DNA of 64,000 nt from an uncultured Mailhella sp. (GTDB taxonomy: Bacteria > Desulfobacterota > Desulfovibrionia > Desulfovibrionales > Desulfovibrionaceae), in assembly GCA_944324085.1 (NCBI GenBank), contig CALUUX010000036.1, forward strand, positions 32,779-96,778, read 5' to 3'. The notes beneath the pieces are model-generated. The model had not been told where the DNA came from. It made no database searches and was given only the letters and a program-made list of their open reading frames with translations. A program made the translations under genes and the position numbers. Shown in pieces: positions 1 to 64,000 of the stretch. Positions within the stretch are counted from its first letter, which is position 1. Every line of letters starts with the position of its first letter.

Positions 1-485
1 ATAAGGTGCTGAATGAAGCGGTTGTCGGGGTACTTCGCCATGAGTTCTTTGGCGGCCTTGTTGATTTTTTTTTGCGGAATGCCGGTGAATATCTGACGCG
101 GATCCTCATCGACCTTTTTGGCGCAGACGTAGAAGCGGTCGCCGATCATGCCCACGGCCGCGTAGGCGAAAAGGGGCAGCGTGGGGGCGTCCTTGTCCGT
201 AACGTAGACGGGGTGTCCCGTCAGCGTGTGCGCGGGAGCGATGAAGGCGGCCACGGCCAGTTCCTCGACTTCCACGGTGTCTCCGGTTTCCGGATCGAGT
301 CCCACGGCATGGCGGCCGGGCAGCAGAAAGAGTTCGCTTTCCGGCGGCAGAGGCATGAGTTCGTCAGGACGGGGGAGCGTCCATTCGTTGCCCTTGCGGC
401 AGAGCATGAGCAGGTCGGGATCGTCGTATATCTGGCCCTGGGCGTCGGCCAGGAGCATTCTCGGGCGGGGATGGGATGTGGCCAT
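1..485 (-). CDS. Radical SAM family protein, N-terminal part (runs off the window start)
   Basis: Not in the ORF track because there is no stop in the window. Manual translation from ATG at 485: MATSHPRPRMLLADAQGQIYDDPDLLMLCRKG...ELFLLPGRHAVGLDPETG...PLFAYAAVG...DPRQ...YPDNRFIQHL. This resembles the N-terminal domain of a deltaproteobacterial radical SAM family (from recall). The CxxxCxxC motif is not inside the window. Confidence 0.65.
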   Translation of the reverse strand, partial: MATSHPRPRMLLADAQGQIYDDPDLLMLCRKGNEWTLPRPDELMPLPPESELFLLPGRHAVGLDPETGDTVEVEELAVAAFIAPAHTLTGHPVYVTDKDAPTLPLFAYAAVGMIGDRFYVCAKKVDEDPRQIFTGIPQKKINKAAKELMAKYPDNRFIQHL

Positions 486-543
486 GGCATTGGTACGGCG
501 CGGCGCGCCTGGGTGAAATGTTGCCTGACGTCCTTGCGGGCGA

Positions 544-753
544 TCAGTGTTCGCGGTTTTCGCCGAGAAAGCGGTTCCAGAGGCGTATGGCGGCTCCCTG
601 GGAAACGGCCCATTGCGTCAGCGCGCATCCGCAGGGACACGCGACTCTCCACAGCTCGTGGCGTCGACCGGCGGGTAAGCAGGATTCCAGCTTCTGCTCT
701 CGCCCTCCGCAGGTGGAGCATGGAAGAATGGGTGGCAGGTAGCTGTCCGGCAT
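544..753 (-). CDS. Small Cys-rich zinc-ribbon protein, Lar (restriction alleviation)-like, 69 aa
   Basis: GGAGG SD upstream of ATG 753. Protein MPDSYLPPILPCSTCGG...VACPCGC...AIRLWNRF has the PCxxCG...CxC...AIxxWNR layout typical of Lar-family zinc ribbons. Confidence 0.6.
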   Translation of the reverse strand: MPDSYLPPILPCSTCGGREQKLESCLPAGRRHELWRVACPCGCALTQWAVSQGAAIRLWNRFLGENREH

Positions 754-852
754 AACAACCTCCTTCTTGCTGGAAACGGGTTCCGCCGGACGGAACCGCA
801 AAATTTGCGGAGCGCATGATAACGCTCTCGTTTCCGATATGCAAGCGCGGCG

Positions 853-1824
853 CTAGACGAGACCGGCCCAGCCCAGGGCAAGCATGACCAGAGGCAGGGA
901 CGCCAGAGAGAGCAACGTTGTGACGATGACGGTCATGGACGCTTCCGTGGGGTATGCCTGATAACGTTCGCCGACGATGTACACGATGGTTCCCGTGGGC
1001 ATGGCCGCGGTTACGACGGCTACGGCGAGGGCGACGCCCGAACATCCCGCGGCGAGCATCACAAAGAAGGTGAACAGCGGCTGGATGAGCAGCTTGGCCG
1101 CGCATACGACGGCAAGATCCTTGCGGTTGAACGATCCTCTCGTTCCCGACGTGCCGGAAAGCTGCGCGGAAAGCACCATGCCCATGCCGAACAGGGCGCA
1201 GGGCGCGGCGGTGGAACCGAGCATCTGCGTTATGCTGAGCAGGGCCTTGGGCAAAGGCACGCCGGAAAAGCCAGCGCACGCGCCCACAACCGCGGACACG
1301 ATCATGGGATTGTGGGCCAGCTCCCCGAACAGTCTTTTGCCAAGGTTGCGCCGCGAGCCGCCGCCTTCGGCGGAGGAAAGGATGTCCAGCGTGGCGTCCG
1401 CGGTGAGGAAGGGCGCGGAGTAGAGCAGCGCGCCCAGCATGCCTGCGGTGGCGGCGGCTTCATTGTCGGGAAAAACCATGAAAATGAAGGGCAGGCCGAA
1501 GAACGCCGCGTTGGGGAACACCGCGCCGAGAGTGCGTATGGTGGTTTCCGGACGATGAACGCGCCATAACTTGGAGAAAAAGAGGTAGGCCGCAAGGTAG
1601 CAGATCATGGAGGAGGCGAGCGTGGCCCACATGAAGGTGGCGGCTTCTTCGTTCATGTGAATGGAGCACATCTGCGTGAAGAGCAGAGCGGGCAGGCTCA
1701 CCCAGTAGACGAATTGATTGAGACAAAGCGCCATGGTGGGCGCGAGAATGCGGCGTCGTTCGGCTATGAGGCCGAGGAACATGATGCCGAAAACGGTCAG
1801 AAGCGCGGAAAAAATACTGCTCAT
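853..1824 (-). CDS. AEC (auxin efflux carrier) family transporter
   Basis: About 10 hydrophobic segments; family-like motifs LNQFVYWVSLPALLF, FPNAAFFGLP and AAMPTG. Confidence 0.9.
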   Translation of the reverse strand: MSSIFSALLTVFGIMFLGLIAERRRILAPTMALCLNQFVYWVSLPALLFTQMCSIHMNEEAATFMWATLASSMICYLAAYLFFSKLWRVHRPETTIRTLGAVFPNAAFFGLPFIFMVFPDNEAAATAGMLGALLYSAPFLTADATLDILSSAEGGGSRRNLGKRLFGELAHNPMIVSAVVGACAGFSGVPLPKALLSITQMLGSTAAPCALFGMGMVLSAQLSGTSGTRGSFNRKDLAVVCAAKLLIQPLFTFFVMLAAGCSGVALAVAVVTAAMPTGTIVYIVGERYQAYPTEASMTVIVTTLLSLASLPLVMLALGWAGLV

Positions 1825-1893
1825 GGGAAAGAGATTCCTTGGAGGAAAAGCCGGATGCGCGTAACGCGCGGCGCGTCCGGGAGATGGGTTTAG

Positions 1894-3141
1894 CTATCGC
1901 ATGTGCGCGAGCGTTTGCGTGAGACTGTGGTGAATGGCGCGCAGGTGCCGCGTGAACATGACGATGGCCGCGCAGATCACGAGCGCGCAGAAGAGCATGG
2001 TGCGCGGAGCTCCGATGACGTCGGCCAGCGCGCCGAAGGCCAGACCGCCCACGGGGCCGAGACCTGCGGTGCACATGATGTACAGACTGATGACGCGGCT
2101 GCGGCAGTCGTCGGAAGAGGTGGTCTGGCAGAGAGTGTTGATGCTGATGTTGTTCGCGGTGATGCCGAAACCGATGAAGAAGGCCGCGACAAGCGAGATC
2201 CACAGCGTTTCGGAAAAGCTGAACGCGATGAGAGCGACGGCGGTGACGGAGGTGACGCGGGCGATGAACACGGGGGTGCGCCTGAGCGGAAGATAGACGG
2301 ACACCACCATGCCTCCGACGAACGCGCCTGCGCCTACCGCGCCGAAAAGCCAGCCGAGCGTCTGGGAACCGCCGTCGAGAATGGCGGTGGAAAACATGGG
2401 GAACAGCACGCTGTAGCAGAGGCCGAACAGACAGAACACGGCGAGCAGACGGAAAATATGATTCAGGAAAAATTCGCTCTGCACGTGTCGTATGCCTTCC
2501 ACGATATCGCCGACGATGCTCTTTTTTCCGTGCGAGGCGACGCGTTCGCGCAGACGCACCTGAAACGCGAGCATGTAGATGATGGGCAGGTAGGTGATCG
2601 ACGATATGAGGAAGCAGACTCCTTCTCCCCAGAGATAGATGACGAGTCCGGCGATGGAAGGGCCCACCAGCTTGCTGATGTTGAAGGCCATGGAGTTAAG
2701 GGCGATGGCGCTCTTGACAGCGGACGGATCCGACACCATGAGCGACACCGACGACTGCCGCGCCGTCATGTCGAACGAGCCGATAATGCCGAGGCCGAGG
2801 CTGAGCGCGACCAGCAGAGGGTAGTTGACGGCCTCGGTGAAGGTCACGAAGGTGAGCAGCGCGGCTTCCACCATGCAGAGAGCCTGCGTGGTGATGAGAG
2901 CCTTGCGCAGATCGTGCCGTTCCAGCCACGCCCCGGCCATGAGGCCGAAGATAAGGATGGGGGCAAGGCTGACGAACTCCACAATGCTGAGCAGAAAGGC
3001 GGACTTGGTGAGTCGAAAAACGAGCCAGCTCATGGCGAGTCGCTGCATCCACAGGCCGAGCATGGAAATGGTCTGACCGATGATGAAGCAGAAAAAAGCT
3101 CTGTGCGCGAGAGCGGGGAACAGCTGATAGATGCGACGCAT
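1894..3141 (-). CDS. MFS transporter (H+ antiporter-like, DUF894 type)
   Basis: 12-TM pattern; IGQTISMLGLWMQRLAMSWLV and AIALNSMAFNISKLVGPSIAG motifs. Start could also be 3168. Confidence 0.88.
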   Translation of the reverse strand: MRRIYQLFPALAHRAFFCFIIGQTISMLGLWMQRLAMSWLVFRLTKSAFLLSIVEFVSLAPILIFGLMAGAWLERHDLRKALITTQALCMVEAALLTFVTFTEAVNYPLLVALSLGLGIIGSFDMTARQSSVSLMVSDPSAVKSAIALNSMAFNISKLVGPSIAGLVIYLWGEGVCFLISSITYLPIIYMLAFQVRLRERVASHGKKSIVGDIVEGIRHVQSEFFLNHIFRLLAVFCLFGLCYSVLFPMFSTAILDGGSQTLGWLFGAVGAGAFVGGMVVSVYLPLRRTPVFIARVTSVTAVALIAFSFSETLWISLVAAFFIGFGITANNISINTLCQTTSSDDCRSRVISLYIMCTAGLGPVGGLAFGALADVIGAPRTMLFCALVICAAIVMFTRHLRAIHHSLTQTLAHMR

Positions 3142-3311
3142 GAAAACCTCGTTGGGCGGTAAGGGCATTTTTCGGATCAGGGATTTATTGGGTACAGAAG
3201 AATCTAACGAATTTCGGATAAAAGGGAAAGCTGGGGGAAGGAGGCGTATTTTTTAGGCGTTTTCCATTGCGGCGCAAGGATCGTAGAGCCGGAGCGGGCG
3301 CAGTGGGAAAT

Positions 3312-3345
3312 AAAAAAACGGGAAAGTTCTCAAGAACTTTCCCGT
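3312..3345 (-). terminator. Intrinsic terminator after feoB
   Basis: Perfect 12-bp stem acgggaaagttc-tcaa-gaactttcccgt followed by a U-tract on the minus strand. Confidence 0.8.
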
Positions 3346-3379
3346 GTAAAGGCGTTTTCAGGAAGAGTGCGAAAGTCCT

Positions 3380-5713
3380 CTAGCCCCAGAGCAGTCTGCC
3401 GACCAGGGTTCCGGCGTAGGCAACGACGTAGGCCACCGCCGTGTTGAATGCCATGCTGAAGAACAGCCATTTCCAGCCACCCGCCTCGTTCTTGAGCACT
3501 ACGAGAGTGACGAAACAGGGCGAGTAAATGAGCACGAAGAGCATGAGCGAGAGGGCCACGGTTTTGGACCAGCCAGGATCGGAAGCCAGTCGTGCCGAAA
3601 GGGAATCAGGTTCGTCAGGATCCGTTTCCCCTATGGAGTAGGCGGTGCCCATGGTGGACAGTATGGCTTCTTTGGCGGCCACGCCGGAAAGAAGGGCCAC
3701 GTCGGTGCGCCAGTCGAAGCCGAGGGGGCGGAATACGGGCTCTACGAACTGACCGATGCGGCCGCCCCAGGTGTTGCGCACGGTTTCGGAGGCCAGTTCG
3801 TTTTCCGCGTCGTTTTTCTGCGCTTCCAGGGCCTCTTTTTGTTCGACCGTTTCGGTGAGAATCTGTCGCATGGCCGGCTTTGAAGCGTCGTCGGCCCCTT
3901 CAATCTGAGCGTTCAGCGCGTCGATGCGCTGGTCAAGGGGGGCGATTCGCGCGTCGATGGAGGCAATTTTGTCTTCAAAAGGCGCGGATTGTTCCGCCGT
4001 AAGCGCGGGGAAGGTGAGCGCGGCCCAGAGAATGACGGATATGGCCAGAATGACGGTTCCCGCCTTTTTGATGTACATCCAGCCGCGTTCCCATGTATGG
4101 GTGAGAATGCTGCGCAGCGTGGGCAGGCGATAGGGCGGCAGTTCCATGACGAAGGGCGTGGACTCGCCGCGGAATACGGTTTTTCTCAGGAACAGGGACA
4201 CCAGCAGAGCCACGGCCCAGCCGCAGAGGGTGATGGCGAACATGATTCCGGCCTGGTTCTCAGCGAAAAAGGCCGCGGTGAGCATGAGAAACACCGGAAT
4301 TTTCGCGCCGCAGGTCATGAGAGGCAGGGTCATCATGGTGGCCATGCGTTCCTTTTCGCTGCGCATGGTGCGCGTGGCCATGACGCCGGGAATGGCGCAG
4401 CCGCCCGCGATGCCGCCCGCGATGATGAAGGGCATCACCGACGCTCCGTGCAGTCCGAAGGCCCGCATGACACGGTCGAGCATATAAGCCATGCGCGCCA
4501 TATAGCCGCTGTCTTCAAGGAAGGACACGATAAGGAACATGATGAGAATGAGCGGCACGAAACTGAGCACTCCGCCCACGCCGCCGATGACGCCGTCCAC
4601 CACCAGCGAGCGCGCCAGTCCTTCAGGGAGCACGCTCGTCATGAGCTCTCCGAGCCAGCCGAAGAAGTCTTCCACCCACCCCTGCGGGTACGCGCCCACG
4701 ATAAAGGTGGTCCAGAACATGAAGTACACCACCGCCAACATGATGACGGGACCAAAAATGGTGTTGGTGAGCACTTTGTCCAGCTTGTCGGTGAGAGCGA
4801 GACGATCCTTGGCGTTGTCCTTGTGGATGACGCCGTCCTTGAGCGCGCTGTGGATAAAGCCGTAACGGTAATCGGAAATGACGGCGTCGGGCGTGGTTTC
4901 CAGCGTGGAAGCCAGATGCGTCGTCAGCTCGTCGCGAATGGCGAGCAGTTCCAGAGCGGCTTCGCGATCCGCGGCTTCCGTCTGAGCGAGAATCACGTCG
5001 TCGTTTTCCAGAATTTTGAGGGCCGTCCAGCGGGCCGGATAGCGCGAGATGAGAATTTTTTTCTTCTCGATGATGGACGTCATGCGCAGCAGCGCGGGAT
5101 CGAGGTCCGGCCCGTAACTGATGGTCAGGGGAGAGCATGGTTTTTGCGCTTCTTCCAAGGCCAGACGCAACGCCTCGTCAAGACCTTCGCCGGAGCGGGC
5201 TATGGTCGGCACGGCGCGCGCTCCGAATCGGGCGGACAGCTTTTCGATATCGAGGCGCATGCCCGCCTTGCGGGCTTCGTCCATCATGTTGCAGGCCAGC
5301 ACCACGGGCTGGCCGAGTTCGCGAATCTGCACGGCAAGGAACAGACCGCGTTCCAGCGTGGCGGAGTCGATGACGTCGATGACGGCGCGAGGGCGTTCTT
5401 CCGGCCGTTCCGGGGCGAGCACGTCGCGCACCACGCGCTCTTCCATGGAGTAGGGGGTGAGCGAGTAGGCTCCTGGAAGATCGACCAATAATACTTTACG
5501 CTCGCCGCAGCTCGTCCAGCCTTCCTTCTTTTCGACGGTGACGCCGGGATAATTGCCCACATGCTGATGCGCGCCCGTGTATTTGTTGAAGGCCGTGGTT
5601 TTTCCGCAGTTGGGGTTGCCCGCCAGAGCGATGCGCACGCCGTTTTTCTTTTCTTCCTCGGTAAAGGCGGGAGTTCCGACCTCGCCGCGTCGTTCGCAGA
5701 AAGGACAGCTCAT
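3380..5713 (-). CDS. feoB: Ferrous iron transport protein B
   Basis: G1 GNPNCGKT, G2 NYPGVTVE, G3 DLPG, G4 NMMD, followed by membrane domain motifs GYMARMA and PFVMELPPY. Confidence 0.97.
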   Translation of the reverse strand: MSCPFCERRGEVGTPAFTEEEKKNGVRIALAGNPNCGKTTAFNKYTGAHQHVGNYPGVTVEKKEGWTSCGERKVLLVDLPGAYSLTPYSMEERVVRDVLAPERPEERPRAVIDVIDSATLERGLFLAVQIRELGQPVVLACNMMDEARKAGMRLDIEKLSARFGARAVPTIARSGEGLDEALRLALEEAQKPCSPLTISYGPDLDPALLRMTSIIEKKKILISRYPARWTALKILENDDVILAQTEAADREAALELLAIRDELTTHLASTLETTPDAVISDYRYGFIHSALKDGVIHKDNAKDRLALTDKLDKVLTNTIFGPVIMLAVVYFMFWTTFIVGAYPQGWVEDFFGWLGELMTSVLPEGLARSLVVDGVIGGVGGVLSFVPLILIMFLIVSFLEDSGYMARMAYMLDRVMRAFGLHGASVMPFIIAGGIAGGCAIPGVMATRTMRSEKERMATMMTLPLMTCGAKIPVFLMLTAAFFAENQAGIMFAITLCGWAVALLVSLFLRKTVFRGESTPFVMELPPYRLPTLRSILTHTWERGWMYIKKAGTVILAISVILWAALTFPALTAEQSAPFEDKIASIDARIAPLDQRIDALNAQIEGADDASKPAMRQILTETVEQKEALEAQKNDAENELASETVRNTWGGRIGQFVEPVFRPLGFDWRTDVALLSGVAAKEAILSTMGTAYSIGETDPDEPDSLSARLASDPGWSKTVALSLMLFVLIYSPCFVTLVVLKNEAGGWKWLFFSMAFNTAVAYVVAYAGTLVGRLLWG

Positions 5714-5943
5714 TTGACCTCCACGTCGACGTAATCGGCTTCGCTGTTGCGGAGCGCGATGGTGGAACCTTCAATGCGCAACGCCACGGGATCGCGCAGC
5801 GGAGCCCTGCCTATGATCTGAACGGACATGCCCGGAACGAGTCCCATGTCGCGGATGCGTCGGCCCAGTTCTCCGCGGGCGGTGATTTTGACGATGTTCG
5901 CCGTTTGGCCGGGAGCGAGCCGGCGGAGATTCATCTGTGACAT
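5710..5943 (-). CDS. feoA: Ferrous iron transport protein A
   Basis: SD CAGGAGG upstream of ATG 5943; RRIRDMGLVPG...RAPLRDPVAL...IALRNSEA motif; ATGA overlap with feoB. Confidence 0.95.
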   Translation of the reverse strand: MSQMNLRRLAPGQTANIVKITARGELGRRIRDMGLVPGMSVQIIGRAPLRDPVALRIEGSTIALRNSEADYVDVEVK

Positions 5944-5963
5944 GGCGTCCTCCTGATAAATAA

Positions 5964-5984
5964 AAATGAAATTCTTTTTCAATT
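5964..5984 (-). promoter_or_regulatory. Putative Fur-like box next to the feoA RBS
   Basis: Reads AATTGAAAAAGAATTTCATTT on the minus strand, an imperfect TGAAAAT-N-ATTTTCA-type palindrome upstream of an iron uptake operon. Confidence 0.45.
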
Positions 5985-6214
5985 AATTTTCAAAAAAAAC
6001 AACAACGGCACGCGCCGCGTCTTTTTTGACAACGAGGCAAACAACTCAGGATTGCGAACGTTCGGCTGTGTTTTTCTTTTCCCGTCGCGGCGGAGACGCT
6101 CTTTCTCGAAAAACGGATGACCAGAAATGCGGCGTTCGTTTTAACACGGGGCGTTGCAATGTTTCCGTCTCCTTTTGATTGGGCGAAGTTTGCCGCTCCA
6201 TCGCGGATGTTCTG

Positions 6215-6243
6215 AAGTTAGTGAAAATGAAAGTCAATGTCAA
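6215..6243 (-). promoter_or_regulatory. Sigma70-type promoter for feoAB overlapped by a second Fur-like box
   Basis: TTGACA-17 nt-TAACTT on the minus strand; the spacer contains TGAAAATGAAAGTCA (plus strand 6222-6236). Confidence 0.6.
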
Positions 6244-6658
6244 TTTAAAAACAAAAAAAAGCGCAAATTCGTTTCGGAAGCGGAAGACGCGTGGCCAGAA
6301 CGACGACGCGGAGGACGAAAAACGACACGTCGGCAGGCGTTCGTCAGGGAAGCACGGAAGGCGGCGGAGGAACAAACGGCGTTGGCGTTTTTCACCGACA
6401 GGGGATCATTGCCGAGAGGAGGAACGGGAACAACGGCGGAAAGGGCGTTGTCTTCGCGCGAGCTGACGAAGGTTGGCTGACGAGCGTTTCGCGGAAAGAC
6501 GAGACGCTCGCGCGGGAACGAGCTTCGCGTTTGTCCATAGCCCGTTTTTACAAGCGCGCCGCCTTCCCGGAGAAGGAAAGCGGCGCGTTTCAGAAACAAC
6601 GTTTCTCCGCGAAACGGAGACGTTGGTATGGCGGTCTTCGCGAAGCGAGGATCGGAGC

Positions 6659-7021
6659 TCAGGCGGAAAGTGCGGTCAGCGCGTCCAGAAGTTTGTCCAC
6701 GTCTTCGGCTGCGGGCCGTTCGGGAAGCGAACCGAGCATGCCAAGCCCTTCCATGGCGTCGTGGAATTCTTCGGGGTTCATGGCTACCGCCGCCGCGGTA
6801 TGGATCATGGCGTCCACGGAGAGAATCTGGAACACGGCGTTGCGGATGGCGGCGCGATCGGAACCGATATCCAGAATCACGAGCGAAGCCTTGCTGGTCT
6901 GCAGATCTTTCCGCGCGTCCTCCAGCGTTTCGGCGACGCGAAGGACGGCTCCGCGGGCTTCAAAGCGCGGCTTCAGCGTCTGCCAGAGCTCGTGACGAGA
7001 GGTGATGACGAGAATGTCCAT
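6659..7021 (-). CDS. Receiver-like hypothetical protein of the orp cluster (Orp5-like)
   Basis: 120 aa, alpha/beta receiver-like pattern (LVILDIG), last gene of the ATPase/NifB-NifX cluster. Confidence 0.6.
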   Translation of the reverse strand: MDILVITSRHELWQTLKPRFEARGAVLRVAETLEDARKDLQTSKASLVILDIGSDRAAIRNAVFQILSVDAMIHTAAAVAMNPEEFHDAMEGLGMLGSLPERPAAEDVDKLLDALTALSA

Positions 7022-7033
7022 ACGGACTCCGGA

Positions 7034-7414
7034 TCAATGGGCGTGTCCGCCGCCGCAGGTGAACTCAAGGCTGAAGGGCTGGAGCTGACCGGCGAGATAG
7101 GCCTGCACCGCGCCGCCCACGGTAAGCTGGTTGCCCGCGAAGAACACCTTGACGCCGGCCTGCTGGAAGCCCATGAGGGGACGCATGCCCATGCCGCCGG
7201 CCAGCAGCGCGTTGACGTGATGCGAGGCCAGATGCTGCACGGGGGCCATGCAACCGCCCTGCTGATGGGGAACGTTTTCCAGCGTGGAGACCGACTTGAT
7301 CTGCCCGTCTTCCACTTCCACGATGGTGTAGATGTCACAATGGCCGAAATGCATGCCCATCTGGGCGTCGAGACCGCCGGGAAGGGCGGAAGGAATGGCG
7401 ACGATTTCGCTCAT
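7034..7414 (-). CDS. NifB/NifX family (FeMo-cofactor-binding-like) protein, Orp8-like
   Basis: HFGHC, GGC, GGMGxRP and C-terminal CGGGHAH motifs. Confidence 0.88.
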   Translation of the reverse strand: MSEIVAIPSALPGGLDAQMGMHFGHCDIYTIVEVEDGQIKSVSTLENVPHQQGGCMAPVQHLASHHVNALLAGGMGMRPLMGFQQAGVKVFFAGNQLTVGGAVQAYLAGQLQPFSLEFTCGGGHAH

Positions 7415-7451
7415 GGTAAAACTCCTGAAAACGGTCGTAGAGGCGCGCGTT

Positions 7452-8324
7452 TCAGCGACGCACGTTCAGCTTCTGAAGGGCCGACCACATGTCCTTCAGT
7501 CTGTTTCCCACAACATTGTCGAATTCGGTCAGGGCTTTGCGGGCCACCATGGCCTGCGTGACCACCGGATCGAAGGGGAGTCGTCCGAGAAGAACGTCTC
7601 CGCGTTTTTCGCACTCTTCGGCCATGGCGTCGGCCTCGCGCGCGTTGAGATCCGCTTTGTTGATGATGACCGCCAGCGGCACGCGGAAGTGACGGCACAG
7701 ATCCGCCACGCGCAGGAAGTCGTGACGGCCGGAAGGCGTGGGTTCCACCACGCCCACGGCCAGACTGGCGCCGGAAAGCGAAGCGATCACCGGGCAGCCT
7801 ACGCCTGGAGACCCGTCGCAGAGTATGGTGTCGAGTCCCCGCTCGCGGGCCAGAGCTCGGGCTTCGGCCTTGAGCAGGCTCACGAGCTTGCCGGAGTTTT
7901 CCTGACCGGGAAAGAGCAGCGCGTGCACCATGGGGCCGAAGCGGGTATCGCTGCGGTACCAGTCGCCGCAATGTTCTTCGGTAAGTTCCACGGCGTGGGC
8001 GGGGCACAGATGCGCGCACACGCCGCAGCCTTCGCAACGCAGCGGATCCGCGGCGTACCCGTCGTCGCCCAGGGATATGGCGTCAAAGGCGCACAGCGAG
8101 GCGCATTTGCCGCAGCCCAGGCAGGCCTCCCGACGGATGACGACTTTGTGTCCGGAAACGAAGGCGTGCGTTTCCCGCGCTTGCGGATCGAGCAGAATGT
8201 GCAGATCGGGAGCGTCCACGTCCAGATCGCAGATGACTTTGTTTTCCGCCAGATGCGCGAAGGCCGCGCTTACGGTGGTTTTGCCCGTGCCTCCCTTGCC
8301 GCTGATGACGACGATTTCACGCAT
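7452..8324 (-). CDS. MinD/ParA-type P-loop ATPase with inserted 2x[4Fe-4S] domain (Orp3/Orp4-like)
   Basis: SGKGGTGKTT, DLDVDAPDLH, CLGCGKCASLC and CEGCGVCAHLCP, GQENSGKLV, DGSPGVGCP. Confidence 0.92.
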   Translation of the reverse strand: MREIVVISGKGGTGKTTVSAAFAHLAENKVICDLDVDAPDLHILLDPQARETHAFVSGHKVVIRREACLGCGKCASLCAFDAISLGDDGYAADPLRCEGCGVCAHLCPAHAVELTEEHCGDWYRSDTRFGPMVHALLFPGQENSGKLVSLLKAEARALARERGLDTILCDGSPGVGCPVIASLSGASLAVGVVEPTPSGRHDFLRVADLCRHFRVPLAVIINKADLNAREADAMAEECEKRGDVLLGRLPFDPVVTQAMVARKALTEFDNVVGNRLKDMWSALQKLNVRR

Positions 8325-9219
8325 GGTTCGTTTCCTCCGCGGCGCGCCCCGCGCCGAAGGCGATGAGCGCGTCTCTCAGACGCTCGAAACGTTGCCGCCA
8401 CGCCGGGGAGAGTTCCGCCAGAAGGCGACCCGCGGCGTACTGTTCGGCCGCGGCCCGCTCAAAGGGAAGCTCCGCGAGCACGGGCACGCGCTGTTCCCGA
8501 CAGTAGCGGCGCGCGGCCTCGTCGCCCTCGGCGTTGCCGTCGGCTCCAGCCCTGTTGATCACCGCGGCCACGGGACGTCCCAGAGGCAGAAAGGCCTGAT
8601 GCGCCAGTCGGAAATCGTGAAAACCGAAGGGCGTGGGATCGAGGGCCAGAAGAATGACGTCCGCCTCGCGAGCCACCGTCACGGCCGGACAGCTTACGCC
8701 GGGAGGGGAGTCGATGAGCGCGTCGGCGGGACAGGCCTCGAGCATGTCGCTCAGAAGACGGAGCTGCTGACGAAGCAGCGGCGGCGTCATGGATTCGCCG
8801 ATGCGCGTGCGTCCCATGAGGAAGCGCGCGGAGCCGCCCAGAACGGTTCCGATCTCCAGCGAGCCTAGCTCGCGCCGGCCGTGGATGAGCGCGCCGGTGG
8901 GACATACCGCAAAGCAGCCTCCGCAGCCGTGGCACATGTCCGGGAAAAGAGTGATTTTTCCGGCGAAGGACGCGATGGCCTTATAGGCGCAGATGTCGCG
9001 GCATTTTTCGCAGCGCGAGCATTTTTCTGGATCCATGTTCGGCACGTCCAGAAAGGCCGTTTTCTTTTCTGTGACGTCCGGCGGAAGAAAAAGATGCAGA
9101 TTCGGAGCTTCCGCGTCCGTGTCCACGGCGACGAGCGGTCGGTTCCACACGGCGGCGAGCGAGGCCGTCACGCAGGTTTTTCCCGCGCCGCCCTTGCCGC
9201 TGGCAATGACTACCCGCAT
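8317..9219 (-). CDS. MinD/ParA-type P-loop ATPase with inserted 2x[4Fe-4S] domain (Orp3/Orp4-like)
   Basis: SGKGGAGKT, DTDAEAPNLHLFL, CSRCEKCRDIC and CHGCGGCFAVCP, DSPPGVSCP. Confidence 0.92.
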   Translation of the reverse strand: MRVVIASGKGGAGKTCVTASLAAVWNRPLVAVDTDAEAPNLHLFLPPDVTEKKTAFLDVPNMDPEKCSRCEKCRDICAYKAIASFAGKITLFPDMCHGCGGCFAVCPTGALIHGRRELGSLEIGTVLGGSARFLMGRTRIGESMTPPLLRQQLRLLSDMLEACPADALIDSPPGVSCPAVTVAREADVILLALDPTPFGFHDFRLAHQAFLPLGRPVAAVINRAGADGNAEGDEAARRYCREQRVPVLAELPFERAAAEQYAAGRLLAELSPAWRQRFERLRDALIAFGAGRAAEETNHA

Positions 9220-9229
9220 GGTTCCCCCG

Positions 9230-9904
9230 TTACTTGTTGGAGGCTTCGGCAAAGGGAAGTTCGCCGCGTTCGAAACGTTCCACCGCTTCGCGCACGGTTA
9301 CGCCTTCCACGTCCTGACAGATCTTGACGCCCGCGGCCTTGAGGGCTTCAAAAGCCTTGGGGCCCACATAACCGCTGATCACCACGTTCACGCCCGCGCG
9401 GGACATGCGTTCAGCCGTTTCTATGCCTGCGCCCATGCTCATGGTCTGAGACGCGCCGTTGTCAATATATTCCACGCTCTTGTCGGGAAGGGTCACCACC
9501 ACGAAGCCGCCGGCTCGTCCGAAGCGGGGATCGACGAGATCGTCGAGCGTGGGGCCTTCACTGGAAACAGCGATTTTCTGCATGACTTGCTCCTTGTTTT
9601 CATGAGGAAGATTGACCACGGCGTAATTGCCGCCCTCTATGCGCAGAGCCATGCCCTGCGTGAGCGCCAGAGCCACCGCTCGTCTGGCCGAGGCCAGCGT
9701 GCGGCCGAACGTGTGGCGCGAGACCCGCATGCGCTCCGCGGCCTGCTGAGCGGTGAGTCCTTCCGCGTCGGCAAGGCGCAGGGCTTCCAGCTCTTCCACC
9801 TCCAGGCGTATTTCCTGAAGTTCGCGCAGAGGAATGCCGCGGGGTTTGAAATAGGTGACCGCGGGGGTCGCGCTCACATAGCGGCAGCGGCGGGGACGAG
9901 GCAT
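9230..9904 (-). CDS. DUF134 HTH domain fused to a NifB/NifX-family orange protein (ORP)-like domain
   Basis: N-terminal MPRPRRCRYV...YFKPRGIP...ELEALRLAD...MRVSRHTF (DUF134); C-terminal KIAVSSEGPTLDDLVDPRFGRAGGF (ORP-like). One open frame. Confidence 0.85.
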   Translation of the reverse strand: MPRPRRCRYVSATPAVTYFKPRGIPLRELQEIRLEVEELEALRLADAEGLTAQQAAERMRVSRHTFGRTLASARRAVALALTQGMALRIEGGNYAVVNLPHENKEQVMQKIAVSSEGPTLDDLVDPRFGRAGGFVVVTLPDKSVEYIDNGASQTMSMGAGIETAERMSRAGVNVVISGYVGPKAFEALKAAGVKICQDVEGVTVREAVERFERGELPFAEASNK

Positions 9905-10426
9905 AATTCTTCCTTGGAATGACGGATGAACGTCGTTTGATTTTTGTACAAATGAGCATAATACAAGGCGCGTTTCTGTCAAGTGCGGGGAGAATATTTT
10001 TGGCGTCTCTTTTTCGACGACGGTCGTTTTGGGCCGGTGTCCGGGAATGGACGAACGATCGGCAGACCGAACGGAAGCCGCATGAAGCGTTGGAGGAGGG
10101 GAAACGCTCCCGGAGATACGGATTGACTCGGGAAAAGACATTTCTTAGCGCGAGAAGAAAGGCGAAAAGTCTTGAAGGACGGGAAAACTCATGGAATAAG
10201 GCGCGTGTGAAAAAAAGAAAAAGAACGAAAAATTTATATGCCTATCAATTTATCAAATTTTATCACTGGGTTAATATTAAAAGAACGCGAAAGGCCAGGT
10301 TGAAAATTTTTTCAAACATGATAAGCGGTTATTTGTTGATCGCCTTATGGAAACGGTGAGCGCGGCGTGATGGGAAGGGGTGAGAATCACGCCGCCGGTC
10401 TTTTTTTCCCTCAGATACGCGTTGTT

Positions 10427-11899
10427 ATGAAAGAAATCTGGTCTTCTATACTTAACGAACTTCGCAGCAGACTTCCTGAAGGCAAGTTCAAGGTTTTTCT
10501 TGAACCCCTGAAGGGGGATGTGATCAAACTGTCGCAGGCTGACCGTTCCGGCGGTCAGGGGCTCCTCATTGAGTCTGTGGGCGTTTGCGAATGGGAAGTT
10601 CGCCTGACCGCCATGAACGATTTTATGGCGGCCCAGGTGCGCGATCAGTTTTCTCAGGCCATCGCGGAAGTGGCGCGTTCGATTCTCGGCGGTCGCGCCA
10701 GAGTGACGGTGCGCGCCTCTTCTTCCCGGAAAAAGACGGAACTTCCCCGTCCCGCCAGTCTGGAACAGCTTGCCGCCTCCATTCCTTCCACGGCTCCCAC
10801 GGTGCTGATGGCCGATAAGCAGCTCGATCTGCCTATGCCACTGCCTCGCGTGCGCACGTTCAATCCGGCCATGATGAAGGGCTGGAAGCACTCGTTTGAA
10901 GATTTCGTGGTCGGCCCCTGCAATCAGATCGCGTACGCTGCCGCAAGCAACATTCTGGAAGCCAGCGCGCCCGTAGATATGGTTTTTCTCTGTTCCGGCG
11001 CGGGGCTCGGCAAAACGCATCTCACGCAGGCCGTGGGCCGCGCTCTCAGTATGGAGGCCGATAAGCGTCAGGTTCGCATGGAATACCTCACGGCTGAGGA
11101 ATTTACCTCTCAGTTCGTGCAGGCTATGAAGTACAAGACCATGGATCAGTTCAAGGAACGTTTCCGGCAGCTGGACATGCTGCTTCTGGAAGACGTGCAT
11201 TTCCTGCGCGGCAAGGATCGCACGCAGGAGGAACTGCTTTCCACCATTAAGAATCTTCAGGATCACGGCGGTCGCGTGGTCCTCACCAGTTCCTTTGCCC
11301 CGCGCGATCTGGCGGGCGTGGATTCTCAGCTCGTGTCCCGATTCTGCTCCGGCTTCGTGGCCAGCATGGAAAGGCCGAACCGTGACACTCGTCTGCATAT
11401 TCTTCAGGAAAAGGCACGCCGTCAGTGCATGGTGCTTCCTTCCGCCGTGGCCGATCTTTTGGCCGACCGTATCACCGGCGACGTGCGCCTGCTGGAAAGC
11501 TGTCTGCACAATCTCATGCTGCAGTCGCAGTTCACCGGGCACACGGTTACCGAGGAAATGGCCATTGACGTTATCCGCAATGTCGCGCGCACCAGTCCTA
11601 GTCTCAGCCTGGAAGATGTGGTGGAGCTTATCTGCCGCAGCTTCGATCTGACGCCCGCGCAACTCAGTTCCAAATCCCGCCGGCAGAACCTTGTTTTGGC
11701 CCGCAATACGGCCTTTTTCCTGCTTCGCAAGCACACTGATCTTACCCTGGAGCAGATCGGCGAACGTTTCAATCGCAAACATTCCACGGTCATCAAGGGC
11801 ATCACCGCCGTGGAACGCGAAATGAGCCGACATTCCGCGCTTGGCGGTCAGATTGAGCACGCCGTTTCCATGATCGAACGTTCGGCTATGCTCCGATAA
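10427..11899 (+). CDS. dnaA: Chromosomal replication initiator DnaA family protein (probably the second paralogue)
   Basis: SFEDFVVGPCN, Walker A GAGLGKTHL, EYLTAEEF, LVSRFCSG, domain IV IGERFNRKHSTV. Start uncertain (10367-10427). Confidence 0.88.
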   Translation: MKEIWSSILNELRSRLPEGKFKVFLEPLKGDVIKLSQADRSGGQGLLIESVGVCEWEVRLTAMNDFMAAQVRDQFSQAIAEVARSILGGRARVTVRASSSRKKTELPRPASLEQLAASIPSTAPTVLMADKQLDLPMPLPRVRTFNPAMMKGWKHSFEDFVVGPCNQIAYAAASNILEASAPVDMVFLCSGAGLGKTHLTQAVGRALSMEADKRQVRMEYLTAEEFTSQFVQAMKYKTMDQFKERFRQLDMLLLEDVHFLRGKDRTQEELLSTIKNLQDHGGRVVLTSSFAPRDLAGVDSQLVSRFCSGFVASMERPNRDTRLHILQEKARRQCMVLPSAVADLLADRITGDVRLLESCLHNLMLQSQFTGHTVTEEMAIDVIRNVARTSPSLSLEDVVELICRSFDLTPAQLSSKSRRQNLVLARNTAFFLLRKHTDLTLEQIGERFNRKHSTVIKGITAVEREMSRHSALGGQIEHAVSMIERSAMLR

Positions 11900-11918
11900 T
11901 GGATTTTCTTTTGATGTC

Positions 11919-11944
11919 GCCCCGCTTGTGCGGGGCTTTTTTTT
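11919..11944 (+). terminator. Intrinsic terminator after dnaA
   Basis: gccccgc-ttgt-gcggggc followed by a T8 run. Confidence 0.85.
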
Positions 11945-12397
11945 CGCGGTATGATAAAACGTAGAGCGAACAGCATTGTCACGCGTCGTGACGTTGCCAG
12001 AACGCGTTTTAGCGGGAACGAGACGTCGCGCTGAGGGCGTTGCCTTTATTTATGAACAGGCGGCGTTTCGGACCGGAAAAAGTTCACGTCCTTCACCGTA
12101 AAAGCGCGTTTGAGAGAATCAAGAGTAAAGACGCATTTTCTGCGTTTTTCGGATTTAGTCGGAGCGGCGGACGTTTCTTCTGTCTTCAAACATGAGGAAG
12201 CCGTGTTGATCCGTTTGGGAAACGACGAGCAGGGGAGAGGAAAGACAAGAATCAGGCGAGAGGCGCGGGGGAGACGGCGGAGAACGTTAAGCGACGGAGT
12301 GTCTGCAAGAAGAAAAGAGTCCGTTTGATCGGAAGTGGAGGAGAGGCAATCGAGCTTTATCCTCGCGAGGCAGGTGTTGCGTCGATGGGAAAAGAAC

Positions 12398-13153
12398 TCA
12401 GATTTCCCGGCAGCACCAGATGACGCGGCCAATGACGCGCACGCTGTCGGCGAGATCGCCGTGCAGATCCACGCTGATAGGCGAATATTCGGGATTGCGG
12501 CTGCGGAGCACCAGCCTTCCGCCGGGCAGAGTTTCCACCTGTTTAATGTAGATCTCTTCATTGATGCCCATGGCGTAAATGGCGTGCCCATAGATTTGGC
12601 GTTTGCTTTGATCCACGAGCACCATGTCGCCGTGTCGGATATCCGGCTCCATGCTGTCGCCGCAAACTTTCATGAGCACCATTTTTTCTGGGTCACCTTT
12701 ACGGCAAAGCCAGTCCTGGCGGAAGGAAAAGTAGGAAAGCACGTCGCCGTCGGTTTCCAGACTTCCCTTGCCTGCGGCAAGGCGGGCGGCTACCAACGGA
12801 ACCATGACGAGACCGATGGAGTCTTGTCCCGCGTCGACTTCGCTGAAAAAACTTTCGCCGCGGGAACGGCGCAACCTTGCCTCCTCGCGTTCCGCGAGGC
12901 TGGAAACGGCGTTTTCCGAGGATGAAGCTTCGGACGAGCCCTGACGGGGTTCTTTGCCGAAGAATATCCAGTCGGTGGACAGGCCGAACTGAGCGGCTAC
13001 TTTCAGAACCCATCCGTCGGGAATGCGTCCTTTGCGCCGCGCCTGGCTGACGGCCTGCGGCGAGACGCCGAGTAGTTCGGCGAGCTGACTGTCTCGGCGG
13101 AGGCCGGCTCCTTGGAGAAGACGATCGAGAGTTTCCGGTGTTGCGCTGTTCAT
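12398..13153 (-). CDS. Phage CI/LexA-like repressor: N-terminal HTH plus C-terminal S24 autopeptidase
   Basis: HTH LAELLGVSPQAVSQARRKGRIP; Ala-Gly cleavage site in RLAAGKG; catalytic Ser in GDSMEP and Lys in YIKQV. Confidence 0.88.
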   Translation of the reverse strand: MNSATPETLDRLLQGAGLRRDSQLAELLGVSPQAVSQARRKGRIPDGWVLKVAAQFGLSTDWIFFGKEPRQGSSEASSSENAVSSLAEREEARLRRSRGESFFSEVDAGQDSIGLVMVPLVAARLAAGKGSLETDGDVLSYFSFRQDWLCRKGDPEKMVLMKVCGDSMEPDIRHGDMVLVDQSKRQIYGHAIYAMGINEEIYIKQVETLPGGRLVLRSRNPEYSPISVDLHGDLADSVRVIGRVIWCCREI

Positions 13154-13160
13154 GTCACTA

Positions 13161-13240
13161 TTTTTAAAGGGAAGAAAAAAGAAAGTCAATTGAAAATTTA
13201 GAAAATTAAAAAAATTAAAAATATAAATTTTTAGTTGACA
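13161..13240. promoter_or_regulatory. Back-to-back divergent promoters with an imperfect 16-bp inverted repeat
   Basis: Arms gtcaattgaaaattta (13185-13200) and taaatttttagttgac (13224-13239) match 14/16. They contain TTGACT (minus strand) and TTGACA (plus strand, 13235-13240). The leftward -10-like TAAAAA lies 17 nt after TTGACT. Confidence 0.6.
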
Positions 13241-13310
13241 AAATAAATAAAACTGGCAAAAGAAAGTCGTGTTCCGCACAAAAAATCAATGAATTTTTAA
13301 GGAGCTTCCT

Positions 13311-13535
13311 ATGGCTATGAGTGACGATATTCGCAGCGTGCGTTCTTTCCTGGGTTCCCTGAATGTTGAAACTTTCAGCCCTGCGTTGGTCGCCCTGGCG
13401 TGCAGCAATCTTGAAGCCCTTGCCGAGCAGGCTGAGGCTTTGGAGAACACGCCGCTTGCCGTTCGCCGTTCCCCGCGGCGTCGCTCCGCGTCGCCCGCGC
13501 CACGCCGCATGGAAATGCTTTCTCTGCTTCAATAG
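13311..13535 (+). CDS. Small hypothetical protein divergent from the CI-like repressor, 74 aa
   Basis: SD AAGGAG 6 nt upstream of ATG; helical N-terminal half and Arg/Pro-rich tail. Confidence 0.65.
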   Translation: MAMSDDIRSVRSFLGSLNVETFSPALVALACSNLEALAEQAEALENTPLAVRRSPRRRSASPAPRRMEMLSLLQ

Positions 13536-14105
13536 CGCGGAAACAGAGCGCCGTCGTTCGCAATGGCGTTTTGTGGGCATGCTGGAGCGTTTTGCGTATG
13601 GGGAACGATCGAACACGCTCGGCTCGTCCTGGAAAAAGAGGACGAATTGGCGGAAGAAAGGCGACGGCGCACTCTTTGCTTGACGTTCCTTGCAAGGCGC
13701 GGGCGCGATTTTCGTTCATAAGGTGCAGTGCTGCGGAGTCAGTCCGCGCTTTCTCGGCGCAGATTGAGCGTATCGGTTCAGAAGGCCTTGACGAGGAGCT
13801 ATTCCCGCGCATCCGCGAGCTCGTCTCGCTGTTTTTGAAAGCCGCATGCTTGTACCTGTGAGAGCGGCGTTATACGTTCAGCTCGTGTGGCGCAGGTCAG
13901 TCTGGGCGTAGGACTTTTTTTGACGGCGTGCGGTTTATTTGAGCGTTCGTCGCGCGCAGTGGGGCGGGCGGAAAGCGCGATCGTACGTTGTGAGCTTGAT
14001 GAAAAAGTGGATTTTGGCTCGCCTGTCGGCGGACGCGGACGCGATAGGAGGCTGGGCGGAGAGATGCCTGTGAGAATAGATTCGCGACGTTCCGATAAGG
14101 GAAAG

Positions 14106-14131
14106 AAAAAGCCCTCCGAAGAGGGCTTTTT
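14106..14131. terminator. Bidirectional intrinsic terminator
   Basis: aaaaagccctc-cgaa-gagggcttttt. Confidence 0.85.
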
Positions 14132-14157
14132 CATGGCGGAAAACGCGGTTGTACGCG

Positions 14158-15744
14158 CTACATACTTTTATTGCGGTAGACGAACTGATGCGGATCGATA
14201 CCGTATTTTTTCACTTTATAGTTGACGATGCGGTAACTTGACTTTAGGTCGCGCGCGGCCTTGAGCATATTGCCTCCGGCTTTGATGAGCGCGTCCACCA
14301 GAAGCTCTTTTTCAAAGCGGGTGACGGCGTCGCCGAGAGAGAGTCCGGCTTCCGTTGCCGTGCTTTCCGCGGTTTGAAGAGAAGGCGGAAGGTCTCCGGC
14401 GCGGATCACGCCATGTTCGCAGTATTGCGCGGCCCGTTGCAGGCAGCTGGTCAATTCTGAAATGTTGCCTGGCCAGAAATAGCGGGTCAGCAGCTCCAGC
14501 GCGGGATAGGAAATGCGTTTGATTTTTTCGGTGTGATAGTCCGCGTGGCGCAGAAGCAGGTGTTCCACGAGGGGCACAATGTCTTCCCGGCGTTCGCGCA
14601 GAGGCGGAATATGCAGCGCGCAGACGTTGAGGCGCGCGTACAGTTCTCCGGAAAAGCGACCCTGATCCACAAGCGTCTCAAGGGGCGCGCTGGTGGCGGC
14701 TATGACGCGCACGTCCACGGGCACAGGTTCTCCGCCGCCCTGACGGAGCACGGTGTGTTCCTTAAGCAGGCGCAGCAGACTTTCCTGAGCCGCCGGGGGA
14801 AGCGCGTCCACGGCGTCAAGAAAGATAGTGCCGGTGTTGGCCTGTTCAAAGAGTCCCTTTTGAGTCTGCATGGCGCCGAGGAACGCGCCTTTCTGATAGC
14901 CGCACAACTCGATTTGCAGGCGTTCCGGCGGAAGAGCGGCGCAATGGCAGACCACAAGCGGAATGTCGCTGCGAGGACTGAAGGCGTGAATGCGTGAAGC
15001 CAGTCGTTCTTTGCCTACGCCCGGTTCTCCGCACAACAGCACGGGGGCGCGTCCTTGGGCGATGTGCGCGGCCTGTTCGAGAATGTTGCGCATGACCTTG
15101 GACTGCGCGACAAACGCGGAGTCTGAACGAATGTCGTCTTCAGGGACGTTTTGCGTTATCTGCCCCGGCAGGCGACGTTGACGACTGAGCTCTTCCTGAA
15201 GATAGGCGGCTTCGTTGGCGATGAGCGCGGCCACGACTTCCATGAAGACGCGTCTTTTTTCAAGGTCTTCGCGGGAAACGAATTCCGTGTCGGCGTTGAG
15301 CGTTCCGATGACCTCCCGGGCGGAAAGGGGACCGTCGACGGCGGGCGCGAGAATGGGAACCGAAATAAAGGAGAGTCGTTCCATTTCCTCGTCCGACCGT
15401 TCAAAAAGGAGGCTGAGGAAGAGGGAATCGCCCTTGAGTTTTTCCACGATGACGGAGCGGCCTGTGGCGAACACTTGTCCCGTCACGCCCACGCCCGGAG
15501 CGTAGCTGGCGTGGTTGGCCTTGGGCTGGGTGTCGGCCAGACTGAGGCGCAGCATGCCGGTTTCGGGATCAAAGAGCACAAGATGGGGACGCAGGAAGCC
15601 GTGACGTTCGGAAAGCTTGCGCAGCAGGGACGTCAGGCTCGTCTGGAAGGGACGTTTGGGTCCCATTTCGCTGGCCATGAGGCGCAGGGTTTCCAGCCAG
15701 GGGCTGACGTCCTGGTTGTTGGCGTTATTGGAATGATGCAGCAT
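14158..15744 (-). CDS. NifA-like GAF / sigma54-interaction AAA+ / Fis-HTH regulator with degenerate motifs
   Basis: GAF region (PGVGVTGQVFATG), Walker A GEPGVGKE, GAFLGA in place of GAFTGA, Walker B IFLDAV, VDVRVIAATS, C-terminal HTH. Confidence 0.88.
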   Translation of the reverse strand: MLHHSNNANNQDVSPWLETLRLMASEMGPKRPFQTSLTSLLRKLSERHGFLRPHLVLFDPETGMLRLSLADTQPKANHASYAPGVGVTGQVFATGRSVIVEKLKGDSLFLSLLFERSDEEMERLSFISVPILAPAVDGPLSAREVIGTLNADTEFVSREDLEKRRVFMEVVAALIANEAAYLQEELSRQRRLPGQITQNVPEDDIRSDSAFVAQSKVMRNILEQAAHIAQGRAPVLLCGEPGVGKERLASRIHAFSPRSDIPLVVCHCAALPPERLQIELCGYQKGAFLGAMQTQKGLFEQANTGTIFLDAVDALPPAAQESLLRLLKEHTVLRQGGGEPVPVDVRVIAATSAPLETLVDQGRFSGELYARLNVCALHIPPLRERREDIVPLVEHLLLRHADYHTEKIKRISYPALELLTRYFWPGNISELTSCLQRAAQYCEHGVIRAGDLPPSLQTAESTATEAGLSLGDAVTRFEKELLVDALIKAGGNMLKAARDLKSSYRIVNYKVKKYGIDPHQFVYRNKSM

Positions 15745-15771
15745 GAAAGCCCTCCGACGGTCGGAACGGCG

Positions 15772-16506
15772 TTATTTCTTGAGACTGGCGATGCGGGAAC
15801 GGAAAAACGCGGCGGATTCCTTATCGGTGGGGGGCAACGCGGCCACGGCGGCTTCATAGGAAGCGATGGCTCCGGCTTTGTCGCCGGCGGCCACGGCGGC
15901 TTCGGCGGCCTGCTGATGGATGACGGGCGAGACTTCGGCCGGCGCGGAGGCCGCGAGCGTTTTGAATTCGTCACGGGCGGCGGCGAAGTCGCCCTTGTGC
16001 ATAAGCGTCTGCGCGTGGTTGAGACGAGCGGCGAAAGCGAGAGGGGTGTCGCCTTCCCGTTCGGCCACTCGGGCGTAGGACGCTATGGCTTTATCCCAGT
16101 CGCCGGTTTCCACGGCGGAGGAAGCGAGTTCCAGATGGGCGGCGGTTTCGACGGAAGAAGGAGCGTCTTTGAGGAAGCCCTCCAGCGCGGCCACGCGGCG
16201 CGCCGGATCCTGAATGGAAATGATGCGTCCGAGCGCGAGACGGGCGTCAGCCGTCTGCTCTTCGCGATACCACTGCCAGCCCGCCACGGAGAGAATGACG
16301 ACCACCACGACCACGACGCCGGCGGCGATTTTGTGGGCATGGTTCAGCACGAAGTTCCACAGAGGAGCGGCTTCAGGGCTGATTTCGGCCTGCATTTCTG
16401 CGCTGAATTTGGGAATATTCACGCCGCCCATGACGGGGTCGACGCTTTTGCGGAGTGCCGGTTCGGAAAGAGGCGTTGGCTTCTGGATGGTAGGACGCTG
16501 TGCCAT
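15772..16506 (-). CDS. Membrane-anchored TPR protein (YfgM-like)
   Basis: Single N-proximal TM (IAAGVVVVVVVILSVAGWQWY) followed by Ala-rich TPR-like helices. Confidence 0.75.
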   Translation of the reverse strand: MAQRPTIQKPTPLSEPALRKSVDPVMGGVNIPKFSAEMQAEISPEAAPLWNFVLNHAHKIAAGVVVVVVVILSVAGWQWYREEQTADARLALGRIISIQDPARRVAALEGFLKDAPSSVETAAHLELASSAVETGDWDKAIASYARVAEREGDTPLAFAARLNHAQTLMHKGDFAAARDEFKTLAASAPAEVSPVIHQQAAEAAVAAGDKAGAIASYEAAVAALPPTDKESAAFFRSRIASLKK

Positions 16507-16772
16507 GATGACTCCTTGAGAAGGGAGAAGAAGGACAAAAGGAAAGGCCGGACGGATTCCGGCGCATGGATGCACGCTAGTAGAGACTGACATAAATGTC
16601 AAAAGAAAAACCGTTACGAAGAAAAACGCGTCTCAAGGCCGGGAACGGTTTTGTCGGAGGCGACAAGATCGTCAGCTCGCCGGCGTTTCGGACGAAGGAG
16701 ACGAGGAAAAGGCTTGCATGGCGTCTCTCCGCCCCGTATGCTGTGAGCACGATTTTCCAAGGAGACAGGGAT

Positions 16773-18041
16773 ATGGAAGAAAGGAACATCCGCGAGGCCG
16801 TGCGTCTTGCCGGCAGGAAAGCGAAAGAGGCTTCCCGAAACATGGCGGCCGCAAGTCCTGCGGCCAAGAAGCGCGCCCTGGAGACAATGGCCGAGCTTCT
16901 GAGAGAAAAGGAAGGGGAACTGCTCGTCGCCAACGGCAGAGATCTTGAGGCCGCGCGCCTTGCCGGGCTGGACGGGCCGCGCATGGACAGATTGAGACTG
17001 ACGCCCGCCATCTTGGCCGATATGGCCGAAGCCTGCCGTTATGTGGCTGATTTGCCCGATCCCGTGGGCGCCATGGATTCCCAGTGGCAGCGACCCAACG
17101 GACTGCTGGTCGGGCGCATGCGCGTGCCCCTTGGCGTGGTGGCCATGGTGTATGAGGCTCGTCCCAACGTGACGGTGGACGCATCCATTCTCTGTCTGAA
17201 GGCGGGGAACGCGGTCATTTTGCGCGGCGGTTCCGAGGCTCTCCATTCCAACGTGGCGTTGGCGCGCCTTCTGCATGAGGCGTTGGACGCGGCCGGGCTT
17301 CCCGGAGATGCGGTGCAGTTCATCGATATTACGTCCCATGAGGCCGTTTCGGAGCTCTGCCGGCTTGACGAGTATGTGGACGTGCTTATTCCTCGCGGCG
17401 GAGAATCGTTGGTGCGAGCGGTAACGAGCCAGGCGACCATGCCGGTGCTCAAGCATTACAAGGGCGTGTGTCACGCCTTCATCGACGAGAGCGCGGATCT
17501 TCCGCAGGCTCTGGAGATCGTGTACAACGGCAAGGTGCAGCGGCCCGGCGTGTGCAACGCGTTGGAATGTCTGCTGGTGCATGAATCCGCGGCGGAGTCG
17601 TTTCTGCCCATGGTGGCGGAACGCCTCGGGAGCGCGGGCGTGAGTTTTCGCGCGGACGAGAGGTCGCTTCCGCTTCTTGGGGCGAACGCCGTTCCCGCCG
17701 CTCCTGATGATTTCGGTCGGGAATTTCATGATCTTATTCTTGCCGTCCGCGTGGTGCGCGACATGGACGAGGCTCTTGCCCATATTGCGGCGTACGGCTC
17801 AAATCACACGGAAGTCATCTGTACGAGAAATCATGTGAACGCCATGCGCTTTTTGCGTGAAGCGGACGCTTCCATGGTGGCGGTGAACGCCTCCACGCGT
17901 TTCAACGACGGCGGCCAGCTTGGCCTTGGAGCGGAGATAGGCATCAGCACGTCCAAGCTTCATGCGTACGGTCCCATGGGCGTTCAGGAACTCACCACCA
18001 CCAAATTTGTGGTTTTCGGTCAGGGACAGGTAAGGAAATAG
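16773..18041 (+). CDS. proA: Gamma-glutamyl phosphate reductase
   Basis: VPLGVVAMVYEARPNVT, LRGGSEA, IPRGG, GVCNALE, VNASTRFNDG, GISTSKLHAYGPMG. Confidence 0.97.
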   Translation: MEERNIREAVRLAGRKAKEASRNMAAASPAAKKRALETMAELLREKEGELLVANGRDLEAARLAGLDGPRMDRLRLTPAILADMAEACRYVADLPDPVGAMDSQWQRPNGLLVGRMRVPLGVVAMVYEARPNVTVDASILCLKAGNAVILRGGSEALHSNVALARLLHEALDAAGLPGDAVQFIDITSHEAVSELCRLDEYVDVLIPRGGESLVRAVTSQATMPVLKHYKGVCHAFIDESADLPQALEIVYNGKVQRPGVCNALECLLVHESAAESFLPMVAERLGSAGVSFRADERSLPLLGANAVPAAPDDFGREFHDLILAVRVVRDMDEALAHIAAYGSNHTEVICTRNHVNAMRFLREADASMVAVNASTRFNDGGQLGLGAEIGISTSKLHAYGPMGVQELTTTKFVVFGQGQVRK

Positions 18042-18044
18042 CGC

Positions 18045-18734
18045 ATGGGCGGAACGGGAATACTGGGAGGCACGTTCAATCCCGTGCATAACGGCCATCT
18101 GCGTCATGCCATAGAGGTGGCGGAAGCCCTGGGGCTGGATCGCGTGCTGCTCATGCCATGCGCCACTCCGCCGCATAAGGAAAGCGCGGGGTTGCTGTCC
18201 TTTGAGCTGCGGGTGCGTCTTTTGCGGTCCGCGGTTCAGGGGATTTCCTTTCTCGGCGTGGAAACGCTGGAAGGGGAACTTGAGGGACCGTCCTATACAT
18301 GGCGAACGCTTGGGGAATGGGGACGTCGCCATCAGGGAGAGCCGCTTCCGTATTTTATGATGGGCGCGGAATCCTTCGCCGCGCTGGACACCTGGAAGCA
18401 TGGCCTGGAACTGCCGCATTTCGCGCACTTGGTCATGGTGCCCCGAAACGGGGATGACGGCAGCGTGTTTCATGAAAGCGTGCGCACGTTCTGGCCGGGA
18501 AGCATTCCTGCGGACAGCGACGTGCCTCTGGCTCGTGAAACCGTGCGTCTTGTCGGCGGAGGCGAATGCACCTTTCTGCCCGTGCCGCGGCTGGACATCA
18601 GTTCCACGTTCATCAGGGCGCGCTGGCGTTCCGGACGCAGTCTTGCCGGTCTTCTGCCAGAAGCCGAGCTTGCCGTTCTAAAAAAACATGCGGAGGAAGT
18701 GTCCGCATGCTGGGCCACGGCCAGAGTGCGTTGA
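18045..18734 (+). CDS. nadD: Nicotinate-nucleotide adenylyltransferase
   Basis: GILGGTFNPVHNGH, PPHK, SYT, DISST; directly downstream of proA. Confidence 0.93.
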   Translation: MGGTGILGGTFNPVHNGHLRHAIEVAEALGLDRVLLMPCATPPHKESAGLLSFELRVRLLRSAVQGISFLGVETLEGELEGPSYTWRTLGEWGRRHQGEPLPYFMMGAESFAALDTWKHGLELPHFAHLVMVPRNGDDGSVFHESVRTFWPGSIPADSDVPLARETVRLVGGGECTFLPVPRLDISSTFIRARWRSGRSLAGLLPEAELAVLKKHAEEVSACWATARVR

Positions 18735-18773
18735 GAAGCACGGACAAGCGATATTCTTCCAGAGTTTCCTGAG

Positions 18774-18810
18774 AAGCGGGGTGGACGCGACGGCGTTCGC
18801 CCCGCTTTTT
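18774..18810 (+). terminator. Intrinsic terminator after nadD
   Basis: About 12-bp stem gcggggtggacg/cgttcgccccgc followed by T5. Confidence 0.7.
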
Positions 18811-18931
18811 GGAACGTCTTCCGACGTGGCGCGATCACGTTTCAGCGCGATCGGAAAAACGCCGAGGGGCGCGGAGCCTGGAAGGAGGAGTTTCGCCGCT
18901 TTTCAACGTCGGCGTCGTCCAGAGCGGCGAG

Positions 18932-19951
18932 TCAGGGCTTCCAGCGTCGCTCCGCGCCGTCAGGCACAAGAATGGGGCCGCGGGGTAAGGCGTTCCACGG
19001 AAAAGAGCCTTCCCTCCGCAGCCGGTCGGCAAGGCGCGCCGGAGAAATGGGCTCGTCTTTTTCCTGCAGTCCGGCCAGACGGGCGAGATAACCGACTACG
19101 GCGAGCGGCGAACAACCGCTTTCACGCAGCGCGGCGAGACTGAGACTTTTATGGCGTTTGGCCAGTCTTTCCCCGCGGGCGTCGTGCAGCAGGGGAATGT
19201 GGGCGAACGACGGGGGATCACCGCCGAGCAGACGATACAGCAGAAGTTGGCGGGGCGTGGATAGAAGAATGTCTTCTCCCCGCACCACCTGGGTGACGCC
19301 CATGCGCATGTCGTCGACAACCACGGCGAGCTGATAAGCCCATACGCCGTCGGAACGGCGCAGCGCGAAATCGCCGCCGCAGCGTTGCAGCGGAATGCGC
19401 TGCGGGCCGAGAACCAGATCGTCGAAACATGTCACCTCGTCGTCCGGGCAGAGCAGGCGCAGCGCGGGCTTGCGCCCCTCGGCTTCCTTGTGGGCGCGTT
19501 CTTCCGGCGTGAGGTGACGGCATGTGCCGGGATAGGCCGCTCCTTCGTCGCCGAGGCCGTCCGCCGCGCCGTGGGGCGCGCCTGCCATCAGGCGCAGCTC
19601 CTTGCGCGTGCAGTAACAGGGGTAGACGAATCCTCGGGCTCTGAGCTTGTCGAGAGCCTTTTCATACAGGTGGCGGCACAAACTTTGATGATAGGGGCCG
19701 TGCGGGCCGTGGTTGGGACCTTCGTCCCAGTCCAGTCCAAGCCAGCGCAGATCGCGTTCTATGGCGTCCATCCACTCCTGGCGGGAACGGTCGGGATCAA
19801 TGTCTTCATGACGGAGGATAACGCGGCCTCCTTCCGCGCGCGCCGCCAGCCACGCCAGCAGAAACGACCAGGCGTTGCCCAGATGCAGCGGTCCTGTGGG
19901 GCTGGGAGCGAATCGTCCCGTCACAGCCGCGCCGGAAGAAAAAGCGTTCAT
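18932..19951 (-). CDS. gluQ: Glutamyl-Q tRNA(Asp) synthetase
   Basis: RFAPSPTGPLHLGN, YPCYCTRKEL, YPGTCR, YQLAVVVDD, RLAKR; 339 aa, lacks the anticodon-binding domain of GluRS. Confidence 0.9.
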   Translation of the reverse strand: MNAFSSGAAVTGRFAPSPTGPLHLGNAWSFLLAWLAARAEGGRVILRHEDIDPDRSRQEWMDAIERDLRWLGLDWDEGPNHGPHGPYHQSLCRHLYEKALDKLRARGFVYPCYCTRKELRLMAGAPHGAADGLGDEGAAYPGTCRHLTPEERAHKEAEGRKPALRLLCPDDEVTCFDDLVLGPQRIPLQRCGGDFALRRSDGVWAYQLAVVVDDMRMGVTQVVRGEDILLSTPRQLLLYRLLGGDPPSFAHIPLLHDARGERLAKRHKSLSLAALRESGCSPLAVVGYLARLAGLQEKDEPISPARLADRLRREGSFPWNALPRGPILVPDGAERRWKP

Positions 19952-21102
19952 ACGTCAACCTCCGTGGTTGTGGGAATGGTTTCAAAGCATTGTTCGATGA
20001 CGGCGTTGGACACCAGCATGCCCTTGCGCGTGAGAAAAAAGCGTCCGTTGCGGAGTTCGGCCATGCTTCGACGTGTCAGCGCGTCAATGAGAGACCTGTT
20101 GTCGGCAAGAAAGTCTCGCCCGGTCAGCACTCGATAGTCGTCCAGACGCAGGCCTTCCGCCGTGCGGAGTCTGAGCATCACGAGTTCTTCGACACGTTCC
20201 CGGAAGCCGAGAATTTCCGTTTCGGCGGCGTCTTGTCCGGCGTCCACGGCGGACAGCCATGCGCCGAGATCGGAGGGTTGCGTGACGCGGCGTCCGTTGA
20301 GACAGCTTACGGCGTCCGGTCCCAGTCCGAGATAGTCTTCCCCCGCCCAGTACCCGAGATTGTGGCGGCAGGCCCGTCCCGGTTTGGCGTAATTGGAAAT
20401 TTCATACTGCTTGTAGCCCGCGGATTCCAGCAGATCGCCGCCTTCTTCGTACATGGCGGCGGACTCTTCTTCGTCGGGAAAGTTCAGGGAAGCGCGTTCG
20501 CGAAAGAGCGGCGTGCCTTCTTCCAGGGTGAGGCCGTAGCAGGAGAGATGCTCGGGCCCCAGCGCCACGGCTTCGGAAAGCTGCGTTTTCCAGCTTGCCA
20601 GGGTTTCGTCGGGCAGGCCCCAGATGAAATCCAGTCCCACATTGTCAAAGCCGGCGGTCCTCAGGGCGCGAAAGGCGGCAATGGCGGCGGCCTTGTCGTG
20701 CACGCGTCCCACGGCGTTGAGCAGGGCGTCGTCCAGAGCTTGCGCGCCCAGAGAAACGCGGTTCACGCCCGCGGTTCGGAATCCGGCCGCGTTCTCGGCG
20801 TTCACGGAATCGGGATTGGCTTCCATGCTGATTTCCGCGTCACCGTCAAGGGAAAAGCACACCGCAGCCGCGTCCAGAATTTGGCCGAAAGCCGCGGGGG
20901 ACAGGAGACTCGGCGTGCCTCCGCCGAAGAAAACCGTGCGCACGCGGGGATGTCCCAGCGCGTCGGCCTGGCGACGCATGTCCGTAAGAAGAGCGTTGAG
21001 CCACAGGCGGAGCTGACCGTCGCCGCGGAGCGGTTCGGAATAAAAGGCGCAGTAGCGGCATTTGCGTCGGCAAAAGGGAACGTGAATGTACAGCAGCATC
21101 AT
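19948..21102 (-). CDS. hemW: Radical SAM heme chaperone HemW
   Basis: LYIHVPFCRRKCRYC, TVFFGGGTPS, EANP, YEISNY, HNLGYW, YLGLG. Confidence 0.92.
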   Translation of the reverse strand: MMLLYIHVPFCRRKCRYCAFYSEPLRGDGQLRLWLNALLTDMRRQADALGHPRVRTVFFGGGTPSLLSPAAFGQILDAAAVCFSLDGDAEISMEANPDSVNAENAAGFRTAGVNRVSLGAQALDDALLNAVGRVHDKAAAIAAFRALRTAGFDNVGLDFIWGLPDETLASWKTQLSEAVALGPEHLSCYGLTLEEGTPLFRERASLNFPDEEESAAMYEEGGDLLESAGYKQYEISNYAKPGRACRHNLGYWAGEDYLGLGPDAVSCLNGRRVTQPSDLGAWLSAVDAGQDAAETEILGFRERVEELVMLRLRTAEGLRLDDYRVLTGRDFLADNRSLIDALTRRSMAELRNGRFFLTRKGMLVSNAVIEQCFETIPTTTEVDV

Positions 21103-21323
21103 GAAAGCATGAAAAAAAGCCGCGTCAGCGTCAAGAGGTCGGGCGACATTTTTGCCGTAGCGTGAAAAAGGAGCGGCCGGCGAAGCGTTGCCTGATGCCA
21201 GTGAGCGAGGGACAACACGGCGGGGAACGTTGACAAGGCCCGTCCGCTTTCGGATAACGAGGAAAAGGGCGTTTTTAACGGCGTTCGTCGGCGCGCCCTC
21301 GTTTTCAGCGCAAGGAGCTCTTC

Positions 21324-21938
21324 ATGAACCTGACGGCTGTGCTTTTCGATCGCGACGGCACGCTCATAGTGGACAAGCATTATCTCAGCGAACCCGACGG
21401 GGTGGAACTTATTCCCGGCGTGGGCGACGCGCTGGCCCTGCTGCGCGCGCGAGGCGTTAAATCTTTTGTCGTCAGCAATCAGTCCGGGATAGGAAGAGGG
21501 TATTTTCCCGAATCCGGATGGCATGCCTGCGAGAAAAGGCTGGGTGAGCTTCTTTGCTCTTTCGGAGCGGCCATTGACGACGAACGATTTTGTCCTCATG
21601 CGCCTGATCAGGACTGCGATTGCCGTAAACCCCGGGTGGGCATGTGGGAGAGCCTTCGATCGGCGCACGCGCTGGATCCGACGCGATGCGCCATGATCGG
21701 CGACAAGACGGAAGATCTGCTTTTCGGCGTCAACGCGGGACTTGGCGCGGTCGCGCTGGTGCTGACCGGCAAGGGAGAGGCAAGCGCGCGCAAGATGGGA
21801 TTGGATGTGGACCTCATCCGACGGAAAGGTTTTCTGGATGTGGACGTGCGCCTGCCGGAAGCGGAAGAGAACGTCACGCGACGTTTCGCCGCCGTCGACG
21901 CGCGTGCCGCCGTGGAAGGGCTGCTCGCGTTGGCCTGA
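21324..21938 (+). CDS. gmhB: D-glycero-D-manno-heptose 1,7-bisphosphate phosphatase (HAD IIIA)
   Basis: LFDRDGTL, VSNQSGIGRGY, CPHAPDQDCDCRKP, MIGDKTED. Confidence 0.88.
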   Translation: MNLTAVLFDRDGTLIVDKHYLSEPDGVELIPGVGDALALLRARGVKSFVVSNQSGIGRGYFPESGWHACEKRLGELLCSFGAAIDDERFCPHAPDQDCDCRKPRVGMWESLRSAHALDPTRCAMIGDKTEDLLFGVNAGLGAVALVLTGKGEASARKMGLDVDLIRRKGFLDVDVRLPEAEENVTRRFAAVDARAAVEGLLALA

Positions 21939-22299
21939 CGCCGGCTTTTCGCGGAGGTCGCCGTTTGACGACAGAGCGGAGAGCTCCGCTCGCGATTCCC
22001 GCGGCGTCGTGTAATACGCGGGCTATTTCGGCATGATTCGAGTCAGAAATGCGCCGCAGGGAGACTCGCTTGACTTTGCTTACCCCGTGAGGCAAAAATT
22101 TTGCAAGGACGCGGGCGTCGCGTCCGGTAGTCACGTTTTTACTCAAAGAGAGGCCGGCATGTTTTTCAGGAACACCTGACGAATTCGTTCGCAGAGACAA
22201 GGTGTGTCTTGCCGGCTTTTCGTGACGGTTCTCTCGACCGTTTTCTGCGAATGTTTTCTGTTGTTCCCGAAGAACGCCGCCTCGTAACGCGAGGTGTGC

Positions 22300-23124
22300 A
22301 TGAATCGCATTCTTTCCGCTTTCGCGCTGGTTCTCCTCGGCGCGTCTTTGGCTGTGGCCGCTCCTCTTGACTCTTTCAAGGGGCAGAAAGGCACTCTGGA
22401 CATCGCGGGCGGCACCGCCCACATTCCGGTGATGAAAAAGGCCGCGCAGGCCATTATGTCCGCCAACGGCGATATCCGCATCACTGTGGCCGGCGGCGGC
22501 TCTGGCGTGGGCGTGCAGAAGGTGGGCGAGGGGCTCGTCCAGATCGGCAATACCGGTCGCGCGCTCAAGGAGAGCGAAATCGCCAAATATGGCTTGGAAA
22601 CCTTCCCCTTCGCCATTGACGGCGTGGCCGTCGCCGTGAATCCCGCCAACGCCGTCACGTCTCTGACCAAAGCGCAGGTCAAGGACGTGTTTGCGGGCAA
22701 GATCCTCAACTGGAAAGAACTTGGCGGCAAGGACGCTCCTATTTCCCTTTATGTGCGCGAAGACGGCAGCGGCACCCGTGAAACCTTCGAAGAGCGCGCT
22801 CTCGACAAGGGAACGTCCACGCCGAGCGCCAACGTGGTCAATTCCAACGGCGCCATGAAGACCGCCATCGCGCAGGATCCCAACGCCATCGGCTATGTGG
22901 GCATCGGTCATCTTGACGATTCCATCCGCGGCGTCACCGTGGACGGCATGGTTCCTTCTCAGGCCAACGCCGCCGACGGTTCCTACACCATCACGCGTCT
23001 GCTGTACATGAACACCAAGGGCAAGCCGCAGGGGCTGACCGCGTTGTTCATCGACTACATCTATTCCGAAGACGGCAAGGGCTTTATCCGTTCTTCCGGA
23101 TACATCCCGCTGGATAAAAAGTAG
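22300..23124 (+). CDS. pstS: PstS-family ABC transporter substrate-binding protein
   Basis: Signal peptide; GGGSGVGV, AIDGVAVAVNP, REDGSGTR, AIGYVGIG, RLLYM. The first ligand loop is GGTAH. Confidence 0.75.
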   Translation: MNRILSAFALVLLGASLAVAAPLDSFKGQKGTLDIAGGTAHIPVMKKAAQAIMSANGDIRITVAGGGSGVGVQKVGEGLVQIGNTGRALKESEIAKYGLETFPFAIDGVAVAVNPANAVTSLTKAQVKDVFAGKILNWKELGGKDAPISLYVREDGSGTRETFEERALDKGTSTPSANVVNSNGAMKTAIAQDPNAIGYVGIGHLDDSIRGVTVDGMVPSQANAADGSYTITRLLYMNTKGKPQGLTALFIDYIYSEDGKGFIRSSGYIPLDKK

Positions 23125-23131
23125 GCCTGAG

Positions 23132-24013
23132 ATGAGAAACGCAACGTCCGTCCGGCGCATGAGCCGGAGCGGGGAAGCGGGCCTCGCCATGTTGCGCCTT
23201 TCCGTGGTTCTGGCCATGGGGGGCATGGCTCTGCTGTTTCTCATGGTCGTCGCCTTCGCTCTGCCCGCGTTTGTTCAGAACGGGGGCGGCGGCCCGTTTT
23301 CGTGGTCCTGGTCTCCGGGGCACGGTGAATTTGGCATACTGCCCATGATGGTCGGATCCGTCGCCGTGGGAGGATTGGCTGTGATTCCCGGATGGGTGAC
23401 GGGCGTATGTCTCTGCTGTTGGCTCCTTTCACCGACGCGCGCCGGTCGACCCGGACCGTGGCGCGTTCTGGTGGCCGGACTCGTGCGCGTCATGACCGCC
23501 GTGCCTACGGTGGTCTATGGCTTCGCCGCCGTGTTTTTGTTGGCTCCGTCGTTACGCATGTGGCTCGGCGGTTCCGGATTTTCCTGGCTCGCCGCTTCCG
23601 TCATGCTCAGCGTGCTGATCCTGCCCACGGTGGTGCTCGTGCTGCAGGCCGGACTCGCTCCGAGGCTGGAAGCCCTGTCTCTTTCCGGCGTGGCGTTGGG
23701 CATGAACAGACTGGAACTGCTTTGGCACTTGGTGCTGCCCGCGTCGCGAGCCACGCTTCTCTCCGCCGCCGTGCTTGGTTTCGGACGCGCTGTGGGAGAC
23801 ACCATGCTGCCGCTCATGCTCGCGGGCAACGCGCCAGTCATGCCCGATTCTCTGCTCTCCGGCGTACGCACGCTCACGGCGCACATGGCTCTCGTCACCT
23901 CCAATGAGGTCGGCGGACAGGCGTACGATTCGCTGTTCATGGCCGGTCTGCTTCTGCTCGTCATCAACGGAACCGTCAGCCTGGTCATCCGTCACATGGG
24001 AGGACGGGCATGA
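23132..24013 (+). CDS. pstC: PstC-like ABC permease
   Basis: FGILPMMVGS, AVPTVVYG, GFGRAVGDTM, RTLTAHMAL. Confidence 0.78.
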   Translation: MRNATSVRRMSRSGEAGLAMLRLSVVLAMGGMALLFLMVVAFALPAFVQNGGGGPFSWSWSPGHGEFGILPMMVGSVAVGGLAVIPGWVTGVCLCCWLLSPTRAGRPGPWRVLVAGLVRVMTAVPTVVYGFAAVFLLAPSLRMWLGGSGFSWLAASVMLSVLILPTVVLVLQAGLAPRLEALSLSGVALGMNRLELLWHLVLPASRATLLSAAVLGFGRAVGDTMLPLMLAGNAPVMPDSLLSGVRTLTAHMALVTSNEVGGQAYDSLFMAGLLLLVINGTVSLVIRHMGGRA

Positions 24014-24894
24014 AGCGTTCTCTTCCTTTTCTTGGCTTCCGCTTTCTTGCCTTGTTGTCTTCCATGCTGGTTCCCTGCGTGGTGCTGACGCTCATGGGGT
24101 ATCTGCTCTGGCGCGGACTTCCGGTCATGGGGAAGGAGCTGCTTTTCGGACGGACGCCTCCGCTGGACGCCGTGTTTGGACGCGCTCCGGTGTGGGATGG
24201 ATTATGGCCCGCCTGCGTAGGCACGTTCTGGTTGGTTGTTCTGACCATGGCTCTTGCGCTGTTTCCCGGCGTGGGGTGCGGCGTGTATCTCGCCGAATTC
24301 GCCACGCCACGGCAGAAGCGGGTGCTCGGCTCGGCCGTGGACATGCTTGCGGGCATGCCTTCCATCGTCATGGGGCTGTTTGGGTTTATGCTTATTCTTC
24401 TGATGCGGCGTACCGTTCTGCCTGACGCCAACACATGCCTGCTGCTTGCCGCCGCTTGTTTGGCTCTTCTTGTGCTGCCGGTGCTGGCCGCTTCGGCGCG
24501 CGAGGCCATGGAGGCCGTGCCCGCGTCGTTGCGACTTGCCGCAGCCGCGAGCGGTTTTTCCCGGTCTCAGGCGTTGTTTTATCTTCTTCTGCCCGCGGTG
24601 GCCCGCGGCATACTCGGCGGCGCGGTGCTGGCCGTAGGGCGAGCGGCGGAAGACACGGCCGTCATTCTTTTCACCGGCGTGGTCGCCAACGCGGGACTGC
24701 CTTCAGGATTGTTCGGTAAATTCGAGGCGTTATCTTTCGATATCTATTACATTTCTTCCCAGTATCAGGATCAGGCGGAGCTGCTGCGCGGTTTCGGAGC
24801 GGCGGCTCTGCTGCTTATGGTGTCCTGCCTGCTTCTGGCGACCGCGAGAGGCCTTGAAAGGAGCTTTCGCAGAAGATGGCGGGGAAAGGCGTGA
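24010..24894 (+). CDS. pstA: PstA-like ABC permease
   Basis: GVYLAEF, LAGMPSIVMGLFG, GRAAEDTA; ATGA overlap with the upstream permease. Confidence 0.78.
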   Translation: MKRSLPFLGFRFLALLSSMLVPCVVLTLMGYLLWRGLPVMGKELLFGRTPPLDAVFGRAPVWDGLWPACVGTFWLVVLTMALALFPGVGCGVYLAEFATPRQKRVLGSAVDMLAGMPSIVMGLFGFMLILLMRRTVLPDANTCLLLAAACLALLVLPVLAASAREAMEAVPASLRLAAAASGFSRSQALFYLLLPAVARGILGGAVLAVGRAAEDTAVILFTGVVANAGLPSGLFGKFEALSFDIYYISSQYQDQAELLRGFGAAALLLMVSCLLLATARGLERSFRRRWRGKA

Positions 24895-25706
24895 CGCTTA
24901 TGGAAAAACAGGATTCTCGTTTTGTGCTCTGCGCTCGCGGTTTGTCGGTGTCGTTTTTCGATCATGCCGTTTTGCGCGACGTGAGTCTGAACGTGCCCGC
25001 CGGAGGCATAGCCGTTCTGGTGGGACGTTCAGGTTCCGGCAAGACGACGTTTTTACGTTCCGTGAACAGACTCAATGAAGAAGTGTCCGGCTGCCGTACC
25101 GAGGGAAGCGTGGAGCTTCGCCTGCCCGGCGGCAAGGTGGACGTGTGGCCCGGCGTTGGCCCTGACGCCGTGCCCCTGGCCGAGCTGAGGCGGCGCGTGG
25201 GCATGGTTTTTCAGACGCCGCAGGTGTTTCCGGTGACGGTTTGCCGCAATATTTCCGTTCCCCTGAGCGTAACCATGGGATGCCCACGTTCCGAACTCGA
25301 CGACAGAGTCAAGGACGCGCTTGTGCGGGTCGACTTGTGGCGGGAAGTGGCGGACAGGCTTGACATGAGCGCGGAACGTCTTTCCGGGGGACAGCAGCAG
25401 CGGCTTTGCCTGGCCAGAGCTCTGGCTTTGGAGCCGGACATGCTGCTGCTCGATGAACCCACCGCTTCGCTGGACGTGCGTTCCGCCCGCCATGTGGAGG
25501 ATCTGTTGCTTGCGCTTTCAGAACAGCTTCCTGTAATCATGGTGTCGCACGGTCTGGCGCAGAGCCTGCGTCTGGCGTCGTTTATGGCTGTTATGGAAGA
25601 AGGCAGGCTTCGTTGTGAGATTTCCAATCCCGATGGCATGGAGGAAGGAGATCTGGAACGTCTTCTTGACGGCGCGGAAGATGTTCGCGGAGAAGAGGCG
25701 AATTGA
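24876..25706 (+). CDS. pstB: PstB-like ABC ATPase
   Basis: GRSGSGKTT, VGMVFQTP, LSGGQQQRLCLARAL, LLLDEPT. Start could be 24900. Confidence 0.8.
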   Translation: MAGKGVTLMEKQDSRFVLCARGLSVSFFDHAVLRDVSLNVPAGGIAVLVGRSGSGKTTFLRSVNRLNEEVSGCRTEGSVELRLPGGKVDVWPGVGPDAVPLAELRRRVGMVFQTPQVFPVTVCRNISVPLSVTMGCPRSELDDRVKDALVRVDLWREVADRLDMSAERLSGGQQQRLCLARALALEPDMLLLDEPTASLDVRSARHVEDLLLALSEQLPVIMVSHGLAQSLRLASFMAVMEEGRLRCEISNPDGMEEGDLERLLDGAEDVRGEEAN

Positions 25707-25908
25707 CGCGAGCAAGCGGCCCGATGTGACCGCAGAGCTTGAAACGACGAGATCCTTTTCTTCATCGTTATGAAAAAAAGCGGGCTGCGAATGCGTCTTT
25801 TCGACAGCCCCGGCCAAGGCGATAACGTTTGCTCCTTGCCGTTTTTTCGGGGGGAGGCTATAACAGTGAAAGCGCGCGTGCGCGATGACAAGATTTAAGG
25901 AGAGGCCG

Positions 25909-26298
25909 ATGCCCAGCTATGAAGAAATCTTCACCCCCGCATGTCTGAACGAGATTTTTCCTCCCGAACGTACCGATCGTTTTTTTGAGGCTCTGTTCGG
26001 AGATCCTGAAGAGGGCGCATACGATATTCGTATGTCGCTGCTGTCGTCGTCGGACAGAAAGCTCGATTTTCTGTTTGAGCTGCATCAGCGCGGCGACGCG
26101 TGCCTGGCCTGTAATCTCACGCACGGGCTGCCCGCGGTGTTTCTCCGCCATCCCGTCATCGACATCAAGGGAGTGACCGCGGAGCTGGCTCGTCGGGCCG
26201 GCTGGCCGGACGGATCCTGGGAATGGAGTCTCGGAAGCACCGACGAGATTTCCCGCGCGCTGCACGTCATTCCCCTGACGCTCAAGCGCGTGGATTGA
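25909..26298 (+). CDS. Conserved hypothetical protein with a CLACNLTHGLP motif
   Basis: SD AGGAGAGG; upstream TTGCCG-17-TATAAC promoter (25836-25864); FFEALFGDPEEGAYDI and CLACNLT motifs recalled from Desulfovibrio hypothetical proteins. Confidence 0.75.
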   Translation: MPSYEEIFTPACLNEIFPPERTDRFFEALFGDPEEGAYDIRMSLLSSSDRKLDFLFELHQRGDACLACNLTHGLPAVFLRHPVIDIKGVTAELARRAGWPDGSWEWSLGSTDEISRALHVIPLTLKRVD

Positions 26299-26504
26299 CA
26301 AGTCGGCGTCGTTCGGGGCCAGCCGGGCGACGTTCTGGACGGCGAAGCGCGAAACGCGCATTTGAGATTGGCGTTTGACGGTTGACGCGGCTCGATAGAC
26401 GGGATGTCCTGTGCTTTGGGAGCGTTTTATCATGGAATTTCTAAAAAGAAGGCAAGTTTTGCTTGACTGCGCCTTCTGATAGCGATATGTCTTTTCGACC
26501 GGAA

Positions 26505-26580
26505 GGGGCGTTAACTCAGTCGGTAGAGTACCTGCCTTTTAAGCAGAGAGTCGCGCGTTCGAATCGCGCACGCCCCACCA
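26505..26580 (+). tRNA. tRNA-Lys (anticodon UUU)
   Basis: 76-nt cloverleaf: acceptor GGGGCGT/ACGCCCC, anticodon loop CTTTTAA, T-loop GTTCGAAT, encoded CCA. Confidence 0.96.
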
Positions 26581-26590
26581 TGAATTTTGA

Positions 26591-26626
26591 GAGGTTACGC
26601 TATGCAAGCGTAGCCTCTTTTTTTTT
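26591..26626 (+). terminator. Terminator after tRNA-Lys
   Basis: gaggttacgc/gcgtagcctc stem followed by a T-run. Confidence 0.8.
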
Positions 26627-26935
26627 GCGTATCTGTTTGCGCGTGCGCTTTTCACGAGGTCGTGTTTTGGAGCATGAGTTCGTTTTTATCATTATGGCCG
26701 CTTCAGAGGTGTGCGGGAAAGATTCGCAAAGGTCATCTCGGGTTGCTTTGAGTGGATCAGAAAAGCGTTCTTCAGAAAATCTCCCCGTGAAACGTCGTCG
26801 TTATGCGTCGCGATCTGTGTCTTTTGCTCGGCGAGTTTGAGACGTCTCGGGAGCATAAAAAGGAAGGCCCGTTTCTCGGCAGGGGGATGGAGAAACGGGC
26901 CTTTTCCGGTTCGCGCCGGAGATGTCGCAATCGAC

Positions 26936-27910
26936 CTAGTGCCGTCTGTGCAGGAGGTGGCTGATGACAAAGGGTCGCGCGGCAATGAGGGCTTCCCATG
27001 TGGGGATCATGGAAACAATGGACGCGATGAGCATGAGGACGATGCCGGCCCACATGTTCCACGGAATGCTTTCATCGAGAACGATCATGGCGAGAATGGG
27101 GGCCAGCACGGGCTTGAAGAAGAAAACGAGAGATCCCTGCATGGCGGACGTGGCTTCCATGCCCATGAAGTAGCAGGCGTAACCGCCGGCGGTGACGAAA
27201 ACGCAGATATACAGGACGTTCAAAATGTTGTCCGCTGTGTAGCCGGTGAAGAAAGGCATGTTGGCGAACATGGGCGCGCCGATGGCCTCAAGGGCGTGGG
27301 CTACGGGACCGATGTGGCTTATCAGCATGAGAACTATCATTTCCGCGCTGGCGGTGAGGCAGCTGAAGCAGGTGACGGCAACGCCGGAATACTGGGCGCA
27401 TTGTTTTTTGCCGAGTACAGCATACAGTGCAAACGTCGCCGCGGAGAGCAGAACCAGAGCGACGCCTATGGGATCAAGCGTCGTATGCAGCGGGTCGATG
27501 ATGATGACGGCGGCCAGAACTTCCATGGTCAGCGCCACGATATGCTGAGGGCGTATGTCGGCGTGTAAAATAAGGTAGGCAAAGCCGAGCACCAGCACGG
27601 GATTACAGCTGAACAATACGCTGACCACGGAAGCGGGGGCGTAAAGTATGGAAACCTGATAGAGCATCATGCTCACCACCAGGCCGACGAAGCCCAGCGC
27701 GGCGAAGCCTTTCCACGCGGCGAGAGTGACGGTGGCGCCGTGCTGCCGCACGCCTCGCAGGGCAAAGGGAATGAGCAGAAGGCCGCCGATGAGGAACCGG
27801 GTGCAGGTAAGCTGCATGGGGTTGAAGTCGGTAGCCACGGTTTTCAACGCCACTTCCATGGAGCTGAAAAAGACGGTAGCCAGAAAAATAAAAATATATC
27901 CGCGATTCAT
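26936..27910 (-). CDS. EamA/DMT family transporter
   Basis: Two repeated 5-TM units; RFLIGGLLL and FFFKPVLAPILA motifs. Confidence 0.9.
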   Translation of the reverse strand: MNRGYIFIFLATVFFSSMEVALKTVATDFNPMQLTCTRFLIGGLLLIPFALRGVRQHGATVTLAAWKGFAALGFVGLVVSMMLYQVSILYAPASVVSVLFSCNPVLVLGFAYLILHADIRPQHIVALTMEVLAAVIIIDPLHTTLDPIGVALVLLSAATFALYAVLGKKQCAQYSGVAVTCFSCLTASAEMIVLMLISHIGPVAHALEAIGAPMFANMPFFTGYTADNILNVLYICVFVTAGGYACYFMGMEATSAMQGSLVFFFKPVLAPILAMIVLDESIPWNMWAGIVLMLIASIVSMIPTWEALIAARPFVISHLLHRRH

Positions 27911-28059
27911 GGAGACACATCCCGTTCTTTGGGCAGTTCCGGGCGCGGGGAGAAAAGCGAGCGTTTTCTCCGGGCGAATCCGAGGCAGGCGCGGAACATC
28001 CGCGCGCAGGACATTTCTTGCCTATAGCAAGGGGGGATGATACGGTAAAATACTCATTT

Positions 28060-28076
28060 GATATGGTAGGCATATC
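28060..28076. promoter_or_regulatory. LysR-type T-N11-A operator
   Basis: Palindrome GATATG-gtagg-CATATC between the divergent EamA and LysR genes. Confidence 0.6.
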
Positions 28077-28100
28077 ATAATTGCATGGCAGAGATGATAT

Positions 28101-29063
28101 ATGGAGCTAAACTGGGAACTTTGCCGCATATTTTATCAAGTGGCGCGGTGTCGCAATTTCAGCCGGGCGGCGAGCATGCTTTTTACTAGTCAGCCCGCCG
28201 TGTCGCGGGCTATGGCCGCGCTGGAGCGGGAACTGGGATGCCGTCTTTTTATCCGCAATCGACGGGGCGTGGAGCTGACGCCGGAAGGGAAGCTGTTTTA
28301 CGCCCATGTGGAGGCCGGTTGCGAGCAATTCCGTCGCGGTCGGGAGGAAATAGCGCAGGCGGTGGGGCTTCAGTCGGGCAGCGTGGCCATAGGGGCGAGC
28401 GAGACCGCGCTGCGCGTTTGGGCGATGTCCAGACTTGATCGTTTTCACGCTCGCTATCCCGGCGTGACCTTGCGTTTGTACGGAGGAACGTCTCGACAGG
28501 CCATGGAAGAGCTGAAGTCCGGGGCCATAGATTTTGCGGTGGCGGCGATGTACGGCGGAGGTTTTCGGTATTTAAAGGAAACCAGGCTGCGGTCGTTTCG
28601 CGATGTGTTTGTGGCTTCGCGGTCGTTTTCTTTTCTTAAAGGAAGACGCGTGACGCTGGAGGAGCTGATGAGGCATCCTCTCATCTGCCACAAGAGGGGC
28701 ACGCTGACTTTCGAATTTCTGGAGGGACTGTGCAAGGCTCGCGGCCTTGAGCTTGAGCCCGCCATGGAGCCGGAAACGTCGGATCTGGTGCTGGAACTGG
28801 CTCGACATGGGTTCGGGGTTGGTTTTTTGCCGGAGCAGGCGGCCGAAAAGGCGTTGCGGGAAGGGGACGTGTTTGTCGTTCAGGTGGCGGAGGAGCTGCC
28901 GTCCAGAAGCATCAGTCTTCTGGAATATGAAGGGCACACGCTGAGTCTTGCGGCGCGGCGGCTTCGGGACATGCTGACGGAAGGCGCGGAGTCCGAAGTC
29001 TCGGGCGGCGAGGAAAAAAAAGGACTGCCTGGGACGGCTGGGAGTCAGCGACGCGACTCCTGA
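28101..29063 (+). CDS. LysR family transcriptional regulator
   Basis: NFSRAASMLFTSQPAVSRAMAALERELGCRLFIRNRRGVELTPEG HTH motif. Confidence 0.95.
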   Translation: MELNWELCRIFYQVARCRNFSRAASMLFTSQPAVSRAMAALERELGCRLFIRNRRGVELTPEGKLFYAHVEAGCEQFRRGREEIAQAVGLQSGSVAIGASETALRVWAMSRLDRFHARYPGVTLRLYGGTSRQAMEELKSGAIDFAVAAMYGGGFRYLKETRLRSFRDVFVASRSFSFLKGRRVTLEELMRHPLICHKRGTLTFEFLEGLCKARGLELEPAMEPETSDLVLELARHGFGVGFLPEQAAEKALREGDVFVVQVAEELPSRSISLLEYEGHTLSLAARRLRDMLTEGAESEVSGGEEKKGLPGTAGSQRRDS

Positions 29064-29923
29064 CGTCGCACGACGCCGAGAACGTTGGGCAGGGGAATGG
29101 CGTCTCCGCGGGAGGAAAACATATACGAGGCCGGTGACATGCCGTTCCATAGATGGAATTCTCCCGGCAGGCTGAGCAGAAGCGATGCTTCGCTGCCGCC
29201 CTCGACGTACATGGCGCTGTTCAGATTGAGATCCTTGTGCGCGTTGAGGGCTTCCACGAAGTCGTGAACGGAGGCGGGATCGGAGCAGTGCAGGAAAAGA
29301 ATGCGGCCGTTCATGTCTTCGGCAATGGCGGCAATGGCGTGTTCCGGGCCGCGTTCCGGCCAGATCTGCAGGCCGTCAGGCCCCATGAGGCGGAAGTTCT
29401 GCACGACGATGTCGTACTTGGGAAGCAGGTTTTGCCAGTCGTCCACGCTGCGGTCGAGCACGGCGGCCCGGGGCAAACCGGATTCTCTCGGACCGGCGAC
29501 GAAGAACGCGCCGTATCGGCTCACGATGCGGCCGTTGTTGGTGCGTTCGCCGCTTCTCATGTAGCCGGTGGAGGTTTGTCCGTCCTTGAGATACATGCTG
29601 GCGTTGATGGCGGCCGTAAGCGTTTTGCTGGCGGCCCATTCGCGCATGGTGGGCACGCTTTGCCCTTCCCAGCGCGAACTGAACAGGCAAAAATCGTATT
29701 GTTCCGTGTCGAAGCGCAGAACGCGGATGACGAGGCGTCGCGAAAATTCCCCTTCCTTGTTTTCCGAATAGGCCAGTTTCGCCATGTCCAGGCCTTTTTC
29801 CGGACTGCGCCAGAGAATTTCTTCCCCCGCGGGCGTGAGCGCGGGTTCGGAGTCTTCCGCGCGCAGCATGGCCGGAAGCGTCAGCAGAAGCAGCGCGATG
29901 GCTATGGAACGAAGGGTGTTCAT
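29045..29923 (-). CDS. Phosphodiester glycosidase (NAGPA-like) family exported protein
   Basis: Signal peptide; AAINASMY and AMYVEGGSEASL motifs. Confidence 0.75.
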   Translation of the reverse strand: MNTLRSIAIALLLLTLPAMLRAEDSEPALTPAGEEILWRSPEKGLDMAKLAYSENKEGEFSRRLVIRVLRFDTEQYDFCLFSSRWEGQSVPTMREWAASKTLTAAINASMYLKDGQTSTGYMRSGERTNNGRIVSRYGAFFVAGPRESGLPRAAVLDRSVDDWQNLLPKYDIVVQNFRLMGPDGLQIWPERGPEHAIAAIAEDMNGRILFLHCSDPASVHDFVEALNAHKDLNLNSAMYVEGGSEASLLLSLPGEFHLWNGMSPASYMFSSRGDAIPLPNVLGVVRRQESRR

Positions 29924-30199
29924 GCCCTCTTTGTATGCCGGTCGCCGAGGATGGGCAAGGAAAAACATGACGCGGGCTTCGGGACGGACTGGTTTCGGAA
30001 TTTATTCCTGAGGCATGCCCGCTGCCCCGACCGTCGTCGGAGGAGACTTGACGGCGGGGCGTATTTGTCCTACGCCCATATTTTTACGGCGCCGGAAAGC
30101 GAGTCTTTTGTCGTGGCCTTTTCAGGAGCGCGCGGCGCGGCCGACCGTATTTTTTCATACATGAGAGGGCAGAACCTCTGCCGGATAATGGAGTGTCTT

Positions 30200-31780
30200 T
30201 TGGAAGCACAGAAGAAAGCCCGCAAGCCCATCAAGCTTGCCACGAAGTCGGAACATGCGGCGTATTTCATGCCCATGCTGGAAAATTTCGCCGAGCACGG
30301 CGAGCTGAACGAAGTTGTGAAGAACTGCGTGGGCAAAGCCTGCGATCTTCTGGATGCGGGTATTCCGCTGTACCCCAACGATTTCAAGCGAAAGCAGAAC
30401 GCGGGCGAAGTGTGTGAAAAGTACGGCTCCATGAGCGACGAGGAGCTTGCCGTTCTGGATGAGGAGTTTGCCGTTGCCGGGCGCATGATGTCTTCGCGTT
30501 CCTTCGGCAAGGTCATATTCTTCCATGTCATGGACCGCAGCGGCCGCATCCAGTGCTACGCCGAAAAGAGCGTGCTCGGCGACGAGGCGTTTTCCGCGTT
30601 CAAGAAGCTCGACGTGGGCGACATTGTGGGCGTGACGGGTCACCTGTTCCGCACGAAGACCGGGGAACTTACGCTGCGCTGCACGAGCGTGCGGCTTCTC
30701 AGCAAGTCTTTCCGCGCGCTGCCCGACAAGCACAGCGGCCTCACCGACGTGGAATCCCGCTACCGTCAGCGTTATGTCGATCTTGTGATGAATCCGCGGG
30801 CGAGGGAGATTTTCCGCAAGCGTTCTCAGATTGTGCGGGAATTTCGTCGTTTTATGGAACAGCGAGGCTTCATGGAAGTGGAAACGCCCATGCTGCATGC
30901 CCTGGCGGGCGGAGCCGCGGCCAAGCCTTTCGTCACGCATCACAACGCGCTGGACATTGATCTGTACCTGCGCATCGCTCCAGAATTGTATCTGAAACGT
31001 CTCATCGTGGGCGGCATGGAGCGCGTGTTTGAAATCAACCGCTGCTTCCGCAATGAAGGCATCGACACCCGTCACAATCCTGAATTCACGTCCTGCGAGT
31101 TCTACTGGTCCTATGCCACGTTTGAGGACCTCATGGACCTCACCGAAGAGCTCTTTGCGCACATCGCCCGCGAGGTGTGCGGCAGCACGGTGATCACTTA
31201 TCAGGGCCAGGAAGTGGATCTCACTCCTGGCCACTGGAAGCGCATGACCTATCATCAGGCTCTTGAGGAAGTGGGCGGCCACAAGCCCGAATTTTACAAC
31301 GACATGGAAGCCGTGCGCGCCTACCTGCGTTCGCGCGGGGAAAAGTACATGGAAAGCGAGGGGATAGGCAAGCTTCAGTCGCGTCTCTTTGACCTTGACG
31401 TGGAAGATAAGCTCGTGCAGCCCACGTTCATCTACGCCTATCCCGCGGAAATTTCTCCGCTGGCGCGTCGCAACGACAAGAATCCCGACATCACGGACCG
31501 CTTTGAATTCTTCATCTGCGGTTGCGAGTACGGCAACGCCTTCTCCGAGCTCAACGATCCCGTGGATCAGCGTTTGCGCTTCGAGGCCCAGGTGGAAGCC
31601 AAGGCCGCCGGCGACGACGAGGCCTGCCCGCTCGACAACGACTATCTGCGCGCGCTTGAATACGGCATGCCTCCCACTGCGGGCGAAGGCGTGGGCATCG
31701 ACCGCCTTACCATGCTGCTCACCGACGAATCCACCATCCGCGAGGTACTGCTGTTCCCGCTGCTCCGGCCCGAGCTGTAG
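30200..31780 (+). CDS. lysS: Lysyl-tRNA synthetase, class II
   Basis: OB-fold (LDVGDIVGVTG), GGAAAKPFVTHHNAL, YLRIAPELYLKRLIVGG, FRNEGIDTRHNPEFT, GIDRL. The start is probably TTG 30200 (GGAG SD) or ATG 30188. Confidence 0.97.
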   Translation: MEAQKKARKPIKLATKSEHAAYFMPMLENFAEHGELNEVVKNCVGKACDLLDAGIPLYPNDFKRKQNAGEVCEKYGSMSDEELAVLDEEFAVAGRMMSSRSFGKVIFFHVMDRSGRIQCYAEKSVLGDEAFSAFKKLDVGDIVGVTGHLFRTKTGELTLRCTSVRLLSKSFRALPDKHSGLTDVESRYRQRYVDLVMNPRAREIFRKRSQIVREFRRFMEQRGFMEVETPMLHALAGGAAAKPFVTHHNALDIDLYLRIAPELYLKRLIVGGMERVFEINRCFRNEGIDTRHNPEFTSCEFYWSYATFEDLMDLTEELFAHIAREVCGSTVITYQGQEVDLTPGHWKRMTYHQALEEVGGHKPEFYNDMEAVRAYLRSRGEKYMESEGIGKLQSRLFDLDVEDKLVQPTFIYAYPAEISPLARRNDKNPDITDRFEFFICGCEYGNAFSELNDPVDQRLRFEAQVEAKAAGDDEACPLDNDYLRALEYGMPPTAGEGVGIDRLTMLLTDESTIREVLLFPLLRPEL

Positions 31781-31837
31781 TCTTTCGGGAACAACGCTCC
31801 GGCGTTTTTGGCCGGAGCTTCCATGAAAGGGGAAATT

Positions 31838-33082
31838 ATGTCGTATTCGCTGTTCATTGCTTCGCGTTATCTCACCTCGCGGAACAAGCGCACGTTCATT
31901 TCCATCATTTCGTTCATGTCAGTGCTGGGCGTGGCCATAGGCGTGGCCGCGCTCGTCATCGTCATGAGCGTGTATAACGGCGTCACCGAAGAGATGCGCG
32001 AGAAAATACTCGGCGCCAATCCGCATATCATGGTCATGGCCACGCAGGCCGGTGCCTTCGGTCCTTCGGCCGCCAAGGGCGAGGGCGAGGTGATCGAACG
32101 CATACGCGAAACGCCGGGCGTGGTGTCCGCCACGCCTTTTCTGTACGCCGAAGTGTTGCTTTCCACGCCGCAGGGAGCCACGGGCCTGGTCGTGCGCGGC
32201 ATTGATCCAGCTTCCGCGGGCGAAGCCATGCCGCTGCTCCATCATCTGGAAAGCGGGAGCGTGGACAACCTTTCCCGAGAAAGCGGCCCCGCGGGCATGC
32301 TTGTGGGGCACGATCTGGCTCGACGCTTCAATTTGCGCGTGGGCAGCCGCGTGAATCTCATGTCGCCGGCGGGGCAGCGCACCACGGCGGGCTTTGTACC
32401 CAAGCTGCGTTCTTTTCGCGTGGAAGGCGTGTTCAAGTCCGGCATGTCCGATTTCGACAGTCGTCTCGCGTACGTTCCGCTGGCGGCCGCGCAGGATCTC
32501 ATGGGCTATCCCGACGGTCATGTGTCCGGCGTGGAAGCCTTTGTCAAAAATCCCTACGACGCGCGGGAAATCGCCGCAGACATGGCGCAGAGACTCGGTC
32601 CGCCTTTCTACGCCCGCAACTGGATAGACATGAACGCCAATCTTTTTGCCGCGCTTCAGCTGGAACGCTTCGGCATGTTTATTGTGCTGCTCATGGTCAT
32701 TCTGGTGGGATCTTTTTCCATTATTACGTCGCTCGTGATGTTGGTGATGGAAAAAACTAAGGATATCGCCATATTGATGTCTATGGGGGCCACCGCTGCG
32801 GGGATCCGGCGCATTTTTATGCTGCAAGGAGCCATCATCGGAGTGGTTGGCACGTCCATAGGTTATGTGCTAGGAATCGTGCTGGCGCTGCTCCTCAAGA
32901 AGTACCAGTTCATCGAATTGCCTCCGGGCGTGTACATGATGGACACGTTGCCGGTCATCATTGATCCGCTGGATCTTCTCATCATCGGAGTTGTCTCCAT
33001 GCTGATGTGTTTTGTGGCCACCATCTATCCCGCCAGACAGGCGGCGCGTCTTGTGCCGGCCGAGGCTCTTCGCTATGAATAA
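31838..33082 (+). CDS. lolE: Lipoprotein-releasing ABC transporter permease LolC/LolE
   Basis: ISIISFMSVLGVAIGVAALVIVMSVYNG, MEKTKDIAILMSMGA, IYPARQAA. Confidence 0.9.
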   Translation: MSYSLFIASRYLTSRNKRTFISIISFMSVLGVAIGVAALVIVMSVYNGVTEEMREKILGANPHIMVMATQAGAFGPSAAKGEGEVIERIRETPGVVSATPFLYAEVLLSTPQGATGLVVRGIDPASAGEAMPLLHHLESGSVDNLSRESGPAGMLVGHDLARRFNLRVGSRVNLMSPAGQRTTAGFVPKLRSFRVEGVFKSGMSDFDSRLAYVPLAAAQDLMGYPDGHVSGVEAFVKNPYDAREIAADMAQRLGPPFYARNWIDMNANLFAALQLERFGMFIVLLMVILVGSFSIITSLVMLVMEKTKDIAILMSMGATAAGIRRIFMLQGAIIGVVGTSIGYVLGIVLALLLKKYQFIELPPGVYMMDTLPVIIDPLDLLIIGVVSMLMCFVATIYPARQAARLVPAEALRYE

Positions 33083-33797
33083 CGAGATGGACGTTCCTTT
33101 CGACCATGCGGTTCAACCGCTCTATGAAGTGCGGCACGCGCGCAAGACCGTGGAAAGTCCGGCCGGCGAGCTGACCATTCTGAAGGATGTCTGCTTCGAC
33201 GTGAAGGCCGGCGAGGCTCTGGCTATCGTGGGTTCTTCCGGTTCCGGCAAGTCGACGCTGCTGCACATTCTCGGCACGCTCGATCGCGCCACGGGAGGGA
33301 GCGTTCTCTTCGAAGGGCGTGATCTTTCTTCCTTGTCAGCGCAGGAAGCGGCGCATTTTCGCAATCGCGAGTTGGGATTCGTGTTTCAGTTCCATCATCT
33401 GCTGCCGGAGTTCACCACGGTGGAAAATGTGGCCATGCAGGCCGTCATCGCGGGAATGCCGCGTCGCGAGGCTCTGGAACGGGCCGCCGAAGCTCTGGAA
33501 CGGGTGGGGCTTGCCGAAAGGCTGCATCATCATGTGTCCACGCTTTCCGGGGGCGAGAGGCAGCGCGCGGCCATAGCTCGCGCCACGCTGCTTTGTCCCA
33601 AGGTGCTGCTGGCCGATGAACCCACCGGCAATCTGGATGAAAAGACGGGCGCGCGCGTCGCGGAAGTGCTCAGGCAGTTGAACCGCGATACGGGTATGAC
33701 CCTTGTCATAGTGACGCATAACCGGGAACTTGCGGCCGATATGGACCGCAGCCTTGAATTGAGATCGGGAGAGCTCTATGCGCAAGATTCTTTCTAG
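33075..33797 (+). CDS. lolD: Lipoprotein-releasing ABC transporter ATPase
   Basis: GSSGSGKSTLL, FVFQFHHLLPEFT, LSGGERQRAAIARA, LADEPTGNLD. Confidence 0.92.
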   Translation: MNNEMDVPFDHAVQPLYEVRHARKTVESPAGELTILKDVCFDVKAGEALAIVGSSGSGKSTLLHILGTLDRATGGSVLFEGRDLSSLSAQEAAHFRNRELGFVFQFHHLLPEFTTVENVAMQAVIAGMPRREALERAAEALERVGLAERLHHHVSTLSGGERQRAAIARATLLCPKVLLADEPTGNLDEKTGARVAEVLRQLNRDTGMTLVIVTHNRELAADMDRSLELRSGELYAQDSF

Positions 33798-36465
33798 TCT
33801 GGCCTGCCTTGCGGCCTGCCTCCTCGTATGGACGGCGGCGGCACGCGCGGCCGAACCCCGTGTGCTGGTGCTGCCTTTCGCCGTCAACGCTCCGACGGCG
33901 CAGGCGCAGCTTGCCAGGGATATTCCCACGCAGGTGCGGAAAGGGCTTCAGAATCACGGGATAACGGCCATACCCACGTCGGCTTCCGGAAAAAGCCCGG
34001 CTTCGGACGTCGGCAGCGCAAGAGCGCGAGCCCGTTCCGCTCGCGCCGGATACGCCGTGTTCGGCAGTCTGAATCAGCTTGGCGAGGGGTTCAGTCTGGA
34101 CATGCAGATGGTGTCCGCCTCGTCGGGCGGCTCGCGCGCCTATCATATGGAAGGGAAGAATCTGCTGGAACTTCAGCCCGTGATCAACAGTCTTGTCGGA
34201 CAGATGGTCATGGACATGGAAACGGTTTCTCCCGTGCGCACGGAGGCCAGAGCGTCGCGGGGCGGCATTGCCGACATTCAGGTGCGCGGTCTCAAGTTCA
34301 TTGATAAGGACAGAGTGCTTGTGAGAGTGGGTTCCCGCACGGGAGACGCGCTTGACGAGGACAGGGTGGACGAGGACGTCCGCAATATTTGGGATCTCGG
34401 TTATTTTGACGACGTGCGGGCCGACGTGGAAAGCGGTTCGACGGGTCCCGTGCTGGTGTTCACGGTGTCGGAAAAACCCCGCATCAGCGAAGTGCGCGTG
34501 GAAGGTTCCGAAGCCGTGAAAATTGACGACATCACGGAAGCCATGTCCACGCATACCGATTCCGTGCTCAATGAGAAGGTGCTGGCTGAAGACCTTCAGA
34601 AGGTGACGGATCTCTATCACAAGCAGGGATTCTATCTGGCTCAGGTGACCTACGAAGTGCAGTCCCGGGCTGACGGCGCGGCCGCCGTGCTTGTGCTGCA
34701 CGTCAAGGAAGGCAGCAAGCTTTACATCAAGGAAGTGGCCATCGAGGGCCTCAAGGAAATTTCTCCCGACGACGTCAAGGATTATCTTTCCCTCAAGGAA
34801 AGGGGCATGTTCTCGTGGTTCACGGGATCGGGCGTGCTCAAGGACGATCTGCTGGAGCGCGATTCGCAGGCCATCCGGGCCTACTTCATGAAGAACGGCT
34901 ATGTGGACGGTCAGGTGGCCGCGCCCGAAGTGCAGTATGAAGAGGACGGCATCCGCGTGGTGTTCCGCGTGCGCGAGGGAACGCATTACAAGGTCGGCAA
35001 CGTCATGCTTCAGGGAGATCTTATCGACACGGAAGAGCGCATCCGCGAGCAGATCTCCATGGATGATCGTCAGGCGGCCGGCGACTACTTCGACGTGGAA
35101 GTGCTTCAGAACGACATCAAGGCACTGACCGATTTCTACAGCGATTACGGTTACGCGTTTGCCGATATCAACGTGAACCCCCACCCTCGTCCTGAAGATG
35201 GGGTGGTGGACGTGACGTACACCATCAAGCCCGGCGAACGTCAGTACATTCGTCGCGTGGAGGTGGAGGGCAACAACCGTACCCGCGATAACGTGATTTT
35301 GCGTGAAATGCGTCTTGCTGACGGTCAGCAGTTCAGCGGCGCCAAGATGCGCCGTTCCGCCCAGCGTCTGGAAAAAACGCAGTATTTCAGCGAGGTCAAT
35401 CCCACCGTGGTGCCGACCGGCGTTCCCGGGGAAGTGGATCTGAAAATGGGCGTCAAGGAAACCGAGACCGGCGTGGTGAGCGTGGGCTTTGGTTATTCTT
35501 CCTACGACAAGTTCGGCATCATGGCGTCCATCACCGAAAACAACCTGTTCGGCCGCGGATATTCGCTCGGATTGTCCGGCTACACGGCTTCCCGCGAACA
35601 GTATCTGGAAGCCTCGTTTGTGAACCCTCGTCTGTTTGACACCTACTGGGGCTTCTCCATCAGTCCGTATACCATTGAAGAGGAATGGTCGTATTTCGAC
35701 AAGCGGTCCACCGGTGTGCGGCTGGGCTTGTTCCATCCCATCGGCGAGTATACCAACGTAAACTTCGGGTATAAGTTCGAACGCTACAACCTCTATAATA
35801 TGTCCGACAATGCGTCGCGCATCATTCGCGCCTACAAGGGCAGACATTGGGCGAGCACGGTGTCCATGGGCGTCACCCGCGACACCACGAACCGCGCCAG
35901 CTTCCCCACGGAAGGCACGCGCGTGTCGTTCAACGTGCAGTACGGCGGCCCCTGGACCGGCAGTGACGACAGCTTCTGGAAACCGGTGCTGGAAGCGGGC
36001 TTCTACTACGGCCTCAACGACACCAACATTCTGCATGTGCGCGGTCGCGTGGGCGCGGTCTACAAGGCCGACGGCGACAAGACCATCCCCGTGTTCGAAC
36101 GCTTCTGGATAGGCGGCATCCGCAGCATTCGCGGCTATTCCTATGACGATATCTCCCCGCGCGACACGGTGACCGGCGAAACCATCGGTTCCGACCGCAT
36201 GGGGTACGCCAACTTTGAATATATCTGGGTGGTCAAGCCCGATATCGGTCTGGCCTTTGTGCCTTTCTATGATATCGGTTTCAACTCGGACAGCGAACAG
36301 TCCGGCATGTTCGACAAGATATACTCGTCTGCCGGTCTGGAAGTGCGCTGGCGTTCGCCCATGGGCGATCTGCGTTTTGCCTATGGCTATCCGCTGTCGG
36401 AAAACGCGGACGGCACCAGACGTCACAGCGGTCGCTTCGAGTTCTCCATGGGACAGGCGTTCTAG
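33778..36465 (+). CDS. bamA: Outer membrane protein assembly factor BamA
   Basis: POTRA repeats (VEGNNRTRDNVILREM), barrel with IRGY and C-terminal FEFSMGQAF; extra N-terminal domain. Confidence 0.95.
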   Translation: MRKILSSLACLAACLLVWTAAARAAEPRVLVLPFAVNAPTAQAQLARDIPTQVRKGLQNHGITAIPTSASGKSPASDVGSARARARSARAGYAVFGSLNQLGEGFSLDMQMVSASSGGSRAYHMEGKNLLELQPVINSLVGQMVMDMETVSPVRTEARASRGGIADIQVRGLKFIDKDRVLVRVGSRTGDALDEDRVDEDVRNIWDLGYFDDVRADVESGSTGPVLVFTVSEKPRISEVRVEGSEAVKIDDITEAMSTHTDSVLNEKVLAEDLQKVTDLYHKQGFYLAQVTYEVQSRADGAAAVLVLHVKEGSKLYIKEVAIEGLKEISPDDVKDYLSLKERGMFSWFTGSGVLKDDLLERDSQAIRAYFMKNGYVDGQVAAPEVQYEEDGIRVVFRVREGTHYKVGNVMLQGDLIDTEERIREQISMDDRQAAGDYFDVEVLQNDIKALTDFYSDYGYAFADINVNPHPRPEDGVVDVTYTIKPGERQYIRRVEVEGNNRTRDNVILREMRLADGQQFSGAKMRRSAQRLEKTQYFSEVNPTVVPTGVPGEVDLKMGVKETETGVVSVGFGYSSYDKFGIMASITENNLFGRGYSLGLSGYTASREQYLEASFVNPRLFDTYWGFSISPYTIEEEWSYFDKRSTGVRLGLFHPIGEYTNVNFGYKFERYNLYNMSDNASRIIRAYKGRHWASTVSMGVTRDTTNRASFPTEGTRVSFNVQYGGPWTGSDDSFWKPVLEAGFYYGLNDTNILHVRGRVGAVYKADGDKTIPVFERFWIGGIRSIRGYSYDDISPRDTVTGETIGSDRMGYANFEYIWVVKPDIGLAFVPFYDIGFNSDSEQSGMFDKIYSSAGLEVRWRSPMGDLRFAYGYPLSENADGTRRHSGRFEFSMGQAF

Positions 36466-36603
36466 CGCGATGGCGCGGAGGCGGTCAAAGAGGACCGTTT
36501 CCGCGCCGGAGTCTGCCGCGCGTCGGACGTTGTCGTTCCCCGACGTGATGTTTCGTGAGAGCGGCCGTTTTGGCCGCCGTGGCGGAAAGGCGCGTGAACT
36601 TAC

Positions 36604-36636
36604 AAGGGGGAAGGTTCAAGCCTTCTCCCTTTTTTT
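36604..36636 (+). terminator. Terminator after bamA
   Basis: aagggggaaggt/gccttctccctt stem followed by a T-run. Confidence 0.7.
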
Positions 36637-36760
36637 ATTTGTCTCCAGAGCGAAAGGAACGCTCCGAAACGCGGAGACTCGTTCTGAGGCGGAAAGAAAA
36701 GCCGGGCGTTCCGGGGGCAGGATAAGCGGCGGCGCGGCGTCTCCGCGTCACGGATGAAGC

Positions 36761-37414
36761 ATGAAAACATACGACACCATTATTTTCGACTTGGACGGCA
36801 CGCTGCTTGACACGCTGGAGGATCTTACCGCCAGCGTCAATCATGCCCTGGATCAGGTTTCCTTTCCCCGACGCACCCTGGATGAGGTCAGAACCTTTGT
36901 GGGCAACGGCGTGCGCGTGCTCATGCGTCGAGCTTTGCCCGGAGGGGAGGAGAATCCGAAATTTGAAGAAGCGTTTGCCGCCTTTCGCGAACATTACGCC
37001 GCGCATTGTCGTGATCGAACCCGTCCGTATCCTGGGATTATGGATCTCGCGAGAGAGCTGAAGGCGAGAGGGCTGCGTCTGGGCATCGTGTCCAACAAGT
37101 CCGACAGGGAAGTGAAGGAGCTTAATCGCGCGTGTTTCAGCGGTTTGTTTTCCGCGGCTCTCGGCGAACGGGAAGGCGTGAGGCGCAAACCCGAACCGGA
37201 CGGCTTGCTGGAGGCCGTGAAGGAACTGGGATCCACGCCGGAACGGTCGCTCTATGTGGGGGATTCGGAGGTCGATCTGCGCACCGCGGTCAACGCGGGA
37301 ATAGACTGCGTGTCCGTGACATGGGGATTCCGTTCAGAAACGCAGCTTCGGGAAGCTGGAGCCAAACGTTTTATCCGTTCGCCTATGGAATTGCTCACTG
37401 TCTTGCAGGGATAG
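36761..37414 (+). CDS. HAD hydrolase, phosphoglycolate phosphatase-like
   Basis: IFDLDGTLLDT, VSNK, KPEP, YVGDSEVD. Confidence 0.9.
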   Translation: MKTYDTIIFDLDGTLLDTLEDLTASVNHALDQVSFPRRTLDEVRTFVGNGVRVLMRRALPGGEENPKFEEAFAAFREHYAAHCRDRTRPYPGIMDLARELKARGLRLGIVSNKSDREVKELNRACFSGLFSAALGEREGVRRKPEPDGLLEAVKELGSTPERSLYVGDSEVDLRTAVNAGIDCVSVTWGFRSETQLREAGAKRFIRSPMELLTVLQG

Positions 37415-37520
37415 TGTCGGCGCGGCGTTCTGATAATGCGCGCCGGAGAGCCTGCGACGACGTTTTCTTCTCCTGCGAAACGGACACCGCAGCCGTTGAC
37501 TTGTCGGAATCGCGTGACGT

Positions 37521-40500
37521 TCAACCCTTGTTGGTCATGCTGACGCCGGGCCCTGAAAGCGCGCTTTTGCCGTTGCCCGTGGGCGAGACCTGAATCTGAA
37601 CGTTCACGCGGTCTCGAACGGCCTGGATATGGGAAATGACGCCTATGGTTTTTCCCTTCCGGCGCAGACTGGCCAGCATGTCCAGCGCGACGCCCAGCGA
37701 TTCCTCGTCCAGCGTGCCGAATCCTTCGTCAAGGAACACGGAGTCCACGCGCGCGGTTCGTCCCGCCATTTGCGCCAGTCCCAGAGCGAGCGCGAGGCTG
37801 ACAAGAAAGCTTTCGCCTCCGGACAGGTTTCGGGAGGAGCGTACGGCGTCGGCCTGATAACGGTCGATGACGTTGAGCGTCAGAGCCTCATCTTGGTCTG
37901 GCGTCAGCAGATACCGGTCGGTCATGAAGGAAAGCTGACGGTTCGCCATGATGATCAGACGCCGGAACGTCAGCTCCTGCGCGTAGTTTCGGAACTTCTT
38001 TCCGTCGGCGGAGCCTATGAGATCATTCAGCGCGGCCCAGCGGCGGCAGACGGCGGCCTGCGCTTCACGCTGCGTTCTGAGCTGTGCGGTGCGTTCCTTT
38101 TTATTGTGGTTGAGAGACAGGCGTTCCTGAATGCCGCCGAGCCGTTGCAGCGCGGCTTCGCGAGCCGTTCCGGTTTCAGCCAGCGCGCGTTCGGTCTCTT
38201 CCCGGGAAGGAAGCGGGGTCGTTTGATTCTGCGCTTTGCGTTGAAGTTCATTCTCGCGATCGTCCAGGCGAACCTTTCGTTCGGCCAGCGTTTTTTCGAT
38301 CATGGAAAGTTCGTCCAGACGATCTTTGCGAAGCAGCGCGTTGCGGCAGTCTTCTTCCCGCTCGAAGCCTTCGGCGTTGAGACGTTCCCGCATGCTCGCT
38401 TCCGTATCCCGCAGCGTTGCGGCCCGTTGCGTCATCCGTTCGGTAAGCGCGGCGGACGCGCTTTTGTTTTCCGCAAGAGAGCGTGAGACCCGTTCCAGCG
38501 CGTCGCGTCGCAGGTTCGCCGTTTCTTCCATCTGGCGCAGGTTCCGGTCGGCGGTCTGTTCTTCTTCGTCCGCGCTGCGCGAACCGAAAAGCTCCTTTCG
38601 CGCCTTTTCCAGCGCGGAAAGCTCTGCCGAACGCGCCTTGAGGCTTTCGTTGGCGCCTTCCCATTCACGGCGTGCGGTCCGCGCCGCTTCTTCTTCCACG
38701 GCGAGCCGTTTCTGACATTCGGCCAGCGCGTCGCGCAGCGTCGTTTCCCGCTCCAGAAGGGCGGCGAGACGATTTCGGCGCGCTATCAGGGAGGTCAGCG
38801 AGGCGCGGAGCTCGGAGACGTCGTTTCCTCCGGCGTTGAACGGTCGCATCAGCGTGTTGAGCTCGTCAAGATCTACCTTCGCCTGGCGTTTCTTTTCCGA
38901 GATCTCTTTGCAGAGCGATGAGGTTTCCGCCTGAATTTCGAGGGCGTTCGCCTCGGCGGCCCGGACTTCGTTTTGCGCCGCGTCGCATTGGTGTTGCAGA
39001 GCTTCCGTCTTTTCTCTCAGCGCGCGTTCCGTGTTTTCCAAGGCTTCGACGCGTTGGAGCAAGGCGTCGGTTTCCGCAAGCCGCGTGGAACGTTCCTGAA
39101 GGAGCGTCGTCAGCAACGGTTCGAGATCGGGCGCGCTTTCGGTAAGCGTCATGGCCGAGAGCAGGCCGTTTTCCCACGGTTCGAGAGCGGGAACGGGAGT
39201 CGTGCCCGCCGCACCGTCAAGCGCGGCCCGGAGCGTGGGGGAAAGCGCGGCCACGTCGCGCCTCAGCAAGCGCGTTTTTTCCTGAAGCGCACGTTCGTTT
39301 TCTTCCTTCTCGTCGTCGGCGTGCGAGGCGTCGCGTCTGTGCCCGGCAAGCTCGATGGTCAATCGTTCCGTGAGACGTTCCAGGGTCGAGAGTTCGCTCT
39401 TTGCGTTTTCGGGAGCGACGGCCTCCGGTTCTCTCTCCGCGAAGGGATGGAGCAAGGAGCCGCATAACGGACAGGGAACGCCGTCACGCAGGTTCTTTCT
39501 TTCTTCTTCGTACGAACGGATGGTTTCCTGAAGCGATATTTTTTCTTTCAGAAAGGAGAGCTTTTCTTGGGACAGGCGCAGTTCTTCCTCTTCGCGTCGC
39601 AGAACGTCATCCAACGCGCGTCTCTCGTTCGCGAGGCGTTTGATGCGAGTGAAAAGGGAAGCGCGATCCTTCGCGGCGTCGCGAGCTTTTTCCAGAGCTG
39701 ACGCGCTGGAGGCCAGCGCGTCACGAAGGGCGCGTTTGGCGGAAACGTTCTCTCCGTCGAGCAGCGTCAGCGCGTTCCGACGGGTCGCGAGGGCTCGTTC
39801 CCGCGCTTCGTCGCGCTGTTGCGTCAATTGGTCGGCGGCGTTTTTGAGCGCGTCGAGCGCGGATCTCTGATCGAGCGATTGTCGTTCGAGTTCCGACAGT
39901 CTCGCCTCGGCGGAGATGAGCGCGTCGTTTTCCTCTTCCAGACGGGAGAGGCGCGTTTCCATGGCCCCTATGACGTCGGTCAGCGCGGCGTCTCCGGCGA
40001 TACGCGCTTTGTCCGTGAGCAGAAGGGCGAGATCGTTTTCCGCCCGACGTCGTTCCCGATCGGTGTTGTCCCGAGTTTTTTGGCGCCGATCCACTATGGC
40101 GAGACGCGTTTCCAGTTCCCGGACGAGAGCGTCCGTTTCACGTCGTCTCGCGCTGATGTCGGCGTCCATGCCCCGAACGCGTTTCCACAGCGAACGGTCG
40201 CGTTCCACGCGCGTTTTAGCTTCGTTCCACGTTTTTTTCGCTTCAGATAGGGCAGTCGTTGCCTCTCGCTCTTCCTTTTCAAGAACGGGCAGTCGTTCCG
40301 CGAGCGTCGCCATGCTTTCTTTGTCCCGTCGGAGTTCGTCCCGTCTTGCGGTGGCCGCTTCCAAAAGGTCGACCAGACCGGACGCCCGCCGGGCCAGCTC
40401 CAGACGTCGCTTGTCCGGCGCGAAGGTCTCTTCGTCGCGGCGCAGCGTTTCGCGTTCCTCGACAAGAGCTTTCCTATCTCGTTCCAGAGCCTCGGCCGTT

Positions 40501-41246
40501 TTCAGGCGCGCAAGGTCGTCGCGCAGAGCCCGCTCGCGAGCGGCCCATGTTTCCGCTTCGGCCAGCGTTTCGTTTTTTTCGTCGGCGAGACGTTGCTCCT
40601 CTTCCGGGGAAAGCGCGTTCAGCGCGGCAAGTTCGTTGTCCAGCGCGTCCAATCGCGCCTGTTCCGCCCGGTTGCGTTCATGGGTTTTGATGGAAATGTC
40701 CGAATACACGGCCGTGCCCGTGATCTGCTCCAGCAGAGGGGCGCGCTCGTCGCCGTCGGCCAGCAGGAAGGACGCGAAACGTCCCTGCGCCAGCAGCATG
40801 GCCTGGGTAAAACGCTGGAAATCCATGCCGGTGAGCGCCGTGACCTGGTCCACCACTTCCGTGGTCTTTTCCGCCAGAGAGCGACCTTCGCTGTCGTATA
40901 ATCTGTGTTTCGGCTGCTGTAGCTTGCCGGACGTTTTTTTGCCGGCTCTGTTCTGACTCCAGGAACAGAGAAATTCGCCGCTTGCCGTGCGGAAACGCGT
41001 TTCCGCCAGACATTCCGCCGTTTGGCGCGACATGATTTCGTTGCTGTTTTTCGTGATTTTGTCGAGTCTCGGCGTGCGGCCGTAAAGCGCAAGGCAGATG
41101 GCGTCCAGGATGGTGCTTTTGCCCGCTCCGGTGGGGCCGGTAATGGCGAATATGCCGTCCGCTTCATATTCCGGCCCGTCAAGACGTATGGTCCAGTCGC
41201 CGGCGAGCGAATTGAGATTGCGGATGCGGACGCTCAGAATGCGCAT
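37521..41246 (-). CDS. sbcC: SbcC (Rad50-like) ATPase subunit of the SbcCD nuclease
   Basis: Walker A GPTGAGKS, Q-loop LLAQG, coiled coil with CPLCG zinc hook, LSGGE, Walker B FLDEGFGTLD. Confidence 0.95.
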   Translation of the reverse strand: MRILSVRIRNLNSLAGDWTIRLDGPEYEADGIFAITGPTGAGKSTILDAICLALYGRTPRLDKITKNSNEIMSRQTAECLAETRFRTASGEFLCSWSQNRAGKKTSGKLQQPKHRLYDSEGRSLAEKTTEVVDQVTALTGMDFQRFTQAMLLAQGRFASFLLADGDERAPLLEQITGTAVYSDISIKTHERNRAEQARLDALDNELAALNALSPEEEQRLADEKNETLAEAETWAARERALRDDLARLKTAEALERDRKALVEERETLRRDEETFAPDKRRLELARRASGLVDLLEAATARRDELRRDKESMATLAERLPVLEKEEREATTALSEAKKTWNEAKTRVERDRSLWKRVRGMDADISARRRETDALVRELETRLAIVDRRQKTRDNTDRERRRAENDLALLLTDKARIAGDAALTDVIGAMETRLSRLEEENDALISAEARLSELERQSLDQRSALDALKNAADQLTQQRDEARERALATRRNALTLLDGENVSAKRALRDALASSASALEKARDAAKDRASLFTRIKRLANERRALDDVLRREEEELRLSQEKLSFLKEKISLQETIRSYEEERKNLRDGVPCPLCGSLLHPFAEREPEAVAPENAKSELSTLERLTERLTIELAGHRRDASHADDEKEENERALQEKTRLLRRDVAALSPTLRAALDGAAGTTPVPALEPWENGLLSAMTLTESAPDLEPLLTTLLQERSTRLAETDALLQRVEALENTERALREKTEALQHQCDAAQNEVRAAEANALEIQAETSSLCKEISEKKRQAKVDLDELNTLMRPFNAGGNDVSELRASLTSLIARRNRLAALLERETTLRDALAECQKRLAVEEEAARTARREWEGANESLKARSAELSALEKARKELFGSRSADEEEQTADRNLRQMEETANLRRDALERVSRSLAENKSASAALTERMTQRAATLRDTEASMRERLNAEGFEREEDCRNALLRKDRLDELSMIEKTLAERKVRLDDRENELQRKAQNQTTPLPSREETERALAETGTAREAALQRLGGIQERLSLNHNKKERTAQLRTQREAQAAVCRRWAALNDLIGSADGKKFRNYAQELTFRRLIIMANRQLSFMTDRYLLTPDQDEALTLNVIDRYQADAVRSSRNLSGGESFLVSLALALGLAQMAGRTARVDSVFLDEGFGTLDEESLGVALDMLASLRRKGKTIGVISHIQAVRDRVNVQIQVSPTGNGKSALSGPGVSMTNKG

Positions 41247-42484
41247 GCGTGATCCTCCTCGTCGTCATCGCGCAGCGCGGCGGCCACGCTTTCCCGAAAT
41301 GTGGCGCGCAGGATCGCCAGTTTCGGATCGTCGGGATCGCTTTCCGGAAAGGCGTCCCGGAGACGTCGTTCAAAGACTTCTTCCACGCTGAGTTCTTCCA
41401 GATGCTCTTCTTCCGGATCGGCGTTCATGCCTTCGGTCAGAGAGCGGACGTTGCGTATGCGGAGAACTTCCAGACCTCCTTGAACGCGAGCTTCCACGCG
41501 CTCGCGCAGATCGGCGACGCGATCCTGACCGGTATGGACGACTTCCGCCCACACGCTTTCCCCGCTGGCGGCGAGTTCGTCAAGACGGCGTTCCACGGCG
41601 TCGATGTTGCCCTCCACGCGTTCCAGACGCTGGAAGGAAGGGACGCTCAGCCCGCGGGAGAGCACCCGGGAACCTTCCGTCGAGAGCAGGCGCACCTCGC
41701 GAGGCAGGCCCGCTTCGTCGAAGCCCATGGGAAGAGGAGAGCCGGAATATCGTATGCGCTCTTCGCCGTGAACTTTCTGCGCTCTGTGCAGGTGACCGAG
41801 GGCCACGTAGGCGAAGGTTGCGGGAAAAACATCCGCGTCCACCTGTCCGAGAGAGCCCACGCGGAGATCGCGCACGCCGTCATCTCCGCCGGTCATTCCT
41901 CCCGCCGCAAAAAGATGTCCCATGGCCAGCACAGGCAGATCGAGCCCTTTGCGCAGACGTTCCGCCTCCAGCGCGGCGCGGCGATAGTGTTCTCGCATGC
42001 CCTCGAGCATGCGTCTGTCCCGGTCGTCCATGTCGTCTCCGTCTCCGGCGCGGTAGAGATCTCTGTCCCTCAAGAAGGGCACAGCGCACACGATAAGTTC
42101 CGGTTGACCGTTAGGATCCCGAAGCAGCAGGGTTTCGTTTTCCGGCTCGCGCGCCTTGCCTATGACATGAATGTGCATGGAGGAGAGGAGCGTTCCTGGC
42201 GCGTCGAGAAAGGAGGGGGAATCATGATTGCCCGCGATGATCACGACATGGCGGCACGGCCCTGAGGGCAGCGTCGTCTGGCGCAGAAAGTCGTAATACA
42301 GCGATTGCGCGGCATTGCCTGGAAGCGCGCTGTCAAAAATGTCGCCGGAAAGAAGCAGTGCGTCGACCCTTTCTCGGCGCATGGCGTCAAGCAGCCAGGA
42401 GAGAAAGGCGCGAAACTCTTCGTGTCGACGCTTGCCGCAGAGGCTGTGTCCCAGATGCCAGTCGGAGGTATGGAGTATGATCAT
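41234..42484 (-). CDS. sbcD: SbcD (Mre11-like) nuclease subunit
   Basis: LHTSDWHLG, SGDIFD, AGNHDS, MGHLF, ALGHLH, RYSGSP. Confidence 0.95.
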   Translation of the reverse strand: MIILHTSDWHLGHSLCGKRRHEEFRAFLSWLLDAMRRERVDALLLSGDIFDSALPGNAAQSLYYDFLRQTTLPSGPCRHVVIIAGNHDSPSFLDAPGTLLSSMHIHVIGKAREPENETLLLRDPNGQPELIVCAVPFLRDRDLYRAGDGDDMDDRDRRMLEGMREHYRRAALEAERLRKGLDLPVLAMGHLFAAGGMTGGDDGVRDLRVGSLGQVDADVFPATFAYVALGHLHRAQKVHGEERIRYSGSPLPMGFDEAGLPREVRLLSTEGSRVLSRGLSVPSFQRLERVEGNIDAVERRLDELAASGESVWAEVVHTGQDRVADLRERVEARVQGGLEVLRIRNVRSLTEGMNADPEEEHLEELSVEEVFERRLRDAFPESDPDDPKLAILRATFRESVAAALRDDDEEDHACAF

Positions 42485-42944
42485 TCGCGGTCCTGTGTCA
42501 TGAAGTGGCGGCGTCCGCCGCAAAGAAGCCTTGACGCGGATCGCGCCGCACAACGCGAAAACGGCGTCAGGCGCATCGTTCCGTCACGAAGCGGCGATCG
42601 CGACGCATGAAGGCGCAAAGAGCAAGCGTCTTGTGGGATGTTTTCAGCTGTCTGAAAAGACGGGCTTGCCTCGGAAACGTCATGTCTGGCGGAAAAGATC
42701 GCGTGTTGGATATATCATGAGCCGGACGCGTCGTCATCTGAAAAGAAGGAGCGCCGCGCGGAGAGCGGCAAAGGAAAACGTCTTTATCGAAAAGGAGAGG
42801 AAGAAATACTTCGAGGGAGGAGAGCGGCCTGTTTCTGAAGAGTCGCGGCGTGTAGGAAGGCGGGAAGTGGGGCGATAAGACGATGGGCGACGAATGTCTT
42901 GGAAAATATGTTTCGAATGAAAGTCTCGATCGTGACGTTAATAT

Positions 42945-42975
42945 AAAAAAGCGGGAACTCCGAAGAAGCTCCCGC
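42945..42975 (-). terminator. Terminator closing the small-protein transcript
   Basis: On the minus strand, gcgggagcttc-ttc-ggagttcccgc followed by T6. Confidence 0.8.
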
Positions 42976-43014
42976 AAGCGAACGTGTTGATCCTGCTGAA
43001 CGCAGGTAAGAGAT

Positions 43015-43107
43015 TTACTTATAAGCCTTGGCGGCAAAAAGACCGAGGCAAACGACGACAGCCATAAGAACGGCGCAGATAGTGAGCACCAGACTTCCGA
43101 GTTCCAT
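43015..43107 (-). CDS. Small single-TM protein, 30 aa (not in the ORF track)
   Basis: MELGSLVLTICAVLMAVVVCLGLFAAKAYK*; perfect SD AAGGAGG 7 nt upstream (43115-43121); extended -10 TGcTATGTT at 43220-43228; own terminator. Confidence 0.75.
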   Translation of the reverse strand: MELGSLVLTICAVLMAVVVCLGLFAAKAYK

Positions 43108-43260
43108 ACAAAATCCTCCTTTATGTGATGGAAAACAACATTGCTCTCACGCGCGTTACGGGTATCGTTTATCACGAACAACAATATCATGCTCGTCGAT
43201 ACCTTTCTTGTTTTTTTAGAACATAGCAGGAGCAAGCGTTAAAAACAACTAATTTTTGAG

Positions 43261-43500
43261 ATATTTTTTTATTACTTTGGCTTATTTTTATAAATTCTAT
43301 TATTTTTTATAAATGTATAAACTTTGTTATAAATAAATGATATAAAAATTTTTATTTATATAAAAATATTATATGATATAAAAGTGATAATAATTTTTGA
43401 TGTATTATATTTATATATATAAAAATATATTATGATTAAATATTTTTTCTCTACTGAAAAATTAAATTAAATAATTTTTAATAAAATATATAATTTTATA
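43261..43500. other. Extremely AT-rich non-coding tract
   Basis: Hand count of 19 G+C in 240 nt (about 8% GC), flanked by GC-rich sequence. Confidence 0.95.
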
Positions 43501-43936
43501 ATATCATGGATAAAAATTATGTCTTAATTGTCACAAAATTTATGTAAGTGAGATTTTGAGTCCAAGAAAATGAAGATCGATTTGCGAAGGACGCGAGCAT
43601 AGGGGAGAAAAAACGCGAGTCAAGGAAGGCGTAGAGCGAGAAGCGGGACAAGCGTAACGTAAGAGCCGAAGTCGCGGTTTCCCTGAAAAGCAATGATGGA
43701 TGATGTTTCGCCGCGTCGGAGACTTGAGCGGATCTCTCATGTTCTTCTTTGTAAGATTTTGACGCGAAAATTCCGGGGCTTGCCATGCGCCGACAATAGG
43801 GTATCTTCTCCAGAAGGCGCAGGCCTTTTGCGGGCAGGGTCGGAGGGATCCGACCGAGTTTGGCGCGTTGTCCCGCCCCTTTGGCGGGGCTGTTCATACA
43901 AAGCGCATTTTCTGCGGAAGAAAACGGGAGTCATAC

Positions 43937-44983
43937 ATGGACGAGTTCCGCGTGCCCGATACCGGGCTTCATATTCTTATTCTCGGCTGCATGAGTTCGG
44001 GTAAATCCACGGTGCTCAATGCGCTTTTGGGCAGGGGCGTTTTTCCAGCCGGAAATAGAGCTACCACGGCGCAGGTATTTCGCATCATACACGATCCGTG
44101 GTGTAAGGAAAACGTATGCCGCAATCCTTCAGAAAGCGAGGATTGGCATCCGCTTACGCTGGAACGGCTCGCCTCGTACAACGGCTCCATGCGTGAGAAC
44201 GTTCCGGCCGATATCCGCCTCTGTCTGCCTCATCTGGAAAAGAAAAGAACCATCGTTTTCTACGATACGCCCGGCCCCAACACCAGCAAGCATGACGAAC
44301 ACCGCGGCGAAACGTATTTCGCGCTGGAGAAACTGCCGCTTACGCATATCTTTCTTGTGCTCGACATGGCGCAGCTGCATACGCGCGACGAAGAGGCTCT
44401 GCTTCAGGATATGGGCCGAGTGGCCGCGTTGCGAGGCGGCGTGCCCGTACTGGCGATCATCAACAAGGCCGACGTCATTGATGTGGAAAAGGAATCCGTG
44501 GCCGACATCGTGAAGGACGTGCGCGACACCGTGGCCCAGCATCTGCCCGAGGGGGCGAATGTGGACGTGATTCCGGTCATGGCCAAGGGCGCGGAAGTAT
44601 GGCGGCGCATGATAGATCGAGATCCGCTTACGGTGTTCGAGGTGGAGTTCGGTCAGTACATCGACTGGCGTTTGTGCGAAGCCATGCGCGACGCTTCCGT
44701 CATGCCCGAGGAGATACGCGTCAGCGTGGCGGAACAGATGGAGGAATGGCGCAGACTCCAGAAGTTTTCGCAGGCGTTCCGCTCCTCGCTGGAATATTTG
44801 GCCAGACGGGTGCATCCGGAAGCGGAACTTATCAATAAGAACGTGAGCAAGATTCTCGATTACGCCGATTGTCGTCGAGCCATTACCGGGTCGGGCATGG
44901 TCGCCCTTGAGGAGTACATCGATCGGCTCACCGTCAACCGCTATGCCGTCCCTCTGCGGGATGACTTAAAAGAAAGAGCCTGA
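43937..44983 (+). CDS. Bacterial dynamin-like GTPase (CrfC/RdcA-like)
   Basis: G1 GCMSSGKSTVLNALLG, G2 NRATT, G3 DTPGPN, G4 INKAD; SD GGAG. Confidence 0.8.
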   Translation: MDEFRVPDTGLHILILGCMSSGKSTVLNALLGRGVFPAGNRATTAQVFRIIHDPWCKENVCRNPSESEDWHPLTLERLASYNGSMRENVPADIRLCLPHLEKKRTIVFYDTPGPNTSKHDEHRGETYFALEKLPLTHIFLVLDMAQLHTRDEEALLQDMGRVAALRGGVPVLAIINKADVIDVEKESVADIVKDVRDTVAQHLPEGANVDVIPVMAKGAEVWRRMIDRDPLTVFEVEFGQYIDWRLCEAMRDASVMPEEIRVSVAEQMEEWRRLQKFSQAFRSSLEYLARRVHPEAELINKNVSKILDYADCRRAITGSGMVALEEYIDRLTVNRYAVPLRDDLKERA

Positions 44984-44984
44984 C

Positions 44985-45572
44985 ATGAGAAAAAGCGCGA
45001 TCAGCAGAGAAGAGGCCCTGGAGCTTTTGAAATCCTACAACAGCGAACCGTTTCACAGACTGCACGCCCTTACGGTGGAAGGCGTGATGCGTTGGTTCGC
45101 TCGGGAACGCGGCTTTGCCGACGAGGAAGAGTTCTGGGGACTGACGGGGCTTTTGCACGATATTGATTTTGAACGCTACCCTGAACAGCACTGTCTCAAG
45201 GCTCCGGAACTTTTGCGGGCCGGCGGCGTTGGCGAAGACATGATTCACGCCGTGTGCAGCCATGGCTACGGCCTGTGCTGCGATGTGGAGCCCGAACACG
45301 AGATGGAGAAGGTTCTTTTTGCCGTGGATGAACTCACGGGACTTGTGGGCGCGGCCGCGCGCATGCGACCTTCGGGAAGCGTGGCGGACATGGAAGTGTC
45401 CAGTCTGAAAAAGAAGTTTAAGGACAAGCGTTTCGCTGCGGGATGTTCGCGCGACGTCATCAAGTCCGGGGCGGAACGCCTGGGGTGGACGTTGGATGAG
45501 CTTTTCGCGCGCACTCTTGACGCCATGCGATCTTGTGAAGAGAGTGTGAAGGCGGAAATGACCCGCATGTAA
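44985..45572 (+). CDS. HDIG-type HD-domain hydrolase
   Basis: HALTVE...GLLHDIDFE...HC...AVCSHG...LFAVDELTG. Confidence 0.85.
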   Translation: MRKSAISREEALELLKSYNSEPFHRLHALTVEGVMRWFARERGFADEEEFWGLTGLLHDIDFERYPEQHCLKAPELLRAGGVGEDMIHAVCSHGYGLCCDVEPEHEMEKVLFAVDELTGLVGAAARMRPSGSVADMEVSSLKKKFKDKRFAAGCSRDVIKSGAERLGWTLDELFARTLDAMRSCEESVKAEMTRM

Positions 45573-45602
45573 CGCGCTGATGCTTTTGTTTTCTTCCAAG
45601 AA

Positions 45603-45637
45603 GAGGCGCGCCGTTCGCAACAGGAACGGCGCGCCTC
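45603..45637. terminator. Hairpin between the convergent HD-hydrolase and uvrA-like genes
   Basis: Perfect 14-bp stem gaggcgcgccgttc/gaacggcgcgcctc; short U-tracts. Confidence 0.6.
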
Positions 45638-45774
45638 ATGCTTCTTCGTGGGACGCGTCTGCGGAAAAACGCGGGGGGCTTGCTGGTATAAACCTGTCAC
45701 GTTTTGACGATTCGAGGAAAAAGCTCTTTGCTCGGCAACTGTTTTTTCGACTCTGAAACGTCCTGGGAATCTTG

Positions 45775-48288
45775 TCACTCTGCGGCCATGCCCAGATAGC
45801 TTCCCGTAACGCTTGCGGGGCAGGTGGCGATTTGCTCCGGCGTTCCTGCGGCTACGACGTTGCCGCCTTCGTTGCCGCCGCCTGGCCCCATGTCGATGAT
45901 GTAATCCGCGTTGACGATGACGTCCCTGTCATGCTCAATGACGATGACGGTGGCGCCGTTGTCTAAAAGAGTTTGAAAGACGCCGAGCAGCGTTCTGGTG
46001 TCCAGCGGATGCAGGCCAATGGTGGGCTCGTCGAACACGAACACTGAGCCGGACTGCGCTTTTCCCGTTTCTCCGGCCAGTTTTAGGCGTTGCGCTTCTC
46101 CTCCGGAAAGGCTTGGGGTTTCTTCTCCCAGCGTCAGGTATCCGAGTCCAAGTTTTTCCAGCGTTTCCAGCCGTTGTCTAACGATGCGGAGATCCGCGCA
46201 GATTTCCAGCGCGCTGCGCACGTCCATAGCCATGAGTTCTGGCAGTGAACAGGCGATCCCGGAAGAGTTTCGATATTTCACCGCCGTCGCGTCCGGTGAA
46301 AAGCGCGTTCCCCCGCAGGCGGGGCAGGGGATATCCACGTCGGGAAGAAACTGCACGTCGAGACTGACGACGCCTGTCCCATCGCACACGGGGCAGCGCA
46401 GTTTGCCGGTATTGTAGGAAAAATCTCCGGCTTTGAGGCCCAGTTTGCGGGCGTCTTCCGTGCGGGCGAACGCTTTTCGCAATTCGTCGTGCACGTTGGC
46501 GTAGGTCGCTACCGTGGAGCGCACGTTTACGCCGATGGGGCTGGCGTCAATGAGTTTGACCTGATCTATGCCGTCTGCGCGAACGTCAAGGATGTGCTCG
46601 GGCGGTTTGCGGCCTTGTATCAGCGCGTTGATCGCGGGCACCAGGCTCTCCAGAATCAACGTCGTTTTGCCGGAACCGGAAACGCCGGTCACCACGGTGA
46701 GTTTTCCTTGGGGAATGTCTACCTCCAGCGGGCGCACGGTATGAATGCGCCCTGTAGACAGATGAATGGTTCCGGCGGAAAAAAGATCGTCAGTCTTCGG
46801 TCTTACGCGAACGGCGTTTTTGCGGCCGAGAAAGGAGCCGATAAGGGAATGGGGATTGGCGGCCAGATCGTCGACGTGACCTTCCGCAATCACGCGGCCG
46901 CCGTTTTTTCCGGCGCCGGGGCCCATTTCGATGAGCCAGTCCGCGGCGGACAGAATCTGCGCGTCATGGTCGACAAAAACCACGGAGTTTCCGTCGGACA
47001 CGAGATCCCGCATGACGCCGATAAGTCCAGTCACGTTGGAAGGATGCAGGCCAATGGAGGGTTCGTCCAGCACATAGAGCACGCCCGTCGTGCGATTGCG
47101 CACGGCGCGCGCAAGCTGCATGCGCTGACGCTCGCCGGTGGAAAGAGAGGAAGCCGAGCGGTCCAGCGAGAGATATCCGAGGCCGAGTTCCAGAAGACGT
47201 TCGGAGGCGTTTTTAAAAGACGAGCAAATGCTTTCCGCCATGGGGCGCATTTCTTCAGGAAGAGAGGCCGGAATGTCGGCGACCCACGTCGAAAGTTCGG
47301 AGAGGGGCATGGAACAGACCTGATCCAGAGAGAGATGCCGCACCTTGGGCGTTCTTGCCGCCTCGGACAACCTCGTGCCTCCGCAGTCTGGGCACACGTC
47401 TTCTTTCAGAAATTTTTCCACGCGTTTCATGCCCTTTTCATCTTTTACCTTGGAAAGCGCGTTTTCCACCGTATAGACCGCGTTGTAATAGGTAAAATCC
47501 AATTCTCCGGCCTGATTGGAACTTTTGGCTTTGTACAGGATGTGTTTCTTTTCCGCCGGACCGTCATAGACGATGGCTTTTTCCTGATCCGTTAAATCGC
47601 GGAAGGGGACATTGGTGCGCACGCCCATGGCGCGACAGACGTCCGTCATGAGGGACCACATCAGAGAGTTCCAGGGGGCTACGGCCCCTTCGTCAATGGT
47701 CAGCGAGTCGTCAGGCACCAGCGTCGATCTGTCCACGGCGCGAACCAGCCCTGTGCCGTGGCAGGTTCGGCAAGCCCCCTGTCCATTGAAGGACAGTTCC
47801 TCCGCGGAAGGCGCAAACCATGTGGCGCCGCAAGTGGGACATACCAGTTCCTTGCCCGCGGCGACGGCAAGAGAAGGGGGAACGTCATGCCCGTTGGGGC
47901 AGCGATGCGTCGCTAGTCTGGAGAAAATAAGGCGAAGACTGTTGAGCAGTTCCGTACCGGTGCCGAAGGTGCTGCGGATGCCGGCTATGCCTGGTCGCTG
48001 GCGCAGCGCGAGCGCGGCGGGAACGTGCAGAATTTCGTCGGCCTGCGGTCTGGCCGCCTGGGTCATGCGCCTTCTCGTATAGGTGGAGAGGGCGTCCAGA
48101 TATCGACCTGAACCTTCGGCGTAGAGCACCCCAAGAGCCAAAGAGGACTTTCCGGAACCGGAGACGCCGGCGATGGCCACAATTTCATGCAGCGGAACGT
48201 CGACGGAAACGTCTTTTAGATTATGAACGCGCGCTCCTCGTATGGTGATGACGCGAGGGGCCTTATCCTCGGGATGCTCGATTCGCAT
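45775..48288 (-). CDS. Class II UvrA-like ABC ATPase (UvrA2/DrrC-like)
   Basis: GARVHNLK, two Walker A motifs (GVSGSGKS, GVSGSGKT), LSGGEAQRLKLA, DEPT, zinc-finger Cys pairs. About 837 aa, shorter than canonical UvrA. Confidence 0.85.
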   Translation of the reverse strand: MRIEHPEDKAPRVITIRGARVHNLKDVSVDVPLHEIVAIAGVSGSGKSSLALGVLYAEGSGRYLDALSTYTRRRMTQAARPQADEILHVPAALALRQRPGIAGIRSTFGTGTELLNSLRLIFSRLATHRCPNGHDVPPSLAVAAGKELVCPTCGATWFAPSAEELSFNGQGACRTCHGTGLVRAVDRSTLVPDDSLTIDEGAVAPWNSLMWSLMTDVCRAMGVRTNVPFRDLTDQEKAIVYDGPAEKKHILYKAKSSNQAGELDFTYYNAVYTVENALSKVKDEKGMKRVEKFLKEDVCPDCGGTRLSEAARTPKVRHLSLDQVCSMPLSELSTWVADIPASLPEEMRPMAESICSSFKNASERLLELGLGYLSLDRSASSLSTGERQRMQLARAVRNRTTGVLYVLDEPSIGLHPSNVTGLIGVMRDLVSDGNSVVFVDHDAQILSAADWLIEMGPGAGKNGGRVIAEGHVDDLAANPHSLIGSFLGRKNAVRVRPKTDDLFSAGTIHLSTGRIHTVRPLEVDIPQGKLTVVTGVSGSGKTTLILESLVPAINALIQGRKPPEHILDVRADGIDQVKLIDASPIGVNVRSTVATYANVHDELRKAFARTEDARKLGLKAGDFSYNTGKLRCPVCDGTGVVSLDVQFLPDVDIPCPACGGTRFSPDATAVKYRNSSGIACSLPELMAMDVRSALEICADLRIVRQRLETLEKLGLGYLTLGEETPSLSGGEAQRLKLAGETGKAQSGSVFVFDEPTIGLHPLDTRTLLGVFQTLLDNGATVIVIEHDRDVIVNADYIIDMGPGGGNEGGNVVAAGTPEQIATCPASVTGSYLGMAAE

Positions 48289-48774
48289 GCTGCGCTCCTT
48301 TTTTCTTTGCCCATAATAGGACGACGAATCAGGACAAACAAGTGAGGCCAGAAGAGTGAAAAGGGGAAAATTTTCGCGTCGAGACAAAAAATTCGAAGAA
48401 AGACAAAAGAGAAAAACGCGGAAAATTCGAAAGGACGTCGACGGGGGAAGCGAAACTCGAACGTAGCGCCGTTACGTTTTTTAAGACATCGACTGGATTT
48501 TTGCGGAAGAAACGTTTACGGCAGAAAGCTCGGTCGCTCGATGGTCCGTCTGGCGCGAGACGTCGCCGGAATATCGCATGGTGAAAGTGCTGGCCGTCGG
48601 TTTCGCGCAGGGGAAGAAGAGCCAGTCTTGTGGAGCAGAACACGATGGGGGACAGTTGGCGGACGAGCCTCGTTGCTTTTCGTGTCGGCGCGTTTTCTCA
48701 AGGATGACTTGGAGCGAGAAAAAGGCGATCCTTCCTAAGAAGAACCGCCTTTAGCGAAGATATGACGCGTTCGT

Positions 48775-50022
48775 TTACTTTCTGTTCAGTTCCGCTTCCT
48801 GCGGGAACATGGGCGTGTAGCGATACGCCAACGACAACACCATGGCCGCGTACGCGAACACCAGGAAGCAGCTAGCCCATTCCGCCCAGTTGGGGGCGTA
48901 AGAATACCAGCTGTCAAAGGGCATGACAGGCTGAGCCAGACCCTGCACCGTGAGCACATAACGGTTGATGGTGATGCTTGCGCAGGTAAGGAAGAGCATC
49001 AGGTAGAAGATCCAAGGCTTTTCGCGAAGAGGCTTGATGAGCAACACCACCATGGGGATGATGATGAACGCGTGTTCCATCCAGAACAGCCACTTGCCGT
49101 AGATCCAGCCATGGAACATCTGATCGAAGGTAAGACCCTGCCCGGCGAGCAGATCGGTGGCCCAATACCAGCTGTCGAGACACTTGAACACCGTATACAC
49201 GATGAGCATGGTGCCGCCGACTTTACCCATGAGCTGCTTCACGTCCCAGCTGACCAGCTTGCGGCCGGACATTTTTTCCATGAGCGTGCACACGAGCACG
49301 GTGAACATGGGGCCGGAAGACACGGCGGAAAGCACGAACAGGAAGAACGTCCAAGGCCAGATGAAGAAACCTTCGCGGAACAGATAGGGGCGACCGAACA
49401 GCACGCCGTACATGCCGCCGAGAGATCCCTGATGGAAGGTGGACAGGAACGCGCCGATGCCGGCAAAAATGGGCATGTACACATGGAAGTTATGCGCCAG
49501 AGCGTGAATGAAGGGTCTCTTCATGAGCTGACGATTTTCCAGCACCAGCGGAACGAACTCAAGGATGAGCACGATGCAGTAGCAGGTAATGCAGAAAATA
49601 ACTTCCGTAAGCATGGAATGGACGTTCGGATACCAGTAGCCGAACCAGCAGCGGATGGGCTGACCGATATCGAGCACCAGGATCATCATGGCGCCGGTGT
49701 AGCACAAAAAGCCGATCACCGCGGCCAGATTCACGATGTTCTTGAGCTCGTCGATGTTGAGAATGTACCGGAGCGCGCCGGTAAAGAACGCGCCCGCGCC
49801 GAGGGCGATGACGGCAAGGTCGAAGGTGATCCAGAGGCCGAAGCCGAAGTAGTCGTCCATGCCGGTTTCACCGAGACCAAAGCCCAGAACGCGCACGGCC
49901 GCGTAAAGCCCCCAGAGGAAGATGACGCCCAGAATGGACATCCACCCCGTGAATTTCGTCAGAGAGCAGCGCTCACACCCTTCCGGGAAAAGCTCCGCGT
50001 CAACAGGTTTGCTGTAATCCAT
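48775..50022 (-). CDS. qrcD: Quinone reductase complex membrane subunit (NrfD/PsrC family)
   Basis: FGLWITFDL, DIGQPIR, HQGSLGG; about 10 TM; last gene of the qrc operon. Confidence 0.9.
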   Translation of the reverse strand: MDYSKPVDAELFPEGCERCSLTKFTGWMSILGVIFLWGLYAAVRVLGFGLGETGMDDYFGFGLWITFDLAVIALGAGAFFTGALRYILNIDELKNIVNLAAVIGFLCYTGAMMILVLDIGQPIRCWFGYWYPNVHSMLTEVIFCITCYCIVLILEFVPLVLENRQLMKRPFIHALAHNFHVYMPIFAGIGAFLSTFHQGSLGGMYGVLFGRPYLFREGFFIWPWTFFLFVLSAVSSGPMFTVLVCTLMEKMSGRKLVSWDVKQLMGKVGGTMLIVYTVFKCLDSWYWATDLLAGQGLTFDQMFHGWIYGKWLFWMEHAFIIIPMVVLLIKPLREKPWIFYLMLFLTCASITINRYVLTVQGLAQPVMPFDSWYSYAPNWAEWASCFLVFAYAAMVLSLAYRYTPMFPQEAELNRK

Positions 50023-50025
50023 AAC

Positions 50026-50811
50026 CTACCCCTGCTTTGTGGCTTCGCCGGTCTTTTCGTGTTCGAGATAGTTGTCGCCTTCGCGGCGCACCCATTCGCG
50101 CTTGCTGATGTAGTACACCTGCGGATCGGTGCCCAGGCGTTCCAGCAGGCGGAAGGCGTAGGGGCTCTTGATGAGCTCATGCACCTTGTGCGCCGGATTG
50201 TTGAGATCGCCGAAGGTAATGGCCCCGTTGGGGCAGGCTTCGGTGCAGGCGGTGATGTACGCGCCGTCCGGCAGATCCATGGGATCCCGCCCGGCGGCCA
50301 CGGCGGCTTCCTGCGCTTTCATGAAACGATGATGGCAGAAGGAGCATTTTTCCACGACGCCGCGCATGCGGGTAGACACGTCGGGCGTGAGAGCCTGAGC
50401 CAGATCGCCGGGCCACTTCGGATCATACCAGTTGAAGTAGCGGGCATGGTAAGGACACGAGGCCATGCAGTACCGGCAGCCGATGCAGCGGGGCGGAATC
50501 TGGCTGACGATGCCGCCTTCTTCTCTTTTATCGGTGGCGATCACAGGGCACACCGCCACGCAGGAGGGCTTGCCGCACTGCATGCAGGGGCGGGGCAGAT
50601 AGGCCACTTCGTGATCGGGGAAGGGCTTGTGGTTGGAAAGACGGAACACCGTGAGCCAGTTGAGCGAACGGAGCTTATTGCTGCCGTCCACGGCGGGAGC
50701 GACGTTGTTTTCCGCCTGGCAGGCCACCATGCACGCGCCGCAGCCCGTGCATTTGTCGATGTCGATGACCATGCCCCATCTTATTTTGAATTGCTTGACT
50801 TCAGAAGACAT
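50026..50811 (-). CDS. qrcC: Quinone reductase complex Fe-S subunit
   Basis: CTGCGACMVAC, CMQCGKPSCVAVCP, CIGCRYCMASCP, CSFCH...CTEACP. Confidence 0.92.
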   Translation of the reverse strand: MSSEVKQFKIRWGMVIDIDKCTGCGACMVACQAENNVAPAVDGSNKLRSLNWLTVFRLSNHKPFPDHEVAYLPRPCMQCGKPSCVAVCPVIATDKREEGGIVSQIPPRCIGCRYCMASCPYHARYFNWYDPKWPGDLAQALTPDVSTRMRGVVEKCSFCHHRFMKAQEAAVAAGRDPMDLPDGAYITACTEACPNGAITFGDLNNPAHKVHELIKSPYAFRLLERLGTDPQVYYISKREWVRREGDNYLEHEKTGEATKQG

Positions 50812-50820
50812 CACGACCCC

Positions 50821-52893
50821 CTATGCTCTTGCGGCCTTCACGCCGGCAAGGCCCCAGACCGGCAGGCCGGTGCCGGGCTCTCTGCAAACGCTGGTCAGCG
50901 CCAGAACATTCGACCCCTTACCCTTGCTGAACTGATCGAACGCCGTATGGCCGAGTCCGGCGACCAGAGAAACGGTATCGGGCAGGATGCCTTCGAAAAT
51001 GGCGGCAACCACAGTGATTTCCACATTGTTGCCGGCAACCAGTCTGATATGGTCTCCGGCGTTTACCTTGAGTTTGGCGGCGGTGGCGCTGTTCATCTGC
51101 GCCACGCTGTATTTGCCCTTGAGCTGGTAGTCCGTGACCACCTTGGTGGCGAAGGGCGGGATGGCCGTCTGCGCCGTGCCCATGCCGAGCACCACCACGG
51201 GGGCGACCTGAATGTCGCCTTCCGCCCCGCGAGCCGACGCCGCAGAGCGGATGGCTTCCCAGTTGTAGAACAAAGGAGAGGCGGGCAGCGCCGTTTTGGC
51301 GGTGAACACGCGGCCTTCGTCCATCATGGCGCGGAAGGGGGCGCCGAGCGCGTACGCGTGCTTGTACAAAAGCTCGGGCATATCCTTGACGCCGAGCTCA
51401 AGATCAAGCTCCTGCGCGAGCGCGATGAACAACTCACCCGCGCTGCGCGCGCCGGCGAAGGGCTTGGCCACGGGGCGGGCCAGAGCGTAGGTTACTCGAC
51501 CGGAACCGTAGGGCGTCTGCACGTCATCGAAGGCTTCCATGCCGAGAGCGGCGGGCAGCACCAGATCGCAGGCTTCGCAGGTTTCGCTCATAAAGCTGGC
51601 CACCGCTATGGAATATCCGGCTTTGCTCAGCGTTTCCTTCATGCCGGAGTCGGCGGGAAGCGAGTAGAGCGGATTGGCCGCGTACACGAGCAGCAGTGCG
51701 GGAGCCTTGGTTTTTCCGGCGGCTACGGCCTGCGTGTAGTTCACGAAGCGTTTGCGCATGGTTTCGCGGTATTCGGTGGCGTGGGCCACGACGGAGACGG
51801 GGAACGGCATGTCCACGAGACCGCCTTCTCTGTTCACGCTGCCGAGCAGCATGTTAATGGCCACAGCGACCATGACGGGGCCGGCAGAGCCACCGGCGCC
51901 GAGCGCGGAACCGGCAATGACAAGAGGTTTCTTGGCCTCCGCCAGGGCCTTGGCCGCCGCTTCGAGGCGGGCGACGGGAACGCCGGTGATGCCGGAGACC
52001 TTTTCAGGCGTGTAGGCGGCGGCGAAAGAGGCAAAATTGGCAAGTCCGGCGGCAAAGCCCTGTTTGCCTGCCTTGATGAGCAGATGAGCGACGCCGAGAA
52101 GCAGAGCCATGTCGGTGCCGGGCTTCATGGGCAGCCAGAGATCCGCGCCTGCGGCGGTGTTGTTCTGCAACGCCCCGGCGTAGAGGAGTTTTTGAGTCGG
52201 TTCGCCCGCCACGGGATGCGTGCGGTTGAACGCGCTGCGATTGGCGGCCACCACGCCCCAGCTTTCAAGAACGGGCGCGCCCACGGCCAGAATGCAGTCG
52301 CTGTTCTCCATGTCGTAGCCGAGGCGGCCCTGACCGCCCATGGCTTCCCAGGCCACGGCGGCGGGCTGTTCTTCATCGGGCATAAAGTAGAAGTCGGAAG
52401 AACCGCGCTGATTGAGAATGGAAGTGAGCACTTCGTTGATGCTGGACGTGGGATCGCCGGACACGGCGGCTACGGAGGAGCCGGCTTCCTGCAGTTTCTG
52501 TTTGAGCAGCGTTTCGGCTTCAGTCCAGGTTATGGCGACGTACGCGCCGTCGGGGGAGCGGCGCAGAGGAGTCTTGAGGCGGGCGGGGCTGACGCGCAGT
52601 TCGGCTTCAGCGGCGGCCAGGGCCGTCATGGCTCCGTGGGTCACGGGGTTGTTTTTGTCGCCGATGGTGCGCACGGGCGTTCCGGCCACGGTGCGCACGA
52701 CAAAACCGGTGCCGGAGGGGCACAGCTTGCTCACAGTGGGGATGTACTCGCTTTCGCCTTTTTTCAGGCGTGGAATCCAGCCCCAGTTCTGCGTCCAGTA
52801 CACGGCGTCATAAAGGGTGTTCCAGATGATGGGAGACGCCACGAGGCCCACGGTCCCGCCGGCGGCAAATTTAAGAAATCCTCGTCTATCCAT
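50821..52893 (-). CDS. qrcB: Quinone reductase complex molybdopterin-oxidoreductase-like subunit
   Basis: Tat motif MDRRGFLKF; molybdopterin-family fold motifs; only one Cys (SKLCPSG) where the Fe-S motif would be. Confidence 0.9.
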   Translation of the reverse strand: MDRRGFLKFAAGGTVGLVASPIIWNTLYDAVYWTQNWGWIPRLKKGESEYIPTVSKLCPSGTGFVVRTVAGTPVRTIGDKNNPVTHGAMTALAAAEAELRVSPARLKTPLRRSPDGAYVAITWTEAETLLKQKLQEAGSSVAAVSGDPTSSINEVLTSILNQRGSSDFYFMPDEEQPAAVAWEAMGGQGRLGYDMENSDCILAVGAPVLESWGVVAANRSAFNRTHPVAGEPTQKLLYAGALQNNTAAGADLWLPMKPGTDMALLLGVAHLLIKAGKQGFAAGLANFASFAAAYTPEKVSGITGVPVARLEAAAKALAEAKKPLVIAGSALGAGGSAGPVMVAVAINMLLGSVNREGGLVDMPFPVSVVAHATEYRETMRKRFVNYTQAVAAGKTKAPALLLVYAANPLYSLPADSGMKETLSKAGYSIAVASFMSETCEACDLVLPAALGMEAFDDVQTPYGSGRVTYALARPVAKPFAGARSAGELFIALAQELDLELGVKDMPELLYKHAYALGAPFRAMMDEGRVFTAKTALPASPLFYNWEAIRSAASARGAEGDIQVAPVVVLGMGTAQTAIPPFATKVVTDYQLKGKYSVAQMNSATAAKLKVNAGDHIRLVAGNNVEITVVAAIFEGILPDTVSLVAGLGHTAFDQFSKGKGSNVLALTSVCREPGTGLPVWGLAGVKAARA

Positions 52894-52911
52894 GATTTCC
52901 TCGCTTTTGCC

Positions 52912-53547
52912 TTACTTGTGGCAGGTGAAGCAGGCATTGCTGGCGTTGGTGTTGCCCATGGCCATATGTTCGGCATGGCAACGTTCGCAGCCCCACATCA
53001 GCATGGTGTTTTCGGAATAGCCCGAAAGCCTGTTTTCCGTATAGACGGGCGGAACGTCCGTTTCAGCCACGTTGAGGTGGCACTTCGAGCAGAAAGCGGC
53101 GGTTTCCTTGGGGCCTCGCAGTTCGGCGAGAGGACCGAAGTGCAGGGCGTGACTGAAGAACACGTTGTCGGGCTGTTTCTGATAAACAAGCCATTCAGAC
53201 TTGATTTCTCGTCCGGTCTGAACGTATTCGCGGACAAAACGCGCTTCCTCGGGGTTGGAGCCCAGAACCGTGAAATGGCATTCCGCGCACTGGGCGGTGG
53301 TGGGCGTTCCGCTGAATGAGCCGTCGGCGCGTACAAAGTGGCACTGCTCACAGGTCATGCCCTGATTCTGTACATGCTCGACGTGGCTGAAGGCGATGGG
53401 CTGCTTTTTGGTTTCCTTCATAAGGTTGGGCAGAACCCACCATCCAAGAATAAGGGCCACGACCAGACCCACGACAAACGCGCCCCAGCCACAGCTGCAT
53501 TTCTTTGCCTCAGTCGCCGGTGTGGTTGTGTTGTTCCTCTCCTCCAT
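52912..53547 (-). CDS. qrcA: Quinone reductase complex membrane-anchored multiheme cytochrome c
   Basis: N-terminal TM anchor; five CxxCH motifs (CEQCH, CAECH, CSKCH, CERCH, CFTCH). Confidence 0.9.
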   Translation of the reverse strand: MEERNNTTTPATEAKKCSCGWGAFVVGLVVALILGWWVLPNLMKETKKQPIAFSHVEHVQNQGMTCEQCHFVRADGSFSGTPTTAQCAECHFTVLGSNPEEARFVREYVQTGREIKSEWLVYQKQPDNVFFSHALHFGPLAELRGPKETAAFCSKCHLNVAETDVPPVYTENRLSGYSENTMLMWGCERCHAEHMAMGNTNASNACFTCHK

Positions 53548-54068
53548 CCCGATGCCTCGTGCTGGTTGAGGTGATAAAAAAGGACAGTGCGCATCTTCCG
53601 GCCGGGCCGGAAGGGAGGCATGTCGGAACCGTTTGAAATTCTTTGCCTTTACAATGACGGTTCCAGTGAACTTTGTTATATTAGTTTAAAAAGATGCGGC
53701 TTGCAATGGTGAAATCGTCTTTCGTTCTGCCTCATGCGCGAGGTCGTTTGAGGGGGTAAGCGGGACATGGGAGGAATTTCTCGGCATAACCATGGAAAAT
53801 GTATGAAGCTTTCGAAACGCGCCGGGTAAATCGACGCGTTTTTGGGGACAAAATGGATAGAGAAAAAAAGGTATGTTATTTTTTCATTTATTAAATGGCC
53901 ATAGAATTCCTCAAAACGCGCCGACGTTTTTCTGGACGTTTTCGACGCTTGCCAGAGACGCCGTCCCTTTTTATACTTTCGCCGAAGCGGTGTTCCGTCT
54001 TCCTTTTTCATCAACGTTCCACGAAAACTGTTTGTTTTCGGGAACAAACGTAAAAGGCGGGTACTTGC

Positions 54069-54770
54069 ATGCAGCAGGCTCAGGAATGTCGGATTTGCGG
54101 CAGAAAATTCAGCAAACGCGGTGGGATCCGCCACATGTGCGCGCAAAGCATAGCGGACTTCGCTCGGTTTGACATCGACGCCGAAGATATATGCATGTCG
54201 TGCGCCATGGACAAAGTGAAGGAACTTTCCCTTGTGCGTGAAGAACGTCTTGGCGATCTCAAGGCGGAACTCAAGGAATATCAGGACAAGGTGCTCCAGG
54301 AAATTGAGGTGTTCACCACCCCGCATCCCGAGACCTGGACCAGCGGCGTCAAGGGCGTGGTTTCCGGTTATGCCGTTATCGGCGTCGGCGCCTTCACGGG
54401 TCTCGCCAACGTGCTCACCGACGTCTTTGGCGGCGAGTCCGAAGATTATCTTAAGAAGATACGCATGGCCGAACGCCGCGCCATCAATGTGGCCAAACTG
54501 CAAGCTATAGAAATGGGCGCCAACGTCATTTCCGGCATCCGTCTTGAAGTGAAGAGCGGCTCCACCGGTCTGCTTCTCGTCTCCTGCGTGGGCACCGCTC
54601 TCGAACACGGCGCCGTTAATATGCCCGACTTTGCCAAAATGCGCGAACTTTCGGTCGAATACCACAAGCTCAAGTCCGAACGTCTTCCCATCGTGGCCGG
54701 CACTGCCGAAAGCTACGCCGAACTCGCTCCCGTCAAGGACGAAAAGTTCCAGATTCCCGCCTATCTGTAG
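54069..54770 (+). CDS. YbjQ (UPF0145) family protein with an N-terminal Cys4 zinc ribbon
   Basis: CRICG...CMSC N-terminus; LTDVFGGESEDY...AERRA...AIEMGANVISGIRL YbjQ-like core. Confidence 0.75.
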   Translation: MQQAQECRICGRKFSKRGGIRHMCAQSIADFARFDIDAEDICMSCAMDKVKELSLVREERLGDLKAELKEYQDKVLQEIEVFTTPHPETWTSGVKGVVSGYAVIGVGAFTGLANVLTDVFGGESEDYLKKIRMAERRAINVAKLQAIEMGANVISGIRLEVKSGSTGLLLVSCVGTALEHGAVNMPDFAKMRELSVEYHKLKSERLPIVAGTAESYAELAPVKDEKFQIPAYL

Positions 54771-54785
54771 GCGCTGTGAGATTCA

Positions 54786-54830
54786 GCCCCGTTCTTGCCG
54801 ACCTGCGAGTCGGAAGAGCGGGGGCTTTTT
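54786..54830 (+). terminator. Terminator after the YbjQ-like gene
   Basis: Long GC-rich stem gccccgttcttgccgac/gtcggaagagcgggggc followed by T5. Confidence 0.75.
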
Positions 54831-55020
54831 CTGCGATGTCGGCGGGGTTCGATGGTATGAAGAACGTCGGACGGCTTTCATTGTCGGTAACAGGCTGTTG
54901 GGCATGGAGCGTGACGTTCGCTGTCGGATGAAAGACCAAGCGCAGCGCAAAACCCGCAAGGCGCGCTTCTCTTGACAGTAAAACTCGTTTGGACGTAAAT
55001 TGCCCTACGTCTTTTCAGCC

Positions 55021-55108
55021 GGAGGGATGGCAGAGCGGCTGATTGCGGCGGTCTTGAAAACCGTTGAGGGTCACACCTCCGGGGGTTCAAATCCCTCTCC
55101 CTCCGCCA
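55021..55108 (+). tRNA. tRNA-Ser (anticodon UGA)
   Basis: 88 nt: acceptor GGAGGGA/TCCCTCC, discriminator G, CCA; anticodon loop CTTGAAA; long variable arm; T-loop GTTCAAAT. Confidence 0.96.
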
Positions 55109-55121
55109 CGACGAAGTTTCA

Positions 55122-55154
55122 AAAGCCCCATAAGGTAACATCTTGTGGGGCTTT
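55122..55154 (+). terminator. Hairpin just after tRNA-Ser
   Basis: aaagccccataag/cttgtggggcttt. Confidence 0.65.
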
Positions 55155-55413
55155 ACTTTTTTATTTCGTTTGACTTTCCGGATTTCAGCCGTTCAGAAGA
55201 AGGCCGAAAAGAGTTTGCCAAGGTGCTGAAGAATGACCCTTTCGTGGGGGCCGCGCAGTTCGAAGACTTTTTTGCAAACGCACGCGGAAAAGAGCCTGCT
55301 GAAGCGGAATTCACCTTTCTCATCCACGATACGCTCACGAGTGAACGAAACAGCCGCTTCATTGAGCGGGGTAACGGTGTTGATACCCAGTGATGCGCCC
55401 TCCTTAAAACAGC

Positions 55414-55442
55414 AAAAGCCGGACCCCGCGCGGAATCCGGCT
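55414..55442 (-). terminator. Terminator after hsdR
   Basis: agccgga/tccggct stem with a U4 tract on the minus strand. Confidence 0.55.
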
Positions 55443-55490
55443 CCTGCAACTTCTCCAATGTTGCTGGAGAGATGCAACGAACAGAAGCGT

Positions 55491-58400
55491 TTACGCTATG
55501 CCGAGGTATTTTTCAAAGAAGGCCCGGAGCTTGCCGATGACGCGCTTTTTGACGGATTCCCGATTGCCGCCGCCGAAGCGCGACATGGGGGGAAGAATCC
55601 GGTCGATGTCGGTTCCAGTGGTTTTCAGCGTGCCGTCGCGGAAGGCGTTGTCCATGAACTTTTCGGCAGGTTCGGGCTTGAGATTCTCTTTGGCAATGAT
55701 GTCGGCAAGATCGGAGGCCTTCTTTTCCCGCACATAGTTCTGCCAGTCATCCTGCACGGAGGAGGACGCATTGATGCGCTCGATGAATTCTTCGATGAGC
55801 GTTTTCTTGCTGCGCAGCTCGATGCTCGAACCGATGGCCTTGTCGATGGTGGTGAGAATTTCCTTGTTGCGGCAGTGGGAATCCCGATACTTTTCAATGA
55901 GCATCAGAATGTAGTCGATGTTGATTTCCACCTGCCGGACGAGTTCCATTTCAAAGACGATATCGGCGTTGATGTCTTCCTTTTCGCCGTCTTCGTGCTT
56001 CGACCATTTCTGATAGAGGTCGAGGTAGAGGCTCTGATAGTCCTGAAAATCCCGGGTGGAAATGATTTCCTGTCCCTCGAATTCGTCGAAGCTGGTGAGG
56101 ATGTTTTTCAGGCGAAGCAGGGCGCCGAACAGGGAAATGAAGTCCTTTTCGTTCTGTTCGCCGACAATGGCGACGCCGAGGGGAAAGCGCGTGAGCAGCG
56201 CGTTGATGAGTTCGGTATAGCCGGGCTTGTGTTTCCCGTCTTCATCGTAGCCCTGGTAGTAGGCGTCGTAGGTTTTGAGCAGCACGATGCCGCCGGCGTC
56301 CCTGTTGCCGAACAGGGCGAGGGCCTCGTCGGTTTCCTTTTGAAGATCGCGGAAGCAGACGATGTTGCCGAAGGTCTTCACGGAATTCAGAATGCGGTTG
56401 GTGCGCGAAAATGCCTGAATGAGTCCGTGCATTTTCAGATTTTTGTCCACCCAGAGGGTGTTCAGCGTGGTGGCGTCGAAACCGGTGAGGAACATGTTCA
56501 CCACGATGAGCAGATCGACCTCCCGTTTTTTCATTCTGAACGAAAGGTCTTTATAGAAATTGTAGAACTTGTCGGACGATGTATCGAAGTTGGTGTGGAA
56601 GACGGCGTTGTAGTCTTTGATGGCGTTGTCGAGAAAGTCGCGCGATGTCTGGTCGAGGTCTTCCGTATTGAAGCTTTCGTCGCCGAGCGAGTCTTCCGGG
56701 GCGTCTTCATTGGCTCCGTAGCTGAAAATGGTGGCAATGGTGAGCTGTCTTTTGCGTTCTTCGAGCTGCCGTTTGAACTCCGCATAATACTTCATGGCCA
56801 TGGGAATGGAGCTCACGGCAAGAATGGAGTTGAACCCGGCCACGCGCTGCCCTTTGAGGGTATAAAAGCTGTTTCTCTTGGTTTTCTGATCGAAGTGATC
56901 GAGGATGTAGCGTACTATTTCGCCGACGCGCTCGGGGGAATTGAGCACCTTTTCGGTATTGATGGCCCGAACCTGTTCATCGCGAACGTCGTCGGCCATT
57001 TTTATGGTGTTCACGTAGTCGATGCGGAAGGGCAGAACGTTGCCGTCGTTGATGGCGTCCACGATGGTGTAGGTGTGGAGCTGATCGCCGAAGGCCTGCG
57101 GCGTGGTTTTGAGTCGGAGATTGCCGCCGCTTCCGGCGTTCTGGGCAAAGATGGGCGTGCCGGTGAAGCCGAAGATGTGATATTTCCTGAAGGCATGGAT
57201 TATTTTTAGATGCATGTCGCCGAACTGGGAACGGTGACATTCGTCGAAGATGATGACGACGTGCTTTTTATAGACGTCGTGTTTTGGATTGCGGCTGACG
57301 AAGGTGTCCAGCTTCTGAATCGTGGTGATGATGATGTTCGATTCGGAGTCTTCGAGCTGTTTTTGCAGTACTTTTGTGGAGGTATTGCTGTTGGCGGCCC
57401 CCTTCTGGAATTTTTCGTATTCCTGCATGGTCTGGTAGTCCAGATCCCTGCGATCGACCACGAAGAGCACCTTGTCGATATAGGGGAGAAGGCTGGCAAG
57501 CTGGGCGGTTTTGAACGAAGTGAGCGTTTTTCCGCTGCCCGTGGTGTGCCAGATGTAGCCTCCGGCATCGAGGGAGCCTTCCTTGTGGTAGTTGCTGGAA
57601 ATCTCTATGCGGGAAAGGATGCGTTCCGTTGCGGTGATCTGGTACGGACGCATGACGAGAAGGAGCTTTTCCGAAGTGAACACGCAAAAGCGCGTGAGAA
57701 TGTTCAGCAGGGTGTGCTTTGAGAAAAAGGTTTTGGTGAAGTCCACGAGGTCGGGAATGGGCTTGTTGTTGCCGTCGGCCCAGAATGAGGTGAATTCAAA
57801 GCTGTTGCTGGTCTTTTTGCTTTTTCTTCTGCCCCCGGCGCTCTGCTCCCTGATGTGGGATTCGCGCGTGGTGTTGGAATAGTATTTGGTGTGGGTTCCG
57901 TTGGAAATGACGAATATCTGCACATACTCGTAGAGTCCGCTGGACGCCCAGAAGCTGTCGCGCTGATAGCGTTTTATCTGATTGAAGGCCTCGCGTATGG
58001 CCACGCCGCGCCGCTTGAGTTCCACATGCACGAGGGGAAAGCCGTTGACCAGAATGGTGATGTCGTACCGGGTGTCGTGACTGCCGCCGTGCTCCTCATA
58101 CTGATTGATGACCTGAAGGCGGTTGTTGTGGATGTTTTTCTTGTCGATGAGGGTGATGTTTTTGGTGCTGCCGTCGTCGCGGATAAGGTTCAGAATGCTG
58201 TCTTCCTGCATGCGCCTGGTTTTTTCCTCAATGCCGTCCTGCTTGTTGGCAAGCTGCTGATGAAAAAAGCGCGTCCATTCCTCATCGGAAAAACGGAAGT
58301 TGTTCAGAAGTTCGAGCTGCCTGCGCAGATTCTCGACCAGTGTTTTTTCCTCGTGAAGAGGGAGATACTCGTAGCCCTGCGAGCAGAGCTGCCGGATGAA

Positions 58401-58514
58401 TTCCGCCTCCAGCGCCGCTTCGCTCTGGTAGGCGTCGGAGCGCACGTCGGAAGGCGTGTATGCGGCCACCACGGTGCTTTCCGGGCACTGGGCCACCATG
58501 TTGAAGCCGGTCAT
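55491..58514 (-). CDS. hsdR: Type I restriction endonuclease subunit R (type IC, EcoR124I-like)
   Basis: YQSEAALE, nuclease LVHVELK, Walker A HTTGSGKT, DECHRS, GFTGTP, MFLTGFDA, QAFSRTNR; ATGA overlap with hsdS. Confidence 0.96.
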   Translation of the reverse strand: MTGFNMVAQCPESTVVAAYTPSDVRSDAYQSEAALEAEFIRQLCSQGYEYLPLHEEKTLVENLRRQLELLNNFRFSDEEWTRFFHQQLANKQDGIEEKTRRMQEDSILNLIRDDGSTKNITLIDKKNIHNNRLQVINQYEEHGGSHDTRYDITILVNGFPLVHVELKRRGVAIREAFNQIKRYQRDSFWASSGLYEYVQIFVISNGTHTKYYSNTTRESHIREQSAGGRRKSKKTSNSFEFTSFWADGNNKPIPDLVDFTKTFFSKHTLLNILTRFCVFTSEKLLLVMRPYQITATERILSRIEISSNYHKEGSLDAGGYIWHTTGSGKTLTSFKTAQLASLLPYIDKVLFVVDRRDLDYQTMQEYEKFQKGAANSNTSTKVLQKQLEDSESNIIITTIQKLDTFVSRNPKHDVYKKHVVIIFDECHRSQFGDMHLKIIHAFRKYHIFGFTGTPIFAQNAGSGGNLRLKTTPQAFGDQLHTYTIVDAINDGNVLPFRIDYVNTIKMADDVRDEQVRAINTEKVLNSPERVGEIVRYILDHFDQKTKRNSFYTLKGQRVAGFNSILAVSSIPMAMKYYAEFKRQLEERKRQLTIATIFSYGANEDAPEDSLGDESFNTEDLDQTSRDFLDNAIKDYNAVFHTNFDTSSDKFYNFYKDLSFRMKKREVDLLIVVNMFLTGFDATTLNTLWVDKNLKMHGLIQAFSRTNRILNSVKTFGNIVCFRDLQKETDEALALFGNRDAGGIVLLKTYDAYYQGYDEDGKHKPGYTELINALLTRFPLGVAIVGEQNEKDFISLFGALLRLKNILTSFDEFEGQEIISTRDFQDYQSLYLDLYQKWSKHEDGEKEDINADIVFEMELVRQVEINIDYILMLIEKYRDSHCRNKEILTTIDKAIGSSIELRSKKTLIEEFIERINASSSVQDDWQNYVREKKASDLADIIAKENLKPEPAEKFMDNAFRDGTLKTTGTDIDRILPPMSRFGGGNRESVKKRVIGKLRAFFEKYLGIA

Positions 58515-59746
58515 TTTGCCTCCTTGAAGGTAAGGAGCTTGTCGCGATAGTATTCGTATTGTTTCTTTCTGGCCTCTATTTCGGCGGGCAGACCGCTGGA
58601 GAGATCGTTGCACAGCGCGTCGAAACGGTCGAGAATGGAGACGATGCGTTCCTGCTCTTCAAGGGGTGGGACGGGAATAGGAGTTTTTTCAATTTGAGAT
58701 ATCGTATAGTGTGCAATAGTTGCATTATGAGTTATGTTTAATAAGTATTCTTTAAAATTTGTAGATAGAAAATAGTAGTATAAAAATTTACTTATTACAT
58801 ATTTATTTTTTTTAATACATATAACATCAGCATCTTTTATATAGATTGGATTGTCATTCGGAATAATATAGGGAATTCCTATTGTACCACCTCCTGTTAT
58901 AAGTATATCTTCTTTTTGAAACTTTCCTGATTTATTAGATAAATTATGATATAGATTATTAGATATAAATACTTTTCCTCGGCTATTTTCTACTCTATAA
59001 AAAAAAGAAATTATATCACTAGCTCTATAAAATGGAACACCTGTACTTTTCCATTCATTTTTATGAACTCGAGATGCAGAGAAAACTTGTGTGACTTCTC
59101 CTATTTTTTTCCATGCAACATTATTAATATGAAATAAATTGTTTTTGTAATATTGATACTGCTGCTTTCTTTTAGTGAGTTCGGAAGTAAGCTCGGAAGT
59201 AAGCTCGGAAGTAAGCTCGGAAAACGTATCCAATATCCTCACAATTTCTTTCTGAACGGGAAGAGGAGGAATGGGAACTTTATATTTTTTTATATCAGAA
59301 TCAGATATTGAAGGATAGCTTGCTCCTTGCTGATGTTTTTCAACATAGTCCATAAAAGTGAATGAAGAAACTATATGATATAACCATCTTGCATTTATTA
59401 TAGAAAGATCAGGACGAAGGACACAGAAACCAGTGCTGCAAATCTGGTTGTGATAAGTCGCATTAATTTGACAATACCTTTTTAAAAGTGGTCGTGTAGT
59501 ACCAAATAAAATATCTCCAAATTTAACTATCTGCTGAGCCCTGCTTGGAGCATTATCTTTATTTATTTCTGTTGTTTCAATAATGTTATGTGTTTCTCTA
59601 TCTACCGATGACAAATCTATATATTGAAATAGAGACTTTTCATTTTTCCATTTTATATTATCAATCTTTTTGATACAATCACCTATGGACTTATACTCCA
59701 CCCCGTTTGGGCAGAGCTCTTCTATGAGTCGTTCCAGTTTGTTCAT
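58511..59746 (-). CDS. hsdS: Type I RM specificity subunit S (type IC)
   Basis: LIEELCPNGVEYK, two conserved PxPPLxxQxxIVxILDxF regions, GLPAEIEARKKQYEYYRDKLLTF; two AT-rich TRDs. Confidence 0.95.
   Translation of the reverse strand: MNKLERLIEELCPNGVEYKSIGDCIKKIDNIKWKNEKSLFQYIDLSSVDRETHNIIETTEINKDNAPSRAQQIVKFGDILFGTTRPLLKRYCQINATYHNQICSTGFCVLRPDLSIINARWLYHIVSSFTFMDYVEKHQQGASYPSISDSDIKKYKVPIPPLPVQKEIVRILDTFSELTSELTSELTSELTKRKQQYQYYKNNLFHINNVAWKKIGEVTQVFSASRVHKNEWKSTGVPFYRASDIISFFYRVENSRGKVFISNNLYHNLSNKSGKFQKEDILITGGGTIGIPYIIPNDNPIYIKDADVICIKKNKYVISKFLYYYFLSTNFKEYLLNITHNATIAHYTISQIEKTPIPVPPLEEQERIVSILDRFDALCNDLSSGLPAEIEARKKQYEYYRDKLLTFKEAK
59174..59221 (-). repeat. 12-bp tandem repeat x4 encoding SELT in the HsdS central spacer
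   Basis: TCCGAGCTTACT x3 perfect plus TCCGAACTCACT on the coding strand. Confidence 0.97.
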
Positions 59747-59783
59747 GGGATTCTCTTTTTTCTGGTGGAAATAGCAGTTATAC

Positions 59784-60638
59784 CTATTTTTCAGGTAATT
59801 TCCCTGTCTGCTTGCCAAGTTTTTTTACTTCTGATTTGACACGGCGTTCTACTTTTTTGATATCTTCATCAGCGGGCAGTTCTTCCGGTTTTATACCGCG
59901 TTTTCCAAGCATTTCACGAACACTGGTATTGTTTTGTACATGCTCGTTGCTGATAGCGCTTTCGCCAAACAAGTCTTCCTGCTGAACATTATAATTCGTC
60001 ATCTCAGCGGCAAGGTTTTTGGCTGCTATCGTGAGCGTGGGCAGAAAATCAGCAAGAGGACGAGACCCCTTGATGCCATATCTGTCCTTCATCTGTTGAG
60101 TATTAAATCCCCCAAAAAGGGCTTGATCGCCCTTAGAGCGAATTCGACCAAAGCCTTTATCATCGACTCCGCGTTCATAGATATTTTTTGACAGCAGAGT
60201 TTCGGCTTCACGAAGTCTGTCACGAGCTTCAGTACGCTCAATCAGTTTTAAACGTTCTTCAATTATTTCTTGTTTGCGGGTTTGTACGGCAAAATAGCAT
60301 TGGGCAAAAGCTATCGGTTGTTTACGTGGATCTCCATTTTGAGCAATAAGGTAGCAGGCATAACGAGTGAGCATAAAATCTTCCACTTCTCGTTTGGCTC
60401 CACTGCCCAGCTCAACCATTTTCGTGACGCCACGAAAATGGTCATCGACATTGAAACCGGAAGTGGAACAGGAAATAATTGCCCGCTGAATGGCTTGAAT
60501 GAAGTTTTCCCACCGAGAGTACCCCAATAAGGGCATCAAGTCTCTTGCAAACCAGAATTCTACCCCTGTGGATTCATCTGACTGACATGAAATGTCAAAC
60601 TGTTCCTGTAAAAAGTTTTGAGTATTTTTTTCAATCAT
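59784..60638 (-). CDS. dinD: DNA damage-inducible protein D family (Bro-N-like)
   Basis: WFARDLMPLLGYSRWENF, DDHFRGVTKMV, LTRYACYLIAQNGDPRK, YFAVQTRKQE, NEHVQNN. Confidence 0.88.
   Translation of the reverse strand: MIEKNTQNFLQEQFDISCQSDESTGVEFWFARDLMPLLGYSRWENFIQAIQRAIISCSTSGFNVDDHFRGVTKMVELGSGAKREVEDFMLTRYACYLIAQNGDPRKQPIAFAQCYFAVQTRKQEIIEERLKLIERTEARDRLREAETLLSKNIYERGVDDKGFGRIRSKGDQALFGGFNTQQMKDRYGIKGSRPLADFLPTLTIAAKNLAAEMTNYNVQQEDLFGESAISNEHVQNNTSVREMLGKRGIKPEELPADEDIKKVERRVKSEVKKLGKQTGKLPEK
60415..60443. repeat. Palindromic site, copy 1 (inside dinD)
   Basis: accattttcgtg-acgc-cacgaaaatggtc; exact reverse complement of 29 nt of copy 2. Confidence 0.95.
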
Positions 60639-60683
60639 ATCTGCCTCTTATTTTGTGATATGCTGACTGGTCGCCATGCCGTG

Positions 60684-60713
60684 GACCATTTTCGTGGCGT
60701 CACGAAAATGGTC
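60684..60713. repeat. Palindromic site, copy 2 (fic-dinD intergenic)
   Basis: gaccattttcgtg-gcgt-cacgaaaatggtc, perfect 13-bp arms. Confidence 0.95.
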
Positions 60714-60718
60714 CTATT

Positions 60719-61261
60719 CTATTGTTTTTTATACCCTTCGTAAAAATAGGACTGCTCAATGACTTTGAAGATGACTTCCCTGTCGTCGATTCTGTCGGTC
60801 AGGTTCGGCTGAAGAAGGGCGCGGAGTTCCAGGTCGTTGACGGGGCTGCGTTCCATGGCCTGAAGGTAGAGCGTCTTGTCCACGTTCTGCCAGTTCACCA
60901 CCTGCCGGAGATGCTTTTTCAGCATCATGTCGAGCCATATGCGCGTGGCGCGGCCGTTGCCTTCCATAAAGGGATGGGCGACGTTCATTTCCACATATTT
61001 GGCAACGATTTCTTCAAACGTGCCCTCCGGCATCTTCTCTATGGCAGCAAGCGCCTCCTTGAGGTACAGGCTGTTGGCGAAGCGGAAATTCCCCTTGGAA
61101 ATGTTCACTTCCCGAATCAGCCCGGCAAAGTCGTAAAGGCCGCCGAAAAGATATTCGTGTATCTGTTGAAGGCCGCGGGTGGTGCCTACTTCCATGCGGT
61201 CGATGTCGCCGGATTCAAAGAGACGCCGGGCGTTTTGAAGGCTGATTTCGTCAATATTCAC
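60719..61261 (-). CDS. fic: Class III Fic protein (AMP-transferase, NmFic-like)
   Basis: Active-site [12 protein letters not shown]; C-terminal inhibitory motif SYFYEG; GTG start overlaps the hsdM TGA. Confidence 0.92.
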
Positions 61262-62829
61262 CGGTTTTCCCCTTCAATCTCGGCGATGATGGCGTCGATC
61301 TGCCGCCGAAGTTCCTGCTCTCTGGCCACAATCTGCGCAAGTTCCTCGTTCAGCTTGCGGATGTCGATGACTTCCCGCGTGTCTTCCTGCTCCACATAGG
61401 TGCTCACGGAAAGATTGTAGTCCTGAGCGGCTATCTCGTCATTGGGAACCAGTCTGGCCACATGATCCGCGTCCTTGCGGGCCGTGTACGCGTCGAGAAT
61501 GTTCTGAATGTTCTCGTCGGTCAGCTTGTTGGCGTTCGTCACCTTCACGCACTGGGCCGAAGCGTCGATGAACAGGGTGCTGTTTTCCTTTTTGGATTTC
61601 TTCAGCACCATGATGCAGGTGGCGATGGTGGTGCCGAAAAAGAGATTGGCGGGGAGCTGAATGACGCAGTCCACGAAGTTGTTGTCGATGAGGTACTGGC
61701 GAATCTTCTTTTCCTTGCCGCCGCGGTACATGACGCCGGGAAAGCAGACGATGGCCGCCGTGCCGTTTGTGGCCAGCCAGGAAAGCGAGTGCATGATGAA
61801 GGCGAGGTCGGCCTTGGACTTGGGGGCCAGAACCCCGGCGGGCGCAAAGCGCGGATCGTTGATGAGCAGCGGATTGTCTTCCCCTTCCCATTTGATGGAG
61901 TAGGGCGGATTGGAAACAATGGCCTCGAAGGGTTCGTCGTCCCAGTGCTGCGGCTCCGTGAGCGTGTTCCCGAGGGCGATGTCGAACTTGTCGTATTCGA
62001 TGTCGTGCAGGAACATGTTGATGCGGCACAGGTTGTAGGTGGTGATGTTGATTTCCTGCCCGAAAAAGCCCTGCCTTACCTTGTCTCTGCCGAGAATCTT
62101 GGCGAACTTGAGCAGCAGGGAACCCGAACCGCAGGCCGGATCATACACCTTGTTGACCTCGGTTCTGCCCACCAGCGTGATGCGGGTGAGCAGTTCCGAG
62201 ACTTCCTGCGGCGTGTAGTATTCGCCGCCGGACTTGCCTGCGTTGGAGGCGTACATGCCCATGAGGTATTCGTAGGCGTCGCCGAAGGCGTCGATGGTGT
62301 TGTCCTGATAGTTGCCGAGCTTCAGATCGCCTATGCTGTGCAGCAGCTTCACGAGTTTTTCGTTTCGCTTCGGCACCGTGTCGCCGAGCTTCTTGCTGTT
62401 CACGTCAATGTCGTCGAACAGGCCCTTGAAGTCGTCTTCGCTGTCGTGGCCTGAGGCGGAACCTTCAATGTGGCGGAAGGCTTTTTCCAGCGTTTCGTTC
62501 AGGTTGTCATCCATGGCCGCGTAACGGCTCACGTTCTGGAAAAGTTCGCTGGGCAGAATGAAGAAACCCTTGGTGTTCACCATTTCTTCCCGTATGCTTT
62601 CCGCTTTGGCGTCGGAGAGCATCACGTAGTCGAAATTCTTGTTTCCGGCTTCCCACTCTCCCCGATTGATGTAGTCGGCAAGATTTTCCGAAATGTAGCG
62701 ATAGAAGAGCATGCCGAGGACGTACTGCTTGAAGTCCCATCCGTCCACGCTTCCGCGCAGCTCGTTGGCAATGTTCCAGATGACGCGGTGCAGTTCCGCC
62801 CGTTCCTGTTCCTTTTTGTTGCCGGCCAT
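61258..62829 (-). CDS. hsdM: Type I RM methyltransferase subunit M (m6A)
   Basis: [33 protein letters not shown], motif [12 protein letters not shown], motif IV NPPY. Confidence 0.97.
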
Positions 62830-63484
62830 ACGCTCTCCCGTCCATGTTTCCGCAAAGTTGTGCGGAAACGCTGTTCAACTGAATGGACAAGAATAGCAGC
62901 GGGCCGGGATTTTTTCAAATGCGTTCCGGGGAGTAAAACGGGGTTTTCGAAGCATGTATTGCGCGCGGATTTTTCAAAAATCATTTTTTAATTTTATATG
63001 CTTATATAGAAATAATATCCGATGGGAGATTTTACTGTGTAGGATGACTCTCTGATCGGTTGCCCCACCATCCCGTGACAGACTCAGACGGCTTTCATCG
63101 TCCATGGATTCCAGCGAGTTCTTGACGAGCTCGTCGTCCGCCAGTTCATTCTGAACGGAATTCTTCTCTTGAAAAGGGGCGGCAACTGTCTGGTCATGGG
63201 CTTTTCCTTGTCAGTTTTGCCAATTTCAACGCCGGTCCTTCTTGCTTCTTATCGAGATGACGCTGCATTGACGCGCCTGCCGATTGCAGCTCGTGGGGGC
63301 TTGAAGAGCGATATTCAGAGCCGAGTGCGGGTCGGTCTTGACTGGTCGCTTTTCGGCCTCCCCATAGAGGCATAACGCGCACAGAGTCGCAACGCCTTGC
63401 GAGATCTCCTTTATTCCGGCAATGTCCCTGGGGTGTCGTTGTTTCTTGCGTGTGTCCGCTCCGGGGAAGAGCGCGCTTGCATCG

Positions 63485-63517
63485 AAAAAATCCCCGCCGA
63501 CGTCACGCCGGCGGGGA
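63485..63517 (-). terminator. Terminator for the AT-rich gene at the window end
   Basis: tccccgccg/cggcgggga stem with a U6 tract on the minus strand. Confidence 0.65.
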
Positions 63518-63618
63518 GAAGGCAGGATGCTCCGGTACGTTAAGCAACGGACGCGTATGAACGAAACGTCTCTTGTCGAAACAGACTACGACGCCTACTT
63601 GTGACAAAAGAACGGCGG

Positions 63619-64000
63619 TCAGAAGGTCGTAAAGGTTCCTATTCCCTGATCCGTAAGAATTTTGACTTCAAGCAGTTCATCTTTGCCGTTGATGGTGCCG
63701 TGGAGTTTGTTTCCAAATTTCATGGAGAAGGGATATTTTTCAAACGAGGAATATTTCATATTTCCTCTATTGATGATGACATCGTAAATTGTAATGTTGT
63801 CAACAGTACAAATGATGTCCATACATAAAATAGTATTTCCTTTAATAAATATTTCATCCTTTTTTGTATAAAGTTTTAATTTTAATGAATCGTCTTTTAA
63901 TGGCGTATTTGGAACATTGTCATTTATTGCCTGTTGATGAGCTTTATCTTTCAATAATTTTTCTTGTTTAATCTTTTCTTCTTTTTTTATAATTTCTTTT
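63619..64000 (-). CDS. AT-rich hypothetical protein, C-terminal part (5' end outside the window)
   Basis: Frame stays open to base 64000 (...KEIIKKEEKIKQEKLLKDKAHQQ...); C-terminal beta-rich domain DVIINRGN...MKFG...LEVKILTDQG. Confidence 0.7.
   Translation of the reverse strand, partial: KEIIKKEEKIKQEKLLKDKAHQQAINDNVPNTPLKDDSLKLKLYTKKDEIFIKGNTILCMDIICTVDNITIYDVIINRGNMKYSSFEKYPFSMKFGNKLHGTINGKDELLEVKILTDQGIGTFTTF

What the first reader, a model, noticed from the sequence alone, without database searches (positions are those of the whole stretch)
42945..43228. Hidden standalone transcription unit for a 30-aa membrane peptide with a structured leader
Seen: extended -10 (43228-43220); a leader stem-bulge-stem ggtatcg-acgagca/tgttcgt-gataaa-cgatacc (43203-43161); perfect SD AAGGAGG; ORF MELGSLVLTICAVLMAVVVCLGLFAAKAYK (one TM helix, two Cys, basic C-terminus); a terminator 40 nt downstream. 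It is below the ORF-track cutoff. Established: this architecture fits type I toxins and small regulatory membrane proteins of the MgrB/AcrZ/KdpF kind. Inference: an unannotated toxin or modulator, possibly under riboswitch or antisense control.
Basis: partly seen in the sequence, partly recalled or inferred. Interest (0 to 1): 0.65.

Follow-up and report, generated by a model that had tools for sequence, protein, structure and literature searches.

The report
Conserved 30-residue membrane peptide gene
A real, self-contained gene for a 30-amino-acid membrane-spanning peptide, conserved under purifying selection in the gut sulfate-reducer genus Mailhella, belongs to an unnamed family; its function is still unknown.

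Summary
These are a TTGTTT-17-TGcTATGTT promoter, a leader hairpin, AAGGAGG 8 nt before the ATG, the 30-codon ORF and an intrinsic terminator.

The ORF is always 30 codons (31 in one clade) in at least 19 of 34 genomes of the genus. Titled records name the genus Mailhella. Mean pN/pS is 0.20, and 24 of 30 third codon positions vary against 20 of 60 first and second positions. In clades A-C it always lies between a dynamin-like GTPase gene and sbcDC.

More distant 28-31 aa relatives stand alone in two other Desulfovibrionaceae genera. None matches Pfam or NCBIfam, and the one source name found is "hypothetical protein".

An AT-rich tract sits upstream (6-10% GC here). It is the most extreme of 35 such tracts in the genome and recurs in relatives.

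The leader keeps its length and a hairpin but not its sequence. Rfam finds nothing, so a riboswitch is not supported.

Best reading: an abundantly expressed N-out/C-in small inner-membrane protein that acts through one conserved helix face. A type I toxin remains a live rival.

The parts
43249..43520 (-). AT-rich tract (6-13% GC) directly upstream of the -35 hexamer. A-tracts at about -40 to -46 and -52 to -60 resemble the proximal and distal UP-element subsites.
   Evidence: Composition profile. A low-GC tract at -400 to -100 is present in all relatives. Conserved A-tracts show in the alignment. It is the longest and most extreme of 35 tracts below 20% GC in the genome. UP-element function is inferred.
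43243..43248 (-). -35 hexamer TTGTTT (TTGTCA in clade B)
   Evidence: Conserved block TTGT(T/A)TTTAAC in the alignment. Clade B has the same layout.
43220..43228 (-). Extended -10, TGcTATGTT, 17 nt after the -35 hexamer
   Evidence: CCTGCTATGTTCT is nearly invariant in clade A. The full motif is unique in the genome.
43211..43217 (-). A7 run at the predicted transcription start (A7-A9 in clade A, A6 in clade B)
   Evidence: Invariant columns A1-A7 in alignment A2. Also seen. The start site itself is predicted, not measured.
43161..43203 (-). Leader hairpin P1 (stem-bulge-stem)
   Evidence: Folds. A long hairpin occupies the same place in 11 of 12 leaders with different sequences. All 12 leader z-scores are negative (-0.3 to -3.4).
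43114..43135 (-). Weak anti-SD hairpin: UUUUCC (43135-43130) pairs with GGAGGA (43119-43114) across a 10-nt loop
   Evidence: The TCTTCC block is conserved. Stability is only -1.3 to -6 kcal/mol, and -2.6 here.
43116..43122 (-). Shine-Dalgarno AAGGAGG, 8 nt before the ATG
43015..43107 (-). ORF of 30 codons plus stop: MELGSLVLTICAVLMAVVVCLGLFAAKAYK
42992..43006 (-). Small 3' hairpin H1 (CCUGC/GCAGG), about 10 nt after the stop codon
   Evidence: Present with differing stem sequences in all clade A relatives
42945..42975 (-). Intrinsic terminator: 11-bp stem, 3-nt loop, T6
   Evidence: Stem sequences differ between relatives while the helix and the U-run are kept.

Best explanation
This is a genuine, independently transcribed gene for a 30-residue integral inner-membrane protein.

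The predicted sequence of events is as follows. A sigma-70-type promoter (TTGTTT, 17 nt, TGcTATGTT), backed by an AT-rich UP-like tract, starts a monocistronic mRNA of about 270 nt in a conserved A-run. A 5' hairpin of conserved position but free sequence most likely serves mRNA stability or processing rather than ligand sensing. A near-perfect, only weakly masked Shine-Dalgarno sequence drives efficient translation. Two 3' hairpins, the second an intrinsic terminator, end the transcript before sbcDC.

The peptide has an acidic N-terminus, a 21-residue hydrophobic helix and a basic KxYK tail. It should insert N-out/C-in. It most likely acts by packing one conserved helix face (positions 4, 7/8, 11/12, 14/15, 18/19, 21/22, 25, rich in Gly, Ala and Cys) against a transmembrane helix of a larger membrane protein, or against itself. 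That would make it an accessory or modulatory subunit in the manner of the stand-alone small membrane proteins of enterobacteria. The partner is unknown.

Shown: the coding status, the conservation, the anatomy and the synteny.

Inferred: promoter strength, start site, topology, and the helix-packing mode of action.
For: Coding status:
- The ORF has the same length, start and stop in 14 distinct clade A sequences and has no indels, while the flanking UTRs carry many.
- Mean pN/pS is 0.20. Third codon positions vary at 24 of 30 sites against 20 of 60 at positions 1 and 2 (p = 4e-5).
- Clade B differs by one in-frame codon.

Family:
- 23 of 34 genomes of the genus have a hit, 19 of them strong.
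- The family is unnamed in a 5.8-billion-protein collection and in 1.84 billion representatives.
- Stand-alone relatives of 28-31 aa, each with its own Shine-Dalgarno sequence and terminator, occur in two other genera.

Stand-alone unit:
- The promoter, A-run, Shine-Dalgarno sequence and terminator are conserved.
- In clade B sbcD has its own TGCTATA extended-10-like element.
- Neighbours differ in other genera.

Non-toxic housekeeping character:
- The gene is single copy and in a syntenic core position.
- The Shine-Dalgarno sequence is masked by only -1.3 to -6 kcal/mol.

Helix-face conservation: periodicity peaks at 100 degrees, permutation p about 0.02.
Against:
- No partner can be named. 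Gene neighbourhood gives no clue, because the neighbours (sbcDC, a dynamin-like GTPase) are not membrane complexes and differ in other genera.
- Tandem duplicates in some relatives (G336, G164, G016) are also typical of type I toxin loci.
- The helix-face periodicity is modest evidence and fits a pore-forming oligomer equally well.
- Promoter strength and UP function are inferred from sequence only.
Confidence: 0.55

Rival explanations
1. It is a type I toxin. The hydrophobic peptide would depolarise or permeabilise the inner membrane when made. Translation would normally be held off by an antisense or divergent small RNA, and by the leader structure.
For: - The size, the single hydrophobic helix and the basic C-terminus resemble TisB, ZorO and DinQ-type toxins (established knowledge).
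- The leader of about 105 nt is structured and carries an anti-SD element.
- Tandem duplicated copies occur in G336, G164 and G016.
- The AT-rich tract upstream is full of promoter-like hexamers on both strands that could hide a small RNA gene.
- The conserved helix face would also fit an oligomeric pore.
Against: - No match to any toxin model in NCBIfam, Pfam or PADLOC, even at E <= 10 for the first two.
- Single copy in this genome.
- Strict synteny and strong purifying selection across the genus.
- No conserved antisense promoter in or downstream of the ORF. The DNA downstream of the terminator is not conserved in clade A, and in clade B there is no room for one.
- The Shine-Dalgarno sequence is near-perfect and masked by only -1.3 to -6 kcal/mol, behind an extended -10 promoter. 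That is a risky design for a toxin.
Confidence: 0.2
2. It is a regulatory leader or dual-function RNA. The 270-nt transcript, or translation of its ORF, would control read-through into sbcDC or act in trans as a small RNA. The peptide would be secondary.
For: - The gene always lies upstream of sbcDC and in the same direction in clades A-C.
- In clades B and C only about 150-180 nt separate its stop from the sbcD ATG, with two hairpins in between.
- The A-run and the leader length are conserved.
Against: - The amino-acid sequence itself is under purifying selection, not just the act of translation.
- The terminator is strong, and sbcD has its own extended-10-like element in clade B.
- In clade A, 460-1200 nt of non-conserved DNA separate the two genes.
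- Relatives in other genera, and clade D, are not next to sbcDC.
- The leader sequence is too variable for a conserved seed.
Confidence: 0.07
3. It is a chance ORF in a conserved non-coding element and makes no functional peptide.
For: The ORF is very short, and no expression data are available.
Against: - The codon-position pattern of substitution and pN/pS of 0.20.
- Fixed start and stop, and no indels or in-frame indels only.
- A perfect Shine-Dalgarno sequence at optimal spacing in all members.
- Recognisable protein-level relatives at 33-47% identity in other clades and genera, where the DNA is no longer alignable.
Confidence: 0.03

Closest known systems
Stand-alone small inner-membrane regulators of enterobacteria (AcrZ, MgrB, MgtS, PmrR)
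   Same: - One transmembrane helix and about 30-50 aa.
- Its own promoter and terminator, not inside the operon of a partner.
- Conserved within a narrow lineage.
- One conserved helix face, as expected for helix-helix packing.
   Different: - No sequence similarity.
- No known regulator or regulon. The promoter motif is unique in the genome.
- Partner unknown.
- It comes from a different phylum (Desulfobacterota).
Type I toxins TisB, DinQ and ZorO (27-29 aa) and their small-RNA antitoxins
   Same: - Similar length and a single hydrophobic helix with a charged end.
- A leader of about 100 nt that can pair with the Shine-Dalgarno sequence.
- Occasional tandem duplication in relatives.
   Different: - No detectable antisense gene or conserved antisense promoter.
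- The Shine-Dalgarno sequence is only weakly masked.
- The promoter looks strong.
- No LexA DNA-binding domain is found in the genome, so SOS control of the enterobacterial kind is unlikely.
- No family match.
Operon-encoded small subunits KdpF (29 aa) and CydX (37 aa)
   Same: Size, and a single helix with N-out/C-in style charge distribution.
   Different: - Not encoded in or next to any transporter or oxidase operon.
- No match to the NCBIfam or Pfam models for these families.
SidA of Caulobacter (29-aa SOS-induced division inhibitor)
   Same: A membrane peptide of about 30 aa, encoded next to DNA-repair genes (here sbcDC).
   Different: - No sequence relation was tested or claimed.
- No canonical LexA is detected.
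- Relatives in other genera are not near repair genes.
- This is only a resemblance from memory.

Membership tests
Type I toxin-antitoxin system | Small hydrophobic membrane peptide | tested here: met
   30 aa, GRAVY 1.8, one 21-residue hydrophobic stretch
Type I toxin-antitoxin system | Cognate antisense or partly complementary small RNA encoded at the locus | tested here: inconclusive
   No conserved antisense promoter or conserved downstream DNA.
Type I toxin-antitoxin system | Sequence membership in a described toxin family (TisB, Ldr, Ibs, Hok, Fst, Zor, DinQ and others) | tested here: not met
   No NCBIfam or Pfam hit at E <= 10, and no PADLOC hit
Type I toxin-antitoxin system | Growth arrest or membrane depolarisation on expression | not testable with these tools
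   Needs an experiment
Operon-encoded small subunits (KdpF, CydX) | Gene lies inside the operon of its complex | tested here: not met
   Own promoter and terminator. The neighbours are sbcD/sbcC and a dynamin-like GTPase.
Operon-encoded small subunits (KdpF, CydX) | Match to the family model | tested here: not met
Stand-alone small membrane regulators (AcrZ/MgrB/MgtS kind; a functional class, not a homology family) | Independently transcribed gene for a single-pass protein of 50 aa or fewer | tested here: met
   Conserved promoter, Shine-Dalgarno sequence, ORF and terminator. Transcription itself is not measured.
Stand-alone small membrane regulators (AcrZ/MgrB/MgtS kind; a functional class, not a homology family) | Binds and modulates a larger membrane protein | not testable with these tools
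   Only indirect evidence: one conserved helix face
Riboswitch-controlled leader | Conserved aptamer with invariant unpaired nucleotides; match to a described family | tested here: not met
   No Rfam match at E <= 1 apart from a chance snoRNA hit on the other strand. The leader is about 50% identical, and only the A-run, the anti-SD element and the Shine-Dalgarno sequence are conserved. RNAalifold finds no consensus on the MAFFT alignment.
SOS-induced small membrane proteins (TisB, DinQ, SidA) | LexA operator in the promoter | tested here: inconclusive
   No PF01726 LexA DNA-binding domain in the 96%-complete genome. The operator of the local HTH-S24 repressor (GTCAA...TTGAC) is absent from the small-gene promoter.

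The most novel reading that the evidence does not exclude
The locus could be a new type I toxin or dual-function RNA system of gut sulfate reducers. The extreme AT-rich tract and the invariant A-run at the start site would then be parts of an unusual control device, for example reiterative transcription or silencing by a nucleoid protein. That device would gate a membrane-active peptide sitting next to the sbcDC repair genes.
Probability: 0.12. Interest if true: 0.6.

Novelty: new member of a known kind. Interest (0 to 1): 0.35.

Why it matters
Small membrane proteins are under-annotated, and almost none are known from sulfate-reducing bacteria of the gut. This family has a clear conservation signature and a compact, well-defined transcription unit. 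Its titled records are Mailhella species, and the metagenome contigs that carry it also point to the gut. That makes it a good candidate for tagging, deletion and partner pull-down.

It also gives a clean example of promoter architecture in this genus: an AT-rich upstream tract, TTGTnn, a 17-nt spacer, TGcTATnTT and an A-run. As it stands it is a solid annotation gain rather than a new biological principle.

Tried and rejected
- **Riboswitch or known RNA.** Rfam gave nothing.
- **Consensus leader structure.** RNAalifold on the MAFFT leader alignment gave no consensus. The hairpin is conserved in place, not in alignable sequence, so I relied on per-sequence folds and z-scores. I did not claim pair-by-pair covariation for P1.
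- **Known protein families.** Pfam, NCBIfam and PADLOC gave nothing.
- **Regulon search.** The promoter motif is unique in the genome.
- **Degenerate upstream copy.** 'GIFASKSYK' inside a 126-aa frame at about 43750 has hmmsearch E = 30 and no DNA similarity. I rejected it as chance.
- **AT tract as a replication origin.** There is no GC-skew switch in the window and no DnaA-box cluster, and 35 similar tracts exist in the genome. Rejected.
- **SOS control.** No LexA DNA-binding domain was found, and the operator of the local S24 repressor is absent from the promoter. Left open.
- **Leader peptide for sbcDC.** This is weakened by sbcD's own promoter-like element and by non-syntenic relatives.
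- **The 222-aa overlapping frame (42567-43235).** It runs through the terminator into non-conserved DNA. Rejected as a gene.
- **Lipoprotein or signal peptide.** There is no lipobox (LTIC and VVVC are not valid) and no basic n-region, from direct reading of the sequence.
- **Literature.** One search found no paper on small proteins of Desulfovibrionaceae.

Full report
**1. The observation**

On the minus strand I read the following elements.

| Element | Coordinates |
|---|---|
| -35 TTGTTT | 43248-43243 |
| Spacer | 17 nt |
| Extended -10 TGcTATGTT | 43228-43220 |
| A7 run | 43217-43211 |
| Leader hairpin ggtatcg-acgagca / tgttcgt-gataaa-cgatacc | 43203-43161 |
| Shine-Dalgarno AAGGAGG, 8 nt before the ATG | 43122-43116 |
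| ORF MELGSLVLTICAVLMAVVVCLGLFAAKAYK | 43107-43015 |
| Short hairpin H1 | 43006-42992 |
| Terminator: 11-bp stem, then T6 | 42975-42951, then 42950-42945 |

The hairpin is the core of the minimum-free-energy and centroid folds of the whole transcript.

**2. It is a real coding gene**

A DNA search of 40 relatives found the region in 10 other genomes of the same genus. The ORF was the best-conserved part. In each genome the frame has 30 codons with the same start and stop.

Fourteen distinct clade A coding sequences give these figures:
- mean pS 0.47 and mean pN 0.094, a ratio of 0.20;
- 24 of 30 third positions vary, against 11 of 30 first positions and 9 of 30 second positions (Fisher p = 4e-5).

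The ORF has no indels, while both UTRs have many.

Nine clusters of 30-aa proteins exist in the 5.8-billion-protein collection. Four come from NCBI assemblies and all nine are unnamed. A profile search of 1.84 billion representatives found only three true hits, all 30-31 aa. An exact look-up showed no names beyond 'hypothetical protein'. Pfam, NCBIfam and PADLOC give nothing.

**3. Distribution and family structure**

Record titles identify the genus as Mailhella, in the Desulfovibrionaceae. With a broadened profile, 23 of 34 genomes of the genus have a hit, 19 of them strong. Four clades appear.

| Clade | Sequence |
|---|---|
| A | MELGSLVLTICAVLMAVVVCLGLFAAKAYK |
| B | M(A)GLDSTVLTVVAGLFSIVIVVGFMATKIYK |
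| C | MELGTLVLCVVAGCFSFIACLWIYSVRTFR |
| D | MSLDATVLLTCLAFLALSVGLGLFGARLNK |

- Clades A-C all lie between a dynamin-like GTPase gene and sbcD-sbcC.
- Clade D sits elsewhere, behind a signal-anchored protein of about 130 aa with no Pfam match. The two-gene module is duplicated in tandem.
- Some apparent absences are assembly breaks. Many hits lie within a few hundred bases of contig ends. In G003, G010 and G019 I inferred from the truncated locus lengths that the contig stops just upstream of sbcD.
- Peptides of 28-31 aa with the same pattern occur in two other genera, for example MDLGLKVLLVCAAFMGLAIVLGYFGKKLSDD and MEMFPIMLIAGAFMLVSFVVGAYGVRKYN. Each has its own Shine-Dalgarno sequence and terminator, and their neighbours are unrelated.
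- The great majority of the 72 sampled genera of the family have no credible hit.
- The window's genome has one copy and no homologue of the 130-aa partner.
- The two cysteines are replaced by valine in clade B, so they are not essential.

**4. The transcription unit**

The block TTGT(T/A)TTTAAC - N6-7 - CCTGCTATGTTCT - A7-9 - CA is nearly invariant in clade A. Clade B keeps the same layout: TTGTCA, 17 nt, TGcTATTTT, 2 nt, A6. The full motif occurs once in the genome, so no regulon can be inferred.

Upstream lies a tract of 6-13% GC, in a genome of 59% GC. A low-GC tract at -400 to -100 is present in every relative. A-tracts lie at positions that fit the proximal and distal UP-element subsites (the function is inferred). 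The genome has 35 tracts below 20% GC. They lie upstream of diverse genes, and this one is the longest and most extreme. The tract is not an origin, because the GC skew shows no switch and there is no DnaA-box cluster.

The divergent GTPase gene has its own conserved promoter at 43780-43807 on the plus strand.

**5. The leader**

- From the -10 hexamer to the ATG it measures 111-115 nt in 15 of 16 clade A sequences. Sequence identity is low outside the A-run, a TCTTCC block and the Shine-Dalgarno sequence.
- Each leader folds into a long irregular hairpin at the same place. The arms differ between sub-clades (GGUAUC/GAUACC, GGCG/CGCC, GACAUCAUC/GAUGAUGUC).
- Fold z-scores are negative in all 12 leaders tested, from -0.3 to -3.4.
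- RNAalifold on the MAFFT alignment gave no consensus. I therefore claim conservation of a hairpin, not pair-wise covariation.
- The TCTTCC element can pair with GGAGGA across a 10-nt loop, but with only -1.3 to -6 kcal/mol.
- Rfam finds no family.

Together this argues against a riboswitch. It fits a stabilising or processing hairpin with mild translational damping.

Both 3' hairpins are kept, with different stem sequences, in all clade A relatives.

**6. Relation to sbcDC**

In clade A, 460-1200 nt of non-conserved DNA follow the terminator. In clades B and C the sbcD ATG lies 153-180 nt after the stop codon. In clade B a TGCTATA extended-10-like element sits about 25 nt before it. The small gene therefore looks independent, and a leader-peptide role is unlikely.

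**7. The peptide**

- GRAVY is 1.8. Residue 2 is acidic and the tail is basic (KxYK).
- By the positive-inside rule (established knowledge) the peptide should sit N-out/C-in.
- Conservation along the helix peaks at 100 degrees per residue (permutation p about 0.02). The conserved stripe runs 4, 7/8, 11/12, 14/15, 18/19, 21/22, 25 and is rich in Gly, Ala and Cys. That is what a helix-packing interface looks like.

**8. Verdict**

It is a true stand-alone small membrane-protein gene of an unnamed, lineage-restricted family.

Its mode of action is unknown. I favour a non-toxic accessory or modulator protein (about 0.55) over a type I toxin (about 0.2), for these reasons:
- single copy in this genome;
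- a core syntenic position;
- strong purifying selection;
- a strong-looking promoter with a barely masked Shine-Dalgarno sequence;
- no visible antisense partner.

The riboswitch idea is not supported. No LexA DNA-binding domain is present in the genome, so an SOS link through sbcDC could not be examined.

Noticed in passing
window 43240-43520: This tract of 6-13% GC sits in a 59% GC genome. It is the longest and most extreme of 35 tracts below 20% GC genome-wide, and those tracts lie upstream of diverse genes. A low-GC tract is kept at the same place in all relatives. Many MAG contigs end close to this locus. There is no GC-skew switch and no DnaA-box cluster, so it is not an origin.
   Followed up: partly
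window 43211-43217: An A7-A9 run lies exactly at the predicted transcription start. It is invariant across clades A and B although the rest of the leader diverges. Its role is unexplained: reiterative transcription, protein binding or 5'-end stability are all possible.
   Followed up: no
L073 5503-7118 (also L072, L074, L075, L046-L049): In other Mailhella species a related 30-aa peptide follows a signal-anchored protein of about 130 aa that ends in PYGxLPLPxxPPVLS and has no Pfam match. The two-gene module is duplicated in tandem, and the second peptide is 43 aa. The same 2.4-kb segment has different upstream flanks in different samples.
   Followed up: partly
G336 contig C135 9855-9944 and 10493-10582 (L037, L050): Two intact tandem copies of the small gene lie about 640 nt apart. 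Each has its own promoter, and their terminator regions are nearly identical. This points to recent duplication or gene conversion.
   Followed up: no
window 43780-43807 (+): A conserved TTGCCA-16-TATCTT promoter for the dynamin-like GTPase gene. The real start of that gene is probably the ATG at 43937 rather than the TTG at 43868.
   Followed up: partly
window 42484-42553: Homology with relatives suggests that sbcD starts at the ATG near 42484 (MIILHTSDWH), not at the TTG at 42553 that begins the longest ORF.
   Followed up: partly
window 42567-43235 (-): A 222-aa open frame overlaps the small gene in another frame and runs through the terminator into non-conserved DNA. It is almost certainly spurious, but a gene caller could pick it and mask the real 30-aa gene.
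   Followed up: partly
whole genome G000: No LexA DNA-binding domain (PF01726) was detected in this 96%-complete genome, although the control genomes score. The HTH-S24 repressor at about 12.4-13.5 kb of the window may stand in for it.
   Followed up: no

Follow-up and report, generated by a model that had tools for sequence, protein, structure and literature searches.

Why should one palindrome occur twice around the start of a single gene, once in the spacer before it and once inside its coding sequence? This question is raised by the dinD gene of a type I restriction-modification (RM) operon in the 64,000-nucleotide stretch of DNA analysed here (the window). The dinD gene is a classic reporter of the SOS response and often travels as a passenger in type I restriction operons. 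The genes and sites that bear on the question are, in the order of transcription:

61258..62829, minus strand: hsdM, the type I methyltransferase and first gene of the operon
60719..61261, minus strand: fic, a 180-aa NmFic-type protein adenylyltransferase (PADLOC PDC-S04)
60716..60744, minus strand: promoter-like match TTTACG-17-TAGAAT, weak and at noise level, ending 2 nt before copy 2
60683..60714, strand undefined: copy 2, free-standing in the fic-dinD spacer, with a 14-bp stem and a 4-nt centre
60444..60683, minus strand: bracketed segment with the ribosome-binding site AAGAGG, the dinD ATG (60638) and codons 1-65
60414..60443, minus strand: copy 1 as a 30-mer (60415-60443 as 29 nt), in-gene, dinD codons 66-75
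59784..60638, minus strand: dinD, 284 aa, DNA damage-inducible protein D with a Bro-N domain (PADLOC candidate PDC-S13)
58511..59818, minus strand: hsdS, the specificity subunit, 27-35% GC
55491..58613, minus strand: hsdR, the type I restriction subunit, EcoR124 (IC) type

The dinD product scores 367 bits against the NF008573 family cut-off of 242, and hsdS overlaps the 3' end of its gene by 35 nt. A first-pass annotation had described the two sites as a 29-nt inverted repeat enclosing 240 nt, and both descriptions are accurate. The reverse complement of copy 2 (60685-60713, or 60684-60713 as a 30-mer; ACCATTTTCGTGGCGTCACGAAAATGGTC) equals copy 1 (ACCATTTTCGTGACGCCACGAAAATGGTC) exactly over 29 nt, and the 240 nt between them (60444-60683) contain the dinD ribosome-binding site and codons 1-65, which encode most of the DinD Bro-N/winged-helix N-domain. 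Read on the minus strand, copy 1 is GACCATTTTCGTGGCGTCACGAAAATGGTT, and codons 66-75 are translated as DHFRGVTKMV. The stem of copy 2 pairs 60683-60696 with 60701-60714. From the stop codon of fic (60719-60721) it is 5 nt to the start of this copy, and from its end another 45 nt to the dinD ATG; the two copies lie 270 bp apart.

The pair is not a product of chance. When up to three mismatches were allowed, the palindrome pattern was found twice in the window and never in 100 shuffles; at up to two mismatches, these are the only two sites in the whole 2.31-Mb genome. The arms of the copies are identical at 13/13 positions, and copy 2 has no dinD-like flanks. A repeat search had extended the match to '44 nt, 86%', but past the palindrome the flanking bases agree at 10/21 positions (P ~0.03 before correction for four comparisons). 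We rejected this extended homology as not significant, and therefore dropped the idea that copy 2 is the relic of an inverted dinD fragment.

The first pass had also held that the cores of the two sites point in opposite directions and that each site can be read in the 11-8-11 form of a recombinase site. The former is right in that the copies are identical at 29/30 positions when inverted, but they still match at 27/30 when aligned directly. Because each copy is itself a near-perfect palindrome, the call between inverted and direct hangs on two central bases (GCGT versus ACGC). The 11-8-11 form does not stand: the 8-nt 'core' matches its own reverse complement at all but 2 positions and, because the stem pairs down to the 4-nt centre, there is no asymmetric crossover region of 6-8 bp.

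Comparison across the dinD family makes it very probable that both window sites are copies of one widespread 30-bp palindrome. Inside dinD genes this palindrome sits at the codons for D/N-H-F-x4-K-M-V/I. The outer codons are mutually reverse-complementary (GAC/GTC, CAT/ATG, TTT/AAA), and the inner codons vary pairwise with pairing maintained. We examined the same ten codons in a set of 153 non-redundant dinD genes drawn from many phyla. Each of pairs 2-13 of the 30-mer is a Watson-Crick pair in 92-99% of them (140-152/153), compared with 16-36% for shifted or flanking controls, and pairs 3/28, 10/21, 11/20, 12/19 and 13/18 each occur as multiple pair types. Pair 3/28 underwent 34 state changes on the tree and is still paired in 153/157 sequences; a tree-aware independent-pair sign test gave 17 same and 0 opposite changes (p = 1.5e-5). 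The same test gave p = 0.016-0.03 for pairs 10/21, 11/20 and 12/19, and p = 0.69 for a control of position 3 against position 31. Excess symmetry at synonymous sites, which the first pass had proposed as a check, is thus present across the 153 genes, and it extends even to non-synonymous sites. As far as these alignments reach, the palindrome is nearly universal inside dinD coding sequences. It has apparently not been described before: literature on dinD with a palindrome, on dinD with type I RM or on the arm sequence yielded no description of such an element.

The in-gene palindrome can also be lost. Decayed copies exist in the L015 group and in L038, and at L015, L081, L083 and L146 a perfect upstream copy persists beside a decayed in-gene one. 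Among the mismatches within pairs 2-13 of the 153 in-gene copies, 17 are G-T and 26 are A-C, and some palindromes, as in L030 and L072, are paired right through the centre without a loop.

Copy 2 has counterparts too, a further check that the first pass had proposed. Copies just before the dinD ribosome-binding site recur in at least four other lineages, at 13 nt from the dinD ATG in L039, 19 nt in the L063 group and 24 nt in L072/L074, compared with 45 nt in the window. They are present at ~11/169 dinD loci (~6-7%). None was found upstream of E. coli dinD; a megablast of DHFLEVRKMV-type dinD against E. coli gave no match, and a distant-homology search was needed there. The centres of these upstream copies are direct in L039 and the L063 group and ambiguous in L072, and none is inverted like that of the window. 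Arms at the same locus agree at 27/30 positions in L072 and share an identical 12-nt core in L063; the inner arms of the two L039 copies differ from each other. The shuffles, the family-wide pairing and the recurrent upstream copies together support the broader claim of the first pass, that this is a non-random, dinD-linked cis element acting at the nucleic-acid level.

The palindrome is not confined to dinD loci. Viral contigs contain at least 115 exact CCATTTTCGTG-N4-CACGAAAATGG sites, where our own estimate of the chance expectation, assuming ~20 kb per contig, is ~0.007. Of 80 exact viral copies, 61 are free-standing, outside any dinD. They lie mostly just past a stop codon (median 50 nt) between co-directional genes and show no orientation bias relative to gene direction, and none of the 61 retains dinD-like flanks. 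Copy 2 fits this class, as it occupies a short spacer at a gene end outside the dinD frame. Three genomes from the same bacterial family, each 99-100% complete, contain free-standing copies but lack DinD in a search that did recover its positive controls, and a Bro-N protein is encoded in 13/50 viral records with a free-standing copy (6/16 near-complete ones). These counts rule out DinD and a phage Bro-N protein, respectively, as obligatory partners of the free-standing copies. One genome without dinD (L220) has two different palindromes in tandem between Mrr and DUF1016 nuclease genes. Among ten neighbours of free-standing copies that we scanned, one is an integrase, and a phage attP/attB core was rejected on this count; the others include terminase, RhuM, Abi_2, antirepressors and a cellulase-family (GH5) protein. 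Since G-T mismatches are not favoured over A-C, free copies are unbiased in orientation and some copies are loopless, the signal would seem to reside in DNA rather than in sense RNA.

We tentatively favour an explanation, though we hold it to be somewhat short of probable, in which the palindrome acts at the DNA level as a strand-symmetric dyad and the two window copies, 270 bp apart, serve as a pair of sites for a dimeric protein, with DinD as the candidate. Once bound in the spacer, and aided by the in-gene site as auxiliary operator or roadblock, the protein would restrict transcription into dinD-hsdS-hsdR; the inverted centre of the window pair would be incidental. A self-operator pair was one of the two readings of the first pass, and it stays a viable candidate. 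Conservation of the arms where nothing is coded (61/80 viral sites) is suggestive of such an operator pair. DinD is a plausible reader of the palindrome by virtue of its Bro-N domain and a predicted DdrC-like fold. We found no sequence similarity of DinD to solved structures, and a Foldseek search of the PDB with its AF2 model (pLDDT 86.6) returned DdrC (7udi, 8u0g, 7qvb) as the best fold match (E = 3e-6). DdrC is a dimeric DNA-binding protein (PMC9303277, PMC11347143). Judging from gene content, DinD cannot be the universal reader, because DinD-less complete genomes carry copies and just 6/16 near-complete viral records encode Bro-N. Against the operator pair, the upstream copy is present at only ~6-7% of dinD loci and the adjacent promoter match is at noise level. 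The promoter scan found 2 sites where shuffles gave 0.9 +/- 0.9, and an overlap of promoter and palindrome gained no support, as neither the window nor loci L063, L072 and L039 have matches above shuffle level. The freely varying yet complementary inner arms also look more like the outcome of selection or drive on pairing than of base-specific readout by a protein.

It is possible, if doubtful, that the palindrome is primary: an autonomous element of phage and defence-island DNA, conserved in sequence and capable of forming a hairpin or cruciform, that has resided in-frame in dinD since before the phyla split and serves as a recombinase-free junction for joining and swapping accessory-gene modules or as a ligand of DinD-type proteins. 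The window copies would then delimit an exchangeable dinD 5' module, consisting of the ribosome-binding site and the N-terminal winged-helix half, in a type I RM operon.

A third explanation, which we consider rather unlikely, gives the palindrome no function of its own. Chance codon-level symmetry (DHF/KMV) would have been perfected and kept by intramolecular template switching, since switching at a quasi-palindrome lets each arm repair the other; copy 2 would be incidental, a local copy that this process has kept uniform with the one in the gene, and its flipped centre a spacer inversion. According to published accounts (PMC8604942, PMC8794818, PMC5941160), template switching homogenises the arms of inverted repeats, can introduce compensatory changes at several nucleotides in a single step, and inverts spacers; by the first of them, a single 'spacer inversion' can flip a 2-nt asymmetry like the one seen here. 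In line with this, the window copies differ essentially by a flipped 4-nt centre, the palindrome is capable of decay (L015 group, L038), there is no recombinase or other partner nearby, and the process needs neither a G-U bias nor a reader protein. However, template switching preserves complementarity and not sequence, yet identical 11-nt arms are found in at least 61 unrelated non-coding viral contexts. Nor does it account for the non-random siting of free copies, a median of 50 nt past a stop codon between co-directional genes, or for upstream copies at the same position in at least four dinD lineages, and the lack of a dinD-like flank at all 61 free copies (0/61) is a poor fit to relics of decayed genes.

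The composition of the operon brings up the possibility, unlikely in our estimation, that the palindrome, prone to form hairpins, offers an island of perfect identity where accessory-gene modules join and swap. The window copies would then delimit an exchangeable dinD 5' module and mark the joint between GC-rich hsdM-fic and AT-richer dinD-hsdS. Copy 2 does sit at a GC-composition junction, with GC falling from ~55% to ~44% in dinD and ~30% in hsdS, and the homology of fic homologues in related genomes ends just before the palindrome. Two mosaics are also suggestive: between L072/L074 and the L063 group, identity is 60% up to the in-gene palindrome and 95-97% beyond it, whereas dinD pairs with such C-terminal identity normally show N-terminal identity of ~0.93, and a low-identity patch between L192 and L186/L189 ends at the palindrome. 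The tandem of different palindromes between nuclease genes in the dinD-less L220, and the accessory genes flanking free-standing copies (RhuM, Abi_2, antirepressors, integrase), would agree with such a role. However, crossovers are expected at any 30-bp identity island, whatever conserves it, so the mosaics do not show a selected function, and no dedicated recombinase or transposase is associated with the palindrome. A coarse block-incongruence test, uninformative in itself, showed little excess recombination, and although a maximum chi-square scan peaked at the motif, the variable N-terminus and the conserved C-terminus differ in rate, which confounds the peak.

An RNA-level role is improbable, although folding gives it some appeal. 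In the operon transcript each copy would fold into a hairpin of 13-14 bp that serves as an intercistronic 3'-end or processing element downstream of fic; the two copies could also pair with each other in a duplex of 29-30 bp, leaving the dinD translation-start region in a 240-nt loop. Such a perfect long-range duplex is possible since the reverse complementarity of the two copies is exact through the centre, and it would be a textbook RNase III substrate. The local hairpins reach -23.9 kcal/mol for copy 2 (z = -5.3) and -21.0 kcal/mol for copy 1 (z = -3.3), both copies are paired full-length in the minimum-free-energy fold of the 328-nt leader plus 5' coding sequence (-114.2 kcal/mol, z = -6.8), and the preference of free copies for post-stop sites between co-directional genes is shared with RNA 3'-end and processing hairpins. 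Kinetically, the long-range duplex is probably disfavoured, because the local hairpin forms first during transcription. Against an RNA element, there is no sense-strand preference for G-U (17 G-T versus 26 A-C at pairs 2-13 of 153 in-gene copies), copies perfect through the centre are of no use to a hairpin loop, the conserved arm sequence is left unexplained and the inverted centre is absent from copies in other lineages. Rfam 15 offered no match beyond a chance hit to mir-153 (22 bits against a gathering score of 54). We rejected an intrinsic (Rho-independent) terminator in particular: there is no U-tract, as the minus-strand hairpin is followed by CACGGCATGG, the terminator scan flags the plus strand only, and weakly, and no T-run follows the free-standing viral copies.

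The first pass had put forward an invertible switch, in which a site-specific recombinase acting in trans flips 60444-60683 and so turns dinD off or gives it a new N-terminus, possibly affecting hsdS and hsdR; we consider this highly improbable, as the segment has the same orientation in an independent metagenome assembly (L205) and is inverted at none of ~200 dinD loci. What suggested the switch is real: the inverted 29-bp pair with a slightly asymmetric centre, and a plus-strand ATG at 60660 that is indeed in frame, so that inversion would yield a 227-aa product, read on the minus strand and beginning MLTGRHAV-DHFRGVTKMV. This product would lack residues 1-65, half of the N-terminal domain, and no Shine-Dalgarno sequence lies in the 25 nt before its ATG (TCATATCTGCCTCTTATTTTGTGAT). 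The genome has seven tyrosine and two serine recombinase genes on other contigs, but a profile search (PF00589, PF00239) of the whole 99.8-kb contig found neither type, which bears out what the first pass had said of the window. Exact-protein look-ups with DinD and HsdS gave no match, and the exact Fic look-up gave two short contigs (L205, L206), just one of which spans the palindrome site. L205 is identical from fic through the palindrome to the dinD 5' end. L206 breaks off in the middle of copy 2. An assembly branch could be the cause, but contigs commonly break at palindromes as an assembler artefact. The direct or ambiguous centres of upstream copies in other lineages also speak against inversion.

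Written into the dinD coding sequence in bacterial and archaeal phyla alike, the palindrome would be an unusual instance in which a signal in nucleic acid overrides the sequence of a protein: its upkeep costs paired amino-acid changes, and exact free copies are also scattered through phage genomes. A protein-binding site would give a direct handle on the recognition target of DinD-type defence-island proteins, and a recombination anchor would account for the traffic of accessory modules between RM operons and phages. Were it a template-switch artefact only, it would be among the clearest natural cases of mutational drive shaping a protein. Because both forms of the palindrome lie 270 bp apart in one operon, the window is a compact test construct.

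Several known systems resemble parts of this arrangement. Like fimS/FimBE, hin/gin and the hsdS shufflons (PMC9881135), the window has inverted repeats around a short 5' segment in a type I RM operon. Unlike them, it has no recombinase nearby, no second orientation was seen, its sites are almost fully self-symmetric around a 4-nt centre, and its segment contains neither a promoter nor an alternative coding module; the palindrome is, moreover, present in-frame and as a single copy in most dinD genes. Quasi-palindrome template-switch hotspots (PMC8794818, PMC8604942, PMC5941160) share its perfect arms, compensatory double changes and flipped spacer, but they do not predict one arm sequence in dozens of non-coding contexts, nor recurrent placement at gene ends. 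The DinD model finds its best structural counterpart in DdrC of Deinococcus radiodurans (E = 3e-6 over ~240 columns), and both genes are induced by DNA damage in their model organisms (E. coli for dinD, D. radiodurans for ddrC). DdrC binds DNA as a winged-helix dimer (PMC9303277, PMC11347143); the DinD model shares 13-15% sequence identity with it at a TM-score of only 0.28-0.48. DdrC recognises DNA breaks and compacts DNA and has no specific palindrome, whereas DNA binding by DinD is putative.

REP/BIME elements and integron attC sites are likewise short hairpin-forming palindromes, often found past stop codons between co-directional genes, sometimes in tandem (as in L220), and located at the joints of accessory modules. 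The dinD palindrome differs from them in that no RAYT or IntI partner was found for it, its arms are perfect and it lies in-frame in a protein-coding family; and where REPs are species-specific, it is spread across phyla.

For the operator pair that we favour, the closest parallels are lac O2 in lacZ and gal OI in galE, auxiliary in-gene operators that loop to a promoter-proximal operator. Here too a dyad lies near the start of a transcription unit with a second, in-gene site a few hundred bp downstream, and a candidate regulator is encoded by the same locus. Binding in our case is only putative, the inner arms of the dinD palindrome vary with pairing kept, and it is also present in genomes without DinD. 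In dinD it is the in-gene site that is ancestral and near-universal, and the upstream site that is the rare one.

The pair of inverted palindromes that the first-pass annotation placed at the 5' end of dinD is real. Read directly from the region, copy 1 (60415-60443) is ACCATTTTCGTGACGCCACGAAAATGGTC and copy 2 (60685-60713) is ACCATTTTCGTGGCGTCACGAAAATGGTC; they are mutual reverse complements across 29 nt, each an inverted repeat of 12-14 bp around a 4-nt centre. When up to 3 mismatches are allowed, the palindrome pattern has two occurrences in the window and 100 shuffles yield none; at a limit of 2 mismatches, copies 1 and 2 are its only occurrences in the whole genome (2.31 Mb, 94 contigs). 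Extending the repeat to an apparent 44 nt adds 10 matches among 21 flank bases (P ~0.03, not significant), so it is the two asymmetric bases at the centre that make the pair 'inverted'. The stretch of DinD that copy 1 encodes is residues 66-75, DHFRGVTKMV; the operon is listed below.

Genes of the operon
61258-62829, minus strand: hsdM
60719-61261, minus strand: fic, NmFic-type
59784-60638, minus strand: dinD (NF008573, 367 bits; Bro-N domain)
58511-59818, minus strand: hsdS
55491-58613, minus strand: hsdR, EcoR124-type

Copy 1 is an instance of an in-frame palindrome found across the dinD family. We compared about 200 dinD loci from 80 metagenome contigs, 80 viral contigs and 35 species genomes (Chlamydiota, Proteobacteria, Bacteroidota, Bacillota, Cyanobacteria, Planctomycetota, Spirochaetes, Chloroflexota and three archaeal phyla). 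In the codon alignment, synonymous sites in the flanks are saturated and the ten motif codons are palindromic nearly everywhere. The outer codons pair as reverse complements (GAC/GTC, CAT/ATG, TTT/AAA), and changes in one arm are matched in the other at the cost of the amino acid: CGT/ACG (R..T), GCC/GGC (A..G), GTT/AAC (V..N), GCT/AGC (A..S), CGG/CCG (R..P), CGC/GCG (R..A), GAT/ATC (D..I), TGT/ACA (C..T), CAA/TTG (Q..L) and TTC/GAA (F..E). Pairs 2-13 of the 30-mer are Watson-Crick in 140-152 of 153 non-redundant sequences, against 16-36% pairing in control 'palindromes' shifted by whole codons. On a tree built from the remaining protein, with the motif columns left out, facing positions 3/28 changed state 34 times and are still paired in 153 of 157 sequences. 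Phylogenetically independent pairs gave 17 changes in the same direction and 0 in the opposite one for 3/28 (p = 1.5e-5), p = 0.016-0.03 for 10/21, 11/20 and 12/19, and p = 0.69 for a control comparing position 3 with 31. The arms covary strongly, and shared ancestry does not account for it; the symmetry that the first-pass annotation had proposed to look for at other dinD loci is kept by compensatory codon changes across the 153 sequences.

A second dinD paralogue on a viral contig (L167:3697-4434), 35% identical to the first and directly downstream of it, carries a palindrome as well, TCCCATTTTGTTGACATCAACAAGATGGTA; even paralogues this distant have thus retained the element. Escherichia coli dinD carries a degenerate version, GACCATTTCGTTGAAACCACCAAAATGGTT, with a LexA box and no palindrome upstream. 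Locus L059 has a different perfect 28-nt palindrome, TTAAAGTGTTCGAATTCGAACACTTTAA, upstream of dinD, ~253 nt before the motif, which may be an unrelated operator, and in a Parachlamydiaceae MAG (L041:3324-3918) a truncated dinD is followed by a REP-like palindrome, AAAGGGGTCAGGCCTGACCCCTTT, in three copies. Our literature search on dinD and the palindrome found no paper describing the element.

The palindrome also occurs outside dinD. Exact CCATTTTCGTG-N4-CACGAAAATGG is present in at least 115 stretches of viral contigs, against ~0.007 expected by chance (our estimate, assuming ~20 kb per contig). Among the 80 of these that were analysed, 19 lie inside DinD-like genes and 61 are short, mostly non-coding stretches lacking dinD-like flanks. 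Thirty-three free-standing copies in the 80 sit between co-directional genes, at a median of 50 nt past the upstream stop and 157 nt ahead of the next start; the stop codon frequently overlaps the element (T|GACC, T|AACC), and no T-run was found at the viral free-standing copies. Among the ten neighbours scanned only one is an integrase, alongside terminase, RhuM, Abi_2, antirepressors and a cellulase-family (GH5) protein, so the element is no attP site. A Bro-N protein is encoded by 13/50 viral records with a free-standing copy and by 6/16 near-complete ones. DinD is absent from three 99-100% complete genomes of the window's bacterial family that do have family palindromes; the search included positive controls. 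Copy 2 is itself free-standing and is placed as such copies typically are, starting 5 nt past the fic stop and ending 45 nt ahead of the dinD ATG; homology among fic genes of relatives stops just ahead of the palindrome, so copy 2 is not part of the fic module.

One of these three genomes without dinD (G086, contig L220:1434-1496) has two different dinD-type palindromes, GATCAATTTCCCGGCGTCGGGAAATTGATC and GACCATGTTCGTGCTGCCACGAAAATGGTC, separated by 3 nt; the spacer that holds them is flanked by an Mrr restriction gene and a gene for a DUF1016/YhcG PDDEXK nuclease. In a provirus (L228:1243-1272), the stop codon of a RhuM-family gene and an exact free-standing palindrome overlap; RhuM and DinD are both frequent passengers of type I RM operons.

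Upstream copies at other dinD loci, also raised in the first-pass annotation, do exist: of 169 non-redundant loci, ~11 have a family-like palindrome directly ahead of the ribosome-binding site of dinD.

Upstream palindromes at other dinD loci
L039 (Chloroflexota): 13 nt before the ATG
L072/L074: 24 nt before the ATG, overlapping the stop codon of the preceding gene
L063/65/66/71/83/87/146/15/81 (gut Firmicutes and their prophages): 19 nt before the ATG
L159: possible case

Upstream and in-gene palindromes are 235-270 bp apart, centre to centre. Only the window has an inverted upstream centre; L039 and the L063 group have a direct one, and that of L072 is ambiguous. The arms of the upstream copy match the in-gene copy at 13/13 positions in the window and 27/30 in L072, L063 shares an identical 12-nt core, and in L039 and L159 the arms are unlike. 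Four loci (L015, L081, L083 and L146) retain a perfect upstream palindrome even though the one inside the gene has decayed (DHFSRFNNTI).

We tentatively read the element as a symmetric site that works at the DNA level; the two window copies may be paired binding sites of a dimeric protein, with DinD the candidate, which would control entry into dinD-hsdS-hsdR. Template-switch drive, which would leave a palindrome without function, is rather unlikely; in its favour, the 4-nt spacer is flipped between the copies, and template switching at short inverted repeats is known to produce such a flip in a single step (PMC8604942).

It is doubtful that the palindrome serves as a recombination anchor. DinD pairs at least 90% identical after the motif usually have N-terminal identity of ~0.93, yet proteins 95-97% identical past the motif are only 60% identical before it in L074 versus the L063/L015 group, and 55% in L192 versus L186/L189. 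At the DNA level, the low-identity patch spans upstream to in-gene palindrome in L072/L074 versus L063/L066/L083 and ends at the in-gene palindrome in L192 versus L186/L189. These alignments show exchange of the dinD 5' module with one end at the palindrome; however, any 30-bp identity island would attract crossovers, whatever conserves it, and broader recombination tests on dinD were confounded or uninformative.

An RNA hairpin or long-range duplex is improbable. The copies form predicted hairpins of -23.9 and -21.0 kcal/mol (z = -5.3 and -3.3), and in the minimum-energy fold of the 328-nt leader and 5' coding region copy 2 pairs with copy 1 over its full length, because the centres are inverted, in a predicted duplex closing the start region into a 240-nt loop. 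Mismatches in pairs 2-13 of the 153 sequences comprise 17 G-T, 26 A-C and 43 others, so the sense strand has no G-U wobble preference. Palindromes of L030 and L072 are perfect through the centre, unusable for a hairpin loop, and free-standing copies have no orientation bias relative to flanking genes. Together these lean towards a strand-symmetric DNA element, not decisively.

The invertible switch of the first-pass annotation rests on correct frame arithmetic, as inverting 60444-60683 would give a minus-strand MLTGRHAV-DHFRGVTKMV... frame of 227 aa, but it is very improbable, as each supporting feature open to testing is lacking: the inverted-state ATG has no preceding Shine-Dalgarno sequence, the product would be without most of the modelled (AF2) N-terminal domain, residues 1-65, the N-terminal segment is on the opposite strand in none of ~200 dinD loci, and neither tyrosine (PF00589) nor serine (PF00239) recombinases match anywhere on the 99.8-kb contig. 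An identical fic gene occurs in two other metagenome assemblies, L205 and L206, and L205 continues across copy 2 and on into dinD, identical base for base and with unchanged orientation. The L206 contig (1425-1449) stops exactly at the centre of the upstream palindrome, probably where the assembler broke at a palindromic k-mer rather than at a branch, although this is the only spot that could conceal an alternative junction.

GC content breaks at copy 2, from ~55% in hsdM and fic to ~44% in dinD and ~30% in hsdS. The operon is a compositional mosaic (58500-59850 versus 55500-58500 and 60750-62850), with 27-35% GC in hsdS and ~44% in dinD against 50-60% in hsdM, fic and hsdR, which points to replacement of the dinD-hsdS part by foreign DNA. 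The dinD and hsdS ORFs overlap by 35 nt (59784-59818). Central HsdS contains four 12-nt tandem units (59174-59221, minus strand) encoding FSELTSELTSELTSELTKRK. They are similar to the TAEL repeats of EcoR124I/II, in which the number of copies determines how long the spacer of the recognition site is; slippage at these units changing specificity is possible.

For the reading as paired sites of a dimeric protein, the candidate DinD has an AF2 model (pLDDT 86.6) in which the motif starts a beta-hairpin (strands 68-77 and 81-91). Its sole confident Foldseek match in the PDB is DdrC of Deinococcus radiodurans (E = 3e-6 to 8e-4, probability 1.0, TM 0.28-0.48), a dimeric winged-helix protein that binds DNA and is induced by damage (PMC9303277, PMC11347143). 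DinD is also PADLOC candidate PDC-S13 and matches the first 277 positions of the 717-position PADLOC type I specificity model, which implies that DinD-HsdS fusions exist elsewhere; one such fusion, Btr190I, has been reported in Bibersteinia (PMC4996451).
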